NCBI GenBank assembly: GCA_017411715.1
Contig: JAFQPO010000014.1
Location: 174,258 to 238,257 of the forward strand
Reading direction: 5' to 3'
DNA length: 64,000 bases
DNA from: Bacilli bacterium
Lineage (GTDB): Bacteria > Bacillota_I > Bacilli_A > ML615J-28 > CAG-313
Position numbers and translations under genes: made by a program. Below the pieces are notes generated by a model. That model ran no database searches. It worked only from the letters and a program-made list of their open reading frames with translations, and had not been told where the DNA came from. Of the stretch, positions 1 through 64,000 are shown in pieces. How positions within the stretch are numbered: position 1 is the first letter of the stretch; each line of letters begins with the position of its first letter.

Positions 1-2334
1 AAATTATCTGAAAAAGGTTACAAAGTCGCAATCGTTGAACAAATGGAAGCTGCCGGTAATAAAAAGATTGTTACACGTGAAGTTGTTAAAATTATTACAC
101 CAGGTACAAATGTTGATGAAGCATATTTATCAGAAAAAGATAATAACTATCTTGCATCAATTGATAAATTAACTAGCACTACTATAAATGGTTACATTTT
201 AAGTTATATTGATTTATCAACTGGTGATGCTAAAGTGACATTAATCCCTGACTCATACGAACATTTATATAATGAATTAGAAAAACTAGCAATCAAAGAA
301 GTAATTGTTAATAATAAATTTCCGAAAAATATCACTCAATATTTAAAAAATAATTTATCTATTTTAGTATCAATAGAAGATGAATATAATGTAGATTCAT
401 ATTTACAACCACTAATTGAGCACTTAGAAAAAGAAACTGCAAAATGTTGTGGTCGCTTAATTAACTATATCATCAAAACTCAAAAGAGAACTTTAGTTCA
501 TTTAAAACCATTTGCTGAATATAAAACAACTGACTATTTAGTCCTTGATGCAAGTGCAGTAAAAAACTTAGAACTAGTATGTTCTAATCGCGGTGAAAAA
601 AATAAGAAGAACTTATTTAGCGTTTTAGACTTATGTTCAACCGCAATGGGTAGTAGATTCTTAAAACGTAATATTTTATATCCGTTAACTAATTTAGACA
701 CTATTAATCAAAGATTGAATATTGTTGAAGAATTAACAATCAAAAATACTGTCGCTACCGAAGTTTCTAAATTATTACAAGAAATCTACGATTTAGAAAG
801 AATTGTTGGTAGAATAAGTTATGGTAACTTAAGTCCTAAAGATTTAATCCAATTAAGAAATTCAATTGGCGTTTTACCAAACATTAAAGAATTACTTAAA
901 AAATCAAAAACAAAACATCTCACAGCGCTTGAAAATAAAATCATTACCTTTGATTCACTTCATTCGCTCCTAATTGCCTCAATTAGAGATGATGCTCCTT
1001 ATATAATAAGAGATGGTCATATCATCAAACCTGGCTATAGTCAAGAATTAGATGACATAATCAATATTTCTAGTACTAATAAAACTTTCTTAACTTCACT
1101 TGAAGCAAGAGAAAAAACAAGAACTGGAATTAAATCTCTTAAAGTAGGCTATAATAAAGTATTTGGATACTATATTGAAGTAACAAAAGCAAATCTTCAT
1201 TTAGTAACTCCAGAGCTTGGGTATATAAGAAAGCAAACTACATCAAATTCTGAACGCTATATTACTGAAGAATTAAAAGAACGTGAAGCATTAATTCTAA
1301 GATCTGATGAAAGAGCTTTAGAACTTGAGCTTGAAATATTTGATCAAATCAGATCAATTTGTAAAGATGCTTGCCCTCAATTACAAAAGACTGCTGATAT
1401 TATTAGTGAACTAGATATGTTAGTTGCGTTTAGTAAAGCAGCACTTGAAAATAATTATGTCAAACCAAAATTCTCATTATATAATGATTTAGAAATAATT
1501 AAAGGGCGTCATCCAGTTATCGAAAAATATTCTGATAAACCATTCATTCCAAACGATCTTACAATGTATAATAACGACTTAATTTTGCTTATTACAGGCC
1601 CCAATATGAGTGGTAAGAGTACCTATATGCGTCAAACCGCATTAATTGTAATTATGGCCCAAATGGGCTCATTTGTACCTTGTGAGAGTGCTACTTTACC
1701 AATATTTGATAAAATATTTACTAGAATTGGTTCAAGTGATGACATCTCTAGTGGGGAATCTACATTTATGACAGAAATGCTAGAAGTTAACCATTGCCTA
1801 CAAAATGCAACAATGCGAAGCCTTGCTTTATTTGATGAAGTAGGACGTGGAACTGCTACATTTGATGGAATGGCACTAGCCCAAGCAATCATTGAATACA
1901 TGCATGATGAGATTGGTGCTAAAACTTTATTCTCCACTCATTATCATGAATTAACAAGTATAGAACAAGATTTACCAAATTTGAAGAATGTTCACGTTGA
2001 AGCAAAACAAGAAAATGATAATATTACTTTCTTTCATAAAGTTATGCCTGGTGCTACAGATAAAAGTTATGGAATTAGTGTAGCAACACTTGCTAAAATA
2101 CCTTTAAAAGTAACACTTCGCGCTAATGATATTTTAGAAAAATTAAGTCAAAATAAATTACCAGAAGCAAACCTTTTATCAAAGAAAAATTACACTGAAC
2201 CAATCATTATTAATAATCTTGACAAAAATGAAGCTAGTGTAATTAATGAATTAAAATCCCTTGATACTGAAAACTTACGTCCAATTGATGCATTACTAAA
2301 ATTAAATGAACTAACAGAAAGGCTGAAAAAATAA
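1..2334 (+). CDS. mutS: DNA mismatch repair protein MutS (5'-truncated by window edge; reading frame 1 continues from position 1)
   Basis: Frame-1 translation from nt 1 gives KLSEKGYKVAIVEQMEA (MutS connector motif); Walker A GPNMSGKST; C-terminal domain; followed by mutL as in Bacillus. Confidence 0.9.
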   Translation, partial: KLSEKGYKVAIVEQMEAAGNKKIVTREVVKIITPGTNVDEAYLSEKDNNYLASIDKLTSTTINGYILSYIDLSTGDAKVTLIPDSYEHLYNELEKLAIKEVIVNNKFPKNITQYLKNNLSILVSIEDEYNVDSYLQPLIEHLEKETAKCCGRLINYIIKTQKRTLVHLKPFAEYKTTDYLVLDASAVKNLELVCSNRGEKNKKNLFSVLDLCSTAMGSRFLKRNILYPLTNLDTINQRLNIVEELTIKNTVATEVSKLLQEIYDLERIVGRISYGNLSPKDLIQLRNSIGVLPNIKELLKKSKTKHLTALENKIITFDSLHSLLIASIRDDAPYIIRDGHIIKPGYSQELDDIINISSTNKTFLTSLEAREKTRTGIKSLKVGYNKVFGYYIEVTKANLHLVTPELGYIRKQTTSNSERYITEELKEREALILRSDERALELELEIFDQIRSICKDACPQLQKTADIISELDMLVAFSKAALENNYVKPKFSLYNDLEIIKGRHPVIEKYSDKPFIPNDLTMYNNDLILLITGPNMSGKSTYMRQTALIVIMAQMGSFVPCESATLPIFDKIFTRIGSSDDISSGESTFMTEMLEVNHCLQNATMRSLALFDEVGRGTATFDGMALAQAIIEYMHDEIGAKTLFSTHYHELTSIEQDLPNLKNVHVEAKQENDNITFFHKVMPGATDKSYGISVATLAKIPLKVTLRANDILEKLSQNKLPEANLLSKKNYTEPIIINNLDKNEASVINELKSLDTENLRPIDALLKLNELTERLKK

Positions 2335-4184
2335 TGAATCAAAAAATTCAAGTTTTAAATGAACATTTAGCTAATATGATTGCCGCAGGAGAAGTTGTTG
2401 AACGCCCTGCTAGTGTTGTTAAAGAGTTGGTTGAAAATAGTATTGATGCATCAAGCAAAACTATTAAAATTGACTTAGTAGATTGTGGTTTAAAAAGTAT
2501 TAAGGTTTCTGATGATGGAACAGGTATTGAAAAAGATGAAATTCCTCTTGCTTTATTAAGACATGCAACTAGCAAAATTTCATCCGAACTAGATTTATTT
2601 AATGTTTTATCATTGGGATTTAGAGGTGAAGCATTACCTTCGATTGCGGCTGTATCTAAACTAAGAATTTCATCTTGTACAGATGATATCCACGGATATA
2701 GTTACTTATTTGATACAGGGAAAGTTATCGAAGAGTCATCATGTGCGATGCAAAGAGGAACGCAAGTAGAAGTCTCTAACTTATTCTTTAATACTCCTGC
2801 TAGACTTAAACACCTTAAAAATAATTATAGTGAATTGAGTTTAATCATTGATTATTTAACTAAAGCCGCATTATCACATCCAAGTATTAAATTTACATTA
2901 ACAAATAACACTAAAGTGCTTTTTAAAACACTTGGTAATAATAATGTTCCTAGCATTATGAATGAAGCATTTGGTAAAACGACAGAAGAACAATTATTTG
3001 CTTTTTCCGGCCAAACTGATTTATATAAATTTAATGGTTATGCTAGTGATACAACTTTATTTAGAAGTAATAAAAATGCTATCACAATCATTCTTAATGG
3101 CCGTGTAATTAAAAATAGTTCTTTAATTTACGCTATTTGTAATGCATATAATACTTTACTACCGATTGGTAAATTTCCAGTTGCGACTATCTACATTGAG
3201 TGTGATCCAACTTTAGTTGATGTAAATGTTCATCCTTCAAAATTAGAAGTTAGAATTCTTGATTCTAAAAAAGTTGAAGAAGAGATTACCAAAACAATTT
3301 ATTCGGCTTTAATTAATCGTCTCAATGAACGCTATACTATCACAAATGAAGAAAACTTTGAAACTAAAAATGAATCACTTAAAACCGTTTTTAAAGAGAA
3401 TGAAACTTTTAAAGAGTATAATAATTCAACTGAAGAGATTCTAGAAGACCCATGGCAAATGTTTAATGCTTTTGAAGACAAACAAAAAGATGTAGAAATA
3501 GTAGAAGATGAAGATGATTTAGAAGAAGAATTTGAAAACGAAGAAGAAATTGAACAATTAACTATTGCAGATATCCCTTCCAATACTAATAAAAATTCAT
3601 TTAAAAACCTTCAATACATTGGCTCTTTCTATGAAACATATTTAATTTTAACAAATGAAAATACTCTTTACTTAATCGATCAACATGCAGCTATGGAACG
3701 TGTGATGTATGAAAAAATTAAAACTGCTTTTTCTGCACCTCATAACTCAACATATGAATTGTTAATTCCAATTACTCTTGAATATAGCTTGTCAGAAATT
3801 AATGATATATTAGATTCTAGTATATCAGCAGAACTTAAGAAACTCTCTATCTTAGCTGAATCTTTTGGTGACACAACAATCATCATCAGAGAAATTCCAT
3901 CTTGGATTCCTGCAGGCCTTGAAATTGAGTTTACAAGAGATATTATAGATCATTTACTAAACAATAAACTTGTTAACAAACAAATTATGTATGAAAGTCT
4001 CGCAAAAAGTTTAGCTTGTAAAAAATCAATCAAAGCTAATATGCATATTAGACTTGATGAAGTAAAGAAATTATTATCTGATTTAGATGAATGTGAAATG
4101 CCTTATACATGTCCACATGGTCGCCCGACTATAGTTAAACTAACAAATTATGATCTTGAAAAAATGTTTAAGAGGGTTATCTAG
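2334..4184 (+). CDS. mutL: DNA mismatch repair protein MutL
   Basis: N-terminal GHKL ATPase motifs (AAGEVVERPASVVKELVENSIDA), C-terminal dimerisation domain; start overlaps mutS stop (ATGA). Confidence 0.9.
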   Translation: MNQKIQVLNEHLANMIAAGEVVERPASVVKELVENSIDASSKTIKIDLVDCGLKSIKVSDDGTGIEKDEIPLALLRHATSKISSELDLFNVLSLGFRGEALPSIAAVSKLRISSCTDDIHGYSYLFDTGKVIEESSCAMQRGTQVEVSNLFFNTPARLKHLKNNYSELSLIIDYLTKAALSHPSIKFTLTNNTKVLFKTLGNNNVPSIMNEAFGKTTEEQLFAFSGQTDLYKFNGYASDTTLFRSNKNAITIILNGRVIKNSSLIYAICNAYNTLLPIGKFPVATIYIECDPTLVDVNVHPSKLEVRILDSKKVEEEITKTIYSALINRLNERYTITNEENFETKNESLKTVFKENETFKEYNNSTEEILEDPWQMFNAFEDKQKDVEIVEDEDDLEEEFENEEEIEQLTIADIPSNTNKNSFKNLQYIGSFYETYLILTNENTLYLIDQHAAMERVMYEKIKTAFSAPHNSTYELLIPITLEYSLSEINDILDSSISAELKKLSILAESFGDTTIIIREIPSWIPAGLEIEFTRDIIDHLLNNKLVNKQIMYESLAKSLACKKSIKANMHIRLDEVKKLLSDLDECEMPYTCPHGRPTIVKLTNYDLEKMFKRVI

Positions 4185-5083
4185 TGAATAAAGTAGTTGT
4201 AATTACAGGTCCAACTGCGGTTGGAAAAACTAGCATTTCAATCAAAGTTGCGAAACATTTTAAGACTGATATTTTAAATGTCGATGCATTCCAAGTTTAC
4301 AAGGAATTAAATATTGGAACTTCTAAACCAACCTTAGAAGAAAGAGCTGGTATTAAACATTTAATGATGGATGAGTTAGAACCATCTGATAACTTCTCAA
4401 TTTATGATTATCAACAGGCTGCTAGATGTCATATTGATAATTTAGTAAAAGAAAATAAATTGCCTCTTGTCGTTGGTGGAAGTGGTTTATACATTGATAG
4501 CTTACTATATGACTATAAACTAACAAATGATGGTCGTGATGATGATTTTGAAAAACAATATCTTAATTTATCAAATGATGAATTACATTCATTGCTTACA
4601 AAACATGATTGTAATAAAGCAAAAGAGATTCATCCTAACAACCGAAAAAGAGTTTTAAGAGCACTTGAAAAAGCCTTAAAAAATGAAAATCAATTAGATG
4701 ATTACAAAGCTTTAGAACATCCTTTATATGATATTTTAATCATTTTCTTAGAAGATGATCGAGATGTTTTATACAATAGGATTAATCTAAGAGTTGATCA
4801 AATGGTTGAATTAGGCCTTGTAGAAGAGGCTGAAAAATTATTTTCTAAGGACTTATCTCTTCAAGCTCGCCAAGCAATTGGCTACCGTGAATTGTTTAGC
4901 TATTTTAATAACGAAATTTCCAAAGAAGAAGCTATTGAATTAATAAAACAACATTCGAGAAATTATGCTAAACGTCAATTTACTTGGTTTAGAAATCATC
5001 CGCACACGATAAATGTTAGATTTGAAAATGTTAATTTAACTAGTGAAAAGGTAATCAATTTAATAAATGAATTCTTAAAGTAG
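4184..5083 (+). CDS. miaA: tRNA dimethylallyltransferase MiaA
   Basis: P-loop GPTAVGKTS and DAFQVY motif; mutS-mutL-miaA synteny. Confidence 0.9.
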   Translation: MNKVVVITGPTAVGKTSISIKVAKHFKTDILNVDAFQVYKELNIGTSKPTLEERAGIKHLMMDELEPSDNFSIYDYQQAARCHIDNLVKENKLPLVVGGSGLYIDSLLYDYKLTNDGRDDDFEKQYLNLSNDELHSLLTKHDCNKAKEIHPNNRKRVLRALEKALKNENQLDDYKALEHPLYDILIIFLEDDRDVLYNRINLRVDQMVELGLVEEAEKLFSKDLSLQARQAIGYRELFSYFNNEISKEEAIELIKQHSRNYAKRQFTWFRNHPHTINVRFENVNLTSEKVINLINEFLK

Positions 5084-5106
5084 TACAACTTGTACTACTT
5101 TTTTTA
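5081..5106 (+). terminator. Rho-independent terminator after miaA
   Basis: gtagtacaa-c-ttgtactac hairpin followed by T7 run. Confidence 0.7.
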
Positions 5107-5136
5107 TATTCAACATATAATTAATTGGTGAATCAT

Positions 5137-5961
5137 ATGAAGAAATTTCTTTTCCTTGTTTTTACATTATTGATTGTTACCGCATTTATTTCTAAACTAG
5201 CTTTTAATAAAGAAGAATTACTAATTACAAATGTTTCTTCAAGTGAATTTTTTAATAATACCAAAAGTGGAATTCTTTATAATATGACTACTAAAGAAAT
5301 AGTTTTCGGTAAAAACATTCATCAAGAAATGCTCCCAGCTAGTACGATCAAAATTCTAACATGCATTACCGCAATCCTTCATCTAAATATTAATGAATAC
5401 ATATTAGTTGGCGATTGGATTAATCAAGTAGAAGGATCTAAAATGTATCTTAGTTCAGGGGATTATATTGATAATTTATCATTATTGTATGGGCTAATGA
5501 TGGTTAGTGGAAATGACGCCGCAATGAGTCTTGCTAAAAGTTATAATGATGATATTGATGACTTTATAAAACAAATGAATAAAATTGTTAAATATTTAGA
5601 TTTAAAAAATACTAAAATTAACAATCCTACAGGTTTAGATGAAGAATCTAGTAATTACACAACCTGTTATGATTTAGCTATTATAACTACTTTTGCTTAT
5701 AATAACAATCTTTTTAAAGATGTCTTTAATTGTAAAACTAAAAATATTTCAATTCCTTCTAATAAAACTTTCTATTTGCGTAACAAACATCGTTTAATTC
5801 ATTCTAATCCTTTAGTAACAGGAGGTAAAACTGGATATACTAAAAAAGCTGGACGAACACTAGTAACAACTTTTAATAAAAATAATAATGACTATGTTAT
5901 CATTACTTTTGATGCGTTTAGTGACTGGGATATCCATCAAAAAATAATTAATCATGCTTAA
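5137..5961 (+). CDS. dacB: D-alanyl-D-alanine carboxypeptidase (S11, sporulation-type DacB-like)
   Basis: Signal peptide/TM; SxxK (ASTIK), SGN and KTG motifs; followed by spmA-spmB as in the B. subtilis dacB operon. ORF-track start is a TTG; ATG at 5137 has a GGTGA SD 5 nt upstream. Confidence 0.75.
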   Translation: MKKFLFLVFTLLIVTAFISKLAFNKEELLITNVSSSEFFNNTKSGILYNMTTKEIVFGKNIHQEMLPASTIKILTCITAILHLNINEYILVGDWINQVEGSKMYLSSGDYIDNLSLLYGLMMVSGNDAAMSLAKSYNDDIDDFIKQMNKIVKYLDLKNTKINNPTGLDEESSNYTTCYDLAIITTFAYNNNLFKDVFNCKTKNISIPSNKTFYLRNKHRLIHSNPLVTGGKTGYTKKAGRTLVTTFNKNNNDYVIITFDAFSDWDIHQKIINHA

Positions 5962-6517
5962 TAAGATTTGGAGTTTTTTAATAGTTAGTGGTTTAATTAT
6001 TAGTTTAATAACAGGTGAATTTAGTAAAATGGGAAATGTAGTTTTAGAAACTGTTAACGATAGTTTTGAAGTTATCATTATATTAATTTTATCAATGACA
6101 TTCTGGCGTGGTATTTTTGAAATTAGTTTACAAACGGGTATTATTAATTTGATAACTAAATGGTTTCAAAAATTAACATCTTTGGTATTTTTAAAAACTT
6201 CTAATCAAACTATCCTTCGTCTAATAACTTCAAACATCTTTGCTAATCTTTTAGGACTTTCGCACGCTGCTACGCCGGTTGGACTTGATGCAATTAGAGT
6301 AATTAATGAAAGCGAAGAAGTGAATAAAGAACGCTTAATCGCAAGACTAGTTTTATTTAATTGTAGTGGCATTTCTATTTTACCAACTAGCATTTATGCT
6401 TTTAGAAACAAATTTATGGCAACTACACCACTTTATTTAGTTTTGATTATTTTTATACTAACCATTTTATCAGCTGTTATAAATTTATCACTTGAAAGTT
6501 TGACTAGTAACTTATGA
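5954..6517 (+). CDS. spmA: Spore maturation protein A (nucleoside-recognition/Gate domain membrane protein)
   Basis: Polytopic membrane protein of SpmA length, overlaps dacB stop and spmB start; operon context. Confidence 0.7.
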   Translation: MLNKIWSFLIVSGLIISLITGEFSKMGNVVLETVNDSFEVIIILILSMTFWRGIFEISLQTGIINLITKWFQKLTSLVFLKTSNQTILRLITSNIFANLLGLSHAATPVGLDAIRVINESEEVNKERLIARLVLFNCSGISILPTSIYAFRNKFMATTPLYLVLIIFILTILSAVINLSLESLTSNL

Positions 6518-7005
6518 ATATTATCCCTATTTATATTTTGATTACCATTATTATTGCTAATATCAAAAAAGAAAATACTTTTGACTTATTTTACGAAGGA
6601 GCAATTATAGGATTAAAAAGTTCGATTAACTTAATTCCTTCAATTATAGGTTTATTAGTAAGTGTTAGAATATTTTCAGAAAGTGGAATTATTGAAATTT
6701 TGATTACTCTTTTAAATAATATCAAAATAGTTCCTGAACTGATTATTCAATCTTTTTTAAGGCCTATTTCAGCAAATTCATCATTATTAATAATGAATGA
6801 TATTTTTACAAAGTATGGTGCAAATAGTCAAATTGGTTATATCTCTACAATCATTCAAGGATCTATTGATACAAGTTTTTATATTATAACTTTATATTAT
6901 GGTTCATTAAAAATAGAAGTAGAGAAAAGAATTTTTTTCATCATAATATTTACAAATATGATAATTCTATCATTAGCATATTGTCTTGGTTTACTTTTTT
7001 TCTAA
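6514..7005 (+). CDS. spmB: Spore maturation protein B
   Basis: Membrane protein, ATGA overlap with spmA; dacB-spmA-spmB arrangement. Confidence 0.7.
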   Translation: MNIIPIYILITIIIANIKKENTFDLFYEGAIIGLKSSINLIPSIIGLLVSVRIFSESGIIEILITLLNNIKIVPELIIQSFLRPISANSSLLIMNDIFTKYGANSQIGYISTIIQGSIDTSFYIITLYYGSLKIEVEKRIFFIIIFTNMIILSLAYCLGLLFF

Positions 7006-7078
7006 AGTAAAAACAAGGCTTTTTTTTTATAAATCATTTATAATATAATGTAATAATAATTTATGAGAGGTCATAATT

Positions 7079-7873
7079 ATGAACAATCAAAATAACAGCA
7101 ATCGTATTCGTTTACAAAAGTATTTAGCATCATGTGGCGTTGCGTCTCGTCGTAAAGCCGAAGAACTTATCGCAAGTGGCCAAGTTTCTGTTAATAATGA
7201 AGTTATAACTGAAATGGGCTATACAGTTGGTGCTAAAGATGTTATCAAAGTAAATGGTAAATTAATCACAAAAGAATCAAAAAAATATTATGTTATTAAT
7301 AAGCCTAGAAATATTATTAGTGCTGTAACAGATGACTTAAATAGAACTACAGTAATTGATATTTTACCAAATGAAATTAAACAAGAAAGATTATTTCCAG
7401 TTGGTAGATTAGACTATGATACAAAAGGCATTCTATTAATAACTAATGATGGCGATTTTATGAATGCTTTAGTAGGACCAAGAAGTGGCATTGAAAAAGA
7501 ATATTTAGTCCGCATTAATGGTATTGTAACTAAAAAAGAATTAACTGTTTTTGAAAAGGGAATGACTATTAAAGGCAAAAAACTACTACCTGCACTTGCG
7601 GAAATCGAATCTGTAGATCGTAAGAATAATTCAAGTTTAATTAGAATCATTTTAACAGAAGGTAAATATCACCAAGTTAAAGAAATGTTTGCAGCAATCA
7701 ATCATTCAGTTAAACGTTTGACTAGAGTAAGATTTGGATGCATTGAAATAAACGGTTTAAAAGAAGGTCAAATTAGAGAACTATCTCCTCATGAAATTAA
7801 AGCCCTTATCGGACTTGCAAAAAAAGACAAAATCTTAAAAAAAGATAAAGTCGAAAATTATAGGGTTTACTAA
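7079..7873 (+). CDS. rluB: 23S rRNA pseudouridine synthase RluB family (S4 domain + PseudoU_synth_2)
   Basis: N-terminal S4 RNA-binding motif (RLQKYLASCGVASRRKAEELI), catalytic GRLD motif (PVGRLDYDTKGILL). Confidence 0.85.
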   Translation: MNNQNNSNRIRLQKYLASCGVASRRKAEELIASGQVSVNNEVITEMGYTVGAKDVIKVNGKLITKESKKYYVINKPRNIISAVTDDLNRTTVIDILPNEIKQERLFPVGRLDYDTKGILLITNDGDFMNALVGPRSGIEKEYLVRINGIVTKKELTVFEKGMTIKGKKLLPALAEIESVDRKNNSSLIRIILTEGKYHQVKEMFAAINHSVKRLTRVRFGCIEINGLKEGQIRELSPHEIKALIGLAKKDKILKKDKVENYRVY

Positions 7874-8793
7874 TGTATAGATTTAATTTTGAATGGCAAA
7901 TTTTAGATCTTTTTAATAAACTAAGTTTTCCAATTATTACTATTTTAAACTGGGCACTATCATTCTTAGGTGGTGGTGAAGCTGCATTTCTAATTATCCT
8001 TATTATATACTATTGTTTTGATAAAGAAAAAGGTGAAAAAATTGCCTATGTTACTGCAACTTCAATGCTATTAAATGGACTTTTTAAAAATTTATTTCTT
8101 GCTAAAAGACCATTTGAATTTGAAGGTAAAGAATATCTTAGAGCAACTCTAAACAATGACTTACCTGTAACTTTATCAGATGGCGCAACAGGAACATCAT
8201 TTCCAAGTGGCCATAGTCAAAATTCAGGTGTCTTATACACTAGTCTAATGCTTAATTTTAAGAAAAAATGGATTAAAATTACATCAATTGCTTTATTAAT
8301 AATTGTACCTTTAACAAGATTATTTCTAGGGGTTCACTTTCCTGGTGATGTTGTTATAGGTTTAGGATTAGGAATTTTAGCTGCTCTTTCTCTTAATTTT
8401 TTATATGACTTTATTCAAAAGAAGAACTTTCCTTTAGTTTATCTATATGGCATTACATTAGTTGTTTTTGTTCCATTCTTATTCATTAATTTTCATAATC
8501 CATCAGCTGGTGACTTCTTCAAATGCTTTGGATTATTTGCAGGATTCCTTGGTGGATGTTTGATTGAAAAGAAATTCATTAATTTTACAACTAATATTAA
8601 TTACTTCGAAAGAGGTATGAGATTATTAATTGGTGGCATTATCGTTCTAACATTAAAGTCAAACTTAAAAGATGTTTTCTTAGTCTTTGGAGACAATTAC
8701 ATTCTAGATGCTTTGCGCTATGGTCTTATGACTTTTGCCGCATCAGGTGTAGTACCATTTCTATTTTCAAGAAGAGGGAAAAATAATGAATAA
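7873..8793 (+). CDS. PAP2-family membrane phosphatase (undecaprenyl-diphosphatase/PGP phosphatase-like)
   Basis: PAP2 motifs KRPFEF..., PSGHS, FLGVHFPGDVV; multiple TM segments. Confidence 0.7.
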   Translation: MYRFNFEWQILDLFNKLSFPIITILNWALSFLGGGEAAFLIILIIYYCFDKEKGEKIAYVTATSMLLNGLFKNLFLAKRPFEFEGKEYLRATLNNDLPVTLSDGATGTSFPSGHSQNSGVLYTSLMLNFKKKWIKITSIALLIIVPLTRLFLGVHFPGDVVIGLGLGILAALSLNFLYDFIQKKNFPLVYLYGITLVVFVPFLFINFHNPSAGDFFKCFGLFAGFLGGCLIEKKFINFTTNINYFERGMRLLIGGIIVLTLKSNLKDVFLVFGDNYILDALRYGLMTFAASGVVPFLFSRRGKNNE

Positions 8794-9415
8794 TCAAAAT
8801 TCCAAAAAGCTGATTTTGAGAGCTTTAGACGAATATTTATCCAAAGAACTTAACTCAAACGCGCACAGAAGACTTTTATTACACTGCTGTTGTGGTCCTT
8901 GTAGTACATCGGTTGTTGATTTATTAAACAAATATTTTGATGTTACTCTATATTTCAGCAATTCTAATATGGATAGTTTAGATGAATTTAATCTAAGATA
9001 TCAAAATGCTAAGATTGTAGCTGATAAATATAATATTCCTATTATTATGGATGACTACACTCCCGAAAGCTATTATGAAAAAGTTGCGGGTCTAGAACAC
9101 TTAGGTGAAAAAAGTTTACGCTGTTATGAATGTTATAAAATGAGAATGGTTAGAACAGCTGAATTTGCTAAAAACAATGATTATGATTTATTTACAACTA
9201 CTATTTCTGTTAGTCCTCATAAACTTAGTGACTGGATTAATGAAATAGGCGAAGAACTCGCAAAAAAATATGATATTGAATTCTTGTATTCAAACTTTAA
9301 ATTACGTGATGGTTATAAAAAATCAATCATTATATCAAAAGAATTAGAATTATACCGTCAAGAATACTGTGGATGCGTATATTCTAAACAAGAAAGAGGT
9401 GGATCAGATGAGTAA
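8786..9415 (+). CDS. queH: Epoxyqueuosine reductase QueH (DUF208)
   Basis: Conserved Cys cluster LLLHCCCGPCS plus C-terminal CGC (EYCGCVYS), about 200 aa. Confidence 0.65.
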   Translation: MNNQNSKKLILRALDEYLSKELNSNAHRRLLLHCCCGPCSTSVVDLLNKYFDVTLYFSNSNMDSLDEFNLRYQNAKIVADKYNIPIIMDDYTPESYYEKVAGLEHLGEKSLRCYECYKMRMVRTAEFAKNNDYDLFTTTISVSPHKLSDWINEIGEELAKKYDIEFLYSNFKLRDGYKKSIIISKELELYRQEYCGCVYSKQERGGSDE

Positions 9416-10445
9416 TTTTACCAATCTATTTCAATATATAATGCCATCTGATGTCATGATGGATATGCTTAAAACTTATAAATGGTTAGGTAAAAATAAT
9501 GTTTACCAAGAAAAATTAAGCAATAATCTTAATACAATTATCGAACAAACAATTGAACGGGATACCTTTTTCCTCGCAACGATTCTTAATTTAGAAGTTA
9601 GTGATAGCAGAATGAGACTATTAATTACTAAAAATTCTGAACCTCGTACAAAAGATGAACGCATAATTACTAAATTAAAAGATGTTTTAATGACAATATC
9701 CAAATCTGCTAACCAATATCCTTTTAATTCTAGTGATTTACTTAGTATGATTAATACAGTATTTGGTAAAAACTACGCTGAATTCATTCCGGATGTTATT
9801 CCAGGTAGTAGAAAAAAACAAATTGCTTCAAGATCAGTTAGACATCTATTCAATTCAACTATTGATGAATATAATTTGTACTATGAAAAAAATCAATACG
9901 AGCATATTATCTTATCTTTAGTCTTATATATCGAAATTGCTAATTTAAATCCCTTTACTAAAGGAAATGAACTAGTAAAATATTTAGCTTTATACTATAT
10001 GATTTTAAGATGTGATGTAGAATGTTTCAAATATGTTAGTTTCTTTGAAATTTTATACGATCAATTAGATGTTTTTAACAAAGAACAAGTTGTAGCGAGC
10101 TTGAACTATAAAGATGGATTCATCAATATTTCAAATCTCGCAAGAATCACTTTTAAAATCATTAATTCTGGGTATTTAAGATTAGAAGAAGTATGTAGAA
10201 AATATCATTACGAAGAAAAATTTAATAAAAGCGATAATATTGAAAATACGATTCGTCAATTGCCTACTGTTTTTACAAAAGAAGACATTAAAACAAAGCA
10301 TCCATATGTTAGTGAGGCAACAATTAACCGTGTTTTAATGAAATTAAAAGATAATGGGTATATTGTTCCTTTATCAAAGGGACGTTCAGCAAGATGGATG
10401 AAGACAAATGACAATAATCCAATCTTTGATAATGTGGTGATCTAA
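9408..10445 (+). CDS. Fic/Fido-fold protein with degenerate active-site motif and C-terminal winged-helix (start moved to ATG at 9408, 8-nt overlap with queH stop)
   Basis: Motif HIILSLVLYIEIANLNPFTKGNELVKY matches the Fic HxFx(D/E)GNGRxxR position but with GNG to GNE and no Arg; C-terminal wHTH-like EATINRVLMKLKDNGYIV; GAGGTGGA SD 5 nt upstream of ATG 9408. Confidence 0.5.
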   Translation: MSNFTNLFQYIMPSDVMMDMLKTYKWLGKNNVYQEKLSNNLNTIIEQTIERDTFFLATILNLEVSDSRMRLLITKNSEPRTKDERIITKLKDVLMTISKSANQYPFNSSDLLSMINTVFGKNYAEFIPDVIPGSRKKQIASRSVRHLFNSTIDEYNLYYEKNQYEHIILSLVLYIEIANLNPFTKGNELVKYLALYYMILRCDVECFKYVSFFEILYDQLDVFNKEQVVASLNYKDGFINISNLARITFKIINSGYLRLEEVCRKYHYEEKFNKSDNIENTIRQLPTVFTKEDIKTKHPYVSEATINRVLMKLKDNGYIVPLSKGRSARWMKTNDNNPIFDNVVI

Positions 10446-11248
10446 TGATTAAGACAAATTATCATACACACATTTACCTTTGTAAACACGCAACCGGTAC
10501 ACCAGATGAATATTTTCAAAAAGCTGTTGATTGTGGTTATCAACATATGGCAATATCAGATCATATGCCTTTAAGCGAAGAACTAAAACTCCGCATAACA
10601 TCAAGAAGAATGAACTTTGATGAATATAAAAATGAATATTTGCCCCTCCTAGAGCGTTCGAAAAATAAATTTAAAGGTATTTGTACCTCAAGCGCTCTAG
10701 AAGCGGAATATTTTGAAGAGATGCTTGACTACTATCCCTCATTTTTAGAAGATGTTGACTTTTTAATTCTTGGCCAACACTATGTTAAAAATGAATATGG
10801 ACAATTTATTGATGTCTACGCAACCCTAGATGAATACTTGCTTAATAATTACTGTGAATGTCTTGAGAAAGGCTGCGCGAGTGGATATTTTAAAATTATA
10901 GCTCATCCAGATATTTATTTATATCGTAAAAAAGGTTTTAATGAAAAATGTCAAGAAGTGGCTAATAGAATCATCCAAGCAGCTTATCTAAATAATGTTG
11001 CTTTAGAGATAAATGCCAATGGTATAAGAAAAAATCGTGATTTTATTAACGATATGGGAGAGTCAGTGCATATTTACCCAAGAATTGAATTTTGGCGCCT
11101 TGTAGCAGACTTTCAAAAAGAACATGAATTAAAAGTGGTTGTTAATGATGATAGCCATAGTGTTGATGATTTCTGTGATGAATCAACTAAAAAAGCATAT
11201 CAGTTCGCAAGCTCTTTAGGAATTAAATTAACAGAATTTCCTTTGTAG
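10445..11248 (+). CDS. PHP-domain histidinol-phosphatase family protein (HisJ-like)
   Basis: N-terminal HTHIYLCKHATG...ISDHMP PHP metal-binding motifs; ATGA overlap with the preceding gene. Confidence 0.7.
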   Translation: MIKTNYHTHIYLCKHATGTPDEYFQKAVDCGYQHMAISDHMPLSEELKLRITSRRMNFDEYKNEYLPLLERSKNKFKGICTSSALEAEYFEEMLDYYPSFLEDVDFLILGQHYVKNEYGQFIDVYATLDEYLLNNYCECLEKGCASGYFKIIAHPDIYLYRKKGFNEKCQEVANRIIQAAYLNNVALEINANGIRKNRDFINDMGESVHIYPRIEFWRLVADFQKEHELKVVVNDDSHSVDDFCDESTKKAYQFASSLGIKLTEFPL

Positions 11249-11906
11249 GAGCGTTTGAAATTAAAAAAGCTTGATAACTAATCATTTATAAGCCATAAGA
11301 GGAGGTTGTAGATGTTAGTTATCTTTTTTTATAAAATTATATTATTTATAGTTTAAAAAAGAAGCCTATTTTAAGTCCATTTTGGGCTTTTTTATTTTTG
11401 TGAATAATTAGTCGAATTACCCCTAAAAGTGCGAAAAAGAAGAGATTTTAGCCTCTAGTGGATAAGTGGAAAAGAATTGATGGTTTTGCTTATATTAGGA
11501 GAAAATAAATTATATCAAATGTTATAAAATGATATAGTTTAATTTAAAAAAGACGTCGAAAATATGCAAATAAATTAATATTTAATGATATATTATGTAG
11601 AAAGAACTTGTTTATTTGTTGTTTTATATATTTATTTAACTTCCTATAATATATATTATGTTAACTTAATAAAAAGGTAAGCAATAAGCCTATTTTTAAC
11701 GAATATTATATAATTGTGTATAACTGCTTATAATAAGCTTTTATAGCGCTTTTCTGCGCTATTAATTCTTTTATAATAATAAAACTCATCTTACGTAAAA
11801 CGAATTTTAATAAAACAATCAATCATTCATCCAAACGTTTTTAAACACCTTATTTAAGCTCATATACAGAGTTTTTTATAATTTACTACTAGTTAATAAC
11901 AAAAAT

Positions 11907-11933
11907 AAAAAAGGCCTAAAAAGGCCTGTTTTT
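11907..11933 (-). terminator. Bidirectional-looking rho-independent terminator downstream of the deoB-fusion gene
   Basis: aaaaa-AGGCC-taaaaa-GGCCT-g-ttttt; A-run on the + side gives a U-run on the - strand. Confidence 0.6.
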
Positions 11934-12023
11934 AAGTTATTGTTTTTTTAGTAAATAACCCTTCTGTGAGCAGTTGAAATTTAATAAAGTGAGTAATTAT
12001 CAACTAACATTTTCTAAAAAGAC

Positions 12024-14132
12024 TTACTTACTTATAAATGTGGATAAATCTTTGAAAAATTCATCTTTGGTATTAGGTTCACTATGAATCTCATGTCTTG
12101 TATGTGGATATAATTTTAATTCCGCATTTAAGCCTAATTTCTTATATCCTTCATATAAAGCCTTAGGACCTTTGCCCATACGTCCAACTGGATCATCCAT
12201 TCCAGCAGTTATCAAGATCTGAAGGTCTTTATTAATTTTCGAACGCTCAGATGTTTTGCTGCAGAGATTTAACATCGAAGTTAGAGAATAATAATAATTT
12301 TTTGGAAACACCATTCCACAATAATCATCATTCAAATAATCATCTAAGACACTCTTATCTTGACACAACCATCCAATATACGGATTAGTATCTTTAAATT
12401 TATTGTTGAAGTTACCAAAGCTAACTTTATGAATAAAACTCGAATATTCCATTTGATCATTATTTTTAGGTTTTGTCACAAGTGGAGCAAGTTTATACAT
12501 TAAGTTACTAGAATTAGAAGCAGAAATTATTGCTTTTTCACAATCATTAGGATAAAGTTGAATGTATCTTTGTAAAGCCATTGAACCCATACTATGTGAA
12601 AACATAATATATGGACAATCTTCTTGATAAAAATAGTCTCTAGTAAGTTTCATCCCTTTAATTACGCCATCCATGAAGTCATATCCACGACAATTTCCTA
12701 CCATACTTCTAGGACCTGCAGTTTTTCCATGGGCGAATTGGTCTAAACCTACTACTTTATAACCTAATTTAACAAAATATTCAGCAAATTCATCATATCT
12801 TGCTAAATGTTCACACATTCCATGGCAAATTTGAATAATTCCTTTTGGCTTACCTAAACAATTATATTCATAAGCATGTAAAGTTATTTTTTCATCAAAT
12901 TTAATCAAAACTTCTTTTTTTTTACAATCTTCTTCTGTTATTTTTGAAAAAATACTTGTTCCAATTTCAAGTTTTGTATTAATTTTGAAGTTTTCAGCAA
13001 TTGTTTTAGCAACTGTTGCGAAAGACTTTTGTAATTTACTATCATAATTACCATTCATACCCTTATAATAAGCAATCATTGGTACATTTTCTCTAGTATG
13101 ATCAGTTCCATGATGAGTTGGATCATTTCCGTGGTCCGCAACAACAATCACCAAATCATCATCATTCATTTTTTCAACAAATGAGAATAAATCTTTATCA
13201 AATTCATTAATTGCAGAAGCATAGCCTAAAGTATCACGACGATGACCATATAACGCATCAAAGTCAACTAAATTAACAAAGCAAAGTCCACAAAAATCTT
13301 TATTTAATAAATCAATTATTTTAAGCATTCCATCATGATTACTCTTAGTTTTTATACTTTCAGTAATACCACAACCATCAAAGATATCATAAATTTTACC
13401 AACCGCAATCGTATCGTAACCATTATCTTTTAATTCATCTAATAAAGTTCTAGAAAATGGCTTAACCGCATAGTCATGACGGTTTGTAGTTCTCGTAAAT
13501 GTATCTTTAGTTTTGCCAACAAATGGTCTTGCGATAATACGACCTACCATCCAATCTTTATTTTCTAAAGTAATTTTACGAGCATACTTACAAATATCAT
13601 AAAGCTCTTCTAACGGAATAATTTCTTCATTAGCCGCAATTTGCAAAACTGAATCAGCTGAAGTATAAACAATTAATGCACCGGTTGCTAATTGCTCTTC
13701 TCCTAAATCTTTAATAATCTCAGTTCCACTAGCACTAATATTACCAATCACATCACGACCAGAATATTCTTTTAGTTTGTCAATTAATTCTTGAGGGAAC
13801 CCTGCAACAGTAAATGAAGGAAAAGGTGTTGTAACTTTAAGACCCATTAATTCAAAATGGCCAGTTAAAGTATCTTTTCCAACACTTTCTTCACAAAGTT
13901 TAGTTACATAAGCACCAGGAATCAATTTTGTATCAAGTGTATTACTAGAATCTAAAAATCCAAATCCCAACTTTTCTAAAAATGGTACATTAAGATAACC
14001 ACTTTTGGCGATATGGCCTAATGTATCTGCCCCTTTATCATTATAAATTTCAGCATCACGTGCTTCACCAACTCCTAAAGAGTCCGCAACAATAACAAAA
14101 ATTCTTTTAAATTTTAAATATTCTTTACTCAT
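12024..14132 (-). CDS. deoB: Fusion protein: phosphopentomutase (DeoB) N-terminal half + alpha/beta-hydrolase (lysophospholipase/monoacylglycerol-lipase-like) C-terminal domain
   Basis: N-terminus KRIFVIVADSLGVGEARDAE (DeoB metal site) continuing about 400 aa; then HG-box and GxSxG (ICHGM..., FSHSMGSM) hydrolase domain about 300 aa in the same frame; start set at ATG 14132 (GAGGGAAA SD), 4 nt after xerD stop. Confidence 0.8.
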   Translation of the reverse strand: MSKEYLKFKRIFVIVADSLGVGEARDAEIYNDKGADTLGHIAKSGYLNVPFLEKLGFGFLDSSNTLDTKLIPGAYVTKLCEESVGKDTLTGHFELMGLKVTTPFPSFTVAGFPQELIDKLKEYSGRDVIGNISASGTEIIKDLGEEQLATGALIVYTSADSVLQIAANEEIIPLEELYDICKYARKITLENKDWMVGRIIARPFVGKTKDTFTRTTNRHDYAVKPFSRTLLDELKDNGYDTIAVGKIYDIFDGCGITESIKTKSNHDGMLKIIDLLNKDFCGLCFVNLVDFDALYGHRRDTLGYASAINEFDKDLFSFVEKMNDDDLVIVVADHGNDPTHHGTDHTRENVPMIAYYKGMNGNYDSKLQKSFATVAKTIAENFKINTKLEIGTSIFSKITEEDCKKKEVLIKFDEKITLHAYEYNCLGKPKGIIQICHGMCEHLARYDEFAEYFVKLGYKVVGLDQFAHGKTAGPRSMVGNCRGYDFMDGVIKGMKLTRDYFYQEDCPYIMFSHSMGSMALQRYIQLYPNDCEKAIISASNSSNLMYKLAPLVTKPKNNDQMEYSSFIHKVSFGNFNNKFKDTNPYIGWLCQDKSVLDDYLNDDYCGMVFPKNYYYSLTSMLNLCSKTSERSKINKDLQILITAGMDDPVGRMGKGPKALYEGYKKLGLNAELKLYPHTRHEIHSEPNTKDEFFKDLSTFISK

Positions 14133-15024
14133 CTTTTTCCCTCGGATGACTACTTGAGTAGACATCTTTTACTTTCTTCATTGATAAGTGTGTATAAATT
14201 TGGGTAGTAGAAATATCTTCATGACCTAACATTTCTTGAATTAATCTTAAATCCACACCAGCTTCTAATAAATGAGTCGCAAATGAATGTCTTAATGTAT
14301 GAGGAGAAACCTCTTTTTTAATTCCACATTTACTGCTTAATTCTTTTAAAATCTTGAAAAAGCCAACTCTAGAAATATGTGAACCAAATTTATTTAAGAA
14401 AACATAATTCGAATCACCACTAGCTTTTAATAATAAACTTCTAGCATTAATCAAATAATTACGTAACACTTTAGCTGCGTAATCATTGATTGGAATAATT
14501 CTTTCTTTCGAACCTTTCCCCATAACTTGAATCAATTTATCACTTAAATGTAGATTAGATATTTTTAATTCACAAAGTTCACTAACACGAAGTCCACTAG
14601 CATAAATCAATTCTAACATTGCTTTATTGCGAAGTGATAAAGGATCATCTCCTTCAACCGCATCTAGTAATAAATTAACTTCTTCAATAGTTAAAACAGT
14701 AGGTAATTTTTTATCAATTTTAGGTGTTTTAACATTTAACGCAACATCAACTCTCACAAATCTTTCAAGCATCAAAAACTTATGAAATGATTTAATACTA
14801 CTAAGTGAGCGAGATATTGAAGTCGAAGTCATTTTTTGTCTTTTTAAATAAAGTAAATAACTACTAATGTCATCACTAGTAACATCCATGATATCATTAA
14901 ATTTCTTTGACTTCAAATAGTCAATATATTTAGTAATATCACGAACATACGCCGCAACACCATTTTTACTCATCATTTTTTCACTTTGTAAATAATATCG
15001 ATATTCAATAATTAGGTTATCCAT
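14125..15024 (-). CDS. xerD: Tyrosine recombinase XerD/XerC family (chromosome dimer resolution)
   Basis: C-terminal catalytic box HTLRHSFATHLLEAGVDLRLIQEMLGHEDISTTQIYTHL; adjacency to deoB resembles B. subtilis ripX(xerD)-drm. Confidence 0.7.
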   Translation of the reverse strand: MDNLIIEYRYYLQSEKMMSKNGVAAYVRDITKYIDYLKSKKFNDIMDVTSDDISSYLLYLKRQKMTSTSISRSLSSIKSFHKFLMLERFVRVDVALNVKTPKIDKKLPTVLTIEEVNLLLDAVEGDDPLSLRNKAMLELIYASGLRVSELCELKISNLHLSDKLIQVMGKGSKERIIPINDYAAKVLRNYLINARSLLLKASGDSNYVFLNKFGSHISRVGFFKILKELSSKCGIKKEVSPHTLRHSFATHLLEAGVDLRLIQEMLGHEDISTTQIYTHLSMKKVKDVYSSSHPREKDE

Positions 15025-15031
15025 AAAGCAC

Positions 15032-16165
15032 CTACAAAATTTCTTTTAAAATATAATCTAAAATATACAAATGTTTTTCATTAACAAATATATAATTATC
15101 TTTTTCAATCATAATTTCATTTTTAAGTAAATCTTTTATTTTTGGATAAGCATCACAAACACTAACTCCAAATTTCTCATAAAACTTAATTTCATCAATT
15201 CCTTCAACAAGTCTTAATCCAAGTATTATTTCATAATCCATAATATCAGAAATAGTTAAGACTTCATTTTCTAAAAGTTGTTTATTTTCATATTCATTAA
15301 TTTTATTATGATTAGTATAACGGATATGTTGGCCATCAATTATCTCATACCCACTAGCATTAGGGCCAATCCCTACATAACATTCATTATGCCAATAAAT
15401 TTTATTATGTTTGGATTCATATTTATAATCAGATGTATAATTACTAATTTCATATTGATGAAAATTATGAGTCTTAAGAATTTTTTTCATATTTAAATAC
15501 TGATTCAAATCATCTTCATCATTTGGTCTAATATACTCACCCGTACTAGCTTTTTTACCTAGAATTGTTTTTTCTTCAACAATTAAAGAATAACAAGATA
15601 AATGAGTTGGTTTTAAACTCATAAATAATTCTAAGTCTTTTTCTTGAATAATTGGCGTATAAATGCTAGATGGGAGGACTGAATAAATGTAGTCTAAATT
15701 AATATTACTAAAATTATTTGCTTTTAATAAGTCAATTTTAGATTTAATTAGTTCATAGTCTGACTGACGTCCTAAAATGTTTTGAACTTCTTTATTAAAT
15801 GATTGTATACCAATGCTAAGACGATTAATCGGATATTTTTTTAATAAGTTAATTAGTTCAATATTGATATCTTCAGGATTAAGTTCAATAGTATATTCTA
15901 CTACATCTAAATTATGATTAGTTCTCATTAATAAATTATTAATTGATGTTAAGATAGAATCTAAATTTGGTAAAGATAAAGAACTTGGCGTTCCACCACC
16001 TATATAAACCGTGTCAAGATATGGTAGATGATTTTTATCATCTAACTCTCTACAAATAGCATTTATGACTTTATCTTGATAATTGTTACTAACAACCATC
16101 TTGAAAAAGTCACAATAAGCACAAATATGACGGCATAGCGGAATATGAACATAAAGTCCAAACAT
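15032..16165 (-). CDS. hemW: Radical SAM heme chaperone HemW (HemN-like, oxygen-independent coproporphyrinogen oxidase family)
   Basis: CRHICAYCDF radical-SAM CxxxCxxC; lepA-hemW synteny. Confidence 0.8.
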   Translation of the reverse strand: MFGLYVHIPLCRHICAYCDFFKMVVSNNYQDKVINAICRELDDKNHLPYLDTVYIGGGTPSSLSLPNLDSILTSINNLLMRTNHNLDVVEYTIELNPEDINIELINLLKKYPINRLSIGIQSFNKEVQNILGRQSDYELIKSKIDLLKANNFSNINLDYIYSVLPSSIYTPIIQEKDLELFMSLKPTHLSCYSLIVEEKTILGKKASTGEYIRPNDEDDLNQYLNMKKILKTHNFHQYEISNYTSDYKYESKHNKIYWHNECYVGIGPNASGYEIIDGQHIRYTNHNKINEYENKQLLENEVLTISDIMDYEIILGLRLVEGIDEIKFYEKFGVSVCDAYPKIKDLLKNEIMIEKDNYIFVNEKHLYILDYILKEIL

Positions 16166-17988
16166 TATTCATCAATCTCCAAGATTGCGAGGAAAGCAGA
16201 TTGAGGAATTTCAACGCTACCTACTTGTTTCATTCGCTTTTTACCTTCTTTTTGTTTTTCTAATAGTTTCTTCTTACGAGAAACGTCACCACCATAACAT
16301 TTAGCTAAAACATCTTTTCTTAAAGCCGCAATATTTTCACGTGCAATAATTTTATTAGAAATAGCTGCTTGTACAGGCACTTCAAACATTTGACGAGGAA
16401 TTAGTTTACGTAGTTTTTGAACTAATTGACGTCCTTTTGGATAAGCGAAATCTTTGTGAACGATAATACTTAAAGCATCGACTCTTTCACCATTTAATAA
16501 TATATCAAGTTTAACTAATTTAGATTCTTTATATCCGGCAAGTTCATAGTCAAAACTTGCATAACCTTTAGTTGTAGATTTTAATCGATCAAAGAAATCA
16601 TAAACGATTTCTGATAATGGAATATCATAATGTAAAGATACACGAGTTTGATCAATATAACGCATATCAGTAAATGTTCCACGTTTTTGTTGACACAATT
16701 CCATGATTGGTCCCACAAATTCACTAGGTACCATTATGGTAGCCGCAACATACGGCTCTTCAATTCTTTTAATCAAAGTCATATCAGGAAGTAAACTTGG
16801 ATTATCTACTTGAACCATTGTACCATTTGTTAAATATACATGATAATCAACACTTGGAGCAGTTGCGATAATTTCAATTTTAAATTCTCTTTCAATACGT
16901 TCTTCAATAACATCCATATGTAATAAGCCTAAGAATCCACAACGGAAACCATGGCCTAATGCTTGAGATGTTTCAGGTTCAAAAGTAAGTGATGCATCAT
17001 TTAATTGAAGCTTTTCTAATGCTTCTTTTAATTCATCATACTTATTAGCTTCTATCGGATAAATCCCACAGAATACCATTGAATTAAGTTGACGATACCC
17101 AGGAAGTTGTTCTTTAGACTCATTTTCTAAAGTTGTCATTGTATCCCCAACTCTAACATTCAAAACATCTTTAATTGAAGCAGCAACCCATCCTACATCA
17201 CCAACTGTTAAATAGTCACGTTTTTTCTCTTTCGGTGTATTTACGCCTACTTCAGTGACTTCATAAACAGCACCTGTTGCTAACATCTTGATATGATCAC
17301 CTTTTCTAATTGTTCCTTGTTTAATTCTTACAGATGGAACAACTCCGCGATAAGAATCATAATAAGAATCAAAGACTAATGCCTGTACAGGAGCTTCCGG
17401 ATCACCTTTAGGAGCAGGGACAATCTTAACTACTTCTTCAAGTAGTTCAATAATACCAATGCCCTCTTTTGCGCTTGCTAAAACGGCATTAGAAGCATCG
17501 AGCCCTATAACATCTTCAATTTCTTTTTTGACTTTTTCAGGATCAGCTGCAGGTAAATCAATTTTATTAATTAATGGAATAATTTCTAAATCATTATCAA
17601 CTGCTAAATAAACATTCGCAAGAGTTTGAGCCTCAATCCCTTGTGATGCATCAACTACTAAAACAGCACCTTCACAAGCCGCCAAACTTCTTGAAACCTC
17701 ATATGTAAAGTCAACATGCCCCGGAGTGTCAATCAAATGGAAAATATATTCTATTCCATCACTAGCAGTATATGTAAGCTCAACCGCATTTAATTTGATT
17801 GTGATACCACGTTCACGTTCTAAATCCATTGAGTCAAGTAATTGCTCTTTCATTTCTCTTATATCAACAGCTTTAGTTTTTTCTAAAATGCGATCAGCAA
17901 TCGTACTTTTTCCATGGTCAATATGAGCAATGATGGAAAAATTACGGATGCGTTTTGAGCGTTCTCTCATTTCTTCAAAATTGCTCAT
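16165..17988 (-). CDS. lepA: Translation elongation factor 4 (LepA)
   Basis: GTPase motifs [21 protein letters not shown]; LepA C-terminal domain; 607 aa. Confidence 0.95.
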
Positions 17989-18003
17989 ACTTTTCTCCTT
18001 TGA

Positions 18004-18312
18004 TTATTTTTTAATTTTCTTTACTTTAACTTCTTTTTCTCTTGCATTATATCTTAAAGCAACAATTGTACCATAAACAAATGAAGATAAAACAGTTAAT
18101 AAATAAATATAAGTTAAATAATTAGTTAAGCTACACTTATAAACAAATAATTGATAAATTGAAATCGCAACTAAAATGATAGTAATCGCAAAATCAATCA
18201 AAGCATCTTTTTTAGGACCAACCGCTTTATAAGCTTTTAGTTCTGACCAAATTAAATAAATAGTAAAAGCTAAATAACAAAATGGTAAAAGATGATTAAC
18301 AAAATCAGGCAT
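18004..18312 (-). CDS. Small hypothetical membrane protein (3 predicted TM helices)
   Basis: Hydrophobic 102-aa ORF with a basic C-terminus, good coding context downstream of lepA. Confidence 0.4.
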   Translation of the reverse strand: MPDFVNHLLPFCYLAFTIYLIWSELKAYKAVGPKKDALIDFAITIILVAISIYQLFVYKCSLTNYLTYIYLLTVLSSFVYGTIVALRYNAREKEVKVKKIKK

Positions 18313-18347
18313 CTTAAAACCCCCTTTTTATATATTATATCATATTT

Positions 18348-20129
18348 TTAACTTTTTTGCAACAAATTATTAGTTGTAATCTTAGCAAGTTCTTGTTTTT
18401 GATATTGAAGCATAAATAATTGATAATAGCGACCTTTCATTTTTAATAACTCTTGGTGATTACCACTTTCAATTATACGCCCATGGTCAAAAACAATAAT
18501 CTTATCCGCATGTTGAATAGTTGACAAACGGTGAGCAACCATTAACATCGTATTATTTTTGATAACTTTTTCTAAAGAGTCTTGAATAATTTTTTCAGTT
18601 TCAGTATCGATATTAGCCGTTGCTTCATCTAAAATCATAATTTTTGGTTCATGTACTAATGTTCTCGCAAATGATATTAATTGTCTTTGACCAAGCGATA
18701 AATTATTACCTCGTTCACCAACTTTAGTATTAATACCATCAGGTAATTTATTAATAAAACTACTAGCATTTACTTCATGACAAGCATTAATAACTTTTGA
18801 ATCACTAATTGATTCTTCATCAAGTCTAATATTTGATGCAAGCGTACCACTAAATAAGAAAACATCTTGCAGCATTTGACCAATTTGAGATCTTAGACAT
18901 GAAATTTTTATTTTCTTAATATCAATACCATCGATTAAAATTTGACCTTTTTGAATGTCATAGTTTCTAGTTATTAATCCAAGAATAGTAGTTTTACCTG
19001 CCCCTGTAGCACCAACAAATGCAACACATTCATTCGCATTAACTTTAAAGGAAACATCTTTTAAAATCCATTCATTTTCAACATAGCTAAACCAAACATT
19101 TTTAAATTCAATATTTCCTTTTAACTCAACATCAATTGCATCTTCACTATCAACAATATCAGGAACGATATCTAAAATAGAGAAAATCTTCTCTGCTGCA
19201 GCGAAAGCCGATTGTAAAGTATTAAACTGGTCAGCTAACATTTGAATAGGGTTAAAGAATTTAGAAATGTATTGATAGAAAGTATAAAGTTCTGAGAATG
19301 TAATAACAACACCCATTCCAAAAACCGATATACCAATTGCTTCATTACCTCCAACATACATTATCAAAATAACTGTTAAAATGTAAACTAAATAAACAGA
19401 TGGTCTAAAAATACCAAATGTTAAAGTTTCTTTAAATGATTTTTTACGTAATCTTTCATTAGCAGTTTTAAATTCATTATATTTCTTTTCTTCTTGATTA
19501 AAGATTTGAGTAATCTTCATACCAGAAATATTTTCAGATAAAAATGCATTCATATTAGATACTTCAGTTCTTACATCTCTATGTACACGGCGCAAGAAAA
19601 TTCTAAAGACTACTGTTAAAAAACCAATCACTGGTAATACCGCAAGTACTAATAACGCTAATTTCCAATTTAGTAAGAACATCGCAACTAGTACCCCAAT
19701 GATAGTGGCAGCATTTTTCAAGATATTAACAATAACATTTGTATAAAGTTGGAACAATACATTAATATCACTAGTATCTCTAGTTACCAAAGTTCCTACT
19801 GGTATTTCATTAAATTGGCGATGAGAGAATGATTGAATGTGCATAAATACTTCTTCTCTAATCTTATATACAATCTTTTGACCAGTATAATGTAGTAACA
19901 TTGTTTGACAAAATTGCATTACATTAAGCAAAATAATTAAAATCAAACATCTAAAGAAATAAGATAAAACTAATGAGAAATCAATTGTTTCTTTACCTAA
20001 TTCTTTTAAACTTAGACCCATAAAATATGGATTTAAAATATCTAGTAAAACAATTAATCCCATCAACACTAAGGCTAGTACATATCTTAGCCAATATTCT
20101 TTCATATATGAAAATAATCTTTTATACAT
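18348..20129 (-). CDS. ABC transporter permease/ATP-binding protein (type I exporter, heterodimer partner 2)
   Basis: 6-TM domain + Walker A GATGAGKTT, signature LSLGQRQ, Walker B ILDEAT. Confidence 0.85.
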   Translation of the reverse strand: MYKRLFSYMKEYWLRYVLALVLMGLIVLLDILNPYFMGLSLKELGKETIDFSLVLSYFFRCLILIILLNVMQFCQTMLLHYTGQKIVYKIREEVFMHIQSFSHRQFNEIPVGTLVTRDTSDINVLFQLYTNVIVNILKNAATIIGVLVAMFLLNWKLALLVLAVLPVIGFLTVVFRIFLRRVHRDVRTEVSNMNAFLSENISGMKITQIFNQEEKKYNEFKTANERLRKKSFKETLTFGIFRPSVYLVYILTVILIMYVGGNEAIGISVFGMGVVITFSELYTFYQYISKFFNPIQMLADQFNTLQSAFAAAEKIFSILDIVPDIVDSEDAIDVELKGNIEFKNVWFSYVENEWILKDVSFKVNANECVAFVGATGAGKTTILGLITRNYDIQKGQILIDGIDIKKIKISCLRSQIGQMLQDVFLFSGTLASNIRLDEESISDSKVINACHEVNASSFINKLPDGINTKVGERGNNLSLGQRQLISFARTLVHEPKIMILDEATANIDTETEKIIQDSLEKVIKNNTMLMVAHRLSTIQHADKIIVFDHGRIIESGNHQELLKMKGRYYQLFMLQYQKQELAKITTNNLLQKS

Positions 20130-20130
20130 A

Positions 20131-21927
20131 CTATCCCTCCAATTCCTTTTCTAATTCTTGAAGGTGTACTTCATGTTGATATATTTCACAACTTTCTAGT
20201 AGTTGTTCATGATTACCAATCGCATCAATCATTCCATCATTAACAACAATAATTTTATCTAATGATTCTAATGTTGTTATGCGATGAGCAATAATGATAG
20301 TAGTTTTATTTTCTCTAATTTTTCTAAGTTCAGTTAAAATGTGACGTTCAGTTAAAGTATCAACCGCACTTAATGAGTCATCCATAATTAAAATTGGGGC
20401 ATCTTTAATAAGTGCTCTCGCAATAGATATTCTTTGTTTTTGACCACCTGATACAGTAACACCACGTTCACCAACTATAGTTTGATAACCATCTTTAAAT
20501 TCTTCAATATCTTTACTTATTCCACTAATGTATGCAGCTTTTTGAACTCTTTCATCATCAACTTTTGGAAGAGAAAATGAAATATTTTCATCAATTGTTT
20601 GTTTAAATAAGAAATTTTCTTGTGGAACATAGGCAATAGATGCTCTAACTTGCTCTAAAGAATATCCCATTATATCTTGGCCATCGATTAAAACAGTATT
20701 TTCTTGGACATTATAAAGACGTAACAATAACTCAACAATCGTTGTCTTACCAGACCCTGTTGCGCCCATAATACCAACAAATTCACCTTTTTTAATATTA
20801 AAACTAACATTCTTTAAAACAGGTAATTCTGAATCAGGATAATTAAATGATAAATTATCAAATTTTATATCACCTAAAATAGGATTACTAAATCTAACTA
20901 AATCATTATTAATTTCAACTTCTTCATCTAAAAGTTTCGTAATTCGTTCTTCACTAGCTTTAGATTGGCTACGTAAATTAATTAAATCACCAATTGCCAT
21001 AATAGGCCAAATTAAAGATCCAAAGTAAGCATTGAATTTAGTAAGTTGTCCAACTGTAAAACCATCTACAGCACCAGTTAAACTTGCTTTATAAATTGTA
21101 TAACCACCGATTGCAATAATCGTAATTGTGATAACTGATAATACACTATTAATTACTACCCCAACCATTGCTTGTTCTTTTACAAAGTCAATACAAGTAT
21201 CCATATTTTCACGATTATAGCGTCTAAATAAAAATTGGCGTTTCTTTTCTTTTACATAGGCTTTAATTACATGAATACCAGTATAATTTTCTTGAACAAA
21301 GTCAGATAAGTCCGCAAACGCGTCTAGGTTTCTTCTTACTTTTTTCGAAATTCTCTTTCTCATTAACATTGTAAAGCCAGATACAAAAACAAGGGGAATA
21401 AAGCAAATGATTGTTAATTTAACATCTAATTTAACCATTTGAATAAAAGCAAGCGTTCCAAGCGCTAATGCGTCAAATAGCATCAAAGTCCCACTACCAA
21501 ATGCTTGTCTTATCATATTTAAGTCATTTGTATAAAGAGCCATTAAAGCTCCTGTTTTATTTTCATGAAAATATCTAGTTGATAATTTTTCCATGTGCGC
21601 AAACATTTCATTACGAATATCTGCTTCAATTTTAATACCATTTCCAAAGATACAAATTCTCCATAAAAAACGGCCTACAAACACACACATAGCAACAAAC
21701 AACATCTTAAATGCATACTCCGCTAAAATCTCTGGAGTAAGGGTATGATAGTTGATGCCATCAATAATATTACCAATAATATCAGGAATTTCTAATTGGA
21801 AAAAGTCGACTACAATTAACGATACAATTCCAAGTAAAAACATGAAGCCGTATTTGAAGTAATATTTTGTAAAGTGTTTACCTATAACCATAACAACACC
21901 TTCTTCCTCAAGATAATATTTTATCAT
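20131..21927 (-). CDS. ABC transporter permease/ATP-binding protein (type I exporter, heterodimer partner 1)
   Basis: Walker A GATGSGKTT, signature VSGGQKQR, Walker B LIMDDSLSAVD; adjacent paralogue. Confidence 0.85.
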   Translation of the reverse strand: MIKYYLEEEGVVMVIGKHFTKYYFKYGFMFLLGIVSLIVVDFFQLEIPDIIGNIIDGINYHTLTPEILAEYAFKMLFVAMCVFVGRFLWRICIFGNGIKIEADIRNEMFAHMEKLSTRYFHENKTGALMALYTNDLNMIRQAFGSGTLMLFDALALGTLAFIQMVKLDVKLTIICFIPLVFVSGFTMLMRKRISKKVRRNLDAFADLSDFVQENYTGIHVIKAYVKEKKRQFLFRRYNRENMDTCIDFVKEQAMVGVVINSVLSVITITIIAIGGYTIYKASLTGAVDGFTVGQLTKFNAYFGSLIWPIMAIGDLINLRSQSKASEERITKLLDEEVEINNDLVRFSNPILGDIKFDNLSFNYPDSELPVLKNVSFNIKKGEFVGIMGATGSGKTTIVELLLRLYNVQENTVLIDGQDIMGYSLEQVRASIAYVPQENFLFKQTIDENISFSLPKVDDERVQKAAYISGISKDIEEFKDGYQTIVGERGVTVSGGQKQRISIARALIKDAPILIMDDSLSAVDTLTERHILTELRKIRENKTTIIIAHRITTLESLDKIIVVNDGMIDAIGNHEQLLESCEIYQHEVHLQELEKELEG

Positions 21928-21986
21928 ATTTTGTCAGAAGAAAATAATTTTTGCTTTATTTTATTTTTGTGGGGGAAAGCAGAGTT

Positions 21987-22298
21987 TTAAAAAATCGAAA
22001 ACTCTACTAAAACATTATACATTGACGCAATTTCTGTTAATAAAAGACGATTTTGTTTAGGTAAATAAACAAATCTTTTAACTGGTATCATTAGCAATAA
22101 TTCATCTAAAAAGATTGTTGTTTTATCAAAAATTCCTTCCACAAGATATTTTTGATCAATAATAATATCATACGTTTGATGCTCATTTATTTTACTTTTA
22201 AAACGACATAAATTATTTATTTCCACAAGTTCATCTTTAATTAAACTTTCAAATTTAGTTTTATCCCCAATGATTAAAGTCACTTTTTCACCCCACAC
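21987..22298 (-). CDS. Hypothetical protein (103 aa)
   Basis: ORF only; no recognisable motif. Confidence 0.3.
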   Translation of the reverse strand: MWGEKVTLIIGDKTKFESLIKDELVEINNLCRFKSKINEHQTYDIIIDQKYLVEGIFDKTTIFLDELLLMIPVKRFVYLPKQNRLLLTEIASMYNVLVEFSIF

Positions 22299-22385
22299 TT
22301 TATTTTATGAAAAGATAAAAAAAAGTTCAATTATTTTTAATGAATAAAATATTATGATATAATAGATACGTTTAAAGGAGGCATT

Positions 22386-22901
22386 ATGGAATTATATTAT
22401 GGTTTTAACTTCGGATTTTACATACCTATTATCGCTGCTATTGTAATTGGTATTATCTTATTTATAATGTTTTCAAATAATTCTAAAGACTCTATTAGTC
22501 AACTAGAAAAATTAGCAAATGATCATGCTTATGAACTAATCAAATGTAAAGCTGAGTATCATCATTACGTTTTAAAAACCGCTAATAATACATACTACCT
22601 ATGTTTATTAAATGTTCCTGATTATAGTGAAATCATCATCAATAATAAAAACACTTGGGAATTAAGATACGGTGCTGGTAACACTCCTGGCAAAGCTCAA
22701 CCTAATAAACGTTATTTAAAAGAGATTAAAAACTTTTTAAGTAAACAATATGACGGAACTAAAGTTGTTTTAATTAATCCTAAGCCTAAAAAAGTTGCTA
22801 GATGGCTAAATGAATCAGAAATGAAAATCATTACTAAAGATGAAATCGCCTATGATACATACGCAATTTCAACAAGTGATTTAGAATCTTTTATCAAATA
22901 A
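22386..22901 (+). CDS. Hypothetical membrane-anchored protein (N-terminal TM, 171 aa)
   Basis: GGAGG SD 5 nt upstream; TGaTATAAT extended -10 about 35 nt upstream; terminator immediately after stop. Confidence 0.4.
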   Translation: MELYYGFNFGFYIPIIAAIVIGIILFIMFSNNSKDSISQLEKLANDHAYELIKCKAEYHHYVLKTANNTYYLCLLNVPDYSEIIINNKNTWELRYGAGNTPGKAQPNKRYLKEIKNFLSKQYDGTKVVLINPKPKKVARWLNESEMKIITKDEIAYDTYAISTSDLESFIK

Positions 22902-22928
22902 AGTTCAAAAGAAATTTTGAACTTTTTT
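22902..22928 (+). terminator. Rho-independent terminator after the 171-aa gene
   Basis: agttcaaaa-gaaa-ttttgaact perfect 9-bp stem + T6. Confidence 0.75.
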
Positions 22929-22940
22929 ATTTTATATAAA

Positions 22941-22967
22941 AAGAAAAAATAGGCTATAAAGCCTATT
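22941..22967 (-). terminator. Rho-independent terminator after pmbA/tldD (minus strand)
   Basis: aataggc-tataaa-gcctatt stem overlapping the pmbA stop codon, followed on the minus strand by a U-run (plus-strand A-run 22941-47). Confidence 0.6.
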
Positions 22968-24297
22968 ATTTTCCAGATATTTTTAATCCTTTAACTAATA
23001 CACTTGGTGCAGCAGTACCAATGAAATTGTCATCAATATCATTTCCTAAAGCAATAACATTATTTAATAATTCAAAGAAATTACCAGACATAACAAATAA
23101 TGTTACAGGAGATGCTTTTTTACCATCTTTAATGATAAAGCCAGATGATTGAACATTGAAATCACCAGAAACTGGATTTAAACCAGCATGTAGTCCAGCT
23201 ACATCAGTAATATATAAACCATCGCCAGCTTTTTCAAATAATTGTTCTAATGTATTTTCTCCTGGTGCTAAGTAAAAGTTTGTAGTACTTACTTTTACTG
23301 CAGCTGATACACCTGGTTTAAAACCATGACCAGTTGATTTAGTTTTAAAGAAATCTGCAGTTGCTTGGTTATGTAATAAACCAGTGAATACCCCATTTTC
23401 AACAACTTTTCTTGTTGCGCATGGAACACCTTCATCATCAAACGGAATTTTGATAACAGCAGTTTCACAGAATGGGTCATCAACGATTGTAATATTTTCA
23501 CCAAATACTTTTGTATTTTCTTTATCTTTTAAAATTGTTAGATTTTTCATAGCTGCATCGCCAGAGAAAACACTAGAGAATGCAGATAAGATATCAGTCA
23601 TAACAGATTCTTTTAATACGATATCATAGCTACCTGTAGTAACGCTACCAGCGCCAAGTTTAGCTAATGCTTCATCAGTACATTTATCAACAATTTTATT
23701 TAGATCAAATTTATTTAAATCAAATTGTACATCACCATAGAATCCCATAGTTGATTGGCCATTTTCAGCCGCAACAGCTCCTAAAATAACAGTAATGTAT
23801 GAATAAGTACTATCTAAATTTAACCCTTTAGAGTTAATAATTTTTGTATTTGATTTAGTTTCTAAATATTGGCAATAACCAACATTTACAATACGTGGAT
23901 CTTTAGCGTATGCATTAGATTCAAGTTGTTTTAAAAGGTTAACTTTTTCAATAGTTTTGAATTCTTCCGCATTTGATAATTGAGGGGCAATTTCTTTATA
24001 ATCACCACTTCCATCATAAATGAATTCTTTTTCAGTAGCTGTTAACATTTTAGCATTTTCTAAAACTTTATTTAAAGCAAATTCAATTGCTTCTTCGTCA
24101 AAAGATTCAGTTAAAGCATAACCCATTTTACCATCATGTAAACCACGAATTGACATTGAAGTAAGATTAGTTGAAGTACTTTCTTCTAAATTCCCACGGA
24201 ATAATTTAATTACAGAACCTTCTTTTGTTTTAACATATAATTCAATTTCTTCAAGGCCTAATTCTAAGCCACGCTTAATAATATCATTATAATTCAT
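22966..24297 (-). CDS. pmbA: Metalloprotease PmbA/TldE family
   Basis: TldE-like PmbA_TldD fold; paired and overlapping with tldD. Confidence 0.75.
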   Translation of the reverse strand: MNYNDIIKRGLELGLEEIELYVKTKEGSVIKLFRGNLEESTSTNLTSMSIRGLHDGKMGYALTESFDEEAIEFALNKVLENAKMLTATEKEFIYDGSGDYKEIAPQLSNAEEFKTIEKVNLLKQLESNAYAKDPRIVNVGYCQYLETKSNTKIINSKGLNLDSTYSYITVILGAVAAENGQSTMGFYGDVQFDLNKFDLNKIVDKCTDEALAKLGAGSVTTGSYDIVLKESVMTDILSAFSSVFSGDAAMKNLTILKDKENTKVFGENITIVDDPFCETAVIKIPFDDEGVPCATRKVVENGVFTGLLHNQATADFFKTKSTGHGFKPGVSAAVKVSTTNFYLAPGENTLEQLFEKAGDGLYITDVAGLHAGLNPVSGDFNVQSSGFIIKDGKKASPVTLFVMSGNFFELLNNVIALGNDIDDNFIGTAAPSVLVKGLKISGK

Positions 24298-25691
24298 TAT
24301 TTAGTCCCCTTTCCACCAACTGTCATATGAGATACCCTAATAGTTGGTTGACCTACAATTGTTGGAATAGATCCACTTTGACTACCACACATACCAAAAC
24401 CAAAGTCAAGGTTATCAGCAATCATGTCAATGCGAAGTAATACATCTTTACCAGAGCCAACTAATGTTGCACCTTTAACTGGACGAGTAATTTTACCATC
24501 TTCAATTAAATAGCCTTCATTAACCGCAAAGTTAAATTCACCAGTTGCAGGTTGAACACTTCCTCCACCTAGTTTTGAAGCAAATAAGCCATATTTTGTA
24601 TTAGCGATTATTTCCTCTAAAGTATTAGTTCCAGGTAAGAAATATGTGTTAGTCATACGTGAAGTTGGTAATAGTTTATAATTTTGTCGACGACTTGATG
24701 AAGTAATCGGATGATTCATTATTTTACTATTACGTTTATCAACTAAATATGATTTTAAAATACCATTTTCAATTAAAACATTACGTCTTGTTGGAGTACC
24801 TTCATCATCAACGTTCATTGATCCCCAGGCACCTTCATCGATACCTGTATCAACAGCATTAACGATATCACTAGCTACTTTAGTCCCTAGTTTACCACAG
24901 AATACACTCATTCCTTTAGCAACTGAAGTTGCTTCTAATGAATGAACACAAGCTTCATGAAGAATAACTCCACCAAATCCATTATGGATTACAACAGGGA
25001 TTTCTCCACCAACCATTTCTTCGGCATGTAGAGTTCTAACAGCAGTAGCAGCAGTTTCTTGTCCCATTTTATATGCATCAAAACCATCATACATATCCAT
25101 AGCCATACTCTTACCATAACTATTTGAACTACTTTCCATATTTACACCATCGCTAGCAGCAACGTTAACGCTTAAACGATTGTGAATACGATGGTCAGTA
25201 GCAAATGTACCATCAGATGCATAAACTTTTATATGTTGGTTGTCACGAACTAAGTTAGAAACGACTTGAACAACTTCTTTTGAATAGTCAAATGCACCTT
25301 TTGTTGCATCTTCCATTAATTTTAATCCACTTTCCCAAATACGTTCTTCGTTAATTTTAACAACTTTTTCGTTTGTATTATCAGTAAATTCTTTTACAAA
25401 TAAAACTTGTTCCCCTTCAAAGTTACTAGCAACTTTTTTAGCAAGATTTAAAAGAACTTCAAAGTTTAAGTTATTTGTATTTGCACTTGCAGTTGTAGCA
25501 CCTTTAGTAATTCTAATTGAAGCGCCTCGTTCAATTGATGTAGACACATTGTTAACTTTACCTTTAGTCATTTGTTGATGATCATGAGTCGTATCTTCCA
25601 TGAAGATTTCGGCAAAATCAGCACCAGTTGAAAGTGCAGCATTTAAAATTTGTAAAGCTTCATTTTCATTAATTACATTAATTTTACTCAT
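24297..25691 (-). CDS. tldD: Metalloprotease TldD
   Basis: HExxxH motif (LHEACVHSLE) and GxC motif typical of TldD. Confidence 0.8.
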   Translation of the reverse strand: MSKINVINENEALQILNAALSTGADFAEIFMEDTTHDHQQMTKGKVNNVSTSIERGASIRITKGATTASANTNNLNFEVLLNLAKKVASNFEGEQVLFVKEFTDNTNEKVVKINEERIWESGLKLMEDATKGAFDYSKEVVQVVSNLVRDNQHIKVYASDGTFATDHRIHNRLSVNVAASDGVNMESSSNSYGKSMAMDMYDGFDAYKMGQETAATAVRTLHAEEMVGGEIPVVIHNGFGGVILHEACVHSLEATSVAKGMSVFCGKLGTKVASDIVNAVDTGIDEGAWGSMNVDDEGTPTRRNVLIENGILKSYLVDKRNSKIMNHPITSSSRRQNYKLLPTSRMTNTYFLPGTNTLEEIIANTKYGLFASKLGGGSVQPATGEFNFAVNEGYLIEDGKITRPVKGATLVGSGKDVLLRIDMIADNLDFGFGMCGSQSGSIPTIVGQPTIRVSHMTVGGKGTK

Positions 25692-25738
25692 ACTTTTCCC
25701 TCCTTATACGATAAAACCCGGCAAGCCGGGTATCAATT

Positions 25739-27187
25739 TTATTCAATAGATTCATTTGAATCGTTTGAATCAGTAGTTGTTTTAGATAAATCATCATTTT
25801 CTAACTCTTCATCAGTTAAATCGCGTAATGATAATTTAACCTTTGTTATACGACGTTCTACAACTTCTAAAATTGTAAAAGTCATTAATACTTTGACTTC
25901 TGATAATAATTCATCAGCGCCAGTACGATAAACAGATGTAACGTAGGTAAATGTTTCATCTTCAGCTGGAACTTCTTCAGCTAAGCCATAAACAAATCCT
26001 CCAACATTAGTATAAGCAGATTCAGGCTCTTTACCTAATTCTAATGTTTCAAATAATTCATCAAGTGGAACTTCTGCTAATATTTCGTATTCATCATCAG
26101 CTAGTTTCACAATGTCTTCTGGAATTACTTCGTCATCATGTTCATCATAAATTTCTCCAACCAATTCTTCTAAAGCATCTTCCATTGTAACAATACCACT
26201 TGTTCCACCATATTCATCAGAAACAATTGCGATATGTTTTTTCTCAGATTGCATTTTACGAATTAAGTCATCAACTTTCATCGCTTTAGAAACAAACAAT
26301 GGTTCAGAAATTAAATTCTCTAAGACAATATTTTCACCTTTTAATAACGCAGTAAAGAAATCGCGTTCACTAAGAATACCAATAATATGGTCTTTATCTT
26401 CTTTATAAACAGGAAGTCTTGAAAACTGATTAACAAAGAATAATTCTTTAATTTCTTCAACACTCATATCATCAGCCACTGCGACAACATCGACTCTTGG
26501 AATCATTATATCATGAACAATACGTTCACCAATTTCAAGGACACTTTGAATTAAGTCTGCATCATCACTATCGATAACGCCTTCTTCTTCCATAGTATCA
26601 ATAATAGTTTCCAGTTCTGATTCAGTTACAGTTGGTTGAGTATCATGTTTTTTCTTATGATAGAATATTTTCTTAATTCCCATAAAAACATATACAAAAG
26701 GAGTTAATAATTTGATAGTCACAAATAAAGGGCCTGCAAGTTTTAAAGCTACGCCTTCTGCATTTTCTTTACCAATGCTTTTTGGTATAATTTCACCAAA
26801 AATTAGAATTAAGAACGTCATTCCAAACGTATTAATTACAAAACTAATTGTAGGATTAGCAATAAAATTAGCAATTAAATAACCAACTATTACAGTTGAT
26901 GCAATATTAACAACGTTATTACCAACAAGGATAGTTGTTAATGTGCGATCAAAATGTTCTGCAATCCACAAAGCAAGTTTTGCGCCTCGACGTTTTTCTT
27001 CCGCATAGCTTTTCAATCTCATAATATTTACAGATGAATAAGCAATTTCACTACATGAGAAAAATGCCGAAATAAGTAATAAAATAACGATTGCGGCAGT
27101 TAATAAACCTACCACAGTACTGGTCATTTCAAATAGACCATACAGCAACGGAACTTCTAAGTCCGAAAAATACCTGAGCGAACTCAA
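25739..27187 (-). CDS. CNNM/CorC-HlyC family transporter (DUF21 + CBS pair + CorC_HlyC)
   Basis: N-terminal DUF21 TM domain, tandem CBS, C-terminal transporter-associated domain; TTG start with a strong AAAGGTGGTG SD. Confidence 0.8.
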   Translation of the reverse strand: MSSLRYFSDLEVPLLYGLFEMTSTVVGLLTAAIVILLLISAFFSCSEIAYSSVNIMRLKSYAEEKRRGAKLALWIAEHFDRTLTTILVGNNVVNIASTVIVGYLIANFIANPTISFVINTFGMTFLILIFGEIIPKSIGKENAEGVALKLAGPLFVTIKLLTPFVYVFMGIKKIFYHKKKHDTQPTVTESELETIIDTMEEEGVIDSDDADLIQSVLEIGERIVHDIMIPRVDVVAVADDMSVEEIKELFFVNQFSRLPVYKEDKDHIIGILSERDFFTALLKGENIVLENLISEPLFVSKAMKVDDLIRKMQSEKKHIAIVSDEYGGTSGIVTMEDALEELVGEIYDEHDDEVIPEDIVKLADDEYEILAEVPLDELFETLELGKEPESAYTNVGGFVYGLAEEVPAEDETFTYVTSVYRTGADELLSEVKVLMTFTILEVVERRITKVKLSLRDLTDEELENDDLSKTTTDSNDSNESIE

Positions 27188-27280
27188 GGCAACAACACCA
27201 CCTTTTTTATTGAAATATGTAATATTATACCATAAAACTTTCTATTTGTCAAAAATAATGAAAAAGCCACTATTACACAT

Positions 27281-27312
27281 AAAAAAAGACAGTAATTTAA
27301 ATAGTTACTGTC
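27281..27312 (-). terminator. Rho-independent terminator after the 79-aa gene
   Basis: gacagtaa ... ttactgtc stem; plus-strand A7 upstream gives a U-run on the minus strand. Confidence 0.65.
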
Positions 27313-27320
27313 AAAAAAAT

Positions 27321-27560
27321 TTATTTTATAATATCAAATATATTATCTGTTACACCATTTTTTAGTACTTCTTTAACAACTTTATCTTCAAGTGCTGGAT
27401 CAACTGGTTTATTAGCTAAAGCTGATACTTCTTTAATAACACTTCTGATATTTGCTTCTTTATTTAAATCTAGTTTTTGTACTTTTTCAACTAAAGCAAA
27501 TAATGCCTCTGGTTGAATATCATTTTCCGAAATAAAATTAAGTACTTTATTCATATTCAT
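27321..27560 (-). CDS. Small sporulation-type protein, SpoVIF-like (79 aa)
   Basis: TVRSVIKEVSALANKPV...LEDKVV pattern recalled from SpoVIF (YjcC) family; weak, from memory only. Confidence 0.35.
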   Translation of the reverse strand: MNMNKVLNFISENDIQPEALFALVEKVQKLDLNKEANIRSVIKEVSALANKPVDPALEDKVVKEVLKNGVTDNIFDIIK

Positions 27561-27607
27561 ATAAAAACACCTCTTACATAATCATATGCAAAAGATGTTT
27601 TTATATG

Positions 27608-28612
27608 TTAATTAAATTCGTCTTTTAAAGTTCTTCCCATCATTGCTTCTACAGCTTTTTCAACAGGAGTTTTTTCATAGATTACACTATATACCGCATC
27701 AATTAAAGGTACCCTAATATCTAATCGATGGGCTTCTATATAAGCAGAAAGCGCTGTTCTTGCGCCTTCAACTACCATTGGAATTGAAGAAATAGCCTCT
27801 TCAAGATCTTTACCAGCTGCAAGTTTTAACCCAGCTTGAAAGTTTCTTGAGTGATGTGAGGTTGTAGTAACAACTAAATCACCAAGTCCTGTTAAACCAT
27901 TTAAAGTTTCATCAGATGCGCCTTTAGCAATAGCAAGACGTTTCATTTCAACAAGAGCTCTTGATATTAGTGCTGCTTTAGCATTATCACCATAACCTAA
28001 CCCTTCAATCATCCCTGCAGCTACTGCGTAAATATTTTTTAACGCGCCACCTAATTCAGCACCTCTCAAATCAGTTAAAGTATATACTCTAAAGTATGAT
28101 TGATTACTAAATAGAGATTGAATAAATTTAGCATGTTCAATATTCTCACTAGCACTAGTGATTAAAGTTGGTAATCTAAGAATTACTTCTTCAGCATGTG
28201 ATGGACCGGTTAAGGCTACAAAGCCTTTTAAATATCCATCTTTAATTTCTTCTTTAGCAATTTCACTAACTAATTTAAATGTATCTGGTTCTATCCCTTT
28301 ACTTGTATTTATTAAAATAATTGGCTTGGATAAATACTCATTAAGTGATTTTAAAGTTACTCGCATAACCTTAGTAGGAACACTAACTAACATTATGTCA
28401 GAAAAATCACAAAGTTCTTTTAAATTAGTAGTTGCGACTAAACTTTCAGGAAGTAAAATATTAGGAAGTTTAGTATTATTTGTATGTAGTGTATTAATTT
28501 CATTGACTACTTGTTGATCAATATCATAAATTAAGACATTATGTTGATTATCTAATAAGACTTGTGCAAGAGCTGTTCCCCAACTACCAGCACCAATTAT
28601 CGAAATATTCAT
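27608..28612 (-). CDS. gpsA: NAD(P)H-dependent glycerol-3-phosphate dehydrogenase GpsA
   Basis: Rossmann IIGAGSWGTALA N-terminus; der-gpsA synteny. Confidence 0.9.
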   Translation of the reverse strand: MNISIIGAGSWGTALAQVLLDNQHNVLIYDIDQQVVNEINTLHTNNTKLPNILLPESLVATTNLKELCDFSDIMLVSVPTKVMRVTLKSLNEYLSKPIILINTSKGIEPDTFKLVSEIAKEEIKDGYLKGFVALTGPSHAEEVILRLPTLITSASENIEHAKFIQSLFSNQSYFRVYTLTDLRGAELGGALKNIYAVAAGMIEGLGYGDNAKAALISRALVEMKRLAIAKGASDETLNGLTGLGDLVVTTTSHHSRNFQAGLKLAAGKDLEEAISSIPMVVEGARTALSAYIEAHRLDIRVPLIDAVYSVIYEKTPVEKAVEAMMGRTLKDEFN

Positions 28613-29922
28613 TATTCATCTTTCTTTCTTAATATAATTTTTAATGGAGCTCCTTCAAACATAAAAGCTTCACGTAATTTATTTTCTAAATAGCGTAAAT
28701 ATGAAAAATGCATGTAATTTGGATCATTAACAAATAAAACAAAAGTTGGTGGAGCAGTACTAACTTGTGATGCATAATAAACTTTTAAACGATCACCATT
28801 AAAGATTGGCGCTTGATTTAAAACAGTCGCATCAAATATTACATTATTTAATACATTAGTTGGTACACGTCGGTTGTAGTTTTCATAAACAGTATCAATT
28901 GTTTGAAATAATTGATTTAAACGAGATTTATTTAGAGCTGAAACAAAGCAAATTGGGGCGTATGATAAATACAAGAATTGATTACGAATTTTTTCTGTAT
29001 ATTTATTCATTGATTTATCATCTTTAGTTACTAAGTCCCATTTATTAACAACAATGATTGATCCACGATTAGCTTCTAATGGGTATCCCGCAATTCTTCT
29101 ATCTTGTTCTTCAACTTCTTTAGAACCATCTAGTAAGATTAAAGCAATTTCTGCTCTTTCAATAGCTTTCATAGCACGTAAAACGCTGTACTTTTCCGCA
29201 TTTTCGTAAATTTTACCTTGTTTTCTAATTCCGGCTGTATCAATTACGACATAGTTTTTACCATCTCTAACAAATGGGGTATCAATCGCATCACGTGTTG
29301 TCCCAGGAACATCACTAACAATGACACGTTCAAACCCTAAGATAGCATTTGTTAAAGAACTTTTACCAACGTTAGGTTGTCCAATTAGGGCAAACGATGC
29401 TACATCATCGTAACTCTTTTGTTTTTTAAGTGGTAATATTTTAATGATTTCATCTAACATATCACCTATTCCAATACCATGTAGGGCAGAAACAGCAAAA
29501 ACTGATTCAACACCTAGATTATAAAATTCATAAACATTATCAATGAATTTTATATCATCAATTTTATTTGCGGCAACAATTATCGGTTTATTGCTTCGGT
29601 GTAGAATATTAACAACATCTTGATCTTGAGTTGTAATTCCACAGCGACCATCCACAACTAAAACTATTACATCAGCTTCATCTACCGCAAGCATAGCTTG
29701 AGCTCTTATTTCTTCCATAAATGGTACATTCTTTAGTTCAATTCCACCAGTATCAATGACACTAAATGTTTGATCTAACCATTCACATTTACCATATAAA
29801 CGGTCCCTAGTGATTCCACTAGCATCATCGGTAATAGCCGCATTGTTTGCAACTAGTCTATTAAAGATACTAGATTTACCTACGTTAGGACGGCCGACAA
29901 TAGCAACTATTCCTCTTTCCAT
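28612..29922 (-). CDS. der: Ribosome-associated GTPase Der (EngA), tandem GTPase domains
   Basis: Two G-domains (GRPNVGKSS and GQPNVGKSS) + KH-like C-terminus. Confidence 0.9.
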   Translation of the reverse strand: MERGIVAIVGRPNVGKSSIFNRLVANNAAITDDASGITRDRLYGKCEWLDQTFSVIDTGGIELKNVPFMEEIRAQAMLAVDEADVIVLVVDGRCGITTQDQDVVNILHRSNKPIIVAANKIDDIKFIDNVYEFYNLGVESVFAVSALHGIGIGDMLDEIIKILPLKKQKSYDDVASFALIGQPNVGKSSLTNAILGFERVIVSDVPGTTRDAIDTPFVRDGKNYVVIDTAGIRKQGKIYENAEKYSVLRAMKAIERAEIALILLDGSKEVEEQDRRIAGYPLEANRGSIIVVNKWDLVTKDDKSMNKYTEKIRNQFLYLSYAPICFVSALNKSRLNQLFQTIDTVYENYNRRVPTNVLNNVIFDATVLNQAPIFNGDRLKVYYASQVSTAPPTFVLFVNDPNYMHFSYLRYLENKLREAFMFEGAPLKIILRKKDE

Positions 29923-29939
29923 ATTTTTACTCCAATTAA

Positions 29940-31994
29940 TTATTCAGTGAATTTTTTCCAATCTTCTCCAAGAGCATCTAAAATTGTAGATGTTGGAATT
30001 TCAGCAGATTGTTTTTTATAATAAGCATCAAATTCAGCACGTTCTTTAGCAGCTTCTAATGCTTTAGCACTAACTGTTAAACGAGCACGTAATGGATCAC
30101 AATCCATAACTTGAACTTCAACTTCTGTACCAATTGGGAATACTTCTTCAACTTTAGCGATACGTTTAGCTGATGTTACTTCGTTAATTGGCATAAAACC
30201 AGTAACTTCTTGATAAGTAACTTTAGCACCACGATCTTCACTTGTTGCGATAACTACTTTAATAGCATCACCACGTCTTAAAGAAACATTAGCCCATTTA
30301 TTTTCTTTTGTCGCACGGTGTGATAAACTAACATGTTTTTTAGCATCATCAATCGCAGTAATTTTAACTTTGATAGTGCTACCTTCAGTGTATTGTCCAT
30401 CAATACGTTCATTAATTAGCCATGAATATTCACTATTTGGCATTAAACCGCTATATTCATCAGTTAATTTAATTAATAAACCAGCATCGATTACTTTAGC
30501 AACAGTTCCTTCAAATTCATCACCAACATGATATTGTTGTTTTAATAAATCCCATGGATGATCAATTAAAGCTTTACGTGAAAGACCAATTTTGCCTTCT
30601 TCCATTTTGATAATTTTAACTTTAACAACATCGCCAACTTTAACAAAGTCCGCAACATTTTTAACAAGTTTATGATCAAGTTCAGTACGGTGTAATAAAC
30701 CACTTACTTCACCTAATTCAACGATTGCACCAAAATCTAAAACATTAGTAACAGTACCTTCATGAATTTGACCAACTTCAAGTTTAGCAAGTGCTGCTTC
30801 TTTCTTTTGACGGTTGATTTTATTCATAGCTGCAGTATTAGAAACTGTAACACTAACTCTATCATGGTCAACATGAGTGATTAATACATCAATTTCTTCA
30901 TTTTTTAATTGATAAATAGCTTTTTCACTTAAATCAATATTTTTAATTGGTAAGAATACTTTGATATCATTATAAGATTTATAAAGCAAATCAGCACCAA
31001 TTCTACTAACACCTACAACTTTAGCTTTAATAATTTCATCACGTTCTTTAATTGCATCAAAAACTTTTAATTCTTCACGAGCATGGTATAGTTTTGTTGA
31101 TAATATTAATAAAGGCGCTCCAGTCTTTTTATCTTTAGCAAGTTGTTTAACAAGTCCTTTGAAGTCTCCTCCTTCCGCATATAAATCGCGTAGTTTTTGA
31201 CCTTCAATATAGCCTGATAAATCATTTGAATAGATTACAGCTTTTGTTTCTCCTGCTACTTCAAGATAAATTGCATCACTAGTGACATTATTAATAACAC
31301 CACTTACTTCTTGTCCTTCGAAAAATTTTAAATTACTCATTTTTTTAGAGCCCCTTTCATTTACTAAACTAATTATTTTTTCTACGACTTCATCTATTGT
31401 CATATCAGATGAGTCAATTACTATCGCATCATCAGCAACTTTTAGTGGGCTGATAGCTCTAGTTGAATCTTTGTGATCTCTAACATTTATTTCATTCAAT
31501 GTTTCTTCAAATGAAATGTCAAGACCTTTTTCAAGACGTTCTAATTGTCGTCTTCTTGCGCGGCATTCTGCAGATGCGTCTAAATAGATTTTTAAATCCG
31601 CATTAGGTAATACTACAGTACCAATATCACGGCCATCCATTACAACATTTTTACTTTCGCTGATTTTTCTTTGAAAATCAACTAACCAAGTTCTTACACG
31701 GCCGATTTTTGATGGAGTAGAAACATTAACTGTAACATCTACTGAACGAATATCAGTAGATACATCCTCACCATCAATAAAAATTTTATCATGATCAACA
31801 CTTAATACTGTATTATTAAGATAATCGTACTCGTCTTCATTCTCTAAATTGACTCCTAGACGAAGTCCTTTTAAAGTAATAGCACGGTACATTGCGCCTG
31901 TGTCAATGTATTGGAAATTTAGTTGTTTTGCGACAATTTTTGATATTGTACTTTTACCCGCTCCTGCTGGACCATCAATAGCTAATTTAAACAT
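29940..31994 (-). CDS. cmk: Fusion: cytidylate kinase (Cmk) + ribosomal protein S1 (four S1 repeats)
   Basis: N-terminus AIDGPAGAGKST (Cmk P-loop), about 220 aa, followed in frame by repeated S1 domains (GxV...G..V.V); start moved to ATG 31994 (GAGGTG SD). Confidence 0.85.
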   Translation of the reverse strand: MFKLAIDGPAGAGKSTISKIVAKQLNFQYIDTGAMYRAITLKGLRLGVNLENEDEYDYLNNTVLSVDHDKIFIDGEDVSTDIRSVDVTVNVSTPSKIGRVRTWLVDFQRKISESKNVVMDGRDIGTVVLPNADLKIYLDASAECRARRRQLERLEKGLDISFEETLNEINVRDHKDSTRAISPLKVADDAIVIDSSDMTIDEVVEKIISLVNERGSKKMSNLKFFEGQEVSGVINNVTSDAIYLEVAGETKAVIYSNDLSGYIEGQKLRDLYAEGGDFKGLVKQLAKDKKTGAPLLILSTKLYHAREELKVFDAIKERDEIIKAKVVGVSRIGADLLYKSYNDIKVFLPIKNIDLSEKAIYQLKNEEIDVLITHVDHDRVSVTVSNTAAMNKINRQKKEAALAKLEVGQIHEGTVTNVLDFGAIVELGEVSGLLHRTELDHKLVKNVADFVKVGDVVKVKIIKMEEGKIGLSRKALIDHPWDLLKQQYHVGDEFEGTVAKVIDAGLLIKLTDEYSGLMPNSEYSWLINERIDGQYTEGSTIKVKITAIDDAKKHVSLSHRATKENKWANVSLRRGDAIKVVIATSEDRGAKVTYQEVTGFMPINEVTSAKRIAKVEEVFPIGTEVEVQVMDCDPLRARLTVSAKALEAAKERAEFDAYYKKQSAEIPTSTILDALGEDWKKFTE

Positions 31995-32091
31995 AATACA
32001 CCTCGCATACCGACATATTATATCATAAAAAATTGGACTTTTCAAGAAAGTCACTTACTTTCATAAGTGAAGTCACCTTGAAATAGGTGAC

Positions 32092-34578
32092 TTATTTATC
32101 TTCATAATAATCAATATCATTGTCATCATGACAAATAACAATTTCATGTGGTCTTCCTAATTCAGAAGGAACCATCTTACGACCATTATCAGCAATTGCA
32201 ATACGTAAAACAGTATAATCGATTGGAATATAACCATTATCCGCAAACACATACATTGCTAGATTTGAGTTGGCATTCTTATAGTGGATAACTTCTAGAT
32301 GAACCGCTTCATGCATATTCGATCTAACAACTTTAAGACACATCTTACCAACATGGTTTTTCTTACCTTTATTGATTTCTTCTGGTCTCATACGTTTAAC
32401 ATTACCACGATTTGTTAATAGTACAACAATATCTTTTTCAGTAACATATTTAGCCCCAACAACATAATCATTTGGACGCCCTTTTAATTCAATTGATTTA
32501 ACACCAAATGAAGCAGGTTCAATAACGCTGATTTCAGATGCATCATAACGATTAATGTAACCATCTTTTGTAAGAATTACAACTTCTGCGTCATTTCCTT
32601 TAATAATATCAGCACTAACAACTTTGTCATCATCACGAAGTTTAGTCGCTTTTAAAACTTTTGAGTAACGATTAACTTCAAGTTTAGATAATTGAATTCT
32701 TTTAATTAAACCATATTTAGTAGCTAATAGTACATAAACATCATCACTAAACTTATCAACTGGGCAAGAGAAAATGACTTTTTCACCAGCTTCCATACCA
32801 ATTAATGTACTAACATGATATCCAAAGTCTTTATGTTTAGAATCTGGAATCTTATGAATTGGTAAGTATACATAGTTACCCAAATCAGTAAATTGTAATA
32901 AAGTATCAGTTGTTGACACTTCGTAAATATCACTAATTACATCACCATCTTTAAGTTTAGTTGGTCCATCAATTGCCGCGAAGGCTTTTTTAGTCATCTT
33001 TTTAAGATATCCTTCACGTGTAATTAATAGCATTACATCTTCTTTTGAAATTAAGTCAGCCTTAGCAACACTAACATCAGCAATTTCATGTTCTACAACT
33101 GTACGTCTTTCAACATTAATTAATTCTTTAGTTTCTAAAAGTTCAGCTTTAATTGCCTTTAATAAATTACTTTCATGACTTAAAATGTTACGAAGACGTT
33201 TAATTTCTTTATCTAAATTAGAAGCTTCAGCTTTTAATTCAAAAATATCAGTATTAGTTAAACGATATAATTGTAAATTAACGATTGCTTCAGCTTGTAA
33301 ATCAGAGAAACCATAATTAGTAATAATATTTTCTTTAGCATCACGTTTATTACTAGAATTTCTAATTGTTCTAATAACCGCATCTAAAATAGATACCATA
33401 CTAATTAAACCATCAACGATATGAGCTCTTCTTTCAGCTTTATCAAGTTCAAAATTACAACGATTTGTAATAACTTCTTTTTGATGGTCAACATAAGCAT
33501 CTAAAATTTCCATAATGCCCATTAAAACTGGACGCCCTTTAGAAATAGCAACCATATTATAGTTATAACTACATTGTAATTCAGTAGTTTTATAAAGGAA
33601 GTTTAAAATATATTCAGGATTAACATCTTTTCTAACATCAATTACTACTCTTAATCCTGTTCTATCAGTTTCATCACGGATTGCTCTAACCCCGTCAACC
33701 TCACGAGCAACAATCATATCATTCATCTTACGAACTAATGCTGCTTTATTTACATTAAATGGGATTTCAGTGATAACAATCTTATTATCTTGTTTATCCG
33801 CAACAATTTCAACCTTGGCCTTAACAATAATTTTACCTCGGCCAGTTTCAAAAGCTGATCTAATGCCTTCAATTCCTTGAACAATCCCTCCAGTTGGGAA
33901 GTCTGGACCTTGAACAATTTCCATAATATCATCCAAAGTTGATTTAGGATTATCAATACGTTTAATAACCGCATCAATTATTTCCCCAGGATTATGAGGC
34001 GGAATTTCTGTAGCATACCCGGCAGCAATCCCTGTTGCACCATTAACTAAAATATTAGGGAATTTCGCTGGTAAAACAATTGGTTCTAATTCTTCATCAT
34101 CAAAGTTTGGAACAAAACCAACAGTTCTTTGGCCCAAATCTTTTAATAATAATTCCGCATATTTAGATAAACGGCATTCTGTATAACGCATTGCTGCTGC
34201 AGAGTCACCATCTATTGACCCATTATTACCATGAATATCTGAAAGTGGTAATAACATTTTAAAATCTTGGCTCATTCTAACTAAGGCATCATATACCGCA
34301 ACATCCCCATGTGGATGATACTTACCAATTACTTCCCCAACTAAACGAGCTGACTTTTTATAAGGTTTATCATTGAATAAACGTAATTTGTATAATGCAA
34401 ATAAAATTCTACGTTGTACAGGTTTTAAACCATCTCTAACATCAGGCAAGGCACGTTCTTGAATAACATATTTAGAGAATCTACCAAAGCGATCTCCCAT
34501 GATATCTTCGAGATTTTCATGAAGGATAGTTTCTGTAGCAAATCTTTCAATAATATCTTTAATATTAGTTTTAGCCAC
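32092..34578 (-). CDS. parC: DNA topoisomerase IV subunit A (ParC)
   Basis: Type IIA topoisomerase A-subunit; no GyrA-box (QRRGGKG) seen; parE-parC pair next to plsY as in B. subtilis. Confidence 0.75.
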
Positions 34579-36524
34579 TATTCATCATCCTCCTTATCTT
34601 CTAAGGTAAAGTTATCTTCAAAATCAAATACAACATTATTTTCAATCCATTCGCGACGTGGTTCAACATCATCACCCATTAGAACACTAACACGATTATC
34701 AGCCACTCCATATTCACCTAATTTTACTTGAATTAATGTTCGACGTGCTGGATCGAGAGTGGTTTCCCATAATTGTTCAGTACTCATTTCCCCTAAACCT
34801 TTGAATCGTTGAATACTAACATTATTATGATGACCAATAATTTCACGTAATTCCTCATCTGTCCAAGCATAATATGTATTAGCTTTAATTACTACTTTAT
34901 ATAGAGGAGGTGTCGCAATATAAATTTTACCTGCTTCAATAAGTTCTGTCATATAACGGAAAAAGAATGTTAAAAGCAATGTTTGAATGTGTGCACCATC
35001 GGTATCGGCATCGGTCATAATGATAATACGGTTATAATTACATTTGTTAATATCAAAGTCTTGACCAAAGCCTGCGCCAATTGTATTAATAATTGAAACA
35101 ATTTCTTCGTTTTTTAAAACTTCATCAATTTTAATCTTTTCAGTATTTAAAACTTTACCTCTTAAAGGTAGAATTGCTTGAAAAACAGAATCACGACCTT
35201 GTTTTGCGGTACCACCTGCTGAATCCCCTTCAACTAAAAATAATTCATTAACTTTTGGATTAGCAAATTGAGGTGGTATTAATTTACCAAGTAAGTTAGC
35301 AGGTTTAGAAGTTTTTTGTTTAACCATACGCGCTTCATCTCTTGCTTTACGAGCAGCTTCACGAGCTTTAGCAGCGCGAAGAGCATTATTAATTAAGGTA
35401 TTAGCAATTTCACCTTTTTCTGCCATAAAGAAACGCATATTTTCATATACAATATTTTCAACTGCCGTTTTCGCATCTGGTGTTCCTAACTTATTCTTTG
35501 TTTGTCCTTCAAATTGTAACAAATTTTCAGGAACGCGGATAGAAATAATAGCAGTTAAACCTTCTCTGATATCAGCGCCTTCCATATTAGGATCTTTATC
35601 TTTTAATGCTCCAATCATTCTCGCATGGTCATTAAATGCTCTTGTTAAAGCAGTTCTGAAACCAACTTCATGAGTACCACCATCATGAGTACGAATGTTA
35701 TTAACAAAAGATAATACAGATTCACTGTAAGAATTTGAGCAATATAAAATAGCAGTTTCTATGTAAATACCATTAAATTCTCCGCTAATAAAGGCTGGTT
35801 CATGAATAGCTTTTTTACTAGCAGTTAATGATTTAACAAATTCTACAATCCCATGCTCATAATGAAATGAATCAGATTGATTATTACGTAAGTCAATTAA
35901 ATCAATTTTTAAACCTTTAATTAAATAAGCACTTTCTTTAAGTCTAGTTGCGACAGTCTTATAGTCAAAAATTGTTGATGAGAAAATTTTACCATCTGGT
36001 TTAAATTTAATTATTGTACCAGTTTTTCTTGTATCACCTAGCCATTTAGGTTTTTCAATATTTTTTCCACCATTAGAATATTTTTGATAATAAATCTTAC
36101 CTTCACGATGAATAGTAACTTCTAGATATTCACTTAAAGCATTAACTACGCTCGAACCTACACCGTGTAGCCCCCCAGAAACTTTATATCCACCATTAGA
36201 ATCAAATTTACCACCGGCATGAAGTGTGTTAAAAATAACTTGTGGGGTAGGTAACCCATTACTTTTGTGTTTACCTGTCGGAATACCACGACCATTATCT
36301 GATACTTCAACACTATTATCCGGATAAATTTTAACCGTGATTAATGCACCAAAACCTTGTAATGCCTCGTCAATCGCATTATCAACAATTTCCCATACTA
36401 AATGATGAAGCCCTCTTGCGTCAGTTGACCCAATATACATCCCAGGTCTTTTTCTAACTGCCTCTAAGCCTTCTAAGACTTGAATGGATTCTTCTGTGTA
36501 TTGAACATTAGTCTGTTTAGCCAT
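34578..36524 (-). CDS. parE: DNA topoisomerase IV subunit B (ParE)
   Basis: GHKL ATPase + TOPRIM (LVEGDSAGG); ATG at 36524 has a GGAG SD 8 nt upstream (ORF-track GTG at 36533 lacks one). Confidence 0.75.
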
Positions 36525-36753
36525 TTTGCACACTCCTTTTTTGATATTTTTATAATTTTTCAGTGATTTTTCTCTTTTTCATCACTTTTCTCTTTCTTAT
36601 TATATCATAATTCATCTTTTTATGCAAATATTTTAACTTTTTTATTAGAAAATTAAATTTTTTTCTCAAAAATATTGTTTTTTTAAAATTACAAGTGTTT
36701 TTTTATTAATATTTTAAAAAATATGATATAATATTTACATAAATAGAAAAGAG

Positions 36754-37482
36754 ATGACAAAAATGATAATATTTACTGAGATTTTACTTGCCTTATTAGC
36801 ATATCTTTTAGGTTCAATTCCTTGTGCTCTAATAATCAGTAAAACATTTTTTAATATTGACATTCGCGAATATGGCAGTAAAAATATGGGCGCTACTAAT
36901 GTTTTAAGAGTTCTAGGCTTAAAATATGGGATTGTAGTATTTTTAATGGATGCATTAAAAGCAGGATTAATTGTCTTATTCTTTAGAGTAGGACTAATTA
37001 ATCAAGAAGTATATTCCCACATTCATCCCCTTGTCTATGGAATTATTGCGATAATCGGCCATTTATTCCCGATATTTGCCAAATTCAAAGGTGGTAAAGG
37101 TGTTGCTTGTGCTGCAGGAATCTTCGCTTGCTATGCACCTCTTCACTTCTTAATTGCTATTAGCATTTTTATTATTGTATTTTTAATTTTTAGATACGTC
37201 TCAGTAGCATCACTTACAGCTGTTCCATCTAGCATTCCTATTTCTTTAATACTTAAAATTAATGGGAAAGTTGACATCGGCCTTGTAATCTTTTGCGTGA
37301 TTGCTAGCATCTTTATTATAATAGCACATCGAAAAAATATAGTTCGCTTGCTAACTAAAAAAGAGTCAAAAACTACAGTGAAGAATAAAGGTTCAATTGC
37401 GGAAAGTACTTTTAATAAAAAGCCTACTATCATTTATGAAGAAAAACCACAAGTAGTTATAAGAATAAAAAAACAAAAATAG
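36754..37482 (+). CDS. plsY: Glycerol-3-phosphate acyltransferase PlsY (with about 45-aa basic C-terminal extension)
   Basis: SGNMGATN motif, HxxP, GGKGVA motif; 242 aa versus about 195 aa typical. Confidence 0.85.
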   Translation: MTKMIIFTEILLALLAYLLGSIPCALIISKTFFNIDIREYGSKNMGATNVLRVLGLKYGIVVFLMDALKAGLIVLFFRVGLINQEVYSHIHPLVYGIIAIIGHLFPIFAKFKGGKGVACAAGIFACYAPLHFLIAISIFIIVFLIFRYVSVASLTAVPSSIPISLILKINGKVDIGLVIFCVIASIFIIIAHRKNIVRLLTKKESKTTVKNKGSIAESTFNKKPTIIYEEKPQVVIRIKKQK

Positions 37483-37508
37483 TCAAACATTGTTTGACTA
37501 TTTTTTTG
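37481..37508 (+). terminator. Rho-independent terminator after plsY
   Basis: agtcaaac-att-gtttgact stem overlapping the plsY stop, followed by T8. Confidence 0.7.
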
Positions 37509-37758
37509 CTTTCTTAGTTGGTTTTTTTGAAGATTCAGGTTTAACATTCATTGTTGCCATTACTTTATTAATGTCAGCTTCAGATGGTTTACGACCCATT
37601 TGCATGAACATTGCGCGAATCATGTTACGATTAACTGGTGGATTTTTTTCCAATTGACGTTGGAATAAAATACGTGTAACGATGAAGCTAGCAATAGCCC
37701 CTACTAAAACACATACAAGTAATAAAACAATAAATAACCAAATTTTAATTTCCATCAT
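37498..37758 (-). CDS. UPF0154 (YneF-like) small membrane protein
   Basis: N-terminal TM then RILFQRQLEKNPPVNRNMIRAMFMQMGRKPSEADINKVM, characteristic of the UPF0154 family. Confidence 0.6.
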   Translation of the reverse strand: MMEIKIWLFIVLLLVCVLVGAIASFIVTRILFQRQLEKNPPVNRNMIRAMFMQMGRKPSEADINKVMATMNVKPESSKKPTKKAKK

Positions 37759-37908
37759 GTTAATAATCTCCTTTGATATTTCTCGTATATTATACTACAT
37801 TTTTTTATTTTTAGCAAATGAAGTATCTTACTAAAAATAAATACGCTATATTATTGAAAAAAAATAGATTTTAATGTAGAATAGTGGTATCAAATAGGAG
37901 GTACGACT

Positions 37909-38076
37909 ATGCCAAGAAAAATTACTGACAGCTGCATCGCATGTGGAAGTTGTGCTGGTGAATGCCCTGTTGAAGCCATCAAAGAAGGCGATATTTATTC
38001 TATCGATCCATCTGTTTGCATCGACTGTGGTGTTTGTGAATCAGCTTGCCCAATGGGTGCAATCGTTGAAGAATAA
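37909..38076 (+). CDS. 4Fe-4S ferredoxin (55 aa; below the ORF-track size cutoff)
   Basis: MPRKITDSCIACGSCAGECP...CIDCGVCESACP: two CxxCxxCxxxCP clusters; GGAGG SD 8 nt upstream; terminator directly downstream. Confidence 0.75.
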   Translation: MPRKITDSCIACGSCAGECPVEAIKEGDIYSIDPSVCIDCGVCESACPMGAIVEE

Positions 38077-38113
38077 AAAAATTACCTGTTAGATTTCTAA
38101 CAGGATTTTTTTA
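38075..38113. terminator. Bidirectional rho-independent terminator (ferredoxin on +, nif3 on -)
   Basis: aaaaaa-att-acctgttaga-ttt-tctaacagg-attttttt; perfect 9-bp stem flanked by A-run and T-run. Confidence 0.8.
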
Positions 38114-38115
38114 TG

Positions 38116-38904
38116 TTAATCTATATAATAATTGAAAGGATCTGCAATATGGGCAGATTTTTTTATTTCTACTTCACTAAACTCAGATTGTAAAAGCGTA
38201 ATTATCTCAGTTAATGCGACATCTTCAACCGCATGCGGTAGTTCAATTAAGACTAGGTTATTTTCTATAGCATCAAGCGCATTATTATGTCGGAATTCAC
38301 CACTGATATAGCAATCAACACCTAATCTTTGAGCACTATACATATCGCCTGCACCACCGCCTGCTACCATTCCGGCTTTTTTAATTCTTTTATCTAAATT
38401 ACCGACTGTTCTTACGACATTAATTGATAATTTTTCAGAAATAATTGAGATTAATTCTCTAGCAGTGATATTGTTACAATTAAAAGTTCTCACAAATTGA
38501 TCAGGAATAAATTCATAGTTTTCTTCTTCGTTAGAAACAAATCCCATTTTTTTAATCAAAGTATCATTCAATCCACCTTTGGAAATATCAAAGTTTGTGT
38601 GCATAGCAATAATATTTAAATCATTTGTGAAAATTTTCTTTAAATTTCTACCAAGCACTGATGTATAATTTAAATTTAATAAAGGTGAAAACATAAAAGG
38701 ATGATGAGAAACAATCAAGTTCACATCATTTTTTATAGCTTCATCAATTACGTCTGATGTAACATCAAGTGTAACTAGCACTTTTTTAACGCTTGCGGTC
38801 GGATTACCAAATTGTAGTCCTATTTTTCCTTTATCAAAACTACTGGCATATTCAATTGGAAATTTATTATCTAAAAATGTTAGAATGTCTTTTACTAATA
38901 ACAT
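38116..38904 (-). CDS. Nif3-family dinuclear metal-centre protein (YqfO/YbgI-like, short form)
   Basis: HHPF motif (LIVSHHPFMF) and C-terminal metal-binding region; trmK...nif3 synteny. Confidence 0.8.
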   Translation of the reverse strand: MLLVKDILTFLDNKFPIEYASSFDKGKIGLQFGNPTASVKKVLVTLDVTSDVIDEAIKNDVNLIVSHHPFMFSPLLNLNYTSVLGRNLKKIFTNDLNIIAMHTNFDISKGGLNDTLIKKMGFVSNEEENYEFIPDQFVRTFNCNNITARELISIISEKLSINVVRTVGNLDKRIKKAGMVAGGGAGDMYSAQRLGVDCYISGEFRHNNALDAIENNLVLIELPHAVEDVALTEIITLLQSEFSEVEIKKSAHIADPFNYYID

Positions 38905-38907
38905 ATT

Positions 38908-40071
38908 TTAAACCTCTTTTAATTCTCTTAATTGTTTAATCCTAGCAGGATGTCTTAATCTTCTAATAGCTTTAGATTCAATTTGTCTAATTCTTTCACG
39001 TGTTACTCCGAATTCTAGCCCTACTTCTTCTAATGTTTTAGGTTGATTATCATCAAAACCATAACGCATTCTAATAACTTTTTCTTCGCGTGGCGTAAGT
39101 GAAGATAGAAGTCTATTAATAGCTTCTTTATTAATTTTATTTTCAGAATAATTGAACGGATCTAAAATTGAAGTATCTTTAACAAAATCAATAGTTGTTG
39201 TATCATCATCTTCTGATACAGTTTTATCAAGTGATACAGTATCTAAAGATACATTTAGCAAATATTCAACTTTTGAAATATCCATTGAAGTAGCATTAGC
39301 AAGTTCAATGGTAGTTGGTTCTCGGTTATATTTTTGACTTAATATTCTTTTAGCTCGATTAATCTTATTGATAGCATCATGTAAATGAACCGGTAATCTT
39401 ATCATTCTTCCTTGGTCCGCAATGGCTCTAGAAATTGATTGTTTAATCCACCATGTTGCGTAAGTTGAAAATTTGAAACCTTTAGTTGGATCAAATTTAT
39501 TGACAGCCTTAATTAATCCCATATTTCCTTCTTGAATTAAATCAAGAAACGATAAACCACTACCTATATATTTTTTCGCATTAGGTACAACTAATCTTAA
39601 ATTTGATTCAATTAAAATATTTCTAGCTACTTCACCCTCTAAAATCTTTTGTTCAATATCACTTCTAGCAGAATTAGTCAAAGTAATATTATTTTCGTCA
39701 GCAAATTTCAAATATTCTTTTAATTCATTAGCCTCTAGATTTAATTTACCATATTCTACTTCTTGTTCATATGTCAATAAGCTAATTTGACCAATTTCAT
39801 GTAAGTATAAACGGACCGCATCATTATGATATGAATGAGACTGAGATTCCTCAAATTCATTTAAGTCTATCTCAGCCTTTTCATTATATTCATCTGAATC
39901 AATATCTTCAACAATCAATAATTCTTCTTTTTGTAAATAAGCAATTACTTCATCATAAGAATATTGAGTACTATCATTTAATATTTCATTAATAGTCTCT
40001 TTTTTTATATACCCATTTAAAGAAGCTATTTTTTTAATTTCTTCAACTTTTTCTAGAAAGTCCTTCTTCAT
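38908..40071 (-). CDS. Second full-length RpoD-like (group 1/2) sigma-70 factor
   Basis: Regions 1.2-4.2 present; region 2.4 ([18 protein letters not shown]) and region 4.2 ([19 protein letters not shown]) are nearly identical to sigA at 40737-42011, while the N-terminus and region 3 diverge; start set at ATG 40071 (GGGGGA SD). Confidence 0.8.
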
Positions 40072-40747
40072 TGATGTCCCCCACATTATTTTTTATTATT
40101 AACATTTCCCTTTTAATTTTTTTATAGCTGTCGCTACTTTCATTAAGTCCTCTAATAATATCATTCAAATGATTATATCTAATTGACCATTTGTCAATAA
40201 ACACTTTAGATTTATTTCTAAGCAAGACAGGTCCTAATAAACACTCATCATCACTCAGTTCAACTAATTCATTAGTTGGTACCACACAAAACGCTTCATA
40301 GTACTTATTATTTTCAAAAATAATCATTTCATCAGCAATTTTAAAATTATTGCTTGATAAAAATTTCCTAATTAAGAATGGTTTTGTATGAGGAACTAAA
40401 ATGATTTTTTTAAGTCTTTTAGCTCTTTGTAAATGTTTCGATATAATTTCAATAATATTATCAGCACCCATTCCACAAATGCAAACAGTGTCAACTTCTT
40501 CATTCAAATCGTCCATCCCCGAAGACAGAGTGAAGAAAACTTCCGCATTGTGATCTAAGTCTTTGAAGTTTTGTTTCGCTGATGATAATGGTCCTTCTTT
40601 ATTATCTATATTTTGAATGTATTTAACATTTTTACCTAAAGATAATATTCCTAAATATCCATGATCACAGCCGATATCAGCAATTTTATCAGATTCCCCA
40701 ATCCAAGTTAAAATGCTTTTTAATCTTTGTGATATATTATCTATCAT
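40043..40747 (-). CDS. trmK: tRNA (adenine22-N1)-methyltransferase TrmK
   Basis: SAM-binding [11 protein letters not shown]-terminus aligns to B. subtilis TrmK from the M8 codon (ISQRLKSIL); sits immediately downstream of sigA as in Bacillus yqfN. Confidence 0.7.
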
Positions 40748-42011
40748 AACCACTAGGTGCGTGTTCACGAAGTTTATTTAAACGAGCAGGGTTACGAAGA
40801 CGTCTAATTGCTTTTGCTTCAATTTGTCTAATACGTTCACGTGTCACGCCTAACATACGACCAACTTCTTCTAAAGTACGTGGATGATTATCATCTAATC
40901 CATATCTTAATCTAATAACTTTTTCTTCACGAGGAGTTAAAGTTTGAAGAATTTCTTCAATTTGTTCATGATATAAGCGTTCTTGAGTATATTCAAGTGG
41001 ATTAGGATTATCATTATCCGCGATGAAATCTCCTAAGTTAGAATCTTCTTCTTCACCTACTGTTGCGTCAAAAGAAATAGTTTCTTGAGCAATTTTTAAG
41101 ATTTGTTGTACTTTTTCAGGTGTTGTTTTCATTTCTATTGCAATTTCCTCTGGAGTAGGTTCGCGGCGTTTTTCTTGTGTTAATTTACGAGAAATACGCA
41201 TTAAACGATTAATTGTTTCAACCATATGAACAGGAATTCTAATTGTACGGCCTTGGTCCGCAATGGCACGTGTAATAGATTGTCGAATCCACCATGTTGC
41301 GTATGTAGAGAATTTTCCCCCACGAGTAGGGTCAAATTTATTAACTGATTTCATTAATCCCATATTACCTTCTTGAATTAAATCAAGGAAAGATAAACCA
41401 CGACCAACATAACGTTTAGCTACCCATACTACTAAACGAAGGTTAGCTTCAATTAAAATATTTCTTGCTTCTTCACCTTGAGCAATTTTTTCAGTTAATT
41501 CAACCATTTCTTCAGCTGGTATAGTTTTACCAGCTTTTTTATAAGCTTCAATTTTTTCTTGGCAAGCAAGACCTTCTTGAACAGTTCTTGCAAACTCAGC
41601 TTCTTGAGTAATTGATAATAATTCAATTTGACCAATATCTCTTAAATACATTTTAACGGGGTCATCAGCTTGATGAATACCAGATGTAAAATCATCAAAG
41701 TCAGCAACTTTAATTTCACTTTCAACAACTGATGCTAATTCTTCAATTTCTTCATCAATTTCTACTTCATCTGCAAATGCTTCAAAATCATCATCAAATT
41801 CTTCAATTAATAAATCATCAACATCTCCAGCATTGCCATCACTATCACGTGTAATTTCAATACCTTCATTTTCTAAATACTTAATTATTTCATCTAATTG
41901 TTCTTCACTAGGATCTTTAAAGATTTCAATAATTTTACTTAAAGGAATATATTGTTCCTTTGCTGCGAATTCTTTAACCATCTCAAGTTCAATTTTATAT
42001 AATTCTTCCAT
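40737..42011 (-). CDS. sigA: RNA polymerase primary sigma factor SigA/RpoD
   Basis: Acidic region 1.1, regions 2-4 complete; dnaG-sigA operon synteny. Confidence 0.9.
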
Positions 42012-42019
42012 AGTACCTC

Positions 42020-43783
42020 CTACAATGTTTTATTTTTATAAAGCATTAAGTAATCATCGTATTTATCATAATCATTCTTAACATCTTCTAACATTTTCTT
42101 TTTCAAATCATCCATAAAGAAATTATACAAAGTCTTTAGGCATTGTCTAAATGCATCTATATTATTTGCATCAATCTCTTCTTTACTAATAATTTTATTA
42201 ATTAACTCACGATCAGGATCTGTTAAATAATAATTTTCCACAAAATCAACTGCATTTAGATTGTTATTTTGATTATAATAATCCCCTATCTGCAATAATA
42301 CTGTATAATATGGAATAAGTTCCACATTTGGGATATTCAAGTCAATAACTTTAACATATTCCAAATATAATTTTTTATCTTGAAGCACACATTTAATAAT
42401 TGTTTCGTATGCTTTAAATACTTTGTTAGGTATTTTATTACGTTTTCTTGTAACAACCTTAGTAGGGATATTATCTTCAGTATTTGGTGTATGCTCAACT
42501 CTAACACTACCAAAGTCACCCATCAAGCTTTCAAGTGAAATATTTAAAATCTCGCTTAATTTATTTAAATAAAACTCAACTGATGTTTTAGAAACATTCC
42601 CTCTTAAAAAGCTAAACACTTCTTGTTTACAATTTTCGACTGATTTAACATCATCAATCATTAAATTATCAACAGCTACTTTAAATAAATAGTCATAAAC
42701 ATTCAAAGCACCAGTTGATAAAGCATTGTTTAACGCATCTGCTCCATATTTTTTTAAGAAATCATCAGGATCAAGACCTTCAGGTAAAGCAATACACGTT
42801 GGCATAACATTAAATTCACTAAAGACTAAATTAGCTTTTTTGGTTGCGTTAATACCAGCTAAGTCACCATCAAAACATAAAATGACATTATCACAAATTC
42901 CTAATAGTGATTTAATATGATTTCTTGTTAGAGCAGTCCCCATTGTAGCAACGCTATTAGTAACTCCAGCTTTATATGCGGCGATAACATCCATAAAGCC
43001 TTCAAAAACGTACATTTTATTTAAACTTCTTGCTTGAAGTGATGCATTCTTAAAGTTATATAAAATGTCACTTTTTCTAAATATTGGATTTTCAATTGAA
43101 TTAATATATTTAGCCGTCTTATCAGTTGAATTAAAGATACGACCACTAAAAGCACAAACACTTCCTTGATGATTGGTAATTGGAAACATAATCCGATTCC
43201 TAAAACTATCAACTATTTCTCCTTGGGGATTTTGACTAACTAAGCCAAGTTCACTTTGAACAACCATATCTATTTTGTGTTCATTTAAAGCAAGGTGTAA
43301 GTAATTTGTACCATTAGGAGCAAGTCCAATTCTAAATTTAGAAATTATTTCATCACTAATACCACGTTCATGTAAATATTTTAAAGCTGCAAGTCCTTCT
43401 TTAGAATTTTTCAAATAAAATTCATAAAAGTTAGCTGCTTCTTCCATCGCATCATAATAGATTTTTTTCTTTTCTGATTCTGGATCATTATATAAATTAA
43501 TTGTAATACCAATTCTTTTAGCAAGTTTAACTACTGCTTCTTGGAAACTAATTTGTTCAAATTTAGAAACAAAACTTATTACATCCCCACCAGTATTACA
43601 ACTAAAACATTTAAACATCTTTTTCTCAGCACTTACTGACATTGAAGGATTAGTGTCATGATGAAAAGGACAAACACCCCAAAATCCTTTACCTTTTTGA
43701 GTAAGGGGTAGGTATTCACTAACAACATCAACAATATTCACTTCGTCAATAATCTGTTTTACTATCTTATTGTCAATCATCAT
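42020..43783 (-). CDS. dnaG: DNA primase DnaG
   Basis: Zn-ribbon [13 protein letters not shown]...CFSC, TOPRIM EGFMDV, upstream of sigA. Confidence 0.9.
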
Positions 43784-43836
43784 TTCACCTCTCTCATATT
43801 AATAATACGCAAGAAATTTCTATTTTACTCTTATTT

Positions 43837-45213
43837 TTAGAAAATATTTACTCTATCAATTAGATAATTTCTTAAATCTTCTACTTTTACCCTAACTTGT
43901 TCCATAGAATCACGTTCACGAACAGTTACAGTACCATCTTCTAGTGTATCAAAGTCAACAGTAACACAAAATGGTGTACCAATAGCGTCTTGACGGCGAT
44001 ATCTTTTACCAATTTTACCAGATGTATCAAAATCAGTAACTAATACTTTTCTTAAGTCATGATAAATTTCTTTAGCTTTATCATTTAATTTATTAACAAG
44101 TGGTAATACTGCTACTTTAAATGGCGCAAGTTCAGGATGTAAATGTAATACTTCACGAGTTTCGCCACCTTCAAGTGCTTCTTCTTCGTATGCATTTGTT
44201 AATACCGCAAGTAGTAAACGTTCAACACCTAGACTTGGTTCAACAACGTATGGTAAATATTTTTCATTAGTTTCTGGATCTAAATATTCTAAGTTTTGTT
44301 TAGAATGTTTTTGATGTACGCCTAAATCATAGTCTGTTCTATCAGCAATACCCCAAAGTTCACCCCAACCAAAGAAAAATTTAAATTCAAAGTCACTAGT
44401 TGCTTTAGAATAGAAAGATAATTCATGTTGTTCATGATCTCTAATACGTAATGCTTCAGGTTTTAAACCTAAATCTAGTAAAAATTGATAACAATAATCT
44501 TTCCAGTATGCGAACCATTCTAAATCAGTATCTGGTTTACAGAAGAATTCTAATTCCATTTGTTCAAATTCACGTGTTCTAAAAATAAAGTTACCTGGTG
44601 TAATTTCGTTTCTAAAGCTTTTACCAATTTGACCAATCCCAAAAGGTACTTTCTTACGAGATGTTCTTTGAACATTTTTAAAGTTTACAAAAATACCTTG
44701 TGCAGTTTCAGGACGTAAATAAACAGTATTTTTAGCATCTTCAATTACACCTTGATTAGTTTTAAACATTAAGTTAAATTTACGAATATCTGTATAATCT
44801 AATGCGCCACATGTAGGGCATTTAATGTTATGTTCTTTAATATAAGTAATTAATTCTTCATTACTTAAACCGTCACCAGTAACTTCCCCGCCAGTGAAAT
44901 CTTCAATTAGTTTATCAGCTCTAAATCTAGAGTGACATGATTTACAGTCAATTAAAGGATCACTAAATCCTCCAACGTGTCCACTAGCTACCCAAGTTTC
45001 AGGATTCATTAAGATAGCAGCATCAAGTCCAACATTATATTCATTATCTTGAACAAAACGTCTCCACCATAATTTTTTAATATTATTTTTAAGTTCTACG
45101 CCAAGTGGTCCATAGTCCCATGCGTTAGCAAGGCCCCCATAAATTTCACTACCTTGATAAACAAAACCTCTTTCTTTTAAATAAGAAACAAATTTTTCCA
45201 TTGTCATTTCCAT
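43837..45213 (-). CDS. glyQS: Glycine--tRNA ligase (alpha2 dimeric type, GlyQS)
   Basis: Class II aaRS motifs; about 458 aa alpha2-type GlyRS; preceded by a T-box leader. Confidence 0.9.
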
Positions 45214-45234
45214 TTTTTAATTCCTCCGATAAAA

Positions 45235-45420
45235 AAATAATAAAAAAAGCCCCTAACAAGAGACTTAAGGGACGAGTATACACCCGCGGTTCCACCCAAA
45301 TTACGACAATGTCGTCACTTTTTATAACTAAACGCTCCGAAACGCCTTTTCAAAATACCCGCATACAAGTTTCCACGAACCACTTGCTCCCTATAAATTA
45401 AGTATTCTTACTTCTTTTCA
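45235..45420 (-). promoter_or_regulatory. T-box riboswitch leader of glyQS (tRNA-Gly sensing)
   Basis: Minus-strand AAUUUGGGUGGAACCGCGGGUG (reverse complement of 45281-45302) matches the T-box consensus AAnnnGGGTGGnACCGCG; followed by a terminator hairpin + U8 (reverse complement of 45241-45275) just upstream of the glyQS SD. Confidence 0.7.
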
Positions 45421-45505
45421 TCATTGCTGTATATATTATACCAAAAAATATTAAAAAATGCAACTTATATAAACAAAAAAGCAAACATAAATGATATGTC
45501 TATTG

Positions 45506-46252
45506 TTATTTACATAAAGTATAGTATATTTTTTTTGAATTCGGTAGATATTCAATATATTTTTGATAATATTTATCAATTAATTGATTATATTTTGTTA
45601 TTAGTTCATCACTAATTTCTTTTAATAATTCATCAGTTAATTCAGCTATTTTAGTGTAATATAGCGCTTTTAATAATGATAATTCATACTTATCTAAATC
45701 TATTAATGTCTCATATTGATGTGTATGACACAAACATCCACCCTCAGTTATACTAAATGATAGTTCACTTGATGAACCACAATAAATACATTTTTTAAAT
45801 TCAGGATTAATTCCTAGTAAATATGTTAGTTTAATTTCAAAAAATATCAAAAGTAATTTTGGACAATTAGTAGTTTTTAAATAATTCAAACAATCTTTTA
45901 AAAACTTATATCCAATTTCATGATCAGTTATTGAATCTGATAAATGATAAACTTTATCTAACATACACATAGCAACTTGTATTTTAACAAAATCATTTTT
46001 TATTACATTATAGCTATCTAAGATTTCTCCACCCGAAAAACTTGAAAACTCACTATCAGTACATGAAACTTCCGCAAGTGTTAATGTTTCACAAAAAGCA
46101 CTACTTTTAGCACCAATTTTCTTACTTCCACGTACATGCAAGCTAAAACGCCCAATATGGCCATAAAAATAGGCTATTTGGGCATTTTCTTTATAGTCTA
46201 ATGATTTAAGGACGATTCCCTCGATCTTCTTCAATTCCTTGTGCATCTTCAT
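45506..46252 (-). CDS. recO: DNA repair protein RecO
   Basis: N-terminal OB-fold (EGIVLKSLDY), Zn-finger CIYCG...CLCHTH; era-recO synteny. Confidence 0.8.
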   Translation of the reverse strand: MKMHKELKKIEGIVLKSLDYKENAQIAYFYGHIGRFSLHVRGSKKIGAKSSAFCETLTLAEVSCTDSEFSSFSGGEILDSYNVIKNDFVKIQVAMCMLDKVYHLSDSITDHEIGYKFLKDCLNYLKTTNCPKLLLIFFEIKLTYLLGINPEFKKCIYCGSSSELSFSITEGGCLCHTHQYETLIDLDKYELSLLKALYYTKIAELTDELLKEISDELITKYNQLIDKYYQKYIEYLPNSKKIYYTLCK

Positions 46253-46379
46253 AATCTAATAGAGCTATCTCCATATCTTCATTTTTAGCTGTCTTAACAC
46301 TTACTCGATACTTCAAATAATCTTCAATTCGACCAGTTTTTAAAAACTCGCCCCATAAACTATCTCTTTTTTTATTCAT
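46206..46379 (-). CDS. yqzL: YqzL-like small protein (57 aa, below ORF-track cutoff)
   Basis: GGAGGGA SD 4 nt before ATG 46379; LWGEFLKTGRIEDYLKYR resembles the YqzL family (SWxxFxKTGxIDxYLLFK); sits between era and recO as in B. subtilis; 3' end overlaps recO start by 47 nt in another frame. Confidence 0.5.
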   Translation of the reverse strand: MNKKRDSLWGEFLKTGRIEDYLKYRVSVKTAKNEDMEIALLDYEDAQGIEEDRGNRP

Positions 46380-46437
46380 ACAATCCCTCCTTATAAATAG
46401 GATGGATTAGTAATATAAATTTATACAAAGTAAGTAA

Positions 46438-47349
46438 TTATTTTTCTATTTTATAGCCATATTCACGTAATCTACTTTTATTATTACGCCAATTCTCTTC
46501 AACCTTTACAAAAAGTTCTAAGTAAACTTTAGTCCCCATAATAGTTACTAAATCGCGTCTTGCCATCATGCCTATTTTTTTAATCATCGAGCCACCTGCC
46601 CCAATAATAATCTTCTTTTGAGATTGTCTTTCAACAACAATGGTAGCTAAAATATCTTGCATATCTTTAACTTTAGGATTAGGCTTAAATGATTCAACAA
46701 CAACCGCCACACTATGTGGGACTTCTTCTTTAGTTAAATATAATACTTTTTCACGTATAATCTCTTGAACTACAAATTTCATTGGCGCATCAAGTAATTG
46801 ATCATCTGGATAATACATCGGTCCAAGAGGTAAATAAGATGTAATAATTTCTAATAATTTATTACAATTATCCCCACTCTCAGCACAAATTGTTATGCCC
46901 CCCGCAAAATTATATAGTTTTTTATATTCATTAATACGTTCTTCTAAAACACTACTATCTTCAACTAAATCTATTTTATTTAAAACTAGTACAACAGGGA
47001 TTTTAACCTTTTCCAAAACACTAACCGCATATTTTTCAAGATTAGTAATATCTGTTGATACATCAACCATAAATAGTACTAAATCAAGTCCTTCTAGTGA
47101 GGTATTAACAGAACTATTCATAAATTCGCCTAGTTCAGTAAATGCTTTATGAACGCCTGGGGTATCAATAAAGATAATTTGTTCATTATCAGTTGTGTAA
47201 ATTGCTTTAATAGCATTACGTGTAGTTTGTGCTTTAGGTGATACAATCACTAAATGTTCTTGTAAAAAATGATTTAGTAAAGTACTTTTTCCTACATTAG
47301 GTGCACCAATAATTCCAACAAAGCCTGATTTAAAACCTTTATTCATCAC
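46438..47349 (-). CDS. era: GTPase Era
   Basis: G1 GAPNVGKST, G3 DTPG, NKID, C-terminal KH domain. Confidence 0.9.
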   Translation of the reverse strand: MMNKGFKSGFVGIIGAPNVGKSTLLNHFLQEHLVIVSPKAQTTRNAIKAIYTTDNEQIIFIDTPGVHKAFTELGEFMNSSVNTSLEGLDLVLFMVDVSTDITNLEKYAVSVLEKVKIPVVLVLNKIDLVEDSSVLEERINEYKKLYNFAGGITICAESGDNCNKLLEIITSYLPLGPMYYPDDQLLDAPMKFVVQEIIREKVLYLTKEEVPHSVAVVVESFKPNPKVKDMQDILATIVVERQSQKKIIIGAGGSMIKKIGMMARRDLVTIMGTKVYLELFVKVEENWRNNKSRLREYGYKIEK

Positions 47350-47740
47350 TTAAATCATCCTTTGTGAAAGATAGTGGTAATAAATCAATAACTTTAATAC
47401 TACGTTCTACACCTTCTAGATTGCGCATGTAAACTGTTGCGTCTAGTGGCATAAGTTCAAGAATAACTTGACGACAAGCGCCACATGGAGCAGCTGGTAC
47501 TTTAGAATTAGACATAATTAATAATTCAACAATATCATCTTTATGATATCCTAACGCAATACTACTAAATAAAGCAGTGCGTTCAGCACAGTTAGTTAAA
47601 CCGTAAGATGCATTTTCAACATTGCATCCGGGGATAAATTTACCATCTTTCATTACAAGTAATGCGCCAACTTTAAAATTAGAATATGGCGCATACGCTC
47701 TATCATACGCTTCTTTAGTTAATTCCCACTTTTTATTCAT
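47339..47740 (-). CDS. cdd: Cytidine deaminase
   Basis: CAER..PCGACRQ zinc-binding motifs, 133 aa. Confidence 0.85.
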   Translation of the reverse strand: MNKKWELTKEAYDRAYAPYSNFKVGALLVMKDGKFIPGCNVENASYGLTNCAERTALFSSIALGYHKDDIVELLIMSNSKVPAAPCGACRQVILELMPLDATVYMRNLEGVERSIKVIDLLPLSFTKDDLSDE

Positions 47741-48203
47741 TTTGACCTCTTGTTATTTTAAGTTTTGTTAATACTTCTTCTTGTTTAGCAAACATTATTT
47801 TTTCATCTTCTTCATTCATATGGTCATAGCCTAGTAAATGATAGATTCCATGTGCTACTAAAAAGGCAAATTCGCGTAACACAGAATGATTATAAGCATC
47901 AGCTTGATTTATAACATGTTTAGTTGAAATAAAAATATCACCAAGTTCAACAGGATATCCATGTTTAACTTTAACATTTTCTAAATCATCAATACATGCA
48001 AAACTGATAACATCAGTTTCAGAATCAATATTACGATATTCTTTATTTAAACGATGGATTTCATTTCCATCAACCATAATAACACTAATATAATGTATGC
48101 CTTTAATTTTTTCTTTTTTTGAAATTACTTTTGCGATAGTCTTGGCTACTTTTTCTGGATTAAAATTCCAAACGCCATCTTCTACGAAATTTATTTTAAT
48201 CAT
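47733..48203 (-). CDS. ybeY: rRNA maturation endoribonuclease YbeY
   Basis: HGIYHLLGYDH metal-binding motif. Confidence 0.85.
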   Translation of the reverse strand: MIKINFVEDGVWNFNPEKVAKTIAKVISKKEKIKGIHYISVIMVDGNEIHRLNKEYRNIDSETDVISFACIDDLENVKVKHGYPVELGDIFISTKHVINQADAYNHSVLREFAFLVAHGIYHLLGYDHMNEEDEKIMFAKQEEVLTKLKITRGQNE

Positions 48204-49168
48204 TATTCCCTCTTATTTTTTTCATATTGGTTAATTATCTTACTAACAAGCGGATGTCTCATCACATCATTTTTATCAAATGAGATAAGTGAAATTCCTT
48301 TAATATCACCAAATAACTTAACTGCTTCAGCTAAACCAGAATCACTAGCTTTTGCAAGGTCAATTTGCGTTAAATCACCAGTAATTACCATTTGTGAATT
48401 AAAACCAAGTCTTGTTAAGAACATTTTCATTTGACTTGATGTTGTATTTTGTGCTTCATCTAGAATGATGAAAGCATTATCCAATGTACGCCCACGCATG
48501 TATGCAAGTGGAGCAATTTCGATATTACCTTTTAAAATTAATTTATCAACCATATCATGGCCTAAAATATCATATAAAGCATCATAAATCGGTATTAAAT
48601 AAGGATCTACTTTTTCTTTCAAATCACCTGGTAAGAATCCTAGTTTTTCTCCTGCTTCAACAACAGGTCTTGTGATAATTAATTTTTTAATTTTGTTTTT
48701 CTTTAACAACATTGCTGCATAAGCAACCGCTAAATAAGTTTTACCTGTACCAGCTGCTCCATACGCAAAAGTAATTGCACTTTTTTCCAAAGCATCATAG
48801 TATCGTTTTTGAGAAATAGATTTCACTAAGACAATTCTACCATCAAAAGTAGTCGCAACTACTTTTCTCTTAGCATAAAAATCACGAACTTCTTCTAATT
48901 CGTATTTTTTAAGCATCTTAATAATACCTAAAACATCACGTTCGCGAACAGTTACTTTAGTTTTAGCCAGAGTTTCGATCACATTAAAAACATTAGCCAC
49001 AAAATCGGCTTTAAAAGAATCATTAGTCTTAATTTTAACATCTTCACTAGAAGCAATTAATTCAACATCTAATTCTTCTTCTATTACCATTAAATTTCCA
49101 TTGACCGAACCAAGCACATTTTTAGCAAGTTCCATATCATTAAATAAATATACAATTTGTTTTTCCAT
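48203..49168 (-). CDS. phoH: PhoH-like ATPase
   Basis: Walker A GAAGTGKT, PhoH family length; yqfD-phoH-ybeY synteny. Confidence 0.85.
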   Translation of the reverse strand: MEKQIVYLFNDMELAKNVLGSVNGNLMVIEEELDVELIASSEDVKIKTNDSFKADFVANVFNVIETLAKTKVTVRERDVLGIIKMLKKYELEEVRDFYAKRKVVATTFDGRIVLVKSISQKRYYDALEKSAITFAYGAAGTGKTYLAVAYAAMLLKKNKIKKLIITRPVVEAGEKLGFLPGDLKEKVDPYLIPIYDALYDILGHDMVDKLILKGNIEIAPLAYMRGRTLDNAFIILDEAQNTTSSQMKMFLTRLGFNSQMVITGDLTQIDLAKASDSGLAEAVKLFGDIKGISLISFDKNDVMRHPLVSKIINQYEKNKRE

Positions 49169-49217
49169 AACAAACCTTCTTTCACCTTATTATACCACAA
49201 AATATCAGATTTAGCAA

Positions 49218-50219
49218 TCAATATTCAACGAATGTTGCAATGTTTTCGTATTTATTAACTAAGAATGTAAATTCATAGCATTCTTCATCTTCTAAAAAGG
49301 AAATTACTTTCATATCAATAATATATTCTTTATTTAAATCATGTGAATTATTAAAATTTTTCTTAACGATACTTTCCGCATACATTCTTCCAATATCACA
49401 ACTTCTAATATCTCCTATCGTCTTTTTTTCAATCTCATAATATCTAAATATTTTAAAAAAGAAAAAATCAAATAATACTTTACTATTATCACTTTCTTTA
49501 AAAGATAAGCTAGTAGATTTTAACTTTTCTACACTATATTCATAATATTTATCAACTACAACTTTCTCATAAGTAAAAGTTCTGGCATAAATGTATGCTA
49601 ATGGTGAAACTATCTCATTTTCACTTAAAGTACCGCTAATTAAAAGATCACCTTTTTTAACAACATCACCCAAATTAATGTTTGATTTACCTCGTAAAAC
49701 AATCATTTTATCTACTAACCCATTTGCGGATGATATAATATCTCCTTTTTTTAGAGTAACTTCAGGTACTATTTCAACATCTATCTTATCAATGTCAATA
49801 TATAATATTGAAGTATCTTTTCTAAGTCCTATCCATGCATACTCAGGATGATTTATTCTTAACTTAGATTCTAGAGTATTAAGTTTTTGACTAGGATAAT
49901 AAAAAGGACCAACTTTTTTCATTGATGTCATTACTTCATGGTAAACACTTTCATCCTCATAATTACTAAAAGATATTTCTCTTATATATAAGGAAGAAGA
50001 CACAATAACTCCAAACATTATTAGCAGTCCTAAAAGAATAATTAAGTATCGTTTTAAAAACTTTTTACCATTTTCTAAGATTTTATTATTTCTACTATCC
50101 CTTATTTCATAATAGATTTCTCCATCTACAAACTTAGCATTATAAAAATCATTTGGCACATCTATTAAAAAATCATCTTTTTCTTTTCTTTGACTAACGT
50201 TTAATGATAATTTCATCAA
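49218..50219 (-). CDS. yqfD: Sporulation protein YqfD-like (single-TM)
   Basis: Position between yqfC-like and phoH as in B. subtilis; one central TM; no strong motif (synteny-based). Confidence 0.5.
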   Translation of the reverse strand: MMKLSLNVSQRKEKDDFLIDVPNDFYNAKFVDGEIYYEIRDSRNNKILENGKKFLKRYLIILLGLLIMFGVIVSSSLYIREISFSNYEDESVYHEVMTSMKKVGPFYYPSQKLNTLESKLRINHPEYAWIGLRKDTSILYIDIDKIDVEIVPEVTLKKGDIISSANGLVDKMIVLRGKSNINLGDVVKKGDLLISGTLSENEIVSPLAYIYARTFTYEKVVVDKYYEYSVEKLKSTSLSFKESDNSKVLFDFFFFKIFRYYEIEKKTIGDIRSCDIGRMYAESIVKKNFNNSHDLNKEYIIDMKVISFLEDEECYEFTFLVNKYENIATFVEY

Positions 50220-50412
50220 TCATCCCCACTATCATTATACTATTATTTTGATACTTTTTAACTGTCAATTCCATTCCTTTTATTATATAATCAGTAGTTT
50301 CAATCATATTTTGATCAAAATCAAGCAACGCTAAACAATTATCAATTATAATTTCATGCTTACCTATTAAATAAAGTTTAGATTCTTTTAAATCTTTTAT
50401 AAGTGAAAACAC
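50194..50412 (-). CDS. yqfC: Sporulation protein YqfC-like (72 aa)
   Basis: LIGKHEIIIDNCLALLDFDQNMI resembles the YqfC core (MVGRLHIYIENHRGLIEYSNEHI); overlaps yqfD-like start. Confidence 0.5.
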   Translation of the reverse strand: MFSLIKDLKESKLYLIGKHEIIIDNCLALLDFDQNMIETTDYIIKGMELTVKKYQNNSIMIVGMIDEIIIKR

Positions 50413-50456
50413 TTCATCACCTCATTAATTATATGCATGAATAAGAATATTAAGCA

Positions 50457-50487
50457 TAAAAAAAAGCTAATCAATATCTGATTAGCT
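50457..50487 (-). terminator. Rho-independent terminator after rpsU
   Basis: agctaatca-atatc-tgattagct perfect 9-bp stem; plus-strand A9 (50457-65) gives U9 on the minus strand. Confidence 0.8.
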
Positions 50488-50500
50488 GCTTTACTTGATA

Positions 50501-50680
50501 CTAACGACGAACGCCTGCTTTTCTAGCTGCGCGACGTTTTTCTTTACGAATGTCGCTTGGTTTCATATAGTGTTCACGTTTGCGGGCTTCAACAAGGGTC
50601 CCTGAACGAGAAACATCACGTTTGAAACGTTTTAAAGCTTCATCAAGTGTATCATTTTCACGAACGATAGTTTTTGGCAT
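50501..50680 (-). CDS. rpsU: 30S ribosomal protein S21 (59 aa; missed by ORF track)
   Basis: Minus-strand translation [59 protein letters not shown]; GGGAGGGACCAGGA SD region upstream. Confidence 0.9.
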
Positions 50681-50758
50681 AATCCTGGTCCCTCCCTTCG
50701 CACCTAAATTCCTTTATATTATACACGAATTAGACATTTTTGTAAAACGATTTACAAT

Positions 50759-52225
50759 TTAAAATAAAATATTAGTTGCTCTTGTTAAATAGTTTTCCGC
50801 AATCATCGAAAAATCAAAGTTTAATTCAACACTAGCGCCTGATAAATGCTTAATTGTTGCGACAACAAACCATTGTAACGCAAAAAATGCAATCCACATT
50901 TCTACTATTTTTTTATTTTCTTCATAGTTATCAACATCATAATATTTAAGTAACACAAATGCATCTTCAATATTGTTATTACCAAAACATGCAATATCCA
51001 TTAAAGGATCGCCAACACAAGCAAACTCAAAGTCAAAAATTTTAATTCCTAAACGTCCTTTGACAAAATTAGATCTTTGACTATCACCATGAATAAAACA
51101 ATTTGGTCTATTGCCTAATGATGAAAGTAAGCAAAATAATTTTTCTTTTGCTTGTAAATATCTATCATTAAAAACAAATCCCATCGCAACTAAATGTCTT
51201 TCATATTCTAAATATCTAGCAACAGGATTAACAAATAGTTCTTGACTATTCACCTTGTAAGAATGAAGTCTTTTTAAAATAGCACACACATCTTCTAAAT
51301 CTGCTCCATTTAATTCGATATTTTTTAAACAATCACCATCATAAAACTTAGTAATCATTAATCCACTATCTTCTAGATATTCAAAATAGTTATCACAAAA
51401 AATTGCTTTATACACCTCAAGCGCATTTTTTTCATATTGGCGATTAACAAACACTTCTTTAGGATCATTAGAATATCTAACTACTTTGTAATCATCATTA
51501 ACAAAACATTTATAAGTGTAGTTACTCATTCCCTCAGGTATACGAGAAACTATGCCAACATTAGATGTGTGATAAACATTCTCTAGTTTCTTAGTAATTT
51601 CTTCTCTAATACTTTTTTCATGAAGTGATTCAATCATACTATACATAAATTTTGAAAAAGCACGTCCTCTGTGGCTTATTCTATTTTTATCATCTAAGCT
51701 AATTTGAGCAAATGTTTTTTGATAATCATCATAGTAAAAAATATGATCATATCCAAATCCTCTTTCGCCTCTTTCTTCATCTATAATATGGCCAGAGCAT
51801 GTCCCAACAAATGTTTGTGGAGTGTTACCATCATAATAACAAATAGTACAATGAAAAGTTGCACTAGCGGGCATATTTCCTGCTAATTTACTTCTTAGAT
51901 AATCTCTTTTTTCTTTATCGGTTGAAAAAGATCCAAATCTAGCTGAATATAAACCAGGTGCACCATCTAGTACATCAACTTCAAGCCCCGTATCATCTGC
52001 TAAAACAGGAATTTTATAATGATCATAATACGCCTTAGCTTTAATAAAAGCATTTTCTTGATAAGTTTGTCCAAATTCATCAGGTGTTTCACAAACATCA
52101 TCAAAATCACGTAATGATAGAAATTCAATATCAATTGACTTCCCCGTATCCATTAAAAATGCCTGATACATTTTTTTATATTCATTTAATTTCCCTATAT
52201 TTGATGTTCCAATTAGTATTTTCAT
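50759..52225 (-). CDS. Fusion: non-canonical purine NTP pyrophosphatase (Ham1/RdgB) + aminoglycoside-phosphotransferase/choline-kinase-like kinase domain
   Basis: N-terminus MKILIGTSNIGKLNEY...DTGLEVDVLDGAPGLYSARF (ITPase fold); C-terminal about 300 aa with HGD (IHGDSQRSNF) and D-F-E (IFDFEFACVGDPLMD) kinase motifs; start at ATG 52225 with GGGGGA SD. Confidence 0.75.
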   Translation of the reverse strand: MKILIGTSNIGKLNEYKKMYQAFLMDTGKSIDIEFLSLRDFDDVCETPDEFGQTYQENAFIKAKAYYDHYKIPVLADDTGLEVDVLDGAPGLYSARFGSFSTDKEKRDYLRSKLAGNMPASATFHCTICYYDGNTPQTFVGTCSGHIIDEERGERGFGYDHIFYYDDYQKTFAQISLDDKNRISHRGRAFSKFMYSMIESLHEKSIREEITKKLENVYHTSNVGIVSRIPEGMSNYTYKCFVNDDYKVVRYSNDPKEVFVNRQYEKNALEVYKAIFCDNYFEYLEDSGLMITKFYDGDCLKNIELNGADLEDVCAILKRLHSYKVNSQELFVNPVARYLEYERHLVAMGFVFNDRYLQAKEKLFCLLSSLGNRPNCFIHGDSQRSNFVKGRLGIKIFDFEFACVGDPLMDIACFGNNNIEDAFVLLKYYDVDNYEENKKIVEMWIAFFALQWFVVATIKHLSGASVELNFDFSMIAENYLTRATNILF

Positions 52226-52312
52226 AAATTCCCCCAATTTGTAATATATTATACCAAATCTTTATCAGTTTTTCACATACTTTGCAAAATAAAAAACTCA
52301 GAAAATCTGAGT

Positions 52313-53167
52313 TTATTCTTGTTGTGTAATATCTATTTCATACAATACAGTTTCTAAATCATTTAAACTAAAACGATTAATATCGAAATTAAGCATAACA
52401 CTAGTTGATAAATCATCAATAACACCACTTGGTAAAACGCTTTTATCATTAAATGTCATATTCAAATAATCTACACCTAATTCATAATCATACAAATCAC
52501 TAACACTAGAAGTATCTAGTATTTTAGATACAATATAATCACAAACATCACTATTTAAATGAAAATACGTTGTCGCGATAGTTTGCGTTTCTGTTGTTTT
52601 AACAATAGTAGTTGCGGTTGCTTCATGTAAAAACATCGTTTCGTATGTAAAATTAATACCGATATCTTTAGTTAATTTTTTAAATGTGAAATCATTGAAA
52701 TTACTGATGACTTCATCATTTACTTTTAAAACGACTTCTTTTATGTCATGTTCACAAAATGTCCAAACAATTGCTTCGGCTGCTTTTCTACCAAATGAGG
52801 TTGTGATATCGCTAGTTGTGCTAATTGATAATACATTTTCTTCAATCTTATAATCTACTAAATTCGCTTTATTTGATAAAACTGATGAATATCCATCAGG
52901 TAATAATTCTTGATGCGTAGTAAGTAATTCCCATTTTTGTCTAATTTCATCTGACATTGTTAATTTAGAAGCATCTTCTTGACTAAGAGCTACTACTTGC
53001 CCGATTAATTTACCACTATCATTTAACGCAAAAACCTTCTCGGAATATACAATATTAATAATCTCATCATTATTACCAAGTGATCTTTTATAAATATAAC
53101 CTGGTAATAACACCGCTGTTAAAACTAAAACACCTAAAACTATTGATACTAAAATTTTCTTTTTCAT
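52313..53167 (-). CDS. Hypothetical secreted/membrane-anchored protein (N-terminal signal anchor, 284 aa)
   Basis: MKKKILVSIVLGVLVLTAVLL hydrophobic N-terminus; no catalytic motif recognised. Confidence 0.35.
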   Translation of the reverse strand: MKKKILVSIVLGVLVLTAVLLPGYIYKRSLGNNDEIINIVYSEKVFALNDSGKLIGQVVALSQEDASKLTMSDEIRQKWELLTTHQELLPDGYSSVLSNKANLVDYKIEENVLSISTTSDITTSFGRKAAEAIVWTFCEHDIKEVVLKVNDEVISNFNDFTFKKLTKDIGINFTYETMFLHEATATTIVKTTETQTIATTYFHLNSDVCDYIVSKILDTSSVSDLYDYELGVDYLNMTFNDKSVLPSGVIDDLSTSVMLNFDINRFSLNDLETVLYEIDITQQE

Positions 53168-53276
53168 AACCCACCTCTACCTAATTATATTAAAAAATTT
53201 AAAAAATATAACATTAAGTTTGCACTTTTAGATATTTTTTTAAACAAAAGTGGTATAATAGATATGAGGTGTTTTT

Positions 53277-54320
53277 ATGGAAACAAAAAATAGACATTTA
53301 AAAACAAATAAAACTAATAATGACTTAATATTTGAACCAAGTCAAGAAATTATTGACTTCAGAACAAATGGACAAATGTTATCATATGAAGTCAATAATG
53401 ATTATCAACAAAACAAAGATATCTATAAACTTAGAGAAAAAATTGCTTTAAGAAATAAAAAACGTATTGAACTAGAAAAAAAATATGGTTACATGACAGA
53501 TGAAGCCGTTAAGAAAAGATGGATTAAAGCTTTAATTGCGGTAATCGCTTACTTCTTCTTATCATTTATCTTTGTTTACGTTATCCAAATCGCTTTAATT
53601 TTTGGATATGCCTTATTACACAATGGTGATGCTGGTCTTACTGAAGATTCTCCACTTTATGCAAGCGCTATGGAATTCTATAATAGTATGACAAATATAA
53701 TCATCTATGTAATAGAACTAGCAGTAATCTTACCAATTTTATTTGGATTTGTAAAATATGACTTTAGTCGTATTTTTAGAACTACGAAAAGTACTCTAGT
53801 GGGAATCTTTACATCAATATTTAGTTTCCCAATCGTTATGGCTCCATACTTACTAGGTTTCTTTATTACATTCTTATTAGGCGGATCTGAAACTTCTGCT
53901 AACCAAGAAGCTATTGATAGTATGCTATTTGGTAAATATGGCGTAATACTAATGCTATTTGTCGCAGTTATCGGACCAATTGTGGAAGAATTAGTATTTA
54001 GAAAAGGACTACATACTCTATTATTCCCAAGAAAGAAAAACTTTGGATGGAAAATGTTACGCGCATTTATTGTTGCTTGTATTTTTGGATCTATCCATGT
54101 TGTAAGTGCAGTACTATTAAGCTTACTAAGTTTAGATTTTAGTGGAATGTTAGGTCATTTAGTTCAAGTATTCCCTTATATCGGTATGGGATTTGGATTT
54201 AGTTTCTTATATGAAATTAATGATGAAAATATTATCCCATCTACAATTGCTCATATTGGTTGGAACTCATTTTCTATTTCAACAATGTTATTACAAGTTT
54301 TATTAGAAAAATTTATGTAA
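53277..54320 (+). CDS. CPBP-family (CAAX/Abi) intramembrane metalloprotease
   Basis: EExxxR motif (GPIVEELVFRKGL), FxxxH (FGSIHV) and C-terminal H (IAHIGWN) in a polytopic membrane protein. Confidence 0.65.
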   Translation: METKNRHLKTNKTNNDLIFEPSQEIIDFRTNGQMLSYEVNNDYQQNKDIYKLREKIALRNKKRIELEKKYGYMTDEAVKKRWIKALIAVIAYFFLSFIFVYVIQIALIFGYALLHNGDAGLTEDSPLYASAMEFYNSMTNIIIYVIELAVILPILFGFVKYDFSRIFRTTKSTLVGIFTSIFSFPIVMAPYLLGFFITFLLGGSETSANQEAIDSMLFGKYGVILMLFVAVIGPIVEELVFRKGLHTLLFPRKKNFGWKMLRAFIVACIFGSIHVVSAVLLSLLSLDFSGMLGHLVQVFPYIGMGFGFSFLYEINDENIIPSTIAHIGWNSFSISTMLLQVLLEKFM

Positions 54321-54348
54321 AAAAGTCTGTTTTCAAAACAGACTTTTT
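54321..54348. terminator. Bidirectional terminator between CPBP gene (+) and hup (-)
   Basis: aaaa-agtctgtttt-c-aaaacagact-ttttt palindrome flanked by A and T runs. Confidence 0.75.
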
Positions 54349-54628
54349 ATTTACCCTGATTTAAATCATCTTTTAATTTTTTGCCCATCGAAAAGCTGAC
54401 TTTATTAGAACCTTTGATCATCATTCTTTCACCTGTTGCAGGGTTAACGCCAAAGTATTCTTTTTGATATACTTTCTCAAACGTTCCAAAATCAGATATC
54501 ATAACTTTACCATCTTCAATTAGGCCAAGTGCCATCAATTTGAAAGTTTCATTAACAATATCTTCAATTACTTGTTTTTGATAAGAACTATTTTCATAAA
54601 TAGCAGTTACAATATCTTTCTTTTTCAT
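54347..54628 (-). CDS. hup: DNA-binding protein HU
   Basis: 93-aa HU/IHF fold (DFGTFE...NPATGE...); adjacent to spoIVA as hbs in B. subtilis. Confidence 0.85.
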   Translation of the reverse strand: MKKKDIVTAIYENSSYQKQVIEDIVNETFKLMALGLIEDGKVMISDFGTFEKVYQKEYFGVNPATGERMMIKGSNKVSFSMGKKLKDDLNQGK

Positions 54629-54673
54629 ACTATCACCATAATTAGTATATCAAAAAAAATCAAACTTGTCAAA

Positions 54674-56152
54674 TTATAATATTATAGCAATTACTCCACC
54701 ACGACCATCATTAATTACTTTTGATAATGATTCTTTATATTTAAATTCAACATCACTAGGCACATTATAAACTTTAGCTTTAATACCATCAACCATTACA
54801 TCACTAAGTTTACGGCCAAAAATCTCACTATTCCAGATTTCTTCAATATCACTATCAAATTGATTATTCATATGATTAATTAAAGCTTGTGATTGTTCTT
54901 CTGTACCAATAATTGGTTCAAAAGTTGTCTCCACATCAACTCTTACCATATGAATAGCCGGTGCGGTTGCTTTTAATTTAATACCATATCGACCATTTTG
55001 TTTAATTAATTCAGGTTTATCTAAAACCATATCAGCTTGAGATGGTATTGCTAAGCCATAGCCTACTTCATTTAGTGATGCCATAGCCGGTTTAATCTTT
55101 TGATAATGAGTTTTAGCCTCTACCATTTCTTGGAGTAGATCGATAAATGAAGCTTTATCTGAAATATCAATCCCTGTAATTTCCAAAGTAACATCATTAT
55201 AAACACTTTCATCTACATCAAGTTCAAATGTAACAACTCCAGTTCCTGGATTAATATCACTGATTGCAACATTTTCGAATATATCGCAACTTGCTAAACT
55301 ATCTCTAACACTAAAAATATCTCGCATTTTACGATTACCATTAGTCGTAGAATCAATTAATTCATTAAATCTTGCTTTATAACTAACATTATCACTTAAA
55401 TTCTTAAACCAATCTGGTACTAAAATATTCATTTCTGCTATTTCAAACTCATCAAGAGCTTTTTCTAATATTTTATCTACTTCATTTGCGTCCATATTAG
55501 CAACATCGACCGCAATTACACTAACATTATACTTTTGGCTAAGTGACTCTACTAATTCATTTACTTCTAATGAATTAGGATTTTTTGTATTTAATAAAAT
55601 AATAAATGGTTTATTCAAAGTTACTAACTCTTCTATAACTTTAGCTTCAACTTCTTCATAATCACTACGTTCAAATTCTCCAAATGAACCATCACTAGTT
55701 ACCACAATCCCAATATTAGAATGTGATTCAATTACTTTCTTAGTACCAATTATAGCAGCTTCTTCAAAAGGTATTTCTTCTTGGAACCATGGAGTTTTAA
55801 CTAAACGATTACTACCATCTTCATTTAAATACCCACTTGCCTTAGGCATAACAAATCCAACACAATCAACTAGTCTAATTTGACAAGACACTGACTCGCC
55901 AACTTCAATTTTAAAATTGTTACTCGGAACAAACTTAGGTTCAACAGTCATTACCATTTTACCATCACCACTTAGTGGTAATTCATCCGCAATTTTTTGA
56001 TAAAATTCTTGATCTTCAATTAGTGGTAATACTTTTGCTTCCATGAAACGACGAATGAAAGTACTTTTACCACTTCTTACCGCACCAACAATACCTAGAT
56101 AAATCTCACCTTTAGTACGTAGTGCTACTTCTGATATTACATTATCACTCAT
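54674..56152 (-). CDS. spoIVA: Stage IV sporulation protein A (SpoIVA ATPase, spore coat basement layer)
   Basis: N-terminus aligns to B. subtilis SpoIVA (GEIYLGIVGAVRSGKSTFIRRFME... versus GDIYLGVVGAVRTGKSTFIKKFME...); 492 aa. Confidence 0.85.
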   Translation of the reverse strand: MSDNVISEVALRTKGEIYLGIVGAVRSGKSTFIRRFMEAKVLPLIEDQEFYQKIADELPLSGDGKMVMTVEPKFVPSNNFKIEVGESVSCQIRLVDCVGFVMPKASGYLNEDGSNRLVKTPWFQEEIPFEEAAIIGTKKVIESHSNIGIVVTSDGSFGEFERSDYEEVEAKVIEELVTLNKPFIILLNTKNPNSLEVNELVESLSQKYNVSVIAVDVANMDANEVDKILEKALDEFEIAEMNILVPDWFKNLSDNVSYKARFNELIDSTTNGNRKMRDIFSVRDSLASCDIFENVAISDINPGTGVVTFELDVDESVYNDVTLEITGIDISDKASFIDLLQEMVEAKTHYQKIKPAMASLNEVGYGLAIPSQADMVLDKPELIKQNGRYGIKLKATAPAIHMVRVDVETTFEPIIGTEEQSQALINHMNNQFDSDIEEIWNSEIFGRKLSDVMVDGIKAKVYNVPSDVEFKYKESLSKVINDGRGGVIAIIL

Positions 56153-56290
56153 ATAATCACTTAAACGTCCGAAGCCCTATTCGGGGGGATAACTTCATAA
56201 TGCGTTTTACTCTCTTTCGTCTTATTTTATCCCTAAACTATTGCTAGCTTAGTAAGTTATATGAGTAAATCAATTATTTTATTACAAAAA

Positions 56291-56312
56291 AAATAGAGGA
56301 TATTCCTCTATT
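56291..56312 (-). terminator. Rho-independent terminator after the UPF0374 gene
   Basis: a8-atagagga-tat-tcctctat-ttttt; U8 on the minus strand. Confidence 0.75.
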
Positions 56313-56313
56313 T

Positions 56314-56856
56314 TTAGTTAGTCTTTTTAGATACTTTTTGGCGATTTTGATTAGACGTATAAATTTTATAATCACGCATTACTGATTCATAGTTAAATGG
56401 ATCAATTCCTTCATCAATATGATTAAGTAAAACTTGAAGTTGACTTTCAACAATATTGATTAAGTCTTTTGAGTAATGATAGTCTACTTGATTAAATTCA
56501 AACTCATCACGGTCTAATATCAAGCGATCTCCACTAGGGAATAACTTAACATCTAATTCATAATCAATATACTTTAAACCTTCTGTATCTAGCACATAAG
56601 GTGAACTTAAATTACAATAGTAGTAAATTGAATCATTACGTAGCATACAAATGATATTAAACCAAAAGTTTTTATAAAAATAACATACTGCAGGTTCTTT
56701 AGTACGCCAACGGCGTCCATCTCCATCAATTACATTAGCACGATCATTAACCACTACTATCATATCATTCGTTTGTCTAACAATATGAGCATATTGCCAC
56801 ACTCGATGAAGGTCACCATTATGTTTATAACTAATAATCTCTATTTTGTTATTCAC
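56314..56856 (-). CDS. UPF0374/DUF402 family protein (FomD-like nucleoside diphosphatase fold)
   Basis: IISYKHNGDLHRVW, FWFNIICM, YYYCNLSSPY, LKYIDYELD strongly resemble staphylococcal/Bacillus UPF0374 proteins. Confidence 0.75.
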   Translation of the reverse strand: MNNKIEIISYKHNGDLHRVWQYAHIVRQTNDMIVVVNDRANVIDGDGRRWRTKEPAVCYFYKNFWFNIICMLRNDSIYYYCNLSSPYVLDTEGLKYIDYELDVKLFPSGDRLILDRDEFEFNQVDYHYSKDLINIVESQLQVLLNHIDEGIDPFNYESVMRDYKIYTSNQNRQKVSKKTN

Positions 56857-56910
56857 ATAATCCCTTCTTTCGGTATAATTTTTACATATTGTTATGATTA
56901 GATTATGATG

Positions 56911-57645
56911 TTATTTCTTATATTGATTAATTAAGTTAATTAATCTATCATACTCATTATTAAGTAATTCAACTAATAATGCTTTGAAAGGTTCCATAGT
57001 TTTTTCAACTTTGAAAGCTTCTAAGCTCGCAAAATAAGTTGTACGTACTTTAGTTTTACGAGAAATACTTACTGGTAAGAAACCATTAGCAATTAAGAAG
57101 TAATTCATCATTAAACGAGCAAGACGACCATTACCATCTAGGAATGGATGGATTTTTGCGATTTGTAAATGAGCATAACATACTTTGTCTAATACATCAC
57201 CTTGATAATTATTAATATCAAAGAAGAATTTGTTCATACGGTCATATACTTTAACGTAGTCACAAGGAATATGGCTAGATCCTTTGATTGTAATGTTAAC
57301 ATTACGATATAATCCACCTGGAATAATACCATTCATTAATAATTCATGAAGATCTTTTAAATAATCTTCAGTTAGGATAGGATTAGCTTCTGCTTTTTCT
57401 TTAACATCTTTATAAGCAAGGTAATGATTATAAACGCTGCGTACTAATGTTCCATCTCTTTTTACTGAGAAACCCATACCTTTAGTAATTGAAACAACTT
57501 CTTCAGTAGAAATTTCATAACCTTCGATACAAGCAGAGTTTCTTGTATAAACCCAAGCAAAGTTTTGATGGAATGCTTCTAACTCTTCAGCAGGTACAAA
57601 ATGTAAGTTTTCCGCTACATAAGCTTTTTTCTCTAATAAGTTCAT
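56911..57645 (-). CDS. Fic-family AMPylase-type protein with N-terminal inhibitory motif
   Basis: Canonical HPFLDGNGRLAR Fic motif; upstream SACIEG = [S/T]xxxE[G/N] alpha-inh; start moved to ATG 57645 (GAGGA SD 8 nt upstream). Confidence 0.8.
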   Translation of the reverse strand: MNLLEKKAYVAENLHFVPAEELEAFHQNFAWVYTRNSACIEGYEISTEEVVSITKGMGFSVKRDGTLVRSVYNHYLAYKDVKEKAEANPILTEDYLKDLHELLMNGIIPGGLYRNVNITIKGSSHIPCDYVKVYDRMNKFFFDINNYQGDVLDKVCYAHLQIAKIHPFLDGNGRLARLMMNYFLIANGFLPVSISRKTKVRTTYFASLEAFKVEKTMEPFKALLVELLNNEYDRLINLINQYKK

Positions 57646-57663
57646 AATCTTAATCCTCATTTC

Positions 57664-57702
57664 TATAACAATTATACATATATTCTATCACAAAATTAAA
57701 AA
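57664..57702 (-). promoter_or_regulatory. Putative sigma-A promoter of the Fic gene (extended -10)
   Basis: Minus strand TTAATT-17 bp-TGtATAAT (reverse complement of 57671-57678) about 20 nt upstream of the SD. Confidence 0.4.
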
Positions 57703-57721
57703 TATGTCATTAAATTGAATA

Positions 57722-57763
57722 TAAAAAAAGACAAGAAATTTAAAATCAACAAATTTTCTTGTC
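57722..57763 (-). terminator. Rho-independent terminator ending the sipW/TasA-like operon
   Basis: gacaagaaattt-aaaatcaac-aaattttcttgtc (12-bp stem, one bulge) immediately after the sipW-1 stop, followed on the minus strand by U7. Confidence 0.75.
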
Positions 57764-58387
57764 TTATTCTTTATTTTCAATTTGTTTTTTCAATTTTTCA
57801 AGTTCTTCTTCAAGACGTTTTACTTCAGAATTATCTTCTTTTTTCTCTTTTTTAGGGAAGAATGTTCGCCAATAAGGTATTAATACCGCAAGACCAACTA
57901 AGAAGATAAAGAAACAAATTCCCGTAGGTGAAGTAATAATATCTCTTAAAATACCAAATCCACTAAATTTAACATCAGTATATTTACCTAAAATATCATC
58001 ATGTAAAAACTCATAGTCTTCTTCTTCACCTGTAAAATCACCAGCTGTTTTTACCGCGTATAATTTTCCAGATTCATCATACAGCAATTTAGTAATACGA
58101 TGAGTAGTAACAGATTGACCACTTTCATCATAGGCTCTATCAATATAAGTTATGATATCTCCAACTTCTAAATTATCTGTATCCACTTTTCTTACGATTA
58201 TTAAATCTCCCACACTAAGGGTTGGAACCATACTACCTGTTTCAACATTAAATGCATAAAAACCCAACATCGATGGTGCTGGGTTTTTAAATACAAATTT
58301 TGATATCATAGCATAGCACACTAAAATAGTAAACAATCCAACAATTGAATACCAAATAATACTAAAAACCGTTTTAATCTTTTTCAT
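57764..58387 (-). CDS. sipW: Signal peptidase I, SipW (archaeal/ER) type, copy 1, with C-terminal TM + coiled-coil tail
   Basis: N-terminal signal anchor, catalytic GSMVPTL (SipW SGSMEP-type), conserved His; C-terminal TM then KRLEEELEKLKKQIENKE; start set at ATG 58387. Confidence 0.7.
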   Translation of the reverse strand: MKKIKTVFSIIWYSIVGLFTILVCYAMISKFVFKNPAPSMLGFYAFNVETGSMVPTLSVGDLIIVRKVDTDNLEVGDIITYIDRAYDESGQSVTTHRITKLLYDESGKLYAVKTAGDFTGEEEDYEFLHDDILGKYTDVKFSGFGILRDIITSPTGICFFIFLVGLAVLIPYWRTFFPKKEKKEDNSEVKRLEEELEKLKKQIENKE

Positions 58388-59828
58388 TAGGTGTGATCTC
58401 TTGAGCAGCAGTAATAGTAATTGACATACTATAGCCATTTACTCCAGTACGACCAATTTCAGTATCTTGTGCATCATCATACTCATACCATGTCCATTCA
58501 ACCATAAATTGAACTTTTGAGTTAGCTTCAATAATTATACCTTGTAAGCTTAAATCTTCGAGTTTAACATAGCCTGAGTCAACAGCGCCTTCACTATCAG
58601 TACCCTTAACATAAACGTTATTCATTCTTAATTTATAACGCATTGGAATACCATCTACATTAGTATGTGAGAATTTAATATCATAGCGGATTGGTAAGTC
58701 ATCATTATTTGATAAGAAGAATGTGTAAGCACCTTTTAATCCTGGCTTTAATAATGTTGATCCATCGTAATCAGGATTTCCAAACACATCGATATTTTCA
58801 TTTTGAGACCAAGAGATAGGATTACCTAGTTCATCAAATCTAGCATCAGTTACTTCAAAAACAGGATATTCAATTGGACGCTTATTATATTGATCTAAAA
58901 TAATACCTATTCCACAAAGCGATAATAGGAAAAGGAATAGAATACATAATACTAAGATAATTGGAAAACTCTTGTGTTGGTGTTCAGTTCTGACAACAGC
59001 AGCTGGAATTCCGTCATCATCTTTCCCATCTGAAACAATCCCATTTTCAATATAAGGATAAAACTCATTAAAATTAACTTCTTGATAATCAGGGTTCTTA
59101 GAAACTTTAATATCTTCCATTAAAACACTAATCATATCTAGTGTACGATCTAATTCTTGATCAGTACGAACATATAAATTAAGTGTTCCATTAGAAATAA
59201 GTATTTTATCAAGTTCACTAACAACTTTTTTCAAGCGTCGCATCTTAGTTTTAGATTTAAACTCTAAACTAACACATAATGTATGTGCAACAAATGACAT
59301 TTCAGCAACAACAACCCCATCAAGTGAGAATGTTTCATTCTTTAATGTCATATTAGATGTAACACCTTGATAACTTAATAACTCATTTTTAATAATTGAA
59401 TAATAATTCTTATAAAGAAGCTCATTTTGTCTTAATATATTTTCAAATGTACGTGGTAAGAAAACTGTTCTTACTAATGTCATATCAATTTTCTTATTCA
59501 TATTAGGAATAACATTAGGTTTAATATGACTATATTCTTCATCAAGTTCATTTAAAATATCAGCTTCACGTTTTTCTTTTAAAAGATCATACCCTTCAGC
59601 ATTATCAAATAGTTCACGTGATCCATGAGAAAGTGTTGGAACACCAGGTCTTGTAGGTTTAGGCGCAGTATCAACTGGTGCATTAGCTTTTAAAAACTCT
59701 TCATCAGTAAACACTTCAGCAACTAGTGGTGACTTAGGCGTTTTAATACTCTCAGAGCTATCAGATGAGCCTGTTACTTCACGATTAGATGTATGATGGG
59801 AAAGCTTAGGTTTCTTTTCATCAGCCAT
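58374..59828 (-). CDS. Type-II membrane protein: about 290-aa cytoplasmic N-domain, single TM, about 170-aa ectodomain paralogous to the adjacent TasA-like secreted protein
   Basis: TM FPIILVLCILFLFLLSLCGIGII at about aa 295-317; ectodomain motifs LKPG..T...N..D, KFSHT, EWTWYEYDDAQDTEIGRTG, AAQEI align with LAPG..T...N..D, FTFTHS, DWAWVDTLEQNTIDTKVG, AEQIE of the 217-aa neighbour; AGGAGG SD. Confidence 0.45.
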   Translation of the reverse strand: MADEKKPKLSHHTSNREVTGSSDSSESIKTPKSPLVAEVFTDEEFLKANAPVDTAPKPTRPGVPTLSHGSRELFDNAEGYDLLKEKREADILNELDEEYSHIKPNVIPNMNKKIDMTLVRTVFLPRTFENILRQNELLYKNYYSIIKNELLSYQGVTSNMTLKNETFSLDGVVVAEMSFVAHTLCVSLEFKSKTKMRRLKKVVSELDKILISNGTLNLYVRTDQELDRTLDMISVLMEDIKVSKNPDYQEVNFNEFYPYIENGIVSDGKDDDGIPAAVVRTEHQHKSFPIILVLCILFLFLLSLCGIGIILDQYNKRPIEYPVFEVTDARFDELGNPISWSQNENIDVFGNPDYDGSTLLKPGLKGAYTFFLSNNDDLPIRYDIKFSHTNVDGIPMRYKLRMNNVYVKGTDSEGAVDSGYVKLEDLSLQGIIIEANSKVQFMVEWTWYEYDDAQDTEIGRTGVNGYSMSITITAAQEITPNEKD

Positions 59829-59850
59829 AATGTTCCTCCTTTCTAATAAA

Positions 59851-59921
59851 AAATTTCAGTCCTTGATAAAAGATTCAAAACCTTAAATCCTTTAGCAAAG
59901 ACTGAAATAAAATTTCAGTCT
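59851..59921 (-). promoter_or_regulatory. Intercistronic alternative-hairpin element (direct repeat AAATTTCAGTC x2 + complementary GACTGAAAT) between the TasA-like gene and the anchored paralogue
   Basis: 59900-08 gactgaaat is the perfect complement of both 59912-20 and 59853-61 atttcagtc; a 9-bp/3-nt-loop hairpin directly after the TasA-like stop, or a long-range pairing ending 10 nt from the downstream SD. Confidence 0.5.
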
Positions 59922-59936
59922 AAAATTTCTAATTAA

Positions 59937-60554
59937 TTAAGCAAGAGTAGCTGGATCATCTTCAATTTGTTCAGCTAATAATTTGTATGCAACAGTCCAA
60001 GTAGCTTTATCAGCAAGTCTACCAACTTTAGTATCAATAGTATTTTGTTCTAGAGTATCTACCCAAGCCCAATCTAAAGTCAAAGTAATTACTGCACTTT
60101 CACCTTCTTTAAGTGTAAACTCTTTAAATTCATTTAAATCAGCTTTTGTAGAAGTTTCTGCTACATCTTCAGCATCAACAACTGTATCGATTGCATATTT
60201 GTAAGCGACAGGATTTTGTAATTCTAAGCTTGCATCGCCAACAAAGATTACATCAAATGAATGAGTGAAAGTAAATTTTAAAGTAACATCAGATTCGTTT
60301 TCAACAGTTAAAGTAATAGTTTCTCCATATCCAGGAGCTAGTTTAGTAGCTTCAAATTTAAATTCATCAGCAACAGATCCATTATTATCTGCAACATCAT
60401 TAACTGTCCAAGCATATTTTGCGGCTTGAATAGTTTGAGTACCAGCATCAATTTCACTTGTATATTTAGCATATGTAGAACCTACGAAAGTTAAACTTGC
60501 ACATACTAAAGCAAAAGTGAATAATCCAAATAATAATACACGATTTCTTTTCAT
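59937..60554 (-). CDS. Small secreted protein with SipW-cognate (TasA/CalY-class) signal peptide; putative TasA-like fibre/matrix subunit
   Basis: MKRNRVLLFGLFTFALVCASLTFVGSTYAKYTSE: basic N-region, hydrophobic core, G-S-T-Y-A-x-Y-x-S resembling the GGTWAAFND / GGTFAxFxD SipW-cognate motif; beta-rich about 170-aa mature part; flanked by two sipW genes; start moved to ATG 60554 (AAGGAGA SD). Confidence 0.45.
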   Translation of the reverse strand: MKRNRVLLFGLFTFALVCASLTFVGSTYAKYTSEIDAGTQTIQAAKYAWTVNDVADNNGSVADEFKFEATKLAPGYGETITLTVENESDVTLKFTFTHSFDVIFVGDASLELQNPVAYKYAIDTVVDAEDVAETSTKADLNEFKEFTLKEGESAVITLTLDWAWVDTLEQNTIDTKVGRLADKATWTVAYKLLAEQIEDDPATLA

Positions 60555-60622
60555 ATTTTTTCTTTCTCCTTTTTTATAACTATTATACATTGAATACTAT
60601 CGTCTTATTGTATATAATAGTT

Positions 60623-61423
60623 TTATTTTCCTTTCTGTGATTCTTCAACTTCTTCAGTTGAATCACTCATAGATGTATTTGATTGTTGCTCAGCTAGAGC
60701 TTTTAAACGAGCTATTTCAGCTTCTAATTCCTTCGTTTTGTCTTGTTCTCCTTTATTATCACCCTTTAATGATAATAATAATACAATCACGAATAATGAT
60801 AAAGGTAAAATTATACATAAAATAGTACCAAGTGGTTTACTAACAAACTTCGCAAAACTTCCTAATTTAGGAATACGACCAGAATAGAATCCCACAACAT
60901 CATCCAAATCATAAGTTAACACGGGAGCAGGTTTATTAGGATTGTAATTTTTTAATCCTTTTGTATCAATAACCCATTCACCGTTTTCATTTTGATAAAC
61001 TTTTTGAAGAATATGAGTAACTAAGTAAAAGTCTTTTGAATTTTGTTTGTACTCCTTATACGTTATGTATACATTTTTTCCATTATAATCACCATTTTTT
61101 AAAGCTTCAATATCTTCATCAGTGATATTTTTAGAGAAAACTAAATCTCCAACCATTATTTCAGGTTCCATAGAGTCAGAATCAACCATACGAGGAGTAA
61201 TTCCGAAAACAGATGGTGCCTCATCAGGATTTGCAAGACCTTTAATAATGATAGTAAAGTTGACAATTAAAACTGGAATCATCAAGAGGATTAATACTGA
61301 ACCAATTATAAAACCAGCCCATGAAGCTTTAGTTGTCGGCTTATTGTTTTGCCAGTATTTTTTTAATTTTGATTCTGGCTTTTCACTTAAGCTTTGTGAA
61401 TTTTGATCTTTTTCTAGGTCCAT
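60623..61423 (-). CDS. sipW: Signal peptidase I, SipW type, copy 2, with N-terminal cytoplasmic extension and C-terminal TM + coiled-coil tail
   Basis: DSDSMEPEIMVGDLV catalytic Ser motif, conserved His; C-terminal TM then KTKELEAEIARLKALAEQQ; AAGGAGGG SD. Confidence 0.65.
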   Translation of the reverse strand: MDLEKDQNSQSLSEKPESKLKKYWQNNKPTTKASWAGFIIGSVLILLMIPVLIVNFTIIIKGLANPDEAPSVFGITPRMVDSDSMEPEIMVGDLVFSKNITDEDIEALKNGDYNGKNVYITYKEYKQNSKDFYLVTHILQKVYQNENGEWVIDTKGLKNYNPNKPAPVLTYDLDDVVGFYSGRIPKLGSFAKFVSKPLGTILCIILPLSLFVIVLLLSLKGDNKGEQDKTKELEAEIARLKALAEQQSNTSMSDSTEEVEESQKGK

Positions 61424-61465
61424 ATTAGCCCTCCTTTACAATAAAATCAAATACAAATCTAATTG

Positions 61466-61502
61466 TGTACAATATTATAGCATTGTTAAACTTAATTTGC
61501 AA
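61466..61502 (-). promoter_or_regulatory. Strong sigma-A-type promoter of the sipW/TasA-like operon
   Basis: Minus strand TTGCAA(-35, 61497-502)-17 bp-TGcTATAAT(-10, 61474-82), about 45 nt upstream of the sipW-2 SD. Confidence 0.6.
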
Positions 61503-61560
61503 CGATTTTGACTTTTTAGCGCCTTATTTGGACAAATTTGGCAAAATATTTTTGATTTTT

Positions 61561-63906
61561 TTACTTAAAATATACGATTGTTGAGCCTTGTCCACCCTCA
61601 TTTGCTCCTCCAAAACGGTAAGATTCAACGTGAGGATTGTTTTTTAGGAATGAGTGAACTAAAGTTCTGATAGTACCAGTTCCATAGCCGTGGATGATTG
61701 TAACTTGTTTAATATTGGTATAAATACAATCATCAAAATACTTTTCTAACTTATCTTTTGCTTCTTCATAGCGTTCACCTCTTAAATCTAAAGTTAAGCT
61801 CATATGCGCAACAGATTTATGTTTGATAAATGATGATTGTTTAGGTTTTGATATTTCTTTGATTGGGCCTTCAACAAGTTCAATTTGCCCTGAATTTAGT
61901 TTTAACTTAACATTGCCAACTAATACCTCGAATTGTTTAGGTTTTAATACTTTTATAACTTCACCATACTGATCATATGATTTAACATAAACAGTATCAC
62001 CCATATGAACATCTCTTGTTGGAGTTTTAACAATTACTTCTTTTTCAGGAATTAAATTATCTAGTTCTTTCTTTAAAGCAATTGTTTCATGAAGTTTGAC
62101 TTGTTCAGCAGTTTGTTTTTCTTTAATTTCAGAAAGAATTTTTTTAGCGTCTTGCGTGATTTTCTCAACGATAATTTCCGCTTTTTTCTCTGCTTCTTGA
62201 ATAATTTTTTCTTCTTTTTGACTAATGTTAGAAAGTTTTTGATTATACCTAGAAGTTAACTCTTGATATGTTTTTAATTCTTCTTGTATTTTTTTAGTTT
62301 CTTCATCTAATTCACGATTTTTGATTTCTAATTTTTCAATTAAGTCTTTGACATCACTTTGAGAGTTAGCTTGTCTTTCTTTCGCAAACTCAACAATTTC
62401 ATCTTTAAGGCCTAATTTAGAAGCAATATTAAAGGCATTTGACGCACCTGGAGTGCCTATTTTTAGCTTATACGTTGGTGAAAGAGTATCTTGGTTAAAT
62501 TCCATGGATGCATTTACTATTTTTTCTTCATTAAAAGCAAATGCTTTTAGTTCAGAATAGTGGGTTGTTGTAATGAATGAAATATTATTTTTAATTAGGT
62601 ATGAAAGTATTCCAATGGCTAGGTTCGACCCTTCTTCTGGATCTGTTCCCCCTCCAATTTCATCAAATAATACTAATGAATTAGGTGTTACATTATCAAC
62701 AATTTCTATAATATTTTTCATATGTGATGAGAATGTTGATAGATTTTCTATAATAGATTGGTCATCACCAATATCACAAACAATCATATCATAAATCATG
62801 ACATTTGATTTTTCATCCGCTGGAATTAATAGTCCATGTTTTACCATTAATGATAGTAAACCTACAGTTTTTAAAAGAACTGTTTTACCACCAGTATTAG
62901 GACCAGTAATAACTATACCTAAATACTTATTAAAATCTACATTATTTGGGATAACTTTTTTAACATTTAAAAGTGGATGTCTTGCGTTTATTAAGTTGAA
63001 TTGATGATTTGTATTAATGTTTACTCTTCTAGCGTCTTGTTTTTTAGCTAGTCTTGCTTTAGCAAACAAAAAGTCTAAATCAACAATTTGTTTAAAAGTA
63101 AATGAAAGTTCTTCAACATACTCACTTAAGACATTAGAAAGATTTCTAAGAATTCTTTCTTCCTCTTCTTTTTCTTCGTATTTTAGTTCCCTTTTTTCAT
63201 TCATTAATTGTGTTACAACAAGGGGTTCAATAAAAACTGTTTGATTACTTGCGGAAACATCTCTAATAGTCCCTGGAAATTGGTTTTTATATTCCGCCTT
63301 AACAGGGATTACATAGTGATCATCACGCATTGAAACTGTTATTTGAGAAAGTTTGGCTGATTCTTTACCTAGTAATTCTTGAAGTTTGTTTTTTATTCTA
63401 ATATCAATATTTCTTAATTTTGATCTGATATTACGTAGATTAGATGAAGCATCATCTAAGATTGAACCATCTTCATCAATAGATGATGTAATTTTTTGAT
63501 AGATGTTTTCATCATAAAATAATGAATCAACTAATTCTTCAAAGTATTTAGTTTCAATATTTTCTTTGTGTAATATTGTTAATAATTGATTGTTCCCTTT
63601 AACAGTTCTTAATAAATTATGAACTTCATAGATTTCAGCTCCTGATAAAATAGCTTTAATTGATAATCTTTTTAGAATATCAGTGATATCACGAATTAAA
63701 TAGATTTGTGCAAAATCAATTCTCGTAGTAATCATTAACGCTTCATCAGTTCTATCAAGTTCAAGATTAAGGTCATTAACGTCTGAGATAGGGGATAATT
63801 CAGTAATTAACTTCTTTGTTTTATCGTTTACCGCAAAGTTTTCTAAGGCTTCTAAAATTAGATGAAATTCTAACTTTTTCATCGAAAATTGGACACTCTT
63901 ATTCAT
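61561..63906 (-). CDS. mutS2: Endonuclease MutS2 (MutS domain + C-terminal Smr domain)
   Basis: Walker A GPNTGGKT, C-terminal Smr (LDLRGERYEEA... HGYGTG); start placed at ATG 63906 (GAGGT SD); longer ORF-track start possible. Confidence 0.9.
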   Translation of the reverse strand: MNKSVQFSMKKLEFHLILEALENFAVNDKTKKLITELSPISDVNDLNLELDRTDEALMITTRIDFAQIYLIRDITDILKRLSIKAILSGAEIYEVHNLLRTVKGNNQLLTILHKENIETKYFEELVDSLFYDENIYQKITSSIDEDGSILDDASSNLRNIRSKLRNIDIRIKNKLQELLGKESAKLSQITVSMRDDHYVIPVKAEYKNQFPGTIRDVSASNQTVFIEPLVVTQLMNEKRELKYEEKEEEERILRNLSNVLSEYVEELSFTFKQIVDLDFLFAKARLAKKQDARRVNINTNHQFNLINARHPLLNVKKVIPNNVDFNKYLGIVITGPNTGGKTVLLKTVGLLSLMVKHGLLIPADEKSNVMIYDMIVCDIGDDQSIIENLSTFSSHMKNIIEIVDNVTPNSLVLFDEIGGGTDPEEGSNLAIGILSYLIKNNISFITTTHYSELKAFAFNEEKIVNASMEFNQDTLSPTYKLKIGTPGASNAFNIASKLGLKDEIVEFAKERQANSQSDVKDLIEKLEIKNRELDEETKKIQEELKTYQELTSRYNQKLSNISQKEEKIIQEAEKKAEIIVEKITQDAKKILSEIKEKQTAEQVKLHETIALKKELDNLIPEKEVIVKTPTRDVHMGDTVYVKSYDQYGEVIKVLKPKQFEVLVGNVKLKLNSGQIELVEGPIKEISKPKQSSFIKHKSVAHMSLTLDLRGERYEEAKDKLEKYFDDCIYTNIKQVTIIHGYGTGTIRTLVHSFLKNNPHVESYRFGGANEGGQGSTIVYFK

Positions 63907-63975
63907 TTTGTACCTCATTTAACTTTCTTTTTTAAAATTTTTATGGTATAATATTAGTGATTTAGGAGGTAATTT

Positions 63976-64000
63976 ATGAGCAAGACAATTAAAGCTACAC
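63976..64000 (+). CDS. Start of an unidentified CDS running off the window (MSKTIKAT...)
   Basis: TAGGAGGT SD 5 nt upstream of ATG 63976; only 8 codons visible. Confidence 0.3.

What the first reader, a model, noticed from the sequence alone, without database searches (positions are those of the whole stretch)
38908..40071. Second full-length primary-like sigma factor inserted between trmK and nif3, with identical promoter-recognition helices
In Bacillus the order is dnaG-sigA-trmK(yqfN)-nif3(yqfO). Here an extra 387-aa RpoD-like gene sits between trmK and nif3. Its region 2.4 ([18 protein letters not shown]) and region 4.2 ([18 protein letters not shown]) are essentially identical to SigA, so it should read the same -10/-35 elements. 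Region 1.1, the non-conserved region and region 3 are divergent. This looks like a local duplication retained as an alternative housekeeping sigma, possibly stage-specific in a spore former. Its start is coupled to the trmK stop, which is 27 nt upstream.
Basis: seen in the sequence. Interest (0 to 1): 0.55.

Follow-up and report, generated by a model that had tools for sequence, protein, structure and literature searches.

The report
Extra primary-like sigma factor gene
An uncultured, spore-gene-carrying gut or rumen-type bacterium has a second, intact copy of its main transcription-initiation factor inside the same operon as the first. The copy keeps the promoter-reading residues but has a rewritten "finger" that controls how transcription starts, which makes it an interesting but not unprecedented kind of gene duplicate.

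Summary
A 387-aa RpoD/SigA-like ORF lies at 38908-40071 on the minus strand, between trmK and nif3, 1 kb downstream of the canonical sigA (40737-42011). One detail is wrong: trmK's stop is not upstream. The two genes overlap by 29 nt.

The gene is functional. It is intact in three species-level lineages, with dN/dS 0.05-0.10 (0.015 in region 2).

It arose from this lineage's own sigA. It shares lineage-specific insertions and rare residues and nests in the family's SigA clade in 96% of bootstraps. It occurs only in a genus-level clade. Syntenic relatives have trmK directly followed by nif3.

The residues that read -35, -12 and TGn are kept or conservatively changed. However, 32 positions that are at least 90% conserved in ordinary primary sigmas are changed. 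The clearest change is in the sigma finger: GEEDDSxLGDFI becomes [12 protein letters not shown]. The partner sigA has lost a near-invariant melting-region aromatic (E. coli Y425 position, now G).

Best reading: a co-transcribed primary-like sigma that reads SigA-type promoters with altered initiation kinetics. Timing of expression is unknown.

Precedents exist, such as C. difficile SigA2 and group 2 sigmas. I class it as a new member of a known kind, of moderate interest.

The parts
38908..40071 (-). sig2: the second primary-like sigma factor gene (387 aa, stop codon included)
   Evidence: ORF and sequence. Pfam regions 1.2, 2, 3 and 4. 46% identical to the neighbouring sigA. dN/dS 0.05-0.10.
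40077..40082 (-). Shine-Dalgarno GGGGGA for sig2, inside the trmK coding sequence, 5 nt before the ATG
   Evidence: Sequence. Conserved as GGGGGA/GGGGGG in L250 and L001. The 45 nt at 40118-40074 are 96% identical between the window and L001, against about 80% background.
40043..40071 (-). 29-nt overlap between the trmK 3' end and the sig2 5' end
   Evidence: TrmK is about 10 aa longer at its C-terminus in sig2-bearing lineages than in relatives, and the extension is this overlap.
39910..40071 (-). sig2 residues 1-54: N-terminal three-helix domain homologous to sigma region 1.1
   Evidence: BLAST alignment with sigA starts at residue 8. hhalign against the family SigA N-termini gives probability 95.3%, E 2e-8, and the family against Bacillus-type region 1.1 gives 96.3%. 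The AF2 model has helices at 3-19, 24-31 and 39-48. The Pfam PF03979 hit is sub-threshold.
39823..39909 (-). sig2 residues 55-83: acidic linker, about 33 aa shorter than in sigA
   Evidence: Alignment. pLDDT below 50.
39628..39822 (-). sig2 residues 84-148: region 1.2 (DAVRLYL instead of DPVRMYL) plus the ~32-aa insertion between 1.2 and 2.1
   Evidence: Pfam region 1.2. The insertion is shared with SigA of Acholeplasma/Haloplasma/Izemoplasma-type lineages and is absent from Bacillus and Clostridia.
39406..39627 (-). sig2 residues 149-222: region 2 (core binding, -10 melting and recognition)
   Evidence: Pfam. dN/dS 0.015. Aromatics F, F, Y, W, W are kept. Q437 equivalent kept. R436K and T440S. 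VVSIAK becomes VVPNAK.
39172..39240 (-). sig2 residues 278-300: region 3.2 'sigma finger' with a rewritten motif, [14 protein letters not shown]
   Evidence: GEE[DE]DSxLGDF is present in all 40 ordinary SigAs aligned and, with one- or two-residue variants in five, in all 115 non-sig2 database hits. Only the five sig2 clusters differ.
38911..39141 (-). sig2 residues 311-387: region 4, with the -35 recognition helix [18 protein letters not shown]
   Evidence: Pfam region 4. R584, E585 and R588 equivalents are kept.
40737..42011 (-). sigA: the canonical primary sigma factor (424 aa), parent-type paralogue
   Evidence: Passes the TIGR02393 RpoD_Cterm cutoff (363 against 354), whereas sig2 does not (338). 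69-77% identical to SigA of the nearest relatives. Has G at the Y425-equivalent position.
40043..40747 (-). trmK (tRNA m1A22 methyltransferase), upstream neighbour. The ATG at 40747 is the start called on related contigs; a GTG at 40768 is also open.
   Evidence: Pfam TrmK..
38116..38904 (-). nif3 (DUF34/NIF3 family), downstream neighbour. It starts 3 nt after the sig2 stop.
   Evidence: Pfam. Sequence.
38085..38104 (-). Terminator-like hairpin after nif3, the probable operon end
42020..43783 (-). dnaG, the gene upstream of sigA in the same tightly packed gene string

Best explanation
sig2 is a functional, lineage-restricted paralogue of the primary sigma factor. It arose from this lineage's own sigA and became fixed between trmK and nif3 inside the dnaG-sigA operon.

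Shown:
- It is intact and under strong purifying selection in three species-level lineages.
- It has the complete primary-sigma architecture: an N-terminal region-1.1-like domain, region 1.2, the lineage's own insertion, and regions 2, 3 and 4.
- It keeps the residues that bind core and that read the -35, -12 and TGn promoter elements.
- It is fixed for substitutions at 32 positions that are nearly invariant in ordinary primary sigmas. These concentrate in the region 3.2 finger, region 3.0, region 2.1 and region 1.2.

Inferred:
- It is transcribed with sigA, trmK and nif3 as one operon, and translated from its own Shine-Dalgarno that lies within the trmK 3' end.
- It competes with SigA for core RNA polymerase and directs it to the same kind of -35/-10 promoters.
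- It behaves differently after binding, in open-complex stability, initiating-nucleotide dependence, abortive cycling and promoter escape. It would therefore shift transcription among SigA-type promoters rather than switch on a separate regulon.

Whether it acts in a particular growth or sporulation stage is unknown.
For: - Identity and architecture.
- Selection: window vs L001, dN/dS 0.098 overall and 0.015 in region 2. Window vs L250, dN/dS 0.052. SigA is 99.3% and sig2 94.6% identical at the protein level, so sig2 changes about 6 times faster but is clearly constrained.
- Origin: sig2 shares the ~32-aa insertion and the 'QS...ADQGR' signature of its family's SigA. It groups with that family clade in 192 of 200 NJ bootstraps. 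It shares otherwise rare residues with its own sigA at conserved sites: S174, T278 (P in 38 of 39 others) and A376.
- Distribution: only five protein clusters at 84% identity or more exist in 5.8 billion proteins, and the next hits are ordinary RpoDs at about 50%. The same trmK-sig2-nif3 arrangement is found in L001-L007 and L250. Relatives L009-L015, L021, L022 and the fully syntenic L253/L254 have trmK directly followed by nif3.
- Recognition residues kept: R584/E585/R588, Q437, H455, and the aromatics at 425/427/430/433/434. T440S, R436K and E458D are conservative. The residue roles come from PMC2613000 and PMC4496690.
- Finger divergence. Finger mutations in E. coli sigma70 change promoter-complex stability, iNTP Km and DksA/ppGpp sensitivity (PMC6265461).
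- Operon packing: an 8-nt gap, then overlaps, then a 3-nt gap, with a terminator only after nif3.
Against: - There are no expression data. Co-transcription is inferred from gene spacing only.
- Internal promoters inside trmK cannot be excluded. A TTGACA-17-AATCAT match lies at 40197-40169, but promoter-like matches in the region are no more frequent than in shuffled sequence (56 found against 57.6 expected).
- T440 and R436 equivalents are changed, so a subtle shift in -12 preference is possible.
- The kinetic consequences of the finger changes are extrapolated from E. coli alanine and deletion mutants. Here the four acidic residues and F522 are retained, so the effect could be small.
- The NJ tree places sig2 at the base of the family clade rather than next to its own sigA, which is probably long-branch attraction. 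The timing of the duplication is therefore not settled.
Confidence: 0.6

Rival explanations
1. Separately regulated, stage-specific primary-like sigma, as in C. difficile SigA2. On this reading sig2 has its own promoter inside trmK (for example SigH- or sporulation-sigma-dependent) and replaces SigA in stationary phase or during sporulation.
For: C. difficile has sigA1 (exponential growth) and sigA2 (stationary phase, SigH-dependent promoter) (PMC7438776). The window organism carries SpoIVA, YqfD and SpoVIF. The 45 nt before the sig2 ATG are unusually conserved at the nucleotide level.
Against: sig2 sits inside the sigA operon, overlapping trmK. By eye I found no SigH-like AGGA...GAAT motif in the 130 nt upstream. 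Promoter-like matches are not enriched. The conserved 45 nt also encode the native TrmK C-terminus and the Shine-Dalgarno.
Confidence: 0.2
2. A subfunctionalised pair. After duplication each copy lost part of the ancestral function: sigA lost the Y425-equivalent aromatic and sig2 lost the canonical finger. Both would now be needed for full housekeeping transcription.
For: The window sigA has G where 42 of 43 aligned sigmas and 119 of 120 database hits have F or Y. The sigA of L250 has the same G, while sig2 keeps F. The window sigA deviates at 8 conserved positions, the third-highest count among the 40 ordinary primary sigmas aligned (sig2 excluded), and four of those positions also deviate in sig2. 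Y425 is one of the region 2.3 aromatics implicated in strand opening (PMC4496690; PMC2613000).
Against: SigA is still very conserved between species (99.3%, dN 0.004) and passes the RpoD model cutoff. As I recall, single Y425 substitutions in E. coli have modest effects; I did not verify this here. No essentiality data exist.
Confidence: 0.12
3. A redundant dosage copy, or a copy drifting towards loss.
For: It evolves about 6 times faster than sigA at nonsynonymous sites and falls below the RpoD_Cterm model cutoff.
Against: dN/dS is 0.05-0.10 overall and 0.015 in region 2. The ORF is intact in every contig recovered. The 32 unusual substitutions are themselves conserved among lineages that are only 84% identical, which indicates a new constraint and not decay.
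Confidence: 0.04
4. A horizontally acquired or phage- or defence-system-borne sigma factor.
For: A weak generic match to the MzaA defence-associated sigma model.
Against: The MzaA score is 322 bits against a cutoff of 800, and it is the same for sigA. The best viral-contig relative is 48% identical. There are no mobile-element genes nearby. GC content is like its neighbours. The lineage-specific insertion and signatures are shared with the host's own SigA.
Confidence: 0.02

Closest known systems
Clostridioides difficile SigA2 (CD1498), a second group-1-type SigA alongside SigA1
   Same: A spore-forming Firmicute carries two full-length primary-like sigma factors, and one of them sits in the dnaG-sigA operon (PMC7438776).
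   Different: C. difficile sigA2 lies about 50 kb (43 gene numbers) from sigA1 and has its own SigH-dependent promoter. Here the copy is embedded in the sigA operon between trmK and nif3. The two arose from independent duplications, because sig2 nests in its own family's SigA clade. I did not compare the two sequences directly.
Group 2 sigma factors (E. coli RpoS, cyanobacterial SigB-E, Streptomyces HrdA/C/D, mycobacterial SigB)
   Same: They are close relatives of the primary sigma with similar -10/-35 recognition, and they modulate rather than replace housekeeping transcription (PMC4598750).
   Different: Group 2 sigmas are defined as lacking region 1.1. sig2 keeps an N-terminal region-1.1-like domain. 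Non-essentiality is untested.
Canonical Firmicute SigA/RpoD (e.g. B. subtilis SigA, PDB 7CKQ)
   Same: Same domain set. It is the best sequence match among solved structures (E 1e-83), and primary sigmas are the best fold matches.
   Different: sig2 falls below the RpoD equivalog cutoffs. It differs at 32 near-invariant positions, including the finger motif.

Membership tests
Group 1 (primary) sigma-70 / RpoD-SigA | Conserved regions 1.2, 2, 3 and 4 all present | tested here: met
   Pfam PF00140, PF04542, PF04539 and PF04545 all score above their cutoffs.
Group 1 (primary) sigma-70 / RpoD-SigA | N-terminal region 1.1 domain | tested here: met
   Pfam PF03979 is only sub-threshold (12.3 bits against 22.5). 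However, hhalign to the family SigA N-termini gives probability 95.3%, and those match Bacillus-type region 1.1 at 96.3%. The AF2 model shows three helices followed by a disordered acidic linker. The homology is therefore transitive and not direct.
Group 1 (primary) sigma-70 / RpoD-SigA | Scores above curated RpoD equivalog cutoffs | tested here: not met
   TIGR02393 scores 338.1 against a cutoff of 354, and NF006666 scores 344 against 572. The neighbouring sigA passes TIGR02393 (363.4).
Group 1 (primary) sigma-70 / RpoD-SigA | Canonical region 3.2 finger motif G-[DE]4-S-x-L-G-D-F | tested here: not met
   sig2 has [11 protein letters not shown]. The canonical core (G...DS-x-GDF) is present in all 40 aligned SigAs and in all 115 non-sig2 hits.
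Group 1 (primary) sigma-70 / RpoD-SigA | Essential, the major vegetative sigma | not testable with these tools
   This needs genetics or expression data. The organism is uncultured.
Group 2 sigma factors | Close sequence relationship to the primary sigma in regions 1.2-4 | tested here: met
   46% identical to its own sigA, and 48-50% to relatives' RpoD.
Group 2 sigma factors | Lack of region 1.1 (definition in PMC4598750) | tested here: not met
   An N-terminal domain homologous to the family's region 1.1 is present.
Group 2 sigma factors | Non-essential, stress or stationary-phase role | not testable with these tools
   No expression or knockout data.
Group 3 sigmas (SigB/F/G, SigH, FliA) and ECF | Best match to those family models, above cutoff | tested here: not met
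   SigBFG TIGR02980 scores 130 against 234 and SigF scores 119 against 321. All of the top models are RpoD-type.
C. difficile SigA2-type second SigA | Orthology, or a shared duplication event | tested here: not met
   sig2 nests within its own family's SigA clade in 192 of 200 bootstraps and carries that family's insertion and signature residues. C. difficile SigA2 itself was not in the tree.
C. difficile SigA2-type second SigA | Own SigH-dependent promoter, expressed in stationary phase | tested here: inconclusive
   I saw no AGGA...GAAT motif in the upstream 130 nt, and the sigma-70 promoter scan was not above chance. There are no transcript data.
MzaA (defence-system sigma) | Score above the NCBIfam cutoff and MZA gene neighbourhood | tested here: not met
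   321.7 bits against a cutoff of 800. sigA scores the same against the PADLOC model. The neighbours are trmK and nif3.

The most novel reading that the evidence does not exclude
The two co-transcribed sigmas are a subfunctionalised housekeeping pair. SigA has lost the Y425-equivalent melting aromatic and sig2 has a rewritten sigma finger, so neither is a fully canonical primary sigma. The cell would then need both: sig2 for promoters that are hard to open, and SigA for efficient priming and escape. This would be a natural experiment that separates promoter opening from initial transcription in one operon.
Probability: 0.12. Interest if true: 0.6.

Novelty: new member of a known kind. Interest (0 to 1): 0.35.

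Why it matters
Extra primary-like sigma factors are one of the ways bacteria re-weight housekeeping transcription, and very few have been described in Firmicutes. This one offers a naturally selected variant of the sigma finger. It keeps the acidic tip and F522 but replaces the flanking G, S, L and G residues. It is paired with a SigA that lacks a conserved melting aromatic. Biochemical comparison of the two proteins on the same core enzyme would show which steps of initiation those residues tune. Beyond that, it is a genus-restricted duplicate in an uncultured organism, and it does not change current concepts.

Tried and rejected
- Metagenome-contig scan with sig2. It was uninformative about distribution.
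- Viral-contig scan. Nothing was closer than 48%, so I dropped a phage origin.
- PADLOC and NCBIfam MzaA hit. It is generic to any RpoD-like protein and far below cutoff.
- Sigma-70 promoter scan. It found 56 matches against 57.6 expected by chance, so it cannot be used to argue for or against an internal promoter.
- Search by eye for SigH-, SigE-, SigF-, SigG- or SigK-like motifs upstream of sig2. Nothing convincing, and this was not a rigorous test.
- Tally of rare shared residues to place sig2 in the tree. It is noisy in variable regions, and only the three shared residues at conserved sites (S174, T278, A376) carry weight.
- The NJ tree puts sig2 at the base of the family clade. I read this as probable long-branch attraction and not as evidence for an old duplication, because the subclade signature residues are shared. 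I could not run ML or AU tests.
- Look-up of window ORF 9369-10445 for context: not on record.
- Foldseek search of the AF2 model. It only confirmed the primary-sigma fold. pTM is low (0.38) because the domains are flexibly linked.

Full report
**Observation**

All the genes in question are on the minus strand. Listing ORFs and reading the sequence gives this string:
- glyQS (43837-45213)
- dnaG (42020-43783)
- sigA (40737-42011, 424 aa)
- trmK (40043-40747, or 40768 if the GTG is used)
- a 387-aa ORF at 38908-40071, here called sig2
- nif3 (38116-38904)

Pfam confirms TrmK and DUF34/NIF3 for the two neighbours, and sigma-70 regions 1.2, 2, 3 and 4 for both sigmas. sig2 is 46% identical to sigA across essentially its whole length (E 1e-123). 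The ATG at 40071 is preceded by GGGGGA with a 5-nt spacer, and gene callers on other contigs use the same start.

One detail is wrong. The trmK stop (40045-40043) lies downstream of the sig2 ATG, so the genes overlap by 29 nt. TrmK is about 10 aa longer in sig2-bearing lineages than in relatives, and that extension is exactly the overlap.

**Is it a live gene?**

The same protein (99% identical) is found on at least 13 metagenome contigs in the same context. A 95% relative (L250) has the full dnaG-sigA-trmK-sig2-nif3 string. An 84% relative (L001) has trmK-sig2-nif3.

Nei-Gojobori estimates:

| Comparison | dN/dS | Note |
|---|---|---|
| Window vs L001, whole gene | 0.098 | |
| Window vs L001, region 2 | 0.015 | |
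| Window vs L001, region 4 | 0.050 | |
| Window vs L250, whole gene | 0.052 | |

Between the window and L250, SigA is 99.3% identical and sig2 is 94.6% identical (dN 0.004 against 0.023). sig2 is therefore clearly constrained but evolves about six times faster than sigA. The pseudogene and neutral-copy readings are rejected.

**Where did it come from?**

- A search of 5.8 billion proteins finds only five clusters at 84% identity or more. After those the hits drop to ordinary 421-423-aa RpoDs of 'Bacilli/Acholeplasmatales' MAGs at about 50%.
- In GTDB genomes the nearest SigAs are 53-77% identical.
- Every relative whose flank is long enough (L009-L015, L021, L022) has trmK directly followed by nif3.
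- The P0012 lineage (L253/L254) shows the same dnaG-sigA-trmK-nif3-fer4-UPF0154-plsY-parE neighbourhood minus sig2, which is an 'empty site'.
- The P0107 lineage lacks both sig2 and nif3.

An NJ tree of 43 sigmas puts the sig2 clade on a long branch attached to the family clade that contains the window's sigA. In 192 of 200 bootstraps it is sister to or inside that clade.

Independent of the tree, sig2 carries three kinds of shared signature:
- the ~32-aa insertion between regions 1.2 and 2.1 that marks SigA of Acholeplasma/Haloplasma/Izemoplasma-type lineages and is absent from Bacillus, lactic acid bacteria and Clostridia;
- the 'QS...ADQGR' signature of the closest subclade;
- residues shared with its own sigA that are otherwise rare at conserved sites: S174, T278 (P in 38 of 39 others) and A376.

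GC content matches the neighbours. No phage relative is closer than 48%, and no mobile-element genes are nearby. The exact timing is not resolved, because the basal NJ placement is probably long-branch attraction.

**What is conserved and what has changed?**

I mapped residues to E. coli sigma70 numbering. The mapping is self-consistent with every residue named in PMC2613000, PMC4496690 and PMC6265461.

Kept in sig2:
- the -35 contacts R584, E585 and R588;
- Q437 (-12) and H455 (TGn);
- R441, R448 and R451;
- all five region 2.3 aromatics (F, F, Y, W, W).

Conservatively changed: R436K, T440S and E458D (E in the 84% relative).

By contrast, sig2 differs at 32 positions that are at least 90% conserved among 40 ordinary primary sigmas. 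Those sigmas themselves deviate at 0-11 such positions, with a median of about 2. The changes are shared by all three sig2 lineages and cluster as follows:

| Region | Ordinary SigA | sig2 |
|---|---|---|
| 1.2 | DPVRMY | DAVRLY |
| 2.1 | VVSIAK | VVPNAK |
| 2.1-2.2 loop | GRG | GSG/GNG |
| 3.0 | [12 protein letters not shown] | [12 protein letters not shown] |
| 3.2 (finger) | P-[IV]-G-EE[DE]D-S-x-L-G-DFI | [14 protein letters not shown] |

The canonical finger core is present in all 40 aligned SigAs and in all 115 non-sig2 hits from the database search. Only the sig2 clusters differ. In the finger the four acidic residues (E. coli 513-516) and F522 are retained, while the flanking G512, S517, L519 and G520 are replaced.

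sig2 also falls just below the curated RpoD_Cterm cutoff (338 against 354), whereas sigA passes (363).

**Architecture**

- The N-terminal 54 residues align with the N-terminus of sigA.
- A profile of sig2 N-termini matches the family SigA N-termini at 95.3% probability, and those match Bacillus-type region 1.1 at 96.3%.
- The AF2 model (mean pLDDT 72.9) shows three N-terminal helices, a disordered acidic linker (55-84, about 33 aa shorter than in sigA), confident sigma2, sigma3 and sigma4 domains, and a low-confidence finger loop, as expected for free sigma.
- The best solved-structure matches by sequence are SigA of B. subtilis, S. aureus and C. difficile, and primary sigmas also head the fold matches.

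sig2 therefore has group 1 architecture. It does not fit the textbook definition of group 2, which lacks region 1.1 (PMC4598750).

**Expression context**

The genes from dnaG to nif3 are packed tightly:
- an 8-nt gap between dnaG and sigA;
- overlaps between sigA and trmK, and between trmK and sig2;
- a 3-nt gap between sig2 and nif3;
- the only terminator-like hairpin follows nif3 at 38104-38085.

A T-box leader precedes glyQS. Promoter-like matches are no more frequent than in shuffled sequence. The 45 nt before the sig2 ATG are 96% identical between the window and the 84% relative, against about 80% background. That stretch encodes the native TrmK C-terminus and the Shine-Dalgarno, so dual coding constraint is a sufficient explanation.

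Co-transcription with sigA and translation from its own ribosome-binding site is the simplest inference, but it is an inference.

**Organism**

The window has about 31% GC and uses TGA as a stop codon (trmK ends in TGA). It encodes SpoIVA (54674-56152), YqfD and SpoVIF. 'Spore former', or at least a carrier of sporulation genes, is therefore supported. There are no other sigma-70-family genes in the window.

**An unexpected companion observation**

The window's canonical sigA has G at the position of E. coli Y425 ([12 protein letters not shown]). F or Y is found there in 42 of 43 aligned sigmas and in 119 of 120 database hits. The sigA of L250 has the same G, while sig2 retains F. Y425 is one of the region 2.3 aromatics implicated in strand opening.

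The window sigA also deviates at 8 conserved positions, the third-highest count among the 40 ordinary SigAs. Four of those positions also deviate in sig2. This raises the possibility of complementary divergence (subfunctionalisation). I rate it at about 12%.

**Mechanism**

I judge the following most likely (confidence 0.6 overall, about 0.9 for identity and origin, about 0.5 for the kinetic part). sig2 binds core through an essentially canonical region 2.2 and recognises SigA-type -35/-10 (and TGn) promoters. It differs in post-recognition steps, because the finger, region 3.0 and region 1.2 are the parts that have been remodelled and then held fixed.

In E. coli, finger mutations stabilise otherwise unstable rRNA-type promoter complexes 2-15 fold, raise iNTP Km 2-3 fold and blunt DksA/ppGpp repression (PMC6265461). 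A natural finger variant would therefore redistribute transcription among promoters of the same sequence class.

Rivals, with my confidence in each:
- a separately regulated stationary-phase or sporulation sigma, as for C. difficile SigA2, which has a SigH-dependent promoter (PMC7438776): 0.2
- a subfunctionalised pair: 0.12
- a drifting or redundant copy: 0.04
- a horizontally acquired, phage-borne or defence-system sigma: 0.02

**Comparison with known systems and novelty**

Second primary-like sigmas are well known. Examples are group 2 sigmas of cyanobacteria, actinomycetes and proteobacteria, and SigA2 of C. difficile among Firmicutes. This one is an independent, genus-restricted duplication. 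It is unusual in four respects:
- it sits inside the sigA operon;
- it retains a region-1.1-like domain;
- its finger motif is rewritten;
- its partner SigA has an atypical melting region.

I file it as a new member of a known kind, with interest 0.35.

Noticed in passing
window 40737-42011 (-), sigA residue 231 (RGGKF): The canonical SigA has glycine at the position of E. coli sigma70 Y425, a melting-region aromatic. That position is F or Y in 42 of 43 aligned sigmas and in 119 of 120 database hits. The SigA of the 95% relative L250 also has G, while sig2 keeps F.
   Followed up: partly
window 45265-45433 (-): A T-box leader (Rfam RF00230, 102 bits) lies upstream of glyQS, at the head of the glyQS-dnaG-sigA gene string. 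Its terminator-like hairpin is at 45266-45247.
   Followed up: no
window 29940-32054 (-): A single 704-aa ORF fuses a cytidylate kinase domain to ribosomal protein S1 repeats (a cmk-rpsA fusion). It is called as one 684-aa gene on related contigs.
   Followed up: no
window 54674-56152 (-), 49218-50219 (-); SpoVIF seen on same-species locus L089 6738-6977 (not located in the window): SpoIVA (all three Pfam domains), YqfD and SpoVIF are present in a ~31% GC lineage whose nearest named relatives are labelled Bacilli or Acholeplasmatales MAGs. This lineage therefore retains sporulation genes.
   Followed up: partly
L004 7030-7033 and L007 1058-1061 (dnaG codon 248): Two JGI contigs of the same species have a 1-nt deletion that splits dnaG into 252-aa and 331-aa ORFs. 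The window and the other contigs are intact. This is either an assembly error or a strain variant.
   Followed up: partly
window 40074-40118 (-): The 45 nt before the sig2 start codon are 96% identical at the nucleotide level between the window and the 84% relative L001, against about 80% for flanking coding sequence. The stretch encodes the TrmK C-terminus and the sig2 Shine-Dalgarno.
   Followed up: partly
window 38908-40071 vs 40737-42011; L250: Synonymous divergence between the window and L250 differs markedly along the operon: dS 0.16-0.18 for dnaG and sigA, 0.23 for trmK, and 0.36-0.45 for nif3 and sig2. This could reflect codon-usage constraint on sigA or recombination within the operon.
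   Followed up: no
P0006, P0007, P0008: Three database 'sigma factors' of 452-627 aa contain internally repeated RpoD segments. They look like misassembled chimeras and inflate the hit scores.
   Followed up: no

Follow-up and report, generated by a model that had tools for sequence, protein, structure and literature searches.

The locus raises the question of what a bacterium would make with an operon in which two SipW-type signal peptidases flank a secreted protein and a membrane-bound relative of it. The window analysed, 64,000 nucleotides of a Bacilli bacterium contig, contains the complete cassette, four minus-strand ORFs in the order sipW1, B, C, sipW2 (Table 1).

Table 1. Features of the cassette, in window coordinates
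Feature	Position	Strand	Remarks
Sigma-A-type promoter	61474..61502	-	-35 TTGCAA 61497-61502; 17-nt spacer; extended -10 TGcTATAAT 61474-61482
sipW1, ER/archaeal-type signal peptidase I, 266 aa	60623..61423	-	TIGR02228 55.0 bits
B, 205 aa from MKRNR	59937..60554	-	start common to all homologues
B leader, residues 1-29, MKRNRVLLFGLFTFALVCASLTFVGSTYA	60468..60554	-	putative cleavage after Ala29, before KYTSE
Mature B, ~176 aa, predicted secreted jellyroll subunit	59937..60467	-	AF2 model, family membership
B-C spacer, structured, two hairpins	59829..59936	-	3' end is the ribosome-binding site of C
C, 484 aa	58374..59828	-	type-II membrane protein
C cytoplasmic part, residues 1-286	58971..59828	-	1-100 low-complexity; 100-285 conserved alpha/beta, clade-specific
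C signal-anchor TM, ~residues 287-311	58896..58970	-	homologous to B leader
C ectodomain, ~residues 338-477	58398..58817	-	paralogue of B jellyroll, family HMM
sipW2, second ER/archaeal-type signal peptidase I, 207 aa	57764..58387	-	TIGR02228 66.1 bits
Intrinsic terminator	57723..57763	-	12-13 bp AT-rich stem, then T7

Operon signals and the two signal peptidases

The first-pass annotation had described a self-contained operon between a strong sigma-A-like promoter and a strong terminator. In a promoter scan, TTGCAA-17-TGcTATAAT is the sole match with an extended -10 in the 137 nt separating mutS2 from sipW1; since promoter-like matches are frequent in AT-rich DNA (43 observed against 33 expected), such a match is by itself weak proof. 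The assignment is upheld by comparison, as relatives in which the remaining spacer is only 60–70% identical all share, unchanged, TTGC..-17-TGCTATAAT, TACACA downstream of it and the ribosome-binding site AAGGAG. A simple terminator scanner made no call at the hairpin that closes the operon; the terminator is supported by its folding energy (-13.5 kcal/mol, z = -3.4) and by compensatory change of both arms in the relative L002, from GACAAG..CTTGTC to AATAAG..CTTATT. With promoter and terminator both conserved, the four genes form a self-contained operon. The B-C spacer also folds stably (-32.5 kcal/mol, z = -5.25, matched by 0 of 200 shuffles) and is 99% conserved in a comparison where the B gene is replaced. 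By analogy with Clostridium perfringens, where a terminator-like structure 3' of the major-subunit gene bsaA yields a short and a long transcript (PMC7395162), this spacer may act by terminating part of the transcripts or by stabilising the mRNA.

Both peptidases score above the TIGR02228 cut-off of 51.85 bits and retain the catalytic Ser and His in the alignment, in agreement with their initial description as SipW-type; on the SipW equivalog model they reach only 62–64 bits against a cut-off of 190, and they are 25% identical to each other. In SipW1 the catalytic domain (Ser84, His137) is exposed between an N-terminal and a C-terminal TM, and a cytoplasmic coiled-coil tail (..KELEAEIARLKA..) follows. 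Both of its box-E aspartates are missing (TKGL in the alignment), and its activity may be altered or absent. SipW2 has an SGSM-type Ser, a THR His and a TAGD box E, and also ends in a TM and a coiled-coil tail, here a short one; taking its start at MKKIKT, as in homologues, gives a 14-nt overlap with the end of C, and in the family as a whole a median of 8.5 nt separates SIP2 from the C-like gene. Across the family the catalytic Ser is kept in 92 of 93 SIP1 and 67 of 67 SIP2 sequences, and the His in 91 of 93 and 67 of 67. The C-terminal TM and charged tail had been considered unusual: the tail is indeed special, its motif ELEAEIARLKA occurring in 10 of 96 SipW1 sequences and confined to a Bacilli-like sub-branch, but the C-terminal TM is normal for the type, two TM helices being typical of such peptidases (AbpX preprint, 10.64898/2026.01.04.697558).

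The secreted subunit and its membrane paralogue

About 27 of the 29 leader residues of B are invariant among 10 homologues whose mature parts are some 40% identical, and the leader DNA is 84–100% identical. Among 100 distant members the consensus reads ..SGT[FWY]A followed by KYTS..ARVAKW, with the cut predicted between A and K; the -3/-1 rule and the analogy with TasA suggest cleavage of B after Ala29. The mature protein opens with a conserved segment, KYTSE..G..T..AAKYAWTV, followed by a hypervariable body (~60000-60520). Leader and N-terminus are the most conserved stretch of B both in the close clade and in the distant members, which fits a segment used in recognition and assembly.

C had been described as a type-II membrane paralogue of the ~205-aa secreted subunit. 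The relationship is marginal by BLASTP (E = 0.008), but the family HMM (100 sequences) identifies the ectodomain as a true paralogue, with 46–56 bits over profile positions 55–200, and the motifs PG..G, (I/V)PMRY, EW.W, DT.IG and TAAQ are common to both proteins. The signal-anchor TM aligns with the B leader but has GIGIILDQYNKRP in place of the STYA-KYTS cleavage motif, and the ectodomain is homologous to the shorter anchors of two other loci of the family (L013 and L014). The cytoplasmic part has no family or PDB match and is represented by only two 90% clusters among 5.8 billion proteins. The AF2 model of C is unusable (pLDDT 41); it places a helix, 288–315, at the TM.

Family distribution and strain-level replacement

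The B family is large and without annotation, comprising 1,449 clusters at 50% identity. Its carriers are gut and rumen Bacillota, at least 120 genomes with the order SipW1, B, membrane paralogue, SipW2, and also include Adlercreutzia, Ellagibacter and 'Tenericutes' MAGs. In gene-order counts drawn from 120 loci on genome contigs, B is immediately preceded by a SIP gene in 79 of 85 loci, a second one is found within 4 kb in 34 of 41, and a paralogue without the motif comes next in 31 of 41; roughly two thirds of such paralogues have a further TM, either C-terminal or as an internal signal-anchor. Larger loci hold additional leader-bearing paralogues, which would be minor subunits, and giant Flg_new proteins. 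With its four genes, the cassette is the minimal representative of a previously undescribed gene cluster that is widespread in gut Firmicutes. The early impression that the architecture matches no described locus and has no TapA-like gene is borne out, two peptidases and a membrane paralogue setting it apart.

Mature B is swapped between otherwise identical strains, with 33–42% amino acid identity against 96–100% in neighbouring genes; between L001 and L010, sipW1 and C are 100% identical and mature B 33%. Between strains that differ by B replacement, C and sipW2 remain 96–100% identical, a contrast in which B behaves like an exposed major subunit, and the C ectodomain is 82–97% conserved where B is 37–83% conserved. 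As B is replaced while C stays constant, docking on C would have to involve the conserved N-terminal segment of B. The exposed part of sipW1 (~60900-61270) likewise drops to 62–79% nucleotide identity in one strain with 99% identical flanks.

What the cassette would build

Gene calls and profile scores confirm the setting first reported, between spoIVA (561 bits) with an HU/IHF-like gene and mutS2 (815 bits), with a Fic gene alongside, and add an NtdP/DUF402 gene. The adjoining Fic gene and the low-identity mosaic segments in B and part of sipW1 might suit a recently acquired accessory or mobile island, and an accessory insertion had been proposed. Yet the order mutS2-sipW1-B-C-sipW2-Fic-NtdP(-spoIVA) is kept, at the same position, in all related contigs of sufficient length, spanning 76–100% identity of C, and exchange is confined to the interiors of B and sipW1, stopping sharply where the conserved flanks begin. 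The cassette and its immediate flanks contain no integrase, repeats or mobile-element genes, and no plasmid, phage, PADLOC or PHROG links were found. Because the synteny is conserved, the cassette is not an insertion, and for the cassette as a whole we reject the mobile-island explanation as barely credible. A sporulation or spore-surface role, suggested by spoIVA lying 1.6 kb downstream with synteny kept in the close clade, is highly improbable: the promoter is sigma-A-like, neighbours vary in the wider family, being DAC and IspDF in one case and a resolvase in another, and the Adlercreutzia, Ellagibacter and 'Tenericutes' MAG lineages among the carriers are not known to sporulate. The products also have Sec leaders, unlike the Ena and F-ENA spore fibres, which are DUF3992 and DUF4183 proteins and for which the F-ENA paper does not mention a signal peptide (PMC11844507). 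B had further been labelled TasA/CalY-class, with a SipW-cognate signal of the TasA/CalY/TapA class, and SipW-type peptidases do adjoin a secreted protein of ~200 aa whose leader is loosely alike (G-S-T-Y-A-K-Y-T-S against G-G-T-W-A-A-F-N-D); TIGR04090 is even reached, at E ~0.003 and through the leader only, by four of the 100 family members. However, TasA, camelysin, Peptidase_M73, BsaA and SipW-cognate-signal models do not match B, its 100 relatives have no Peptidase_M73, TasA or camelysin match, and TIGR04088 finds a TasA control (41 bits) and not B. The hhalign probability against TasA is 16%, and the AF2 model of B (pLDDT 68.7, 70–85 in the beta-sandwich core) is a generic jellyroll. Together with the low equivalog scores, the paired peptidases, the membrane paralogue and the absence of TapA, these results leave both labels unsupported and largely refute the idea of an ordinary, if diverged, TasA/CalY (Peptidase_M73) operon for a biofilm matrix, which we regard as very unlikely.

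Working analogues can nevertheless be recognised. Bacillus subtilis TasA fibres assemble by donor-strand exchange, and tapA-sipW-tasA likewise sets a dedicated ER/archaeal-type peptidase beside a secreted ~200-aa jellyroll subunit; its processed subunit N-terminus as assembly element, and its paralogue-like accessory that tethers or nucleates the fibre, have counterparts that we propose in B and C. It differs in that B has no detectable sequence or profile relationship to TasA, the leader there ending ..TWA before AFND.. and here ..TxA before KYTS..; in having one peptidase against two diverged ones; in its accessory, TapA rather than a type-II membrane protein with 286 cytoplasmic residues; and in that the major subunit here is hypervariable between strains. 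Streptococcus pyogenes SipA is not known to have the catalytic residues and serves a sortase-dependent pilus, whereas both copies here keep Ser and His and no sortase or LPXTG is present. SipA/LepA, described in PMC4049620 as a signal-peptidase-like pilus assembly factor, is a peptidase paralogue within a pilus operon and so offers a model in which one SipW copy has a distinct function, not redundant with that of the other. In C. perfringens sipW-bsaABC, whose BsaA polymers require SipW (PMC7395162), sipW also comes first, the major subunit next and further secreted paralogues after; BsaA is TIGR04090, with the few leader-only matches noted above, and the present cassette has a second peptidase, a membrane-anchored paralogue and no two-component regulator. 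The AbpX, AbpA and CanA loci share the jellyroll subunit, the co-located TIGR02228 peptidase and cross-phylum distribution, TasA superfamily loci often having such a peptidase, accessory subunits and anchors; accessory, tip and minor components are a further parallel, but AbpX peptidases are reported with ten TM helices against two in ours (10.64898/2026.01.04.697558). Nearest to B and C in working logic, by analogy, would be the Tat-fimbriae of Haloarcula hispanica (tafA-G). These have major and minor subunits and their own S26 peptidase, TafD; the donor strand of TafA is predicted to insert into TafF, a paralogue held in the membrane, which would thereby anchor the fibre (PMC11821415). Tafi is archaeal and uses Tat export, and TafF has a C-terminal TM anchor, as do many Clostridia family members, whereas in C the N-terminal signal-anchor comes with a sizeable cytoplasmic part. 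The searches run found no sequence relationship to Tafi, and AbpX, another TasA superfamily member, gave only a sub-threshold 13 bits (E = 0.78).

With a strain-variable subunit, a membrane-anchored copy and two dedicated SipW-type peptidases, the system most likely builds a cell-surface fibre or coat. We lean, with somewhat better than even confidence, towards a SipW-dependent, sortase-independent surface filament, TasA/Tafi-like in its working, with C as membrane anchor. It would be unlikely, though worth serious consideration, that B is instead a non-polymerising monomer or small oligomer (an adhesin, shield or decoy) sitting one-to-one on C as a variable coat. The minimal cassette has a single secreted subunit and a single anchor, allele replacement at strain level suits any exposed antigen, and polymers are unusual among GOLD-like and CBM-like domains. 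The generic jellyroll does not point specifically to fibre subunits. Neither sequence nor profile comparison ties it to any solved one, Foldseek returned nothing at E <= 1e-3, and these negatives, like the missing box-E aspartates of sipW1 and the absence of a tip, initiator or minor subunit from this cassette, count against a fibre. On the other hand, a docked monomer would not need a pair of dedicated peptidases or so strongly conserved an N-terminus in the mature protein, the larger loci with their leader-bearing paralogues and Flg_new proteins resemble multi-subunit appendages, and the closest working analogues all form filaments.

For the filament, we infer polymerisation, strand complementation, anchoring by C and a division of labour between the peptidases. 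B would be made with its family-specific leader, exported by Sec and cleaved after ..GSTYA by a dedicated SipW-type peptidase, exposing the conserved KYTSE..AAKYAWTV segment on a strain-variable jellyroll body. C, with its 286-residue cytoplasmic part, would present the same jellyroll on an uncleaved signal-anchor and tether the structure to the membrane; the N-terminal segment of B would complement, as a beta-strand, both the conserved jellyroll of C and that of the next B subunit, giving a short filament or coat of B. The peptidases would fall into two modules, sipW1 with B and C with the translationally coupled sipW2. The best reading is that of a novel fibre assembled through donor strands and equipped with peptidases and an anchor of its own, drawn from context rather than from a demonstrated TasA fold, in which a protein family different from TasA, BsaA and Tafi would build a similarly working surface system.

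Layout and conservation of the cassette

The interval 57764-61423 is occupied by four minus-strand genes, which encode a signal peptidase (sipW1), a secreted protein (B), a type-II membrane protein (C) and a further signal peptidase (sipW2), and SpoIVA, an HU-like protein, NtdP/DUF402, Fic and MutS2 are their neighbours. Promoter-type matches are frequent in AT-rich DNA (43 found against 33 expected); the -35 core, TGCTATAAT, the downstream TACACA and the AAGGAG site of the cassette are all invariant in relatives despite otherwise diverged spacers, and the pairing of the terminator is preserved in the related locus L002 through changes in both arms. The self-contained four-gene operon proposed in the first-pass annotation is confirmed by the gene set and by the kept promoter and terminator.

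Features of the cassette and of two genes in its surroundings
Feature	Position	Strand	Length	Remarks
Promoter TTGCAA-17-TGcTATAAT	61474-61502	minus		sole extended -10 match in the mutS2-sipW1 spacer
sipW1	60623-61423	minus	266 aa	
B	59937-60554	minus	205 aa	counted from MKRNR, a start common to all homologues
B-C spacer	59829-59936	minus		two stable hairpins; -32.5 kcal/mol, z = -5.25
C	58374-59828	minus	484 aa	
sipW2	57764-58387	minus	207 aa	14-nt overlap with C; relatives' gene calls agree
Terminator	57723-57763	minus		-13.5 kcal/mol, z = -3.4, then T7
Fic	56911-57660			own promoter-like site ATGACA-17-TGaTAGAAT
CPBP-family protease	53277-54320		347 aa	upstream of hup and spoIVA

The spacer between B and C possibly acts as a partial terminator or as a processing site, which would yield more major subunit relative to anchor. 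In Clostridium perfringens a terminator after bsaA gives an excess of the upstream transcript (PMC7395162), and by analogy the B-C spacer may give a surplus of the sipW1-B transcript. Outside the cassette, Fic matches the PADLOC SoFic model (88 bits) and the PDC-S04 candidate defence models, and its position beside the cassette is conserved in the close clade; the CPBP-family protein is a MroQ-like intramembrane glutamic protease bearing a long charged N-terminal extension.

Comparison with related contigs showed that the four-gene order is conserved in the close clade: mutS2-sipW1-B-C-sipW2-Fic-NtdP(-spoIVA) is found in every related metagenome contig that is long enough, with C 76-100% identical, which argues that the cassette is not a recent insertion. 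The invariant leader peptides GLFTFALVC and SLTFVGSTY had no true match in 185,579 species-representative genomes, and a locus search of GTDB species representatives based on alignment A1 returned 8 pattern matches, all due to chance, implying that the close clade is missing from the species-representative collection. The B protein itself is present in NCBI as 'MAG: Bacilli bacterium', and all that is known of the clade comes from metagenomes and MAGs outside the species representatives.

The wider family was recovered from species-representative genomes with a hand-made DNA pattern for the motif AKYT..A.VAKW, which identified at least 120 loci in Oscillospiraceae, Ruminococcaceae, Lachnospiraceae, Christensenellaceae, Syntrophomonadaceae, Erysipelotrichaceae, 'Tenericutes' and Bacilli MAGs, and Coriobacteriia. 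Among the cultured carriers are Faecalicatena contorta, Hungatella hathewayi WAL-18680, Ruthenibacterium lactatiformans, Breznakia blatticola DSM 28867, Aequitasia blattaphilus, a Blautia species and an Adlercreutzia species. Among the loci listed, B is immediately preceded by a SipW-type gene in 79 of 85, a second such gene follows it within 4 kb in 34 of 41, and in 31 of 41 the gene after B encodes a paralogue lacking the AKYTS motif. A further transmembrane segment (TM) is present in about two thirds of these motif-less paralogues, either C-terminal, as in TafF of the Tafi system, or as an internal signal-anchor, as in C. The median gap between the gene of the motif-less paralogue and that of the second peptidase, among the loci listed, is 8.5 nt, which implies translational coupling. 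Given this family-wide order, the window carries the core of a conserved system in its minimal form, composed of two modules, sipW1+B and C+sipW2.

Larger loci contain additional leader-bearing paralogues and giant Flg_new proteins. In two related loci, giant proteins of 2,344 and 2,872 aa (L013 13456-16645, L014 13204-16609) end the cluster and are preceded by three extra leader-bearing paralogues; apart from Flg_new repeats, noted in the L014 protein alone, they carry no Pfam domains, and a role as tip adhesins is possible.

Two SipW-type signal peptidases

Both peptidases scored above the cut-off of TIGR02228, the ER/archaeal-type signal peptidase I model (sipW1 55.0 bits, sipW2 66.1 bits; cut-off 51.85), and far below that of the bacterial P-type model TIGR02227 (14 and 29 bits; cut-off 47), so that their original description as SipW-type holds. 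With the equivalog model of Bacillus subtilis SipW, NF046067, they reached 62.0 and 64.0 bits against a cut-off of 190; judged by these profiles, they are of the same class as B. subtilis SipW, yet not its orthologues. The two are 25% identical to each other. Ser84/Met85 of the SM box and Thr136/His137 of the TH box are invariant in alignment A6, and there is no Ser-Lys dyad. Across the family, the catalytic Ser is present in 92 of 93 counterparts of sipW1 (SIP1) and in all 67 counterparts of sipW2 (SIP2), and the His in 91/93 and 67/67, respectively; an arrangement of one active peptidase and one pseudo-peptidase was rejected, as both residues are kept in both copies.

Box E (GDxNxxxD) reads TAGD....D in sipW2, which is normal. 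In sipW1 (residues 154-163, window 60950-60965) it reads TKGLKNYNPN, both aspartates being absent in the close clade, and the Asp of the GD pair is absent from 26 of 93 SIP1 sequences family-wide. The essential box-E Asp is not the same in all characterised enzymes. As sipW1 has no nearby box-E Asp (TKGL), its activity is uncertain, and the predicted activity may be altered.

Each peptidase carries two TMs, one N-terminal and one C-terminal, plus a charged coiled-coil tail. The C-terminal TM had been considered unusual together with the tail, an assessment that fails for the TM, since two TM helices are normal in TIGR02228-type peptidases (10.64898/2026.01.04.697558), and that stands for the tail, which belongs to a sub-branch only: the sipW1 tail motif ELEAEIARLKA occurs in 10 of 96 SIP1 sequences, confined to a Bacilli-like sub-branch. 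The string (K/A)ELEAEIARLKA is identical in the sipW1 tail (60650-60720) and in the SipW1 proteins of L013 (7155-7910) and L014 (7167-7868), proteins that are overall 34-37% identical, and the tail of sipW2 carries the similar RLEEELEKLKK. The cytoplasmic part of C is a candidate partner for the tail motif.

Open reading frames matching both the subunit-family and the SipW-type peptidase profiles were seen in three other loci (L096 4783-6636, L109 1604-2971, L017 2818-4224), the first two examined at the sequence level and L017 from coordinates only. An example from a Coriobacteriia genome has the peptidase domain followed by ..SARYATQARGEDAARVARFAW.. Such fusions hint, in Rosetta-stone fashion, that peptidase and subunit are physically linked; alternatively, they may have arisen from faulty assembly.

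The B family and its membrane paralogue

Neither B nor C matched any Pfam, NCBIfam, PADLOC or PHROG model or PDB sequence; against the PDB, both the sequences and the profiles A1 and A2 gave chance matches only, with AbpX (13 bits) and the N-domain of C. perfringens enterotoxin at about 13 bits in the profile searches. No Pfam or NCBIfam assignment was obtained for 100 scanned members of the B family, and no description of the family was found in the literature searched. B has ten close homologues, in which leader residues 1-33 are near-invariant, the leader being conserved in DNA as well, and the mature parts share about 40% identity. When 1.84 billion cluster representatives were searched with a profile, 1,449 proteins passed E <= 1e-3 and, of these, 208 passed E <= 1e-10; the top matches listed are of about 200 aa and nearly all full-length, and the consensus N-terminus of the family is MKKN..F.LG..TVFVA.LSLTLVSGT[FWY]AKYTS...G.D.A.VAKW. 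The conserved mature N-terminus is not placed in the monomer model of B, which lends indirect support to a possible polymerisation by N-terminal donor-strand complementation. One allele differs in size: the 332-aa B of L001 (5274-6272, P0006) is extended at its C-terminus by an Ala-rich helical stretch of about 130 residues, found in no other allele.

By BLASTP the similarity between B and C is marginal (E = 0.008). The family HMM, in turn, matches residues ~338-477 of C at 46-56 bits in all C orthologues, bearing out the earlier view that the ectodomain of the membrane protein is a paralogue of the secreted one. The TM of C can be aligned with the B leader (GIGIILDQYNKRP in C versus FVGSTYAKYTSE in B) and lacks the B motif, and together with the HMM match this indicates that C is a B-like protein whose hydrophobic segment has been retained as a signal-anchor. 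In addition to its B-like portion, C has gained a 286-residue cytoplasmic part, which is restricted to the close clade (two 90% clusters among 5.8 billion proteins) and could couple a fibre to the cell interior. The full-length AlphaFold2 model of C is poor (pLDDT 41), owing to the existence of only two 90% clusters of C.

Closely related contigs differ sharply in B. Between the window and L007/L008 the flanks are 99-100% identical in nucleotides, C 96% and sipW2 100% in amino acids, against 56-73% (nucleotides) and 42% (amino acids) for mature B; L001 and L010/L011 have identical sipW1 and C proteins (100%) and mature B proteins that are 33% identical. In both comparisons the exchanged segment is bounded by the conserved leader and the B-C spacer. 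Over L001-L012, mature B (window 60000-60520) falls into at least five allele types below 55% identity, and in the closest comparisons (window versus L008; L001 versus L010/L011) the adjacent genes share 96-100% identity. The replacement of B is what one would expect of a major subunit that is exposed and under diversifying selection. The catalytic domain of sipW1, also exposed (residues ~58-158, 60900-61270), is likewise mosaic, with 62-79% nucleotide identity in L007 between flanks of 99%. Strict co-variation of sipW1 and B was rejected, as L001 and L010 share an identical sipW1 and differ in B.

Alternative readings and a proposed system

The first-pass interpretation, sound as to operon, peptidases and paralogy, had also placed B in the TasA/CalY class with a SipW-cognate signal peptide and regarded the cassette as an accessory insertion. 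The TasA assignment had to be abandoned. Neither B nor C matched Peptidase_M73 or TasA NF046066 at E <= 1, and none of 100 wider relatives of B matched Peptidase_M73 or TasA at E <= 0.01; the B leader had no match to the SipW-cognate signal model TIGR04088 (cut-off 19 bits; TasA control, 41.1 bits), and among the leaders of five relatives there was a single match, at 6.6 bits and E = 8.9. Comparison of the 100-sequence alignment A2 with TasA by hhalign (TasA sequence checked against 8aur) gave 16% probability over 26 columns, covering only the PG..N motif, and Foldseek found nothing at E <= 1e-3. Membership of B in the TasA/CalY/camelysin family is rejected, and it is very improbable that the cassette is a canonical TasA operon. 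This rejection concerns the TasA family proper and not the wider TasA superfamily (TasA, AbpA, AbpX, CanA, thread, Tafi), whose loci combine a dedicated TIGR02228 peptidase with accessory or anchor subunits (10.64898/2026.01.04.697558), a co-location that is found here as well. The BsaA model TIGR04090 (cut-off 60 bits) had no match in B; four of 100 relatives matched at E ~0.003 (>= 0.0027), and a match to the N-terminus only reaches 12.4 bits.

The proteins do not resemble endospore appendages, which are defined by Ena DUF3992 or F-ENA DUF4183 and have no Sec leader, nor sortase-dependent Gram-positive pili: B ends in ..EDDPATLA and C in ..ITPNEKD, neither showing an LPXTG-type sorting signal, and there is no sortase gene between mutS2 and Fic. 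The idea of a spore-surface feature, despite the nearby spoIVA, meets with a sigma-A-like promoter and with neighbours that differ in the wider family; moreover, some carriers belong to lineages that are not known to sporulate, and we give this explanation very little credence. That the genes form a mobile island is hardly credible at all: the supposed insertion keeps its gene order in related contigs, and searches for plasmids and phages were empty. Links to defence systems, phages and plasmids were rejected too.

On our reading, the cassette is a fibre or matrix system dependent on a dedicated signal peptidase, and it is built from an unannotated protein family that has a leader class of its own, along with a conserved peptidase pair and a membrane paralogue. 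B would be exported by Sec and cleaved, at a putative site after Ala29, by a dedicated peptidase of presumed specificity; its conserved N-terminal segment would then insert into the jellyroll of C, the proposed anchor, and into those of further B subunits, the outcome being a filament or coat rooted in the membrane. As C is conserved, the docking of every B allele would have to use the conserved N-terminal segment and framework residues of B. Closest in working logic is Tafi, in which the membrane paralogue TafF is modelled to accept the donor strand of TafA (PMC11821415). The broadest form of the proposal, which we advance tentatively and at less than even confidence, is that the AKYTS-leader proteins are an unrecognised, widespread, sortase-independent pilus class of gut and rumen Bacillota, with a conserved SipW-type pair, a membrane-anchored paralogue as root, a major subunit that strains exchange in the manner of a flagellin or pilin antigen, and a cytoplasmic domain gained by the anchor. 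That B instead docks as a coat, with no polymerisation, seems to us rather unlikely.

If the fibre reading is true, many of the dominant Firmicutes of gut and rumen bear a surface appendage that has gone unannotated, the carriers including Lachnospiraceae, Oscillospiraceae, Christensenellaceae, Erysipelotrichaceae-like Bacilli and some Coriobacteriia, and the principle of a dedicated signal peptidase serving a jellyroll subunit would extend past the TasA superfamily as now defined. The peptidase pair and the membrane paralogue would offer a compact model, of four genes here, for the start and anchoring of chaperone-free fibres on a single membrane, and the cultured carriers allow the system to be tested directly. 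Judging by its strain-level allele replacement, the major subunit B is probably targeted by host antibodies or phages, and B may thus be a factor in strain-level colonisation and a marker for strain typing.

Follow-up and report, generated by a model that had tools for sequence, protein, structure and literature searches.

In Bacillus subtilis, the nucleation of TasA fibres by TapA proceeds through strand complementation (PMC10151520). TapA itself is secreted after cleavage by SipW, and its β-sandwich differs from that of TasA (PMC9245690). In Clostridium perfringens, BsaA forms oligomers attached to the membrane, and its paralogue BsaB bears an LPXTG signal in most strains (PMC11580942). Descriptions of bacterial TasA-superfamily/AbpX loci include LPXTG or SLH anchors (PMC11580942; bioRxiv 10.64898/2026.01.04.697558), and for archaeal Tafi loci a pilus-anchor role has been proposed for TafF1 and TafF2, in each of which a jelly roll comes after a single transmembrane segment (TM) (PMC12337348). 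The attachment of TasA-type matrix fibres to Gram-positive cells is unsettled; an anchoring role for TapA is debated, and BsaA fibres appear to be attached to the membrane with no identified anchor. In chaperone-usher pili (PapH-type terminators) and sortase pili (basal pilins), the fibre is held on the envelope by a minor paralogue of the major subunit, added either at the end or at the start of assembly. These pili are unrelated in fold family and in assembly machinery to the system described below, in which no usher, chaperone or sortase is involved.

Here we describe a locus in a 64,000-nucleotide stretch of DNA (the window) from an uncultured spore-forming gut bacterium, in which a 484-aa membrane protein most probably attaches an extracellular protein fibre to the cell. 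The original prediction for this protein, a fibre-subunit-like domain tethered to the membrane with a large cytoplasmic module, had set its topology apart from that of TapA, and this difference is borne out, since TapA is secreted after SipW cleavage and has another β-sandwich (PMC9245690). The novelty thereby implied was overstated: both TM-plus-jelly-roll anchors (PMC12337348) and LPXTG/SLH anchors (PMC11580942; bioRxiv 10.64898/2026.01.04.697558) had already been proposed. The cytoplasmic fusion is the sole part that could be new biology.

Gene order of the locus and its conservation

The locus comprises the following elements, listed in the direction of transcription:

61474..61502, minus strand: promoter-like site 5' of the first sipW (TTGCAA, 17 nt spacer, TG-TATAAT), a consensus match only (10/12, extended -10)
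60623..61423, minus strand: upstream SipW-type (archaeal/ER-type) signal peptidase I, 266 aa (TIGR02228 55.0 bits; SipW model E 5e-17)
59937..60554, minus strand: gene for the 205-aa secreted major subunit (homologue starts at M13; signal peptide ends with GSTYA, before KYTSE)
59844..59908, minus strand: long RNA hairpin and U-tract between the major-subunit and 484-aa genes (MFE -29.8 kcal/mol, z -4.2)
58374..59828, minus strand: gene for the 484-aa bitopic membrane protein (open reading frame with ribosome-binding site; stop codon 58374-58376)
57764..58387, minus strand: downstream SipW-type signal peptidase I, ~207 aa (TIGR02228 66.1 bits)

The 484-aa protein is the product of a real, conserved gene. 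A strong AGGAGG ribosome-binding site lies 7 nt 5' of its ATG, records of the same protein come from numerous contigs (NCBI MBQ3001997.1, 'hypothetical protein', Bacilli bacterium MAG), and a 76%-identical homologue is found with unchanged gene order in a second locus, L001. The neighbouring 217-aa open reading frame has its true start at M13, where its homologues start, giving a protein of 205 aa with an invariant signal peptide. The end of this signal, G-T-Y-A-[KR]-Y-T-S, is conserved in 40+ major-subunit loci and absent from the anchored family.

Both flanking sipW genes pass the TIGR02228 cut-off of 51.85 bits. By position they form two classes, and a sequence has its nearest neighbour in its own class in 30/30 and 19/22 cases. 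Members of one class are 38-44% identical, compared with ~31-32% for members of different classes, even when the two come from a single locus. Both classes retain the catalytic Ser and His, which in the upstream enzyme stand alongside the changes THR to THI and GD to GL. The downstream sipW begins inside the 3' end of the 484-aa gene, its ATG giving an overlap of 14 nt that is also present in L001. The intergenic hairpin is almost identical in L001, and a similar one is present in the distant locus L002. It has no match in Rfam and was not called by a strict terminator scan; it is a candidate attenuator or stability element.

The cassette of sipW, secreted subunit, membrane-anchored paralogue and second sipW recurs in ~60 gut and rumen Firmicutes genomes. 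Loci were found with a hand-made degenerate DNA pattern, which gave 74 matches including ~9 chance ones in unrelated phyla. A homologue of the 217-aa gene lies directly 5' of the family gene in 41 of the 49 observable loci, sipW lies directly 3' in 24 loci, and even the distant homologue P0014 is flanked by the same trio. The 484-aa gene belongs to a large unannotated family whose members follow the major-subunit gene in such cassettes in Clostridia and Bacilli from gut and rumen; none of the anchored, major-subunit and cytoplasmic-domain families is covered by Pfam or NCBIfam. Encoding beside a dedicated SipW-type signal peptidase, a trait of the TasA superfamily, is a feature of this locus, in an arrangement conserved across dozens of others.

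The sporulation genes SpoIVA and Germane adjoin the locus, and a Fic gene with a SoFic-like match lies downstream. A phage or defence origin, prompted by this last gene, was rejected, as Fic falls outside the conserved cassette except in the closest relative. Searches of PHROGs and PADLOC gave no match for the 484-aa or 217-aa protein.

Like TapA-SipW-TasA of B. subtilis, the locus encodes a dedicated ER/archaeal-type signal peptidase with its predicted β-sandwich cargo, and a minor component alongside a major one. It differs in possessing two SipW paralogues rather than one, in the order sipW-major-minor-sipW, and in sequence, since none of Pfam, NCBIfam and hhalign gives a significant match to TasA/Peptidase_M73. 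Moreover, the minor and major components are here paralogues of each other, and the minor one has an apparently uncleaved TM and a ~285-aa cytoplasmic part. The sipW-bsaA-bsaB(-bsaC) locus of C. perfringens (PMC11580942), compared here by its description, shares the order sipW, major subunit, paralogue, and the LPXTG of BsaB in most strains is paralleled by LPXTG-like signals on some members of the anchored family; in contrast, anchoring here would be by an N-terminal TM rather than by sortase, and no VWA protein is encoded. TafF1/TafF2 of the haloarchaeal Tat-fimbriae (PMC12337348) are archaeal, Tat-dependent and without a cytoplasmic domain, whereas the anchored family occurs in bacteria, is linked to Sec/SipW and greatly exceeds in size what has been described; in both, the anchor role is a model-based proposal.

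Topology and predicted folds of the 484-aa protein

Four regions can be discerned within the protein:

59484..59828, minus strand: acidic, mostly disordered cytoplasmic N-terminus, aa 1-115 (AF2 pLDDT, composition, alignment)
59031..59471, minus strand: cytoplasmic α/β 'mid' domain, aa 120-266 (YjbR / DUF1801 / MotA-CTD-like predicted fold)
58899..58967, minus strand: single TM (signal-anchor), aa 288-310 (hydropathy; AF2 helix 288-315; family positive-inside statistics)
58401..58871, minus strand: extracellular β-sandwich domain, aa 320-476 (paralogous to the neighbouring secreted subunit; predicted fold TasA-like)

Relatives were collected by exhaustive HMMER search (1102 hits); word-indexed searches gave only 2 proteins for the full-length query and 4 for a 12-sequence alignment. 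The AF2 model was made from a balanced 68-row alignment that put ~91% of fragment residues in the correct place. With 99 rows, MAFFT wrongly aligned fragments of the mid domain to the ectodomain, and a 2-sequence alignment gave a pLDDT of 40.

Residues 1-100 had been described as low-complexity and S/P/E-rich. The S/P/E content stands, but the composition of aa 1-115 (E 13%, S 11%, K 9%, P 8%) indicates an acidic and disordered region rather than a strictly low-complexity one. AF2 pLDDT is <50 at aa 1-72 and 99-113, with one predicted helix at aa 77-98, and blocks of this region are conserved in the 76% homologue (alignment with P0002). The folded domain anticipated at about aa 100-290 is recovered as aa 120-266, confidently folded with AF2 pLDDT mostly >90.

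The only hydrophobic segment, FPIILVLCILFLFLLSLCGIGII (aa 288-310, Kyte-Doolittle up to 3.04), is followed by 174 residues, in agreement with the single TM and about 170 extracellular residues of the original prediction. The TM flanks of the 484-aa protein itself are charge-neutral, with 2 K/R on each side. Three independent lines from the family uphold the predicted type-II (N-in/C-out) topology. Across 56 family members, the 15 residues flanking the TM contain 269 K+R before it and 142 after. Variants with a cleavable signal and an LPXTG-like C-terminal sorting signal, and no TM (P0111, P0118, P0142 and P0150; Gram_pos_anchor matches), place the ectodomain outside the cell, with anchoring achieved by another route. 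Lastly, mid-domain proteins that lack the ectodomain (n=33) feature an N-terminal TM with 28 K+R before and 139 after, an N-out/C-in arrangement from which it follows that the mid domain is cytoplasmic. The inverted topology, with the mid domain outside and the β-domain inside, was rejected, being at odds with the K+R counts, with the LPXTG variants and with the N-out anchors of the mid-only proteins.

Kinship between the ectodomain and the neighbouring secreted protein had been proposed from ordered motifs shared by the two, and these motifs are confirmed. Pairwise BLASTP is marginal (E 0.008, 21% identity), but profile methods find the relationship significant. Alignment of the ectodomain-family and 217-family profiles by hhalign, with the TM left out, gave a probability of 96.6% (E 6.7e-10, 125 columns). 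A 217-family profile built without the window sequence gave the ectodomain (aa 316-484) a score of 26.8 bits, against at most 7.6 for 2000 shuffles; in the reverse leave-out test, the ectodomain-family profile scored the neighbour at 17.8 bits (shuffle maximum 8.1). Judged by these comparisons, the ectodomain is a diverged paralogue of a putatively SipW-dependent, TasA-superfamily-like secreted subunit.

In both fold searches the best β-sandwich match is the TasA fibre (8AUR), but generic β-sandwiches score nearly as high. Filament subunits AbpA and DUF1102 are also among the matches, and the L-x-P-G...F-x-F-x-N motif, P-G(x6)F-x-[FL]-x-N, has spacing identical to that of TasA. PF12389 (Peptidase_M73, TasA/camelysin) has no match in the 484-aa protein, the 217-aa protein or 66 ectodomain-family members (E up to 5), and when the family profiles were aligned with the TasA sequence by hhalign the probabilities were only 0.3% and 11%. 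The TapA model TIGR04087 (YqxM_for_SipW) gives no hit in the 484-aa protein up to an E of 1, and PDB sequence searches with the family profiles returned nothing relevant.

For the mid domain, fold comparison found an MmcQ/YjbR-like match (CyaY-like fold; PF04237 / PF08818 / PF04993). Its fold resembles those of MmcQ/YjbR (PF04237), DUF1801/YdhG (PF08818) and the C-terminal 'double-wing' of T4 MotA, but Pfam gives it no significant match, the 68 alignment members yielding a single weak DUF1801 (E 0.028) and TfoX_N (E 0.02). Unlike those domains it is neutral rather than basic (net charge -1, compared with an average of +7.4 in mid-only proteins), and in its own large family it forms membrane-tethered repeats. 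The domain stems from this second family, likewise unannotated, whose members are cytoplasmic repeat proteins tethered to the membrane. Its relatives there are basic, and several have a uL15-like domain at their end. The order mid, TM, ecto is seen again in a diverse set of proteins (P0014, P0021, P0033, P0074, P0100 and others), and most ectodomain-family members feature a short cytoplasmic tail.

A proposed cell-proximal anchor and its alternatives

The best explanation of the whole, which we hold with slightly better than even confidence, is that the 484-aa protein acts as a cell-proximal anchor, terminator or nucleator of a donor-strand fibre, with a cytoplasmic extension. To the architecture, topology, paralogy, predicted fold and synteny established by this analysis, we infer that polymerisation, anchoring, non-cleavage and a role for the inner domain may be added as follows. 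The major subunit would be exported and its signal peptide cut by SipW between GSTYA and KYTSE, after which donation of the N-terminal strand to the next subunit would polymerise the major subunits, as for TasA and BsaA. The paralogue of the same fold would stay membrane-bound, by a hydrophobic segment without the SipW-cognate motif, and strand complementation would bring it into the fibre as the cell-proximal base. The hairpin between the two genes would keep it sub-stoichiometric. In this lineage the anchor would have gained a cytoplasmic extension, a disordered acidic tail and one YjbR/MotA-CTD-like domain borrowed from the membrane-tethered repeat family, which probably positions or regulates it via an intracellular partner. 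An anchor or nucleator role would fit both the conserved synteny and the LPXTG-bearing family members.

Cleavage of this 'anchor' is made conceivable by the dedicated second SipW next to its gene, and a cleaved pro-protein, though unlikely, is the alternative that survives best. The hydrophobic segment would then be a SipW-type signal peptide with a very large N-region, cut by the downstream SipW near C305-G-I-G308 to yield a soluble minor subunit, a TapA-like tip or nucleator, with the TM and cytoplasmic stub degraded or signalling. TapA has a long signal peptide that is cleaved by SipW. The two SipW positions hold separate classes, both with catalytic Ser and His, and the downstream gene, besides its 14-nt overlap here and in L001, adjoins the family gene in 24 loci; a downstream-class enzyme with its catalytic residues kept and translationally coupled by overlap hints that the TM may be cleaved. 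The small residues at the TM end (S-L-C-G-I-G) could meet the -3/-1 rule, and the conserved outer juxtamembrane motif, R-I-G-K-I-G in Clostridia members and C-G-I-G in the 484-aa protein, could be a processing site. However, the common R-I-G-K-I-G form sets charged residues at the would-be -3, the hydrophobic stretch has a typical signal-anchor length (~20-23 residues), and the anchored family lacks the G-T-Y-A-K-Y-T-S motif at which the major subunit is cut after the Ala. In the 484-aa protein the internal TM runs into C-G-I-G-I-I-L-D, with no SipW-cognate signal end (G-G-T-x-A / A-F-x-D-like), and neither it nor the 205-aa protein matches the NCBIfam SipW-cargo models. The original prediction had pointed to Ala-x-Ala near aa 317-325 as a possible site; none follows the TM, C305-G-I-G308 being the only small-residue cluster. 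Large folded cytoplasmic domains recur before the TM, which would be unusual for a throw-away signal peptide, and members with a normal cleavable signal carry LPXTG instead, suggesting that attachment is a conserved property.

That filament assembly is coupled to something inside the cell, as originally suggested, is speculation. In its specific form, added to the anchor reading, the cytoplasmic domain would couple the base of the extracellular TasA-like fibre to a nucleic-acid or ribosome-associated partner, or the protein, once cut by the second SipW, would signal the state of the fibre to the cell interior, which we consider quite doubtful. If true, the 484-aa protein would be a genuine trans-envelope link, for example placing subunit translation and secretion at the assembly site. 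It is similarly improbable, and a little more so, that the protein is a transmembrane sensor or regulator, its ectodomain binding the secreted paralogue or fibre and signalling inward via the 'double-wing' domain, whether as a membrane-tethered nucleic-acid-binding regulator or by recruitment of a cytoplasmic partner. The mid domain has lost most of its basic residues (net -1), and its fold class also holds non-DNA-binding proteins such as frataxin/CyaY and YdhG; furthermore, the short cytoplasmic tail of most ectodomain-family members means that signalling cannot be the core family function.

Least probable of all is that the two paralogues form no fibre and are ordinary Ig-like/β-sandwich surface proteins (adhesin, spore/envelope-associated), one of them secreted and the other membrane-bound, exported by a dedicated SipW-type peptidase. 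TasA was originally described as spore-associated. PDB 5OF1 names it 'Spore coat-associated protein N', SpoIVA and Germane adjoin the locus, TasA/camelysin sequence models fail to match and generic β-sandwiches rival TasA in the fold searches; yet the TasA fibre tops the β-sandwich matches in both searches, with AbpA and DUF1102 filament subunits also found, the P-G(x6)F-x-[FL]-x-N spacing is that of TasA, and the cleaved subunit is strictly paired with an anchored paralogue beside SipW genes, like known donor-strand loci (PMC11580942, PMC12337348).

The anchor reading yields experimentally tractable predictions, namely a cleaved and an uncleaved paralogue, one SipW per substrate, and a stoichiometry set by the intergenic hairpin. 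As all three protein families are absent from Pfam and NCBIfam, defining them would improve the annotation of many gut genomes. Overall, for the attachment of TasA-type fibres in gut and rumen Firmicutes, the locus points to a simple and widespread answer: a fibre-subunit paralogue that keeps its membrane segment, its gene lying directly behind that of the major subunit and usually ahead of one for a second, specialised SipW.

Locus organization and an intergenic hairpin

Downstream of mutS2, the window annotation shows five genes on the minus strand in the order sipW-type, secreted protein, 484-aa ORF, second sipW-type and Fic, with an RNA hairpin between the second and third:

60623-61423, minus strand: SipW-type signal peptidase, upstream copy
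59937-60554, minus strand: small secreted protein, 205 aa from its real start at M13
59844-59908, minus strand: RNA hairpin followed by a U-tract, between the major-subunit and 484-aa genes (MFE -29.8 kcal/mol, z -4.2)
58374-59828, minus strand: 484-aa ORF, preceded by an AGGAGG ribosome-binding site
57764-58387, minus strand: second SipW-type peptidase, with a 14-nt overlap between its start (ATG) and the 3' end of the 484-aa gene
56911-57660, minus strand: Fic-domain gene (PF02661, E 8e-22; PADLOC SoFic-like, E 1e-25)

The 484-aa protein is deposited as MBQ3001997.1, a "hypothetical protein" of an uncultured Bacilli bacterium, and the G+C content of the window is approximately 30%. A homolog with 76% identity lies on contig L001, the closest related locus, in an identical five-gene order. 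The Fic gene follows the cassette there too (L001:4072-4806), and does so in neither the distant locus L002 nor the other loci. Nearby genes in the window encode two sporulation proteins, SpoIVA with all three of its Pfam domains (54674-56152) and a Germane-domain protein (52313-53167), as well as an HU-like DNA-binding protein (54347-54628) and a Ham1-type NTP pyrophosphatase fused to an APH-type kinase domain (50759-52237); this company indicates that the uncultured host is an endospore former.

The hairpin is almost identical at L001:1810-1870, although the flanking proteins are just 51-76% identical, and a counterpart at L002:7319-7365 has the core GGAUUUAAG...GAAUC in common. No Rfam model matched it. 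The hairpin and its U-tract fit a lowered expression of the downstream genes.

Paralogy and predicted fold of the ectodomain

The original prediction proposed that the ectodomain shares ordered motifs with the neighboring secreted protein. By pairwise BLASTP this similarity is marginal (E 0.008, 21% identity), the alignment being partly of the TM against the signal peptide. An exhaustive HMMER search returned 1102 matches, which split into two independent modules: a mid domain (aa ~120-266), found as repeats in proteins as long as 1744 aa, and the TM plus C-terminal domain (aa ~288-475), which makes up entire proteins of 190-290 aa, hereafter the anchored family. A profile of the latter module (66 sequences) aligned to the neighbor's family with a probability of 96.6% and E 6.7e-10 over 125 columns, TM excluded. 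Each profile was then remade without the window sequences, and the other partner scored against 2000 shuffles, giving 26.8 bits where no shuffle surpassed 7.6, and 17.8 bits where none surpassed 8.1. Because these scores exceed every shuffle, the paralogy is real, and the motifs first listed for the pair prove to be conserved columns of both families.

An AF2 prediction from a balanced 68-row alignment gives a disordered N-terminus (pLDDT <50 at aa 1-72 and 99-113) with a helix at 77-98, an α/β domain at 120-266 (pLDDT mostly >90), a helix at 288-315, and a β-sandwich at 324-476 (10-residue block means 71-97). By sequence, the protein does not qualify as a member of the TasA/camelysin family: neither Pfam nor NCBIfam has a model that matches, and hhalign of the family profiles against the TasA sequence, checked as identical to 8AUR, yields probabilities of 0.3-11%. 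The best local alignment is the common P-G(x6)F-x-[FL]-x-N motif, in unchanged register. Since these sequence-level tests fail, "TasA-like" is a claim on fold and context, short of demonstrated family membership.

Membrane topology and the cytoplasmic domain

The sole candidate membrane span is the hydrophobic segment at aa 288-310, whose own flanks are charge-neutral. In 56 genes of the family taken together, K+R number 269 in the 15 residues preceding the TM and 142 in the 15 that follow it. Some family members (P0111, P0118, P0142 and P0150) lack an N-terminal TM and instead combine a cleavable signal peptide with a C-terminal LPXTG-like sorting signal, so that in these the ectodomain is a surface domain. 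Moreover, 33 mid-domain proteins without an ectodomain feature a TM at the extreme N-terminus with 28 K+R before and 139 after, which puts their mid repeats in the cytoplasm. Charges, LPXTG variants and mid-only anchors are thus three independent lines of evidence for a cytoplasmic N-terminus and an extracellular C-terminal domain.

The mid domain, of YjbR-like "double-wing" fold, matches no Pfam model, and it defines a large unannotated family (P0013-P0161, e.g. P0018, P0029 and P0034). A typical relative consists of a membrane anchor in N-out orientation followed by an acidic, low-complexity linker and then 2-6 basic, YjbR-like mid repeats of mean net charge +7.4. In eight of the listed relatives the C-terminus is formed by a ribosomal uL15-like domain (PF00828, E 1.2e-8 for P0029). 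In the copy carried by the 484-aa protein the core Y-x(3)-K-N...E-x-F motif is retained, but few of the basic residues remain (net -1). Most anchored-family members have only a short K/R-rich tail, which makes this copy of the mid domain a lineage-specific addition. A sensor or regulator acting via the double-wing domain is one of the less likely readings of the protein.

A conserved cassette and the proposed role of the anchored paralog

Species-representative genomes were scanned with a degenerate DNA pattern covering two motifs of the family, which retrieved 74 loci, about 65 of them genuine, in MAGs of Clostridia, Bacilli and Erysipelotrichaceae from gut and rumen. By local HMM annotation, the secreted gene lies immediately upstream of the anchored-family gene in 41/49 observable cases and a sipW immediately downstream in 24, with a further sipW upstream of the major gene in many loci. 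The layout is strikingly constant. Even a distant homolog, P0014, has the mid-TM-ectodomain architecture, its gene preceded by those of a SipW and a 192-aa protein of the secreted family (hhalign probability 98.9%).

Several variants were observed. The signal peptide MKRNRxLLxGLFTFALVCxSLTFVGSTYAKYTSE is near-invariant in secreted homologs only 40-55% identical in their mature part, one of which (P0008, 332 aa) has an additional Ala-rich, helical C-terminal extension. An H-N-C subtype of the anchored family, from Bacilli and Erysipelotrichaceae (L005, L008, L009, L012, L016, L021, L040, L044, L060, L063, L070, L072), continues with P-T-G-N-(V/I)-D-I-x-E-x-x-C, and some of its proteins (400-550 aa) carry a ~300-aa Cys-rich extracellular insertion; a sipW lies within the 8-kb neighborhood in 6/24 of its loci, versus 22/26 for the R-I-G-K-I-G subtype. 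Several long anchored members (P0033, P0041, P0074, P0099, P0100, P0125) feature another conserved cytoplasmic juxtamembrane module, R-x-K-V-V-D-x-x-G-x-K-I-G-K-V-R...G-Y-V-D-K-N-D-N-I, absent from the 484-aa protein and possibly the source of weak Pfam beta-flower matches in some members (Bflower_2, best E 6e-5).

The best-supported reading is that the 484-aa protein would be a membrane-bound, sub-stoichiometric paralog of a SipW-processed fiber subunit, forming the fiber's cell-proximal base as anchor, terminator or nucleator; polymerization, non-cleavage and anchoring are all inferred. The reading is suggested by the paralogy, by how strictly the two genes are paired, by the exchange of an N-terminal TM for a C-terminal LPXTG within the family, and by precedents. 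BsaA fibers show membrane-attached behavior, and most strains have an LPXTG on BsaB (PMC11580942). A role as pilus anchor has been proposed for TafF1 and for TafF2, both built of one TM and a jelly roll (PMC12337348). LPXTG and SLH proteins of AbpX loci are predicted to enter the fiber by strand complementation (bioRxiv 10.64898/2026.01.04.697558), and strand complementation is also how TapA acts on TasA (PMC10151520).

The main rival is that the dedicated downstream SipW cuts the 484-aa protein after its TM, freeing the ectodomain. Upstream and downstream SipWs of the window and loci L001-L077 form two distinct classes by position (same-class nearest neighbor in 30/30 and 19/22), both retaining the catalytic Ser and His; the window's upstream copy has THI for THR and GL for GD in boxes otherwise conserved. 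Cleavage is a serious possibility because this separate, conserved class is translationally coupled to the 484-aa gene. The signal-peptide end G-T-Y-A-[KR]-Y-T-S, conserved in the secreted family, is missing from the anchored family, which after its TM has R-I-G-K-I-G (C-G-I-G in the 484-aa protein) or H-N-C...P-T-G-N instead. A surface-protein pair unrelated to fibers is less likely.

The general idea that a TasA-superfamily locus can include a minor paralog serving as anchor has been published before. New here are a bacterial family, very large and unannotated, whose paralogs are anchored by an N-terminal TM, the sipW/major/anchor/sipW cassette with its two specialized peptidases, and the fusion, in the 484-aa gene, to a cytoplasmic YjbR-like domain of a second unannotated family.
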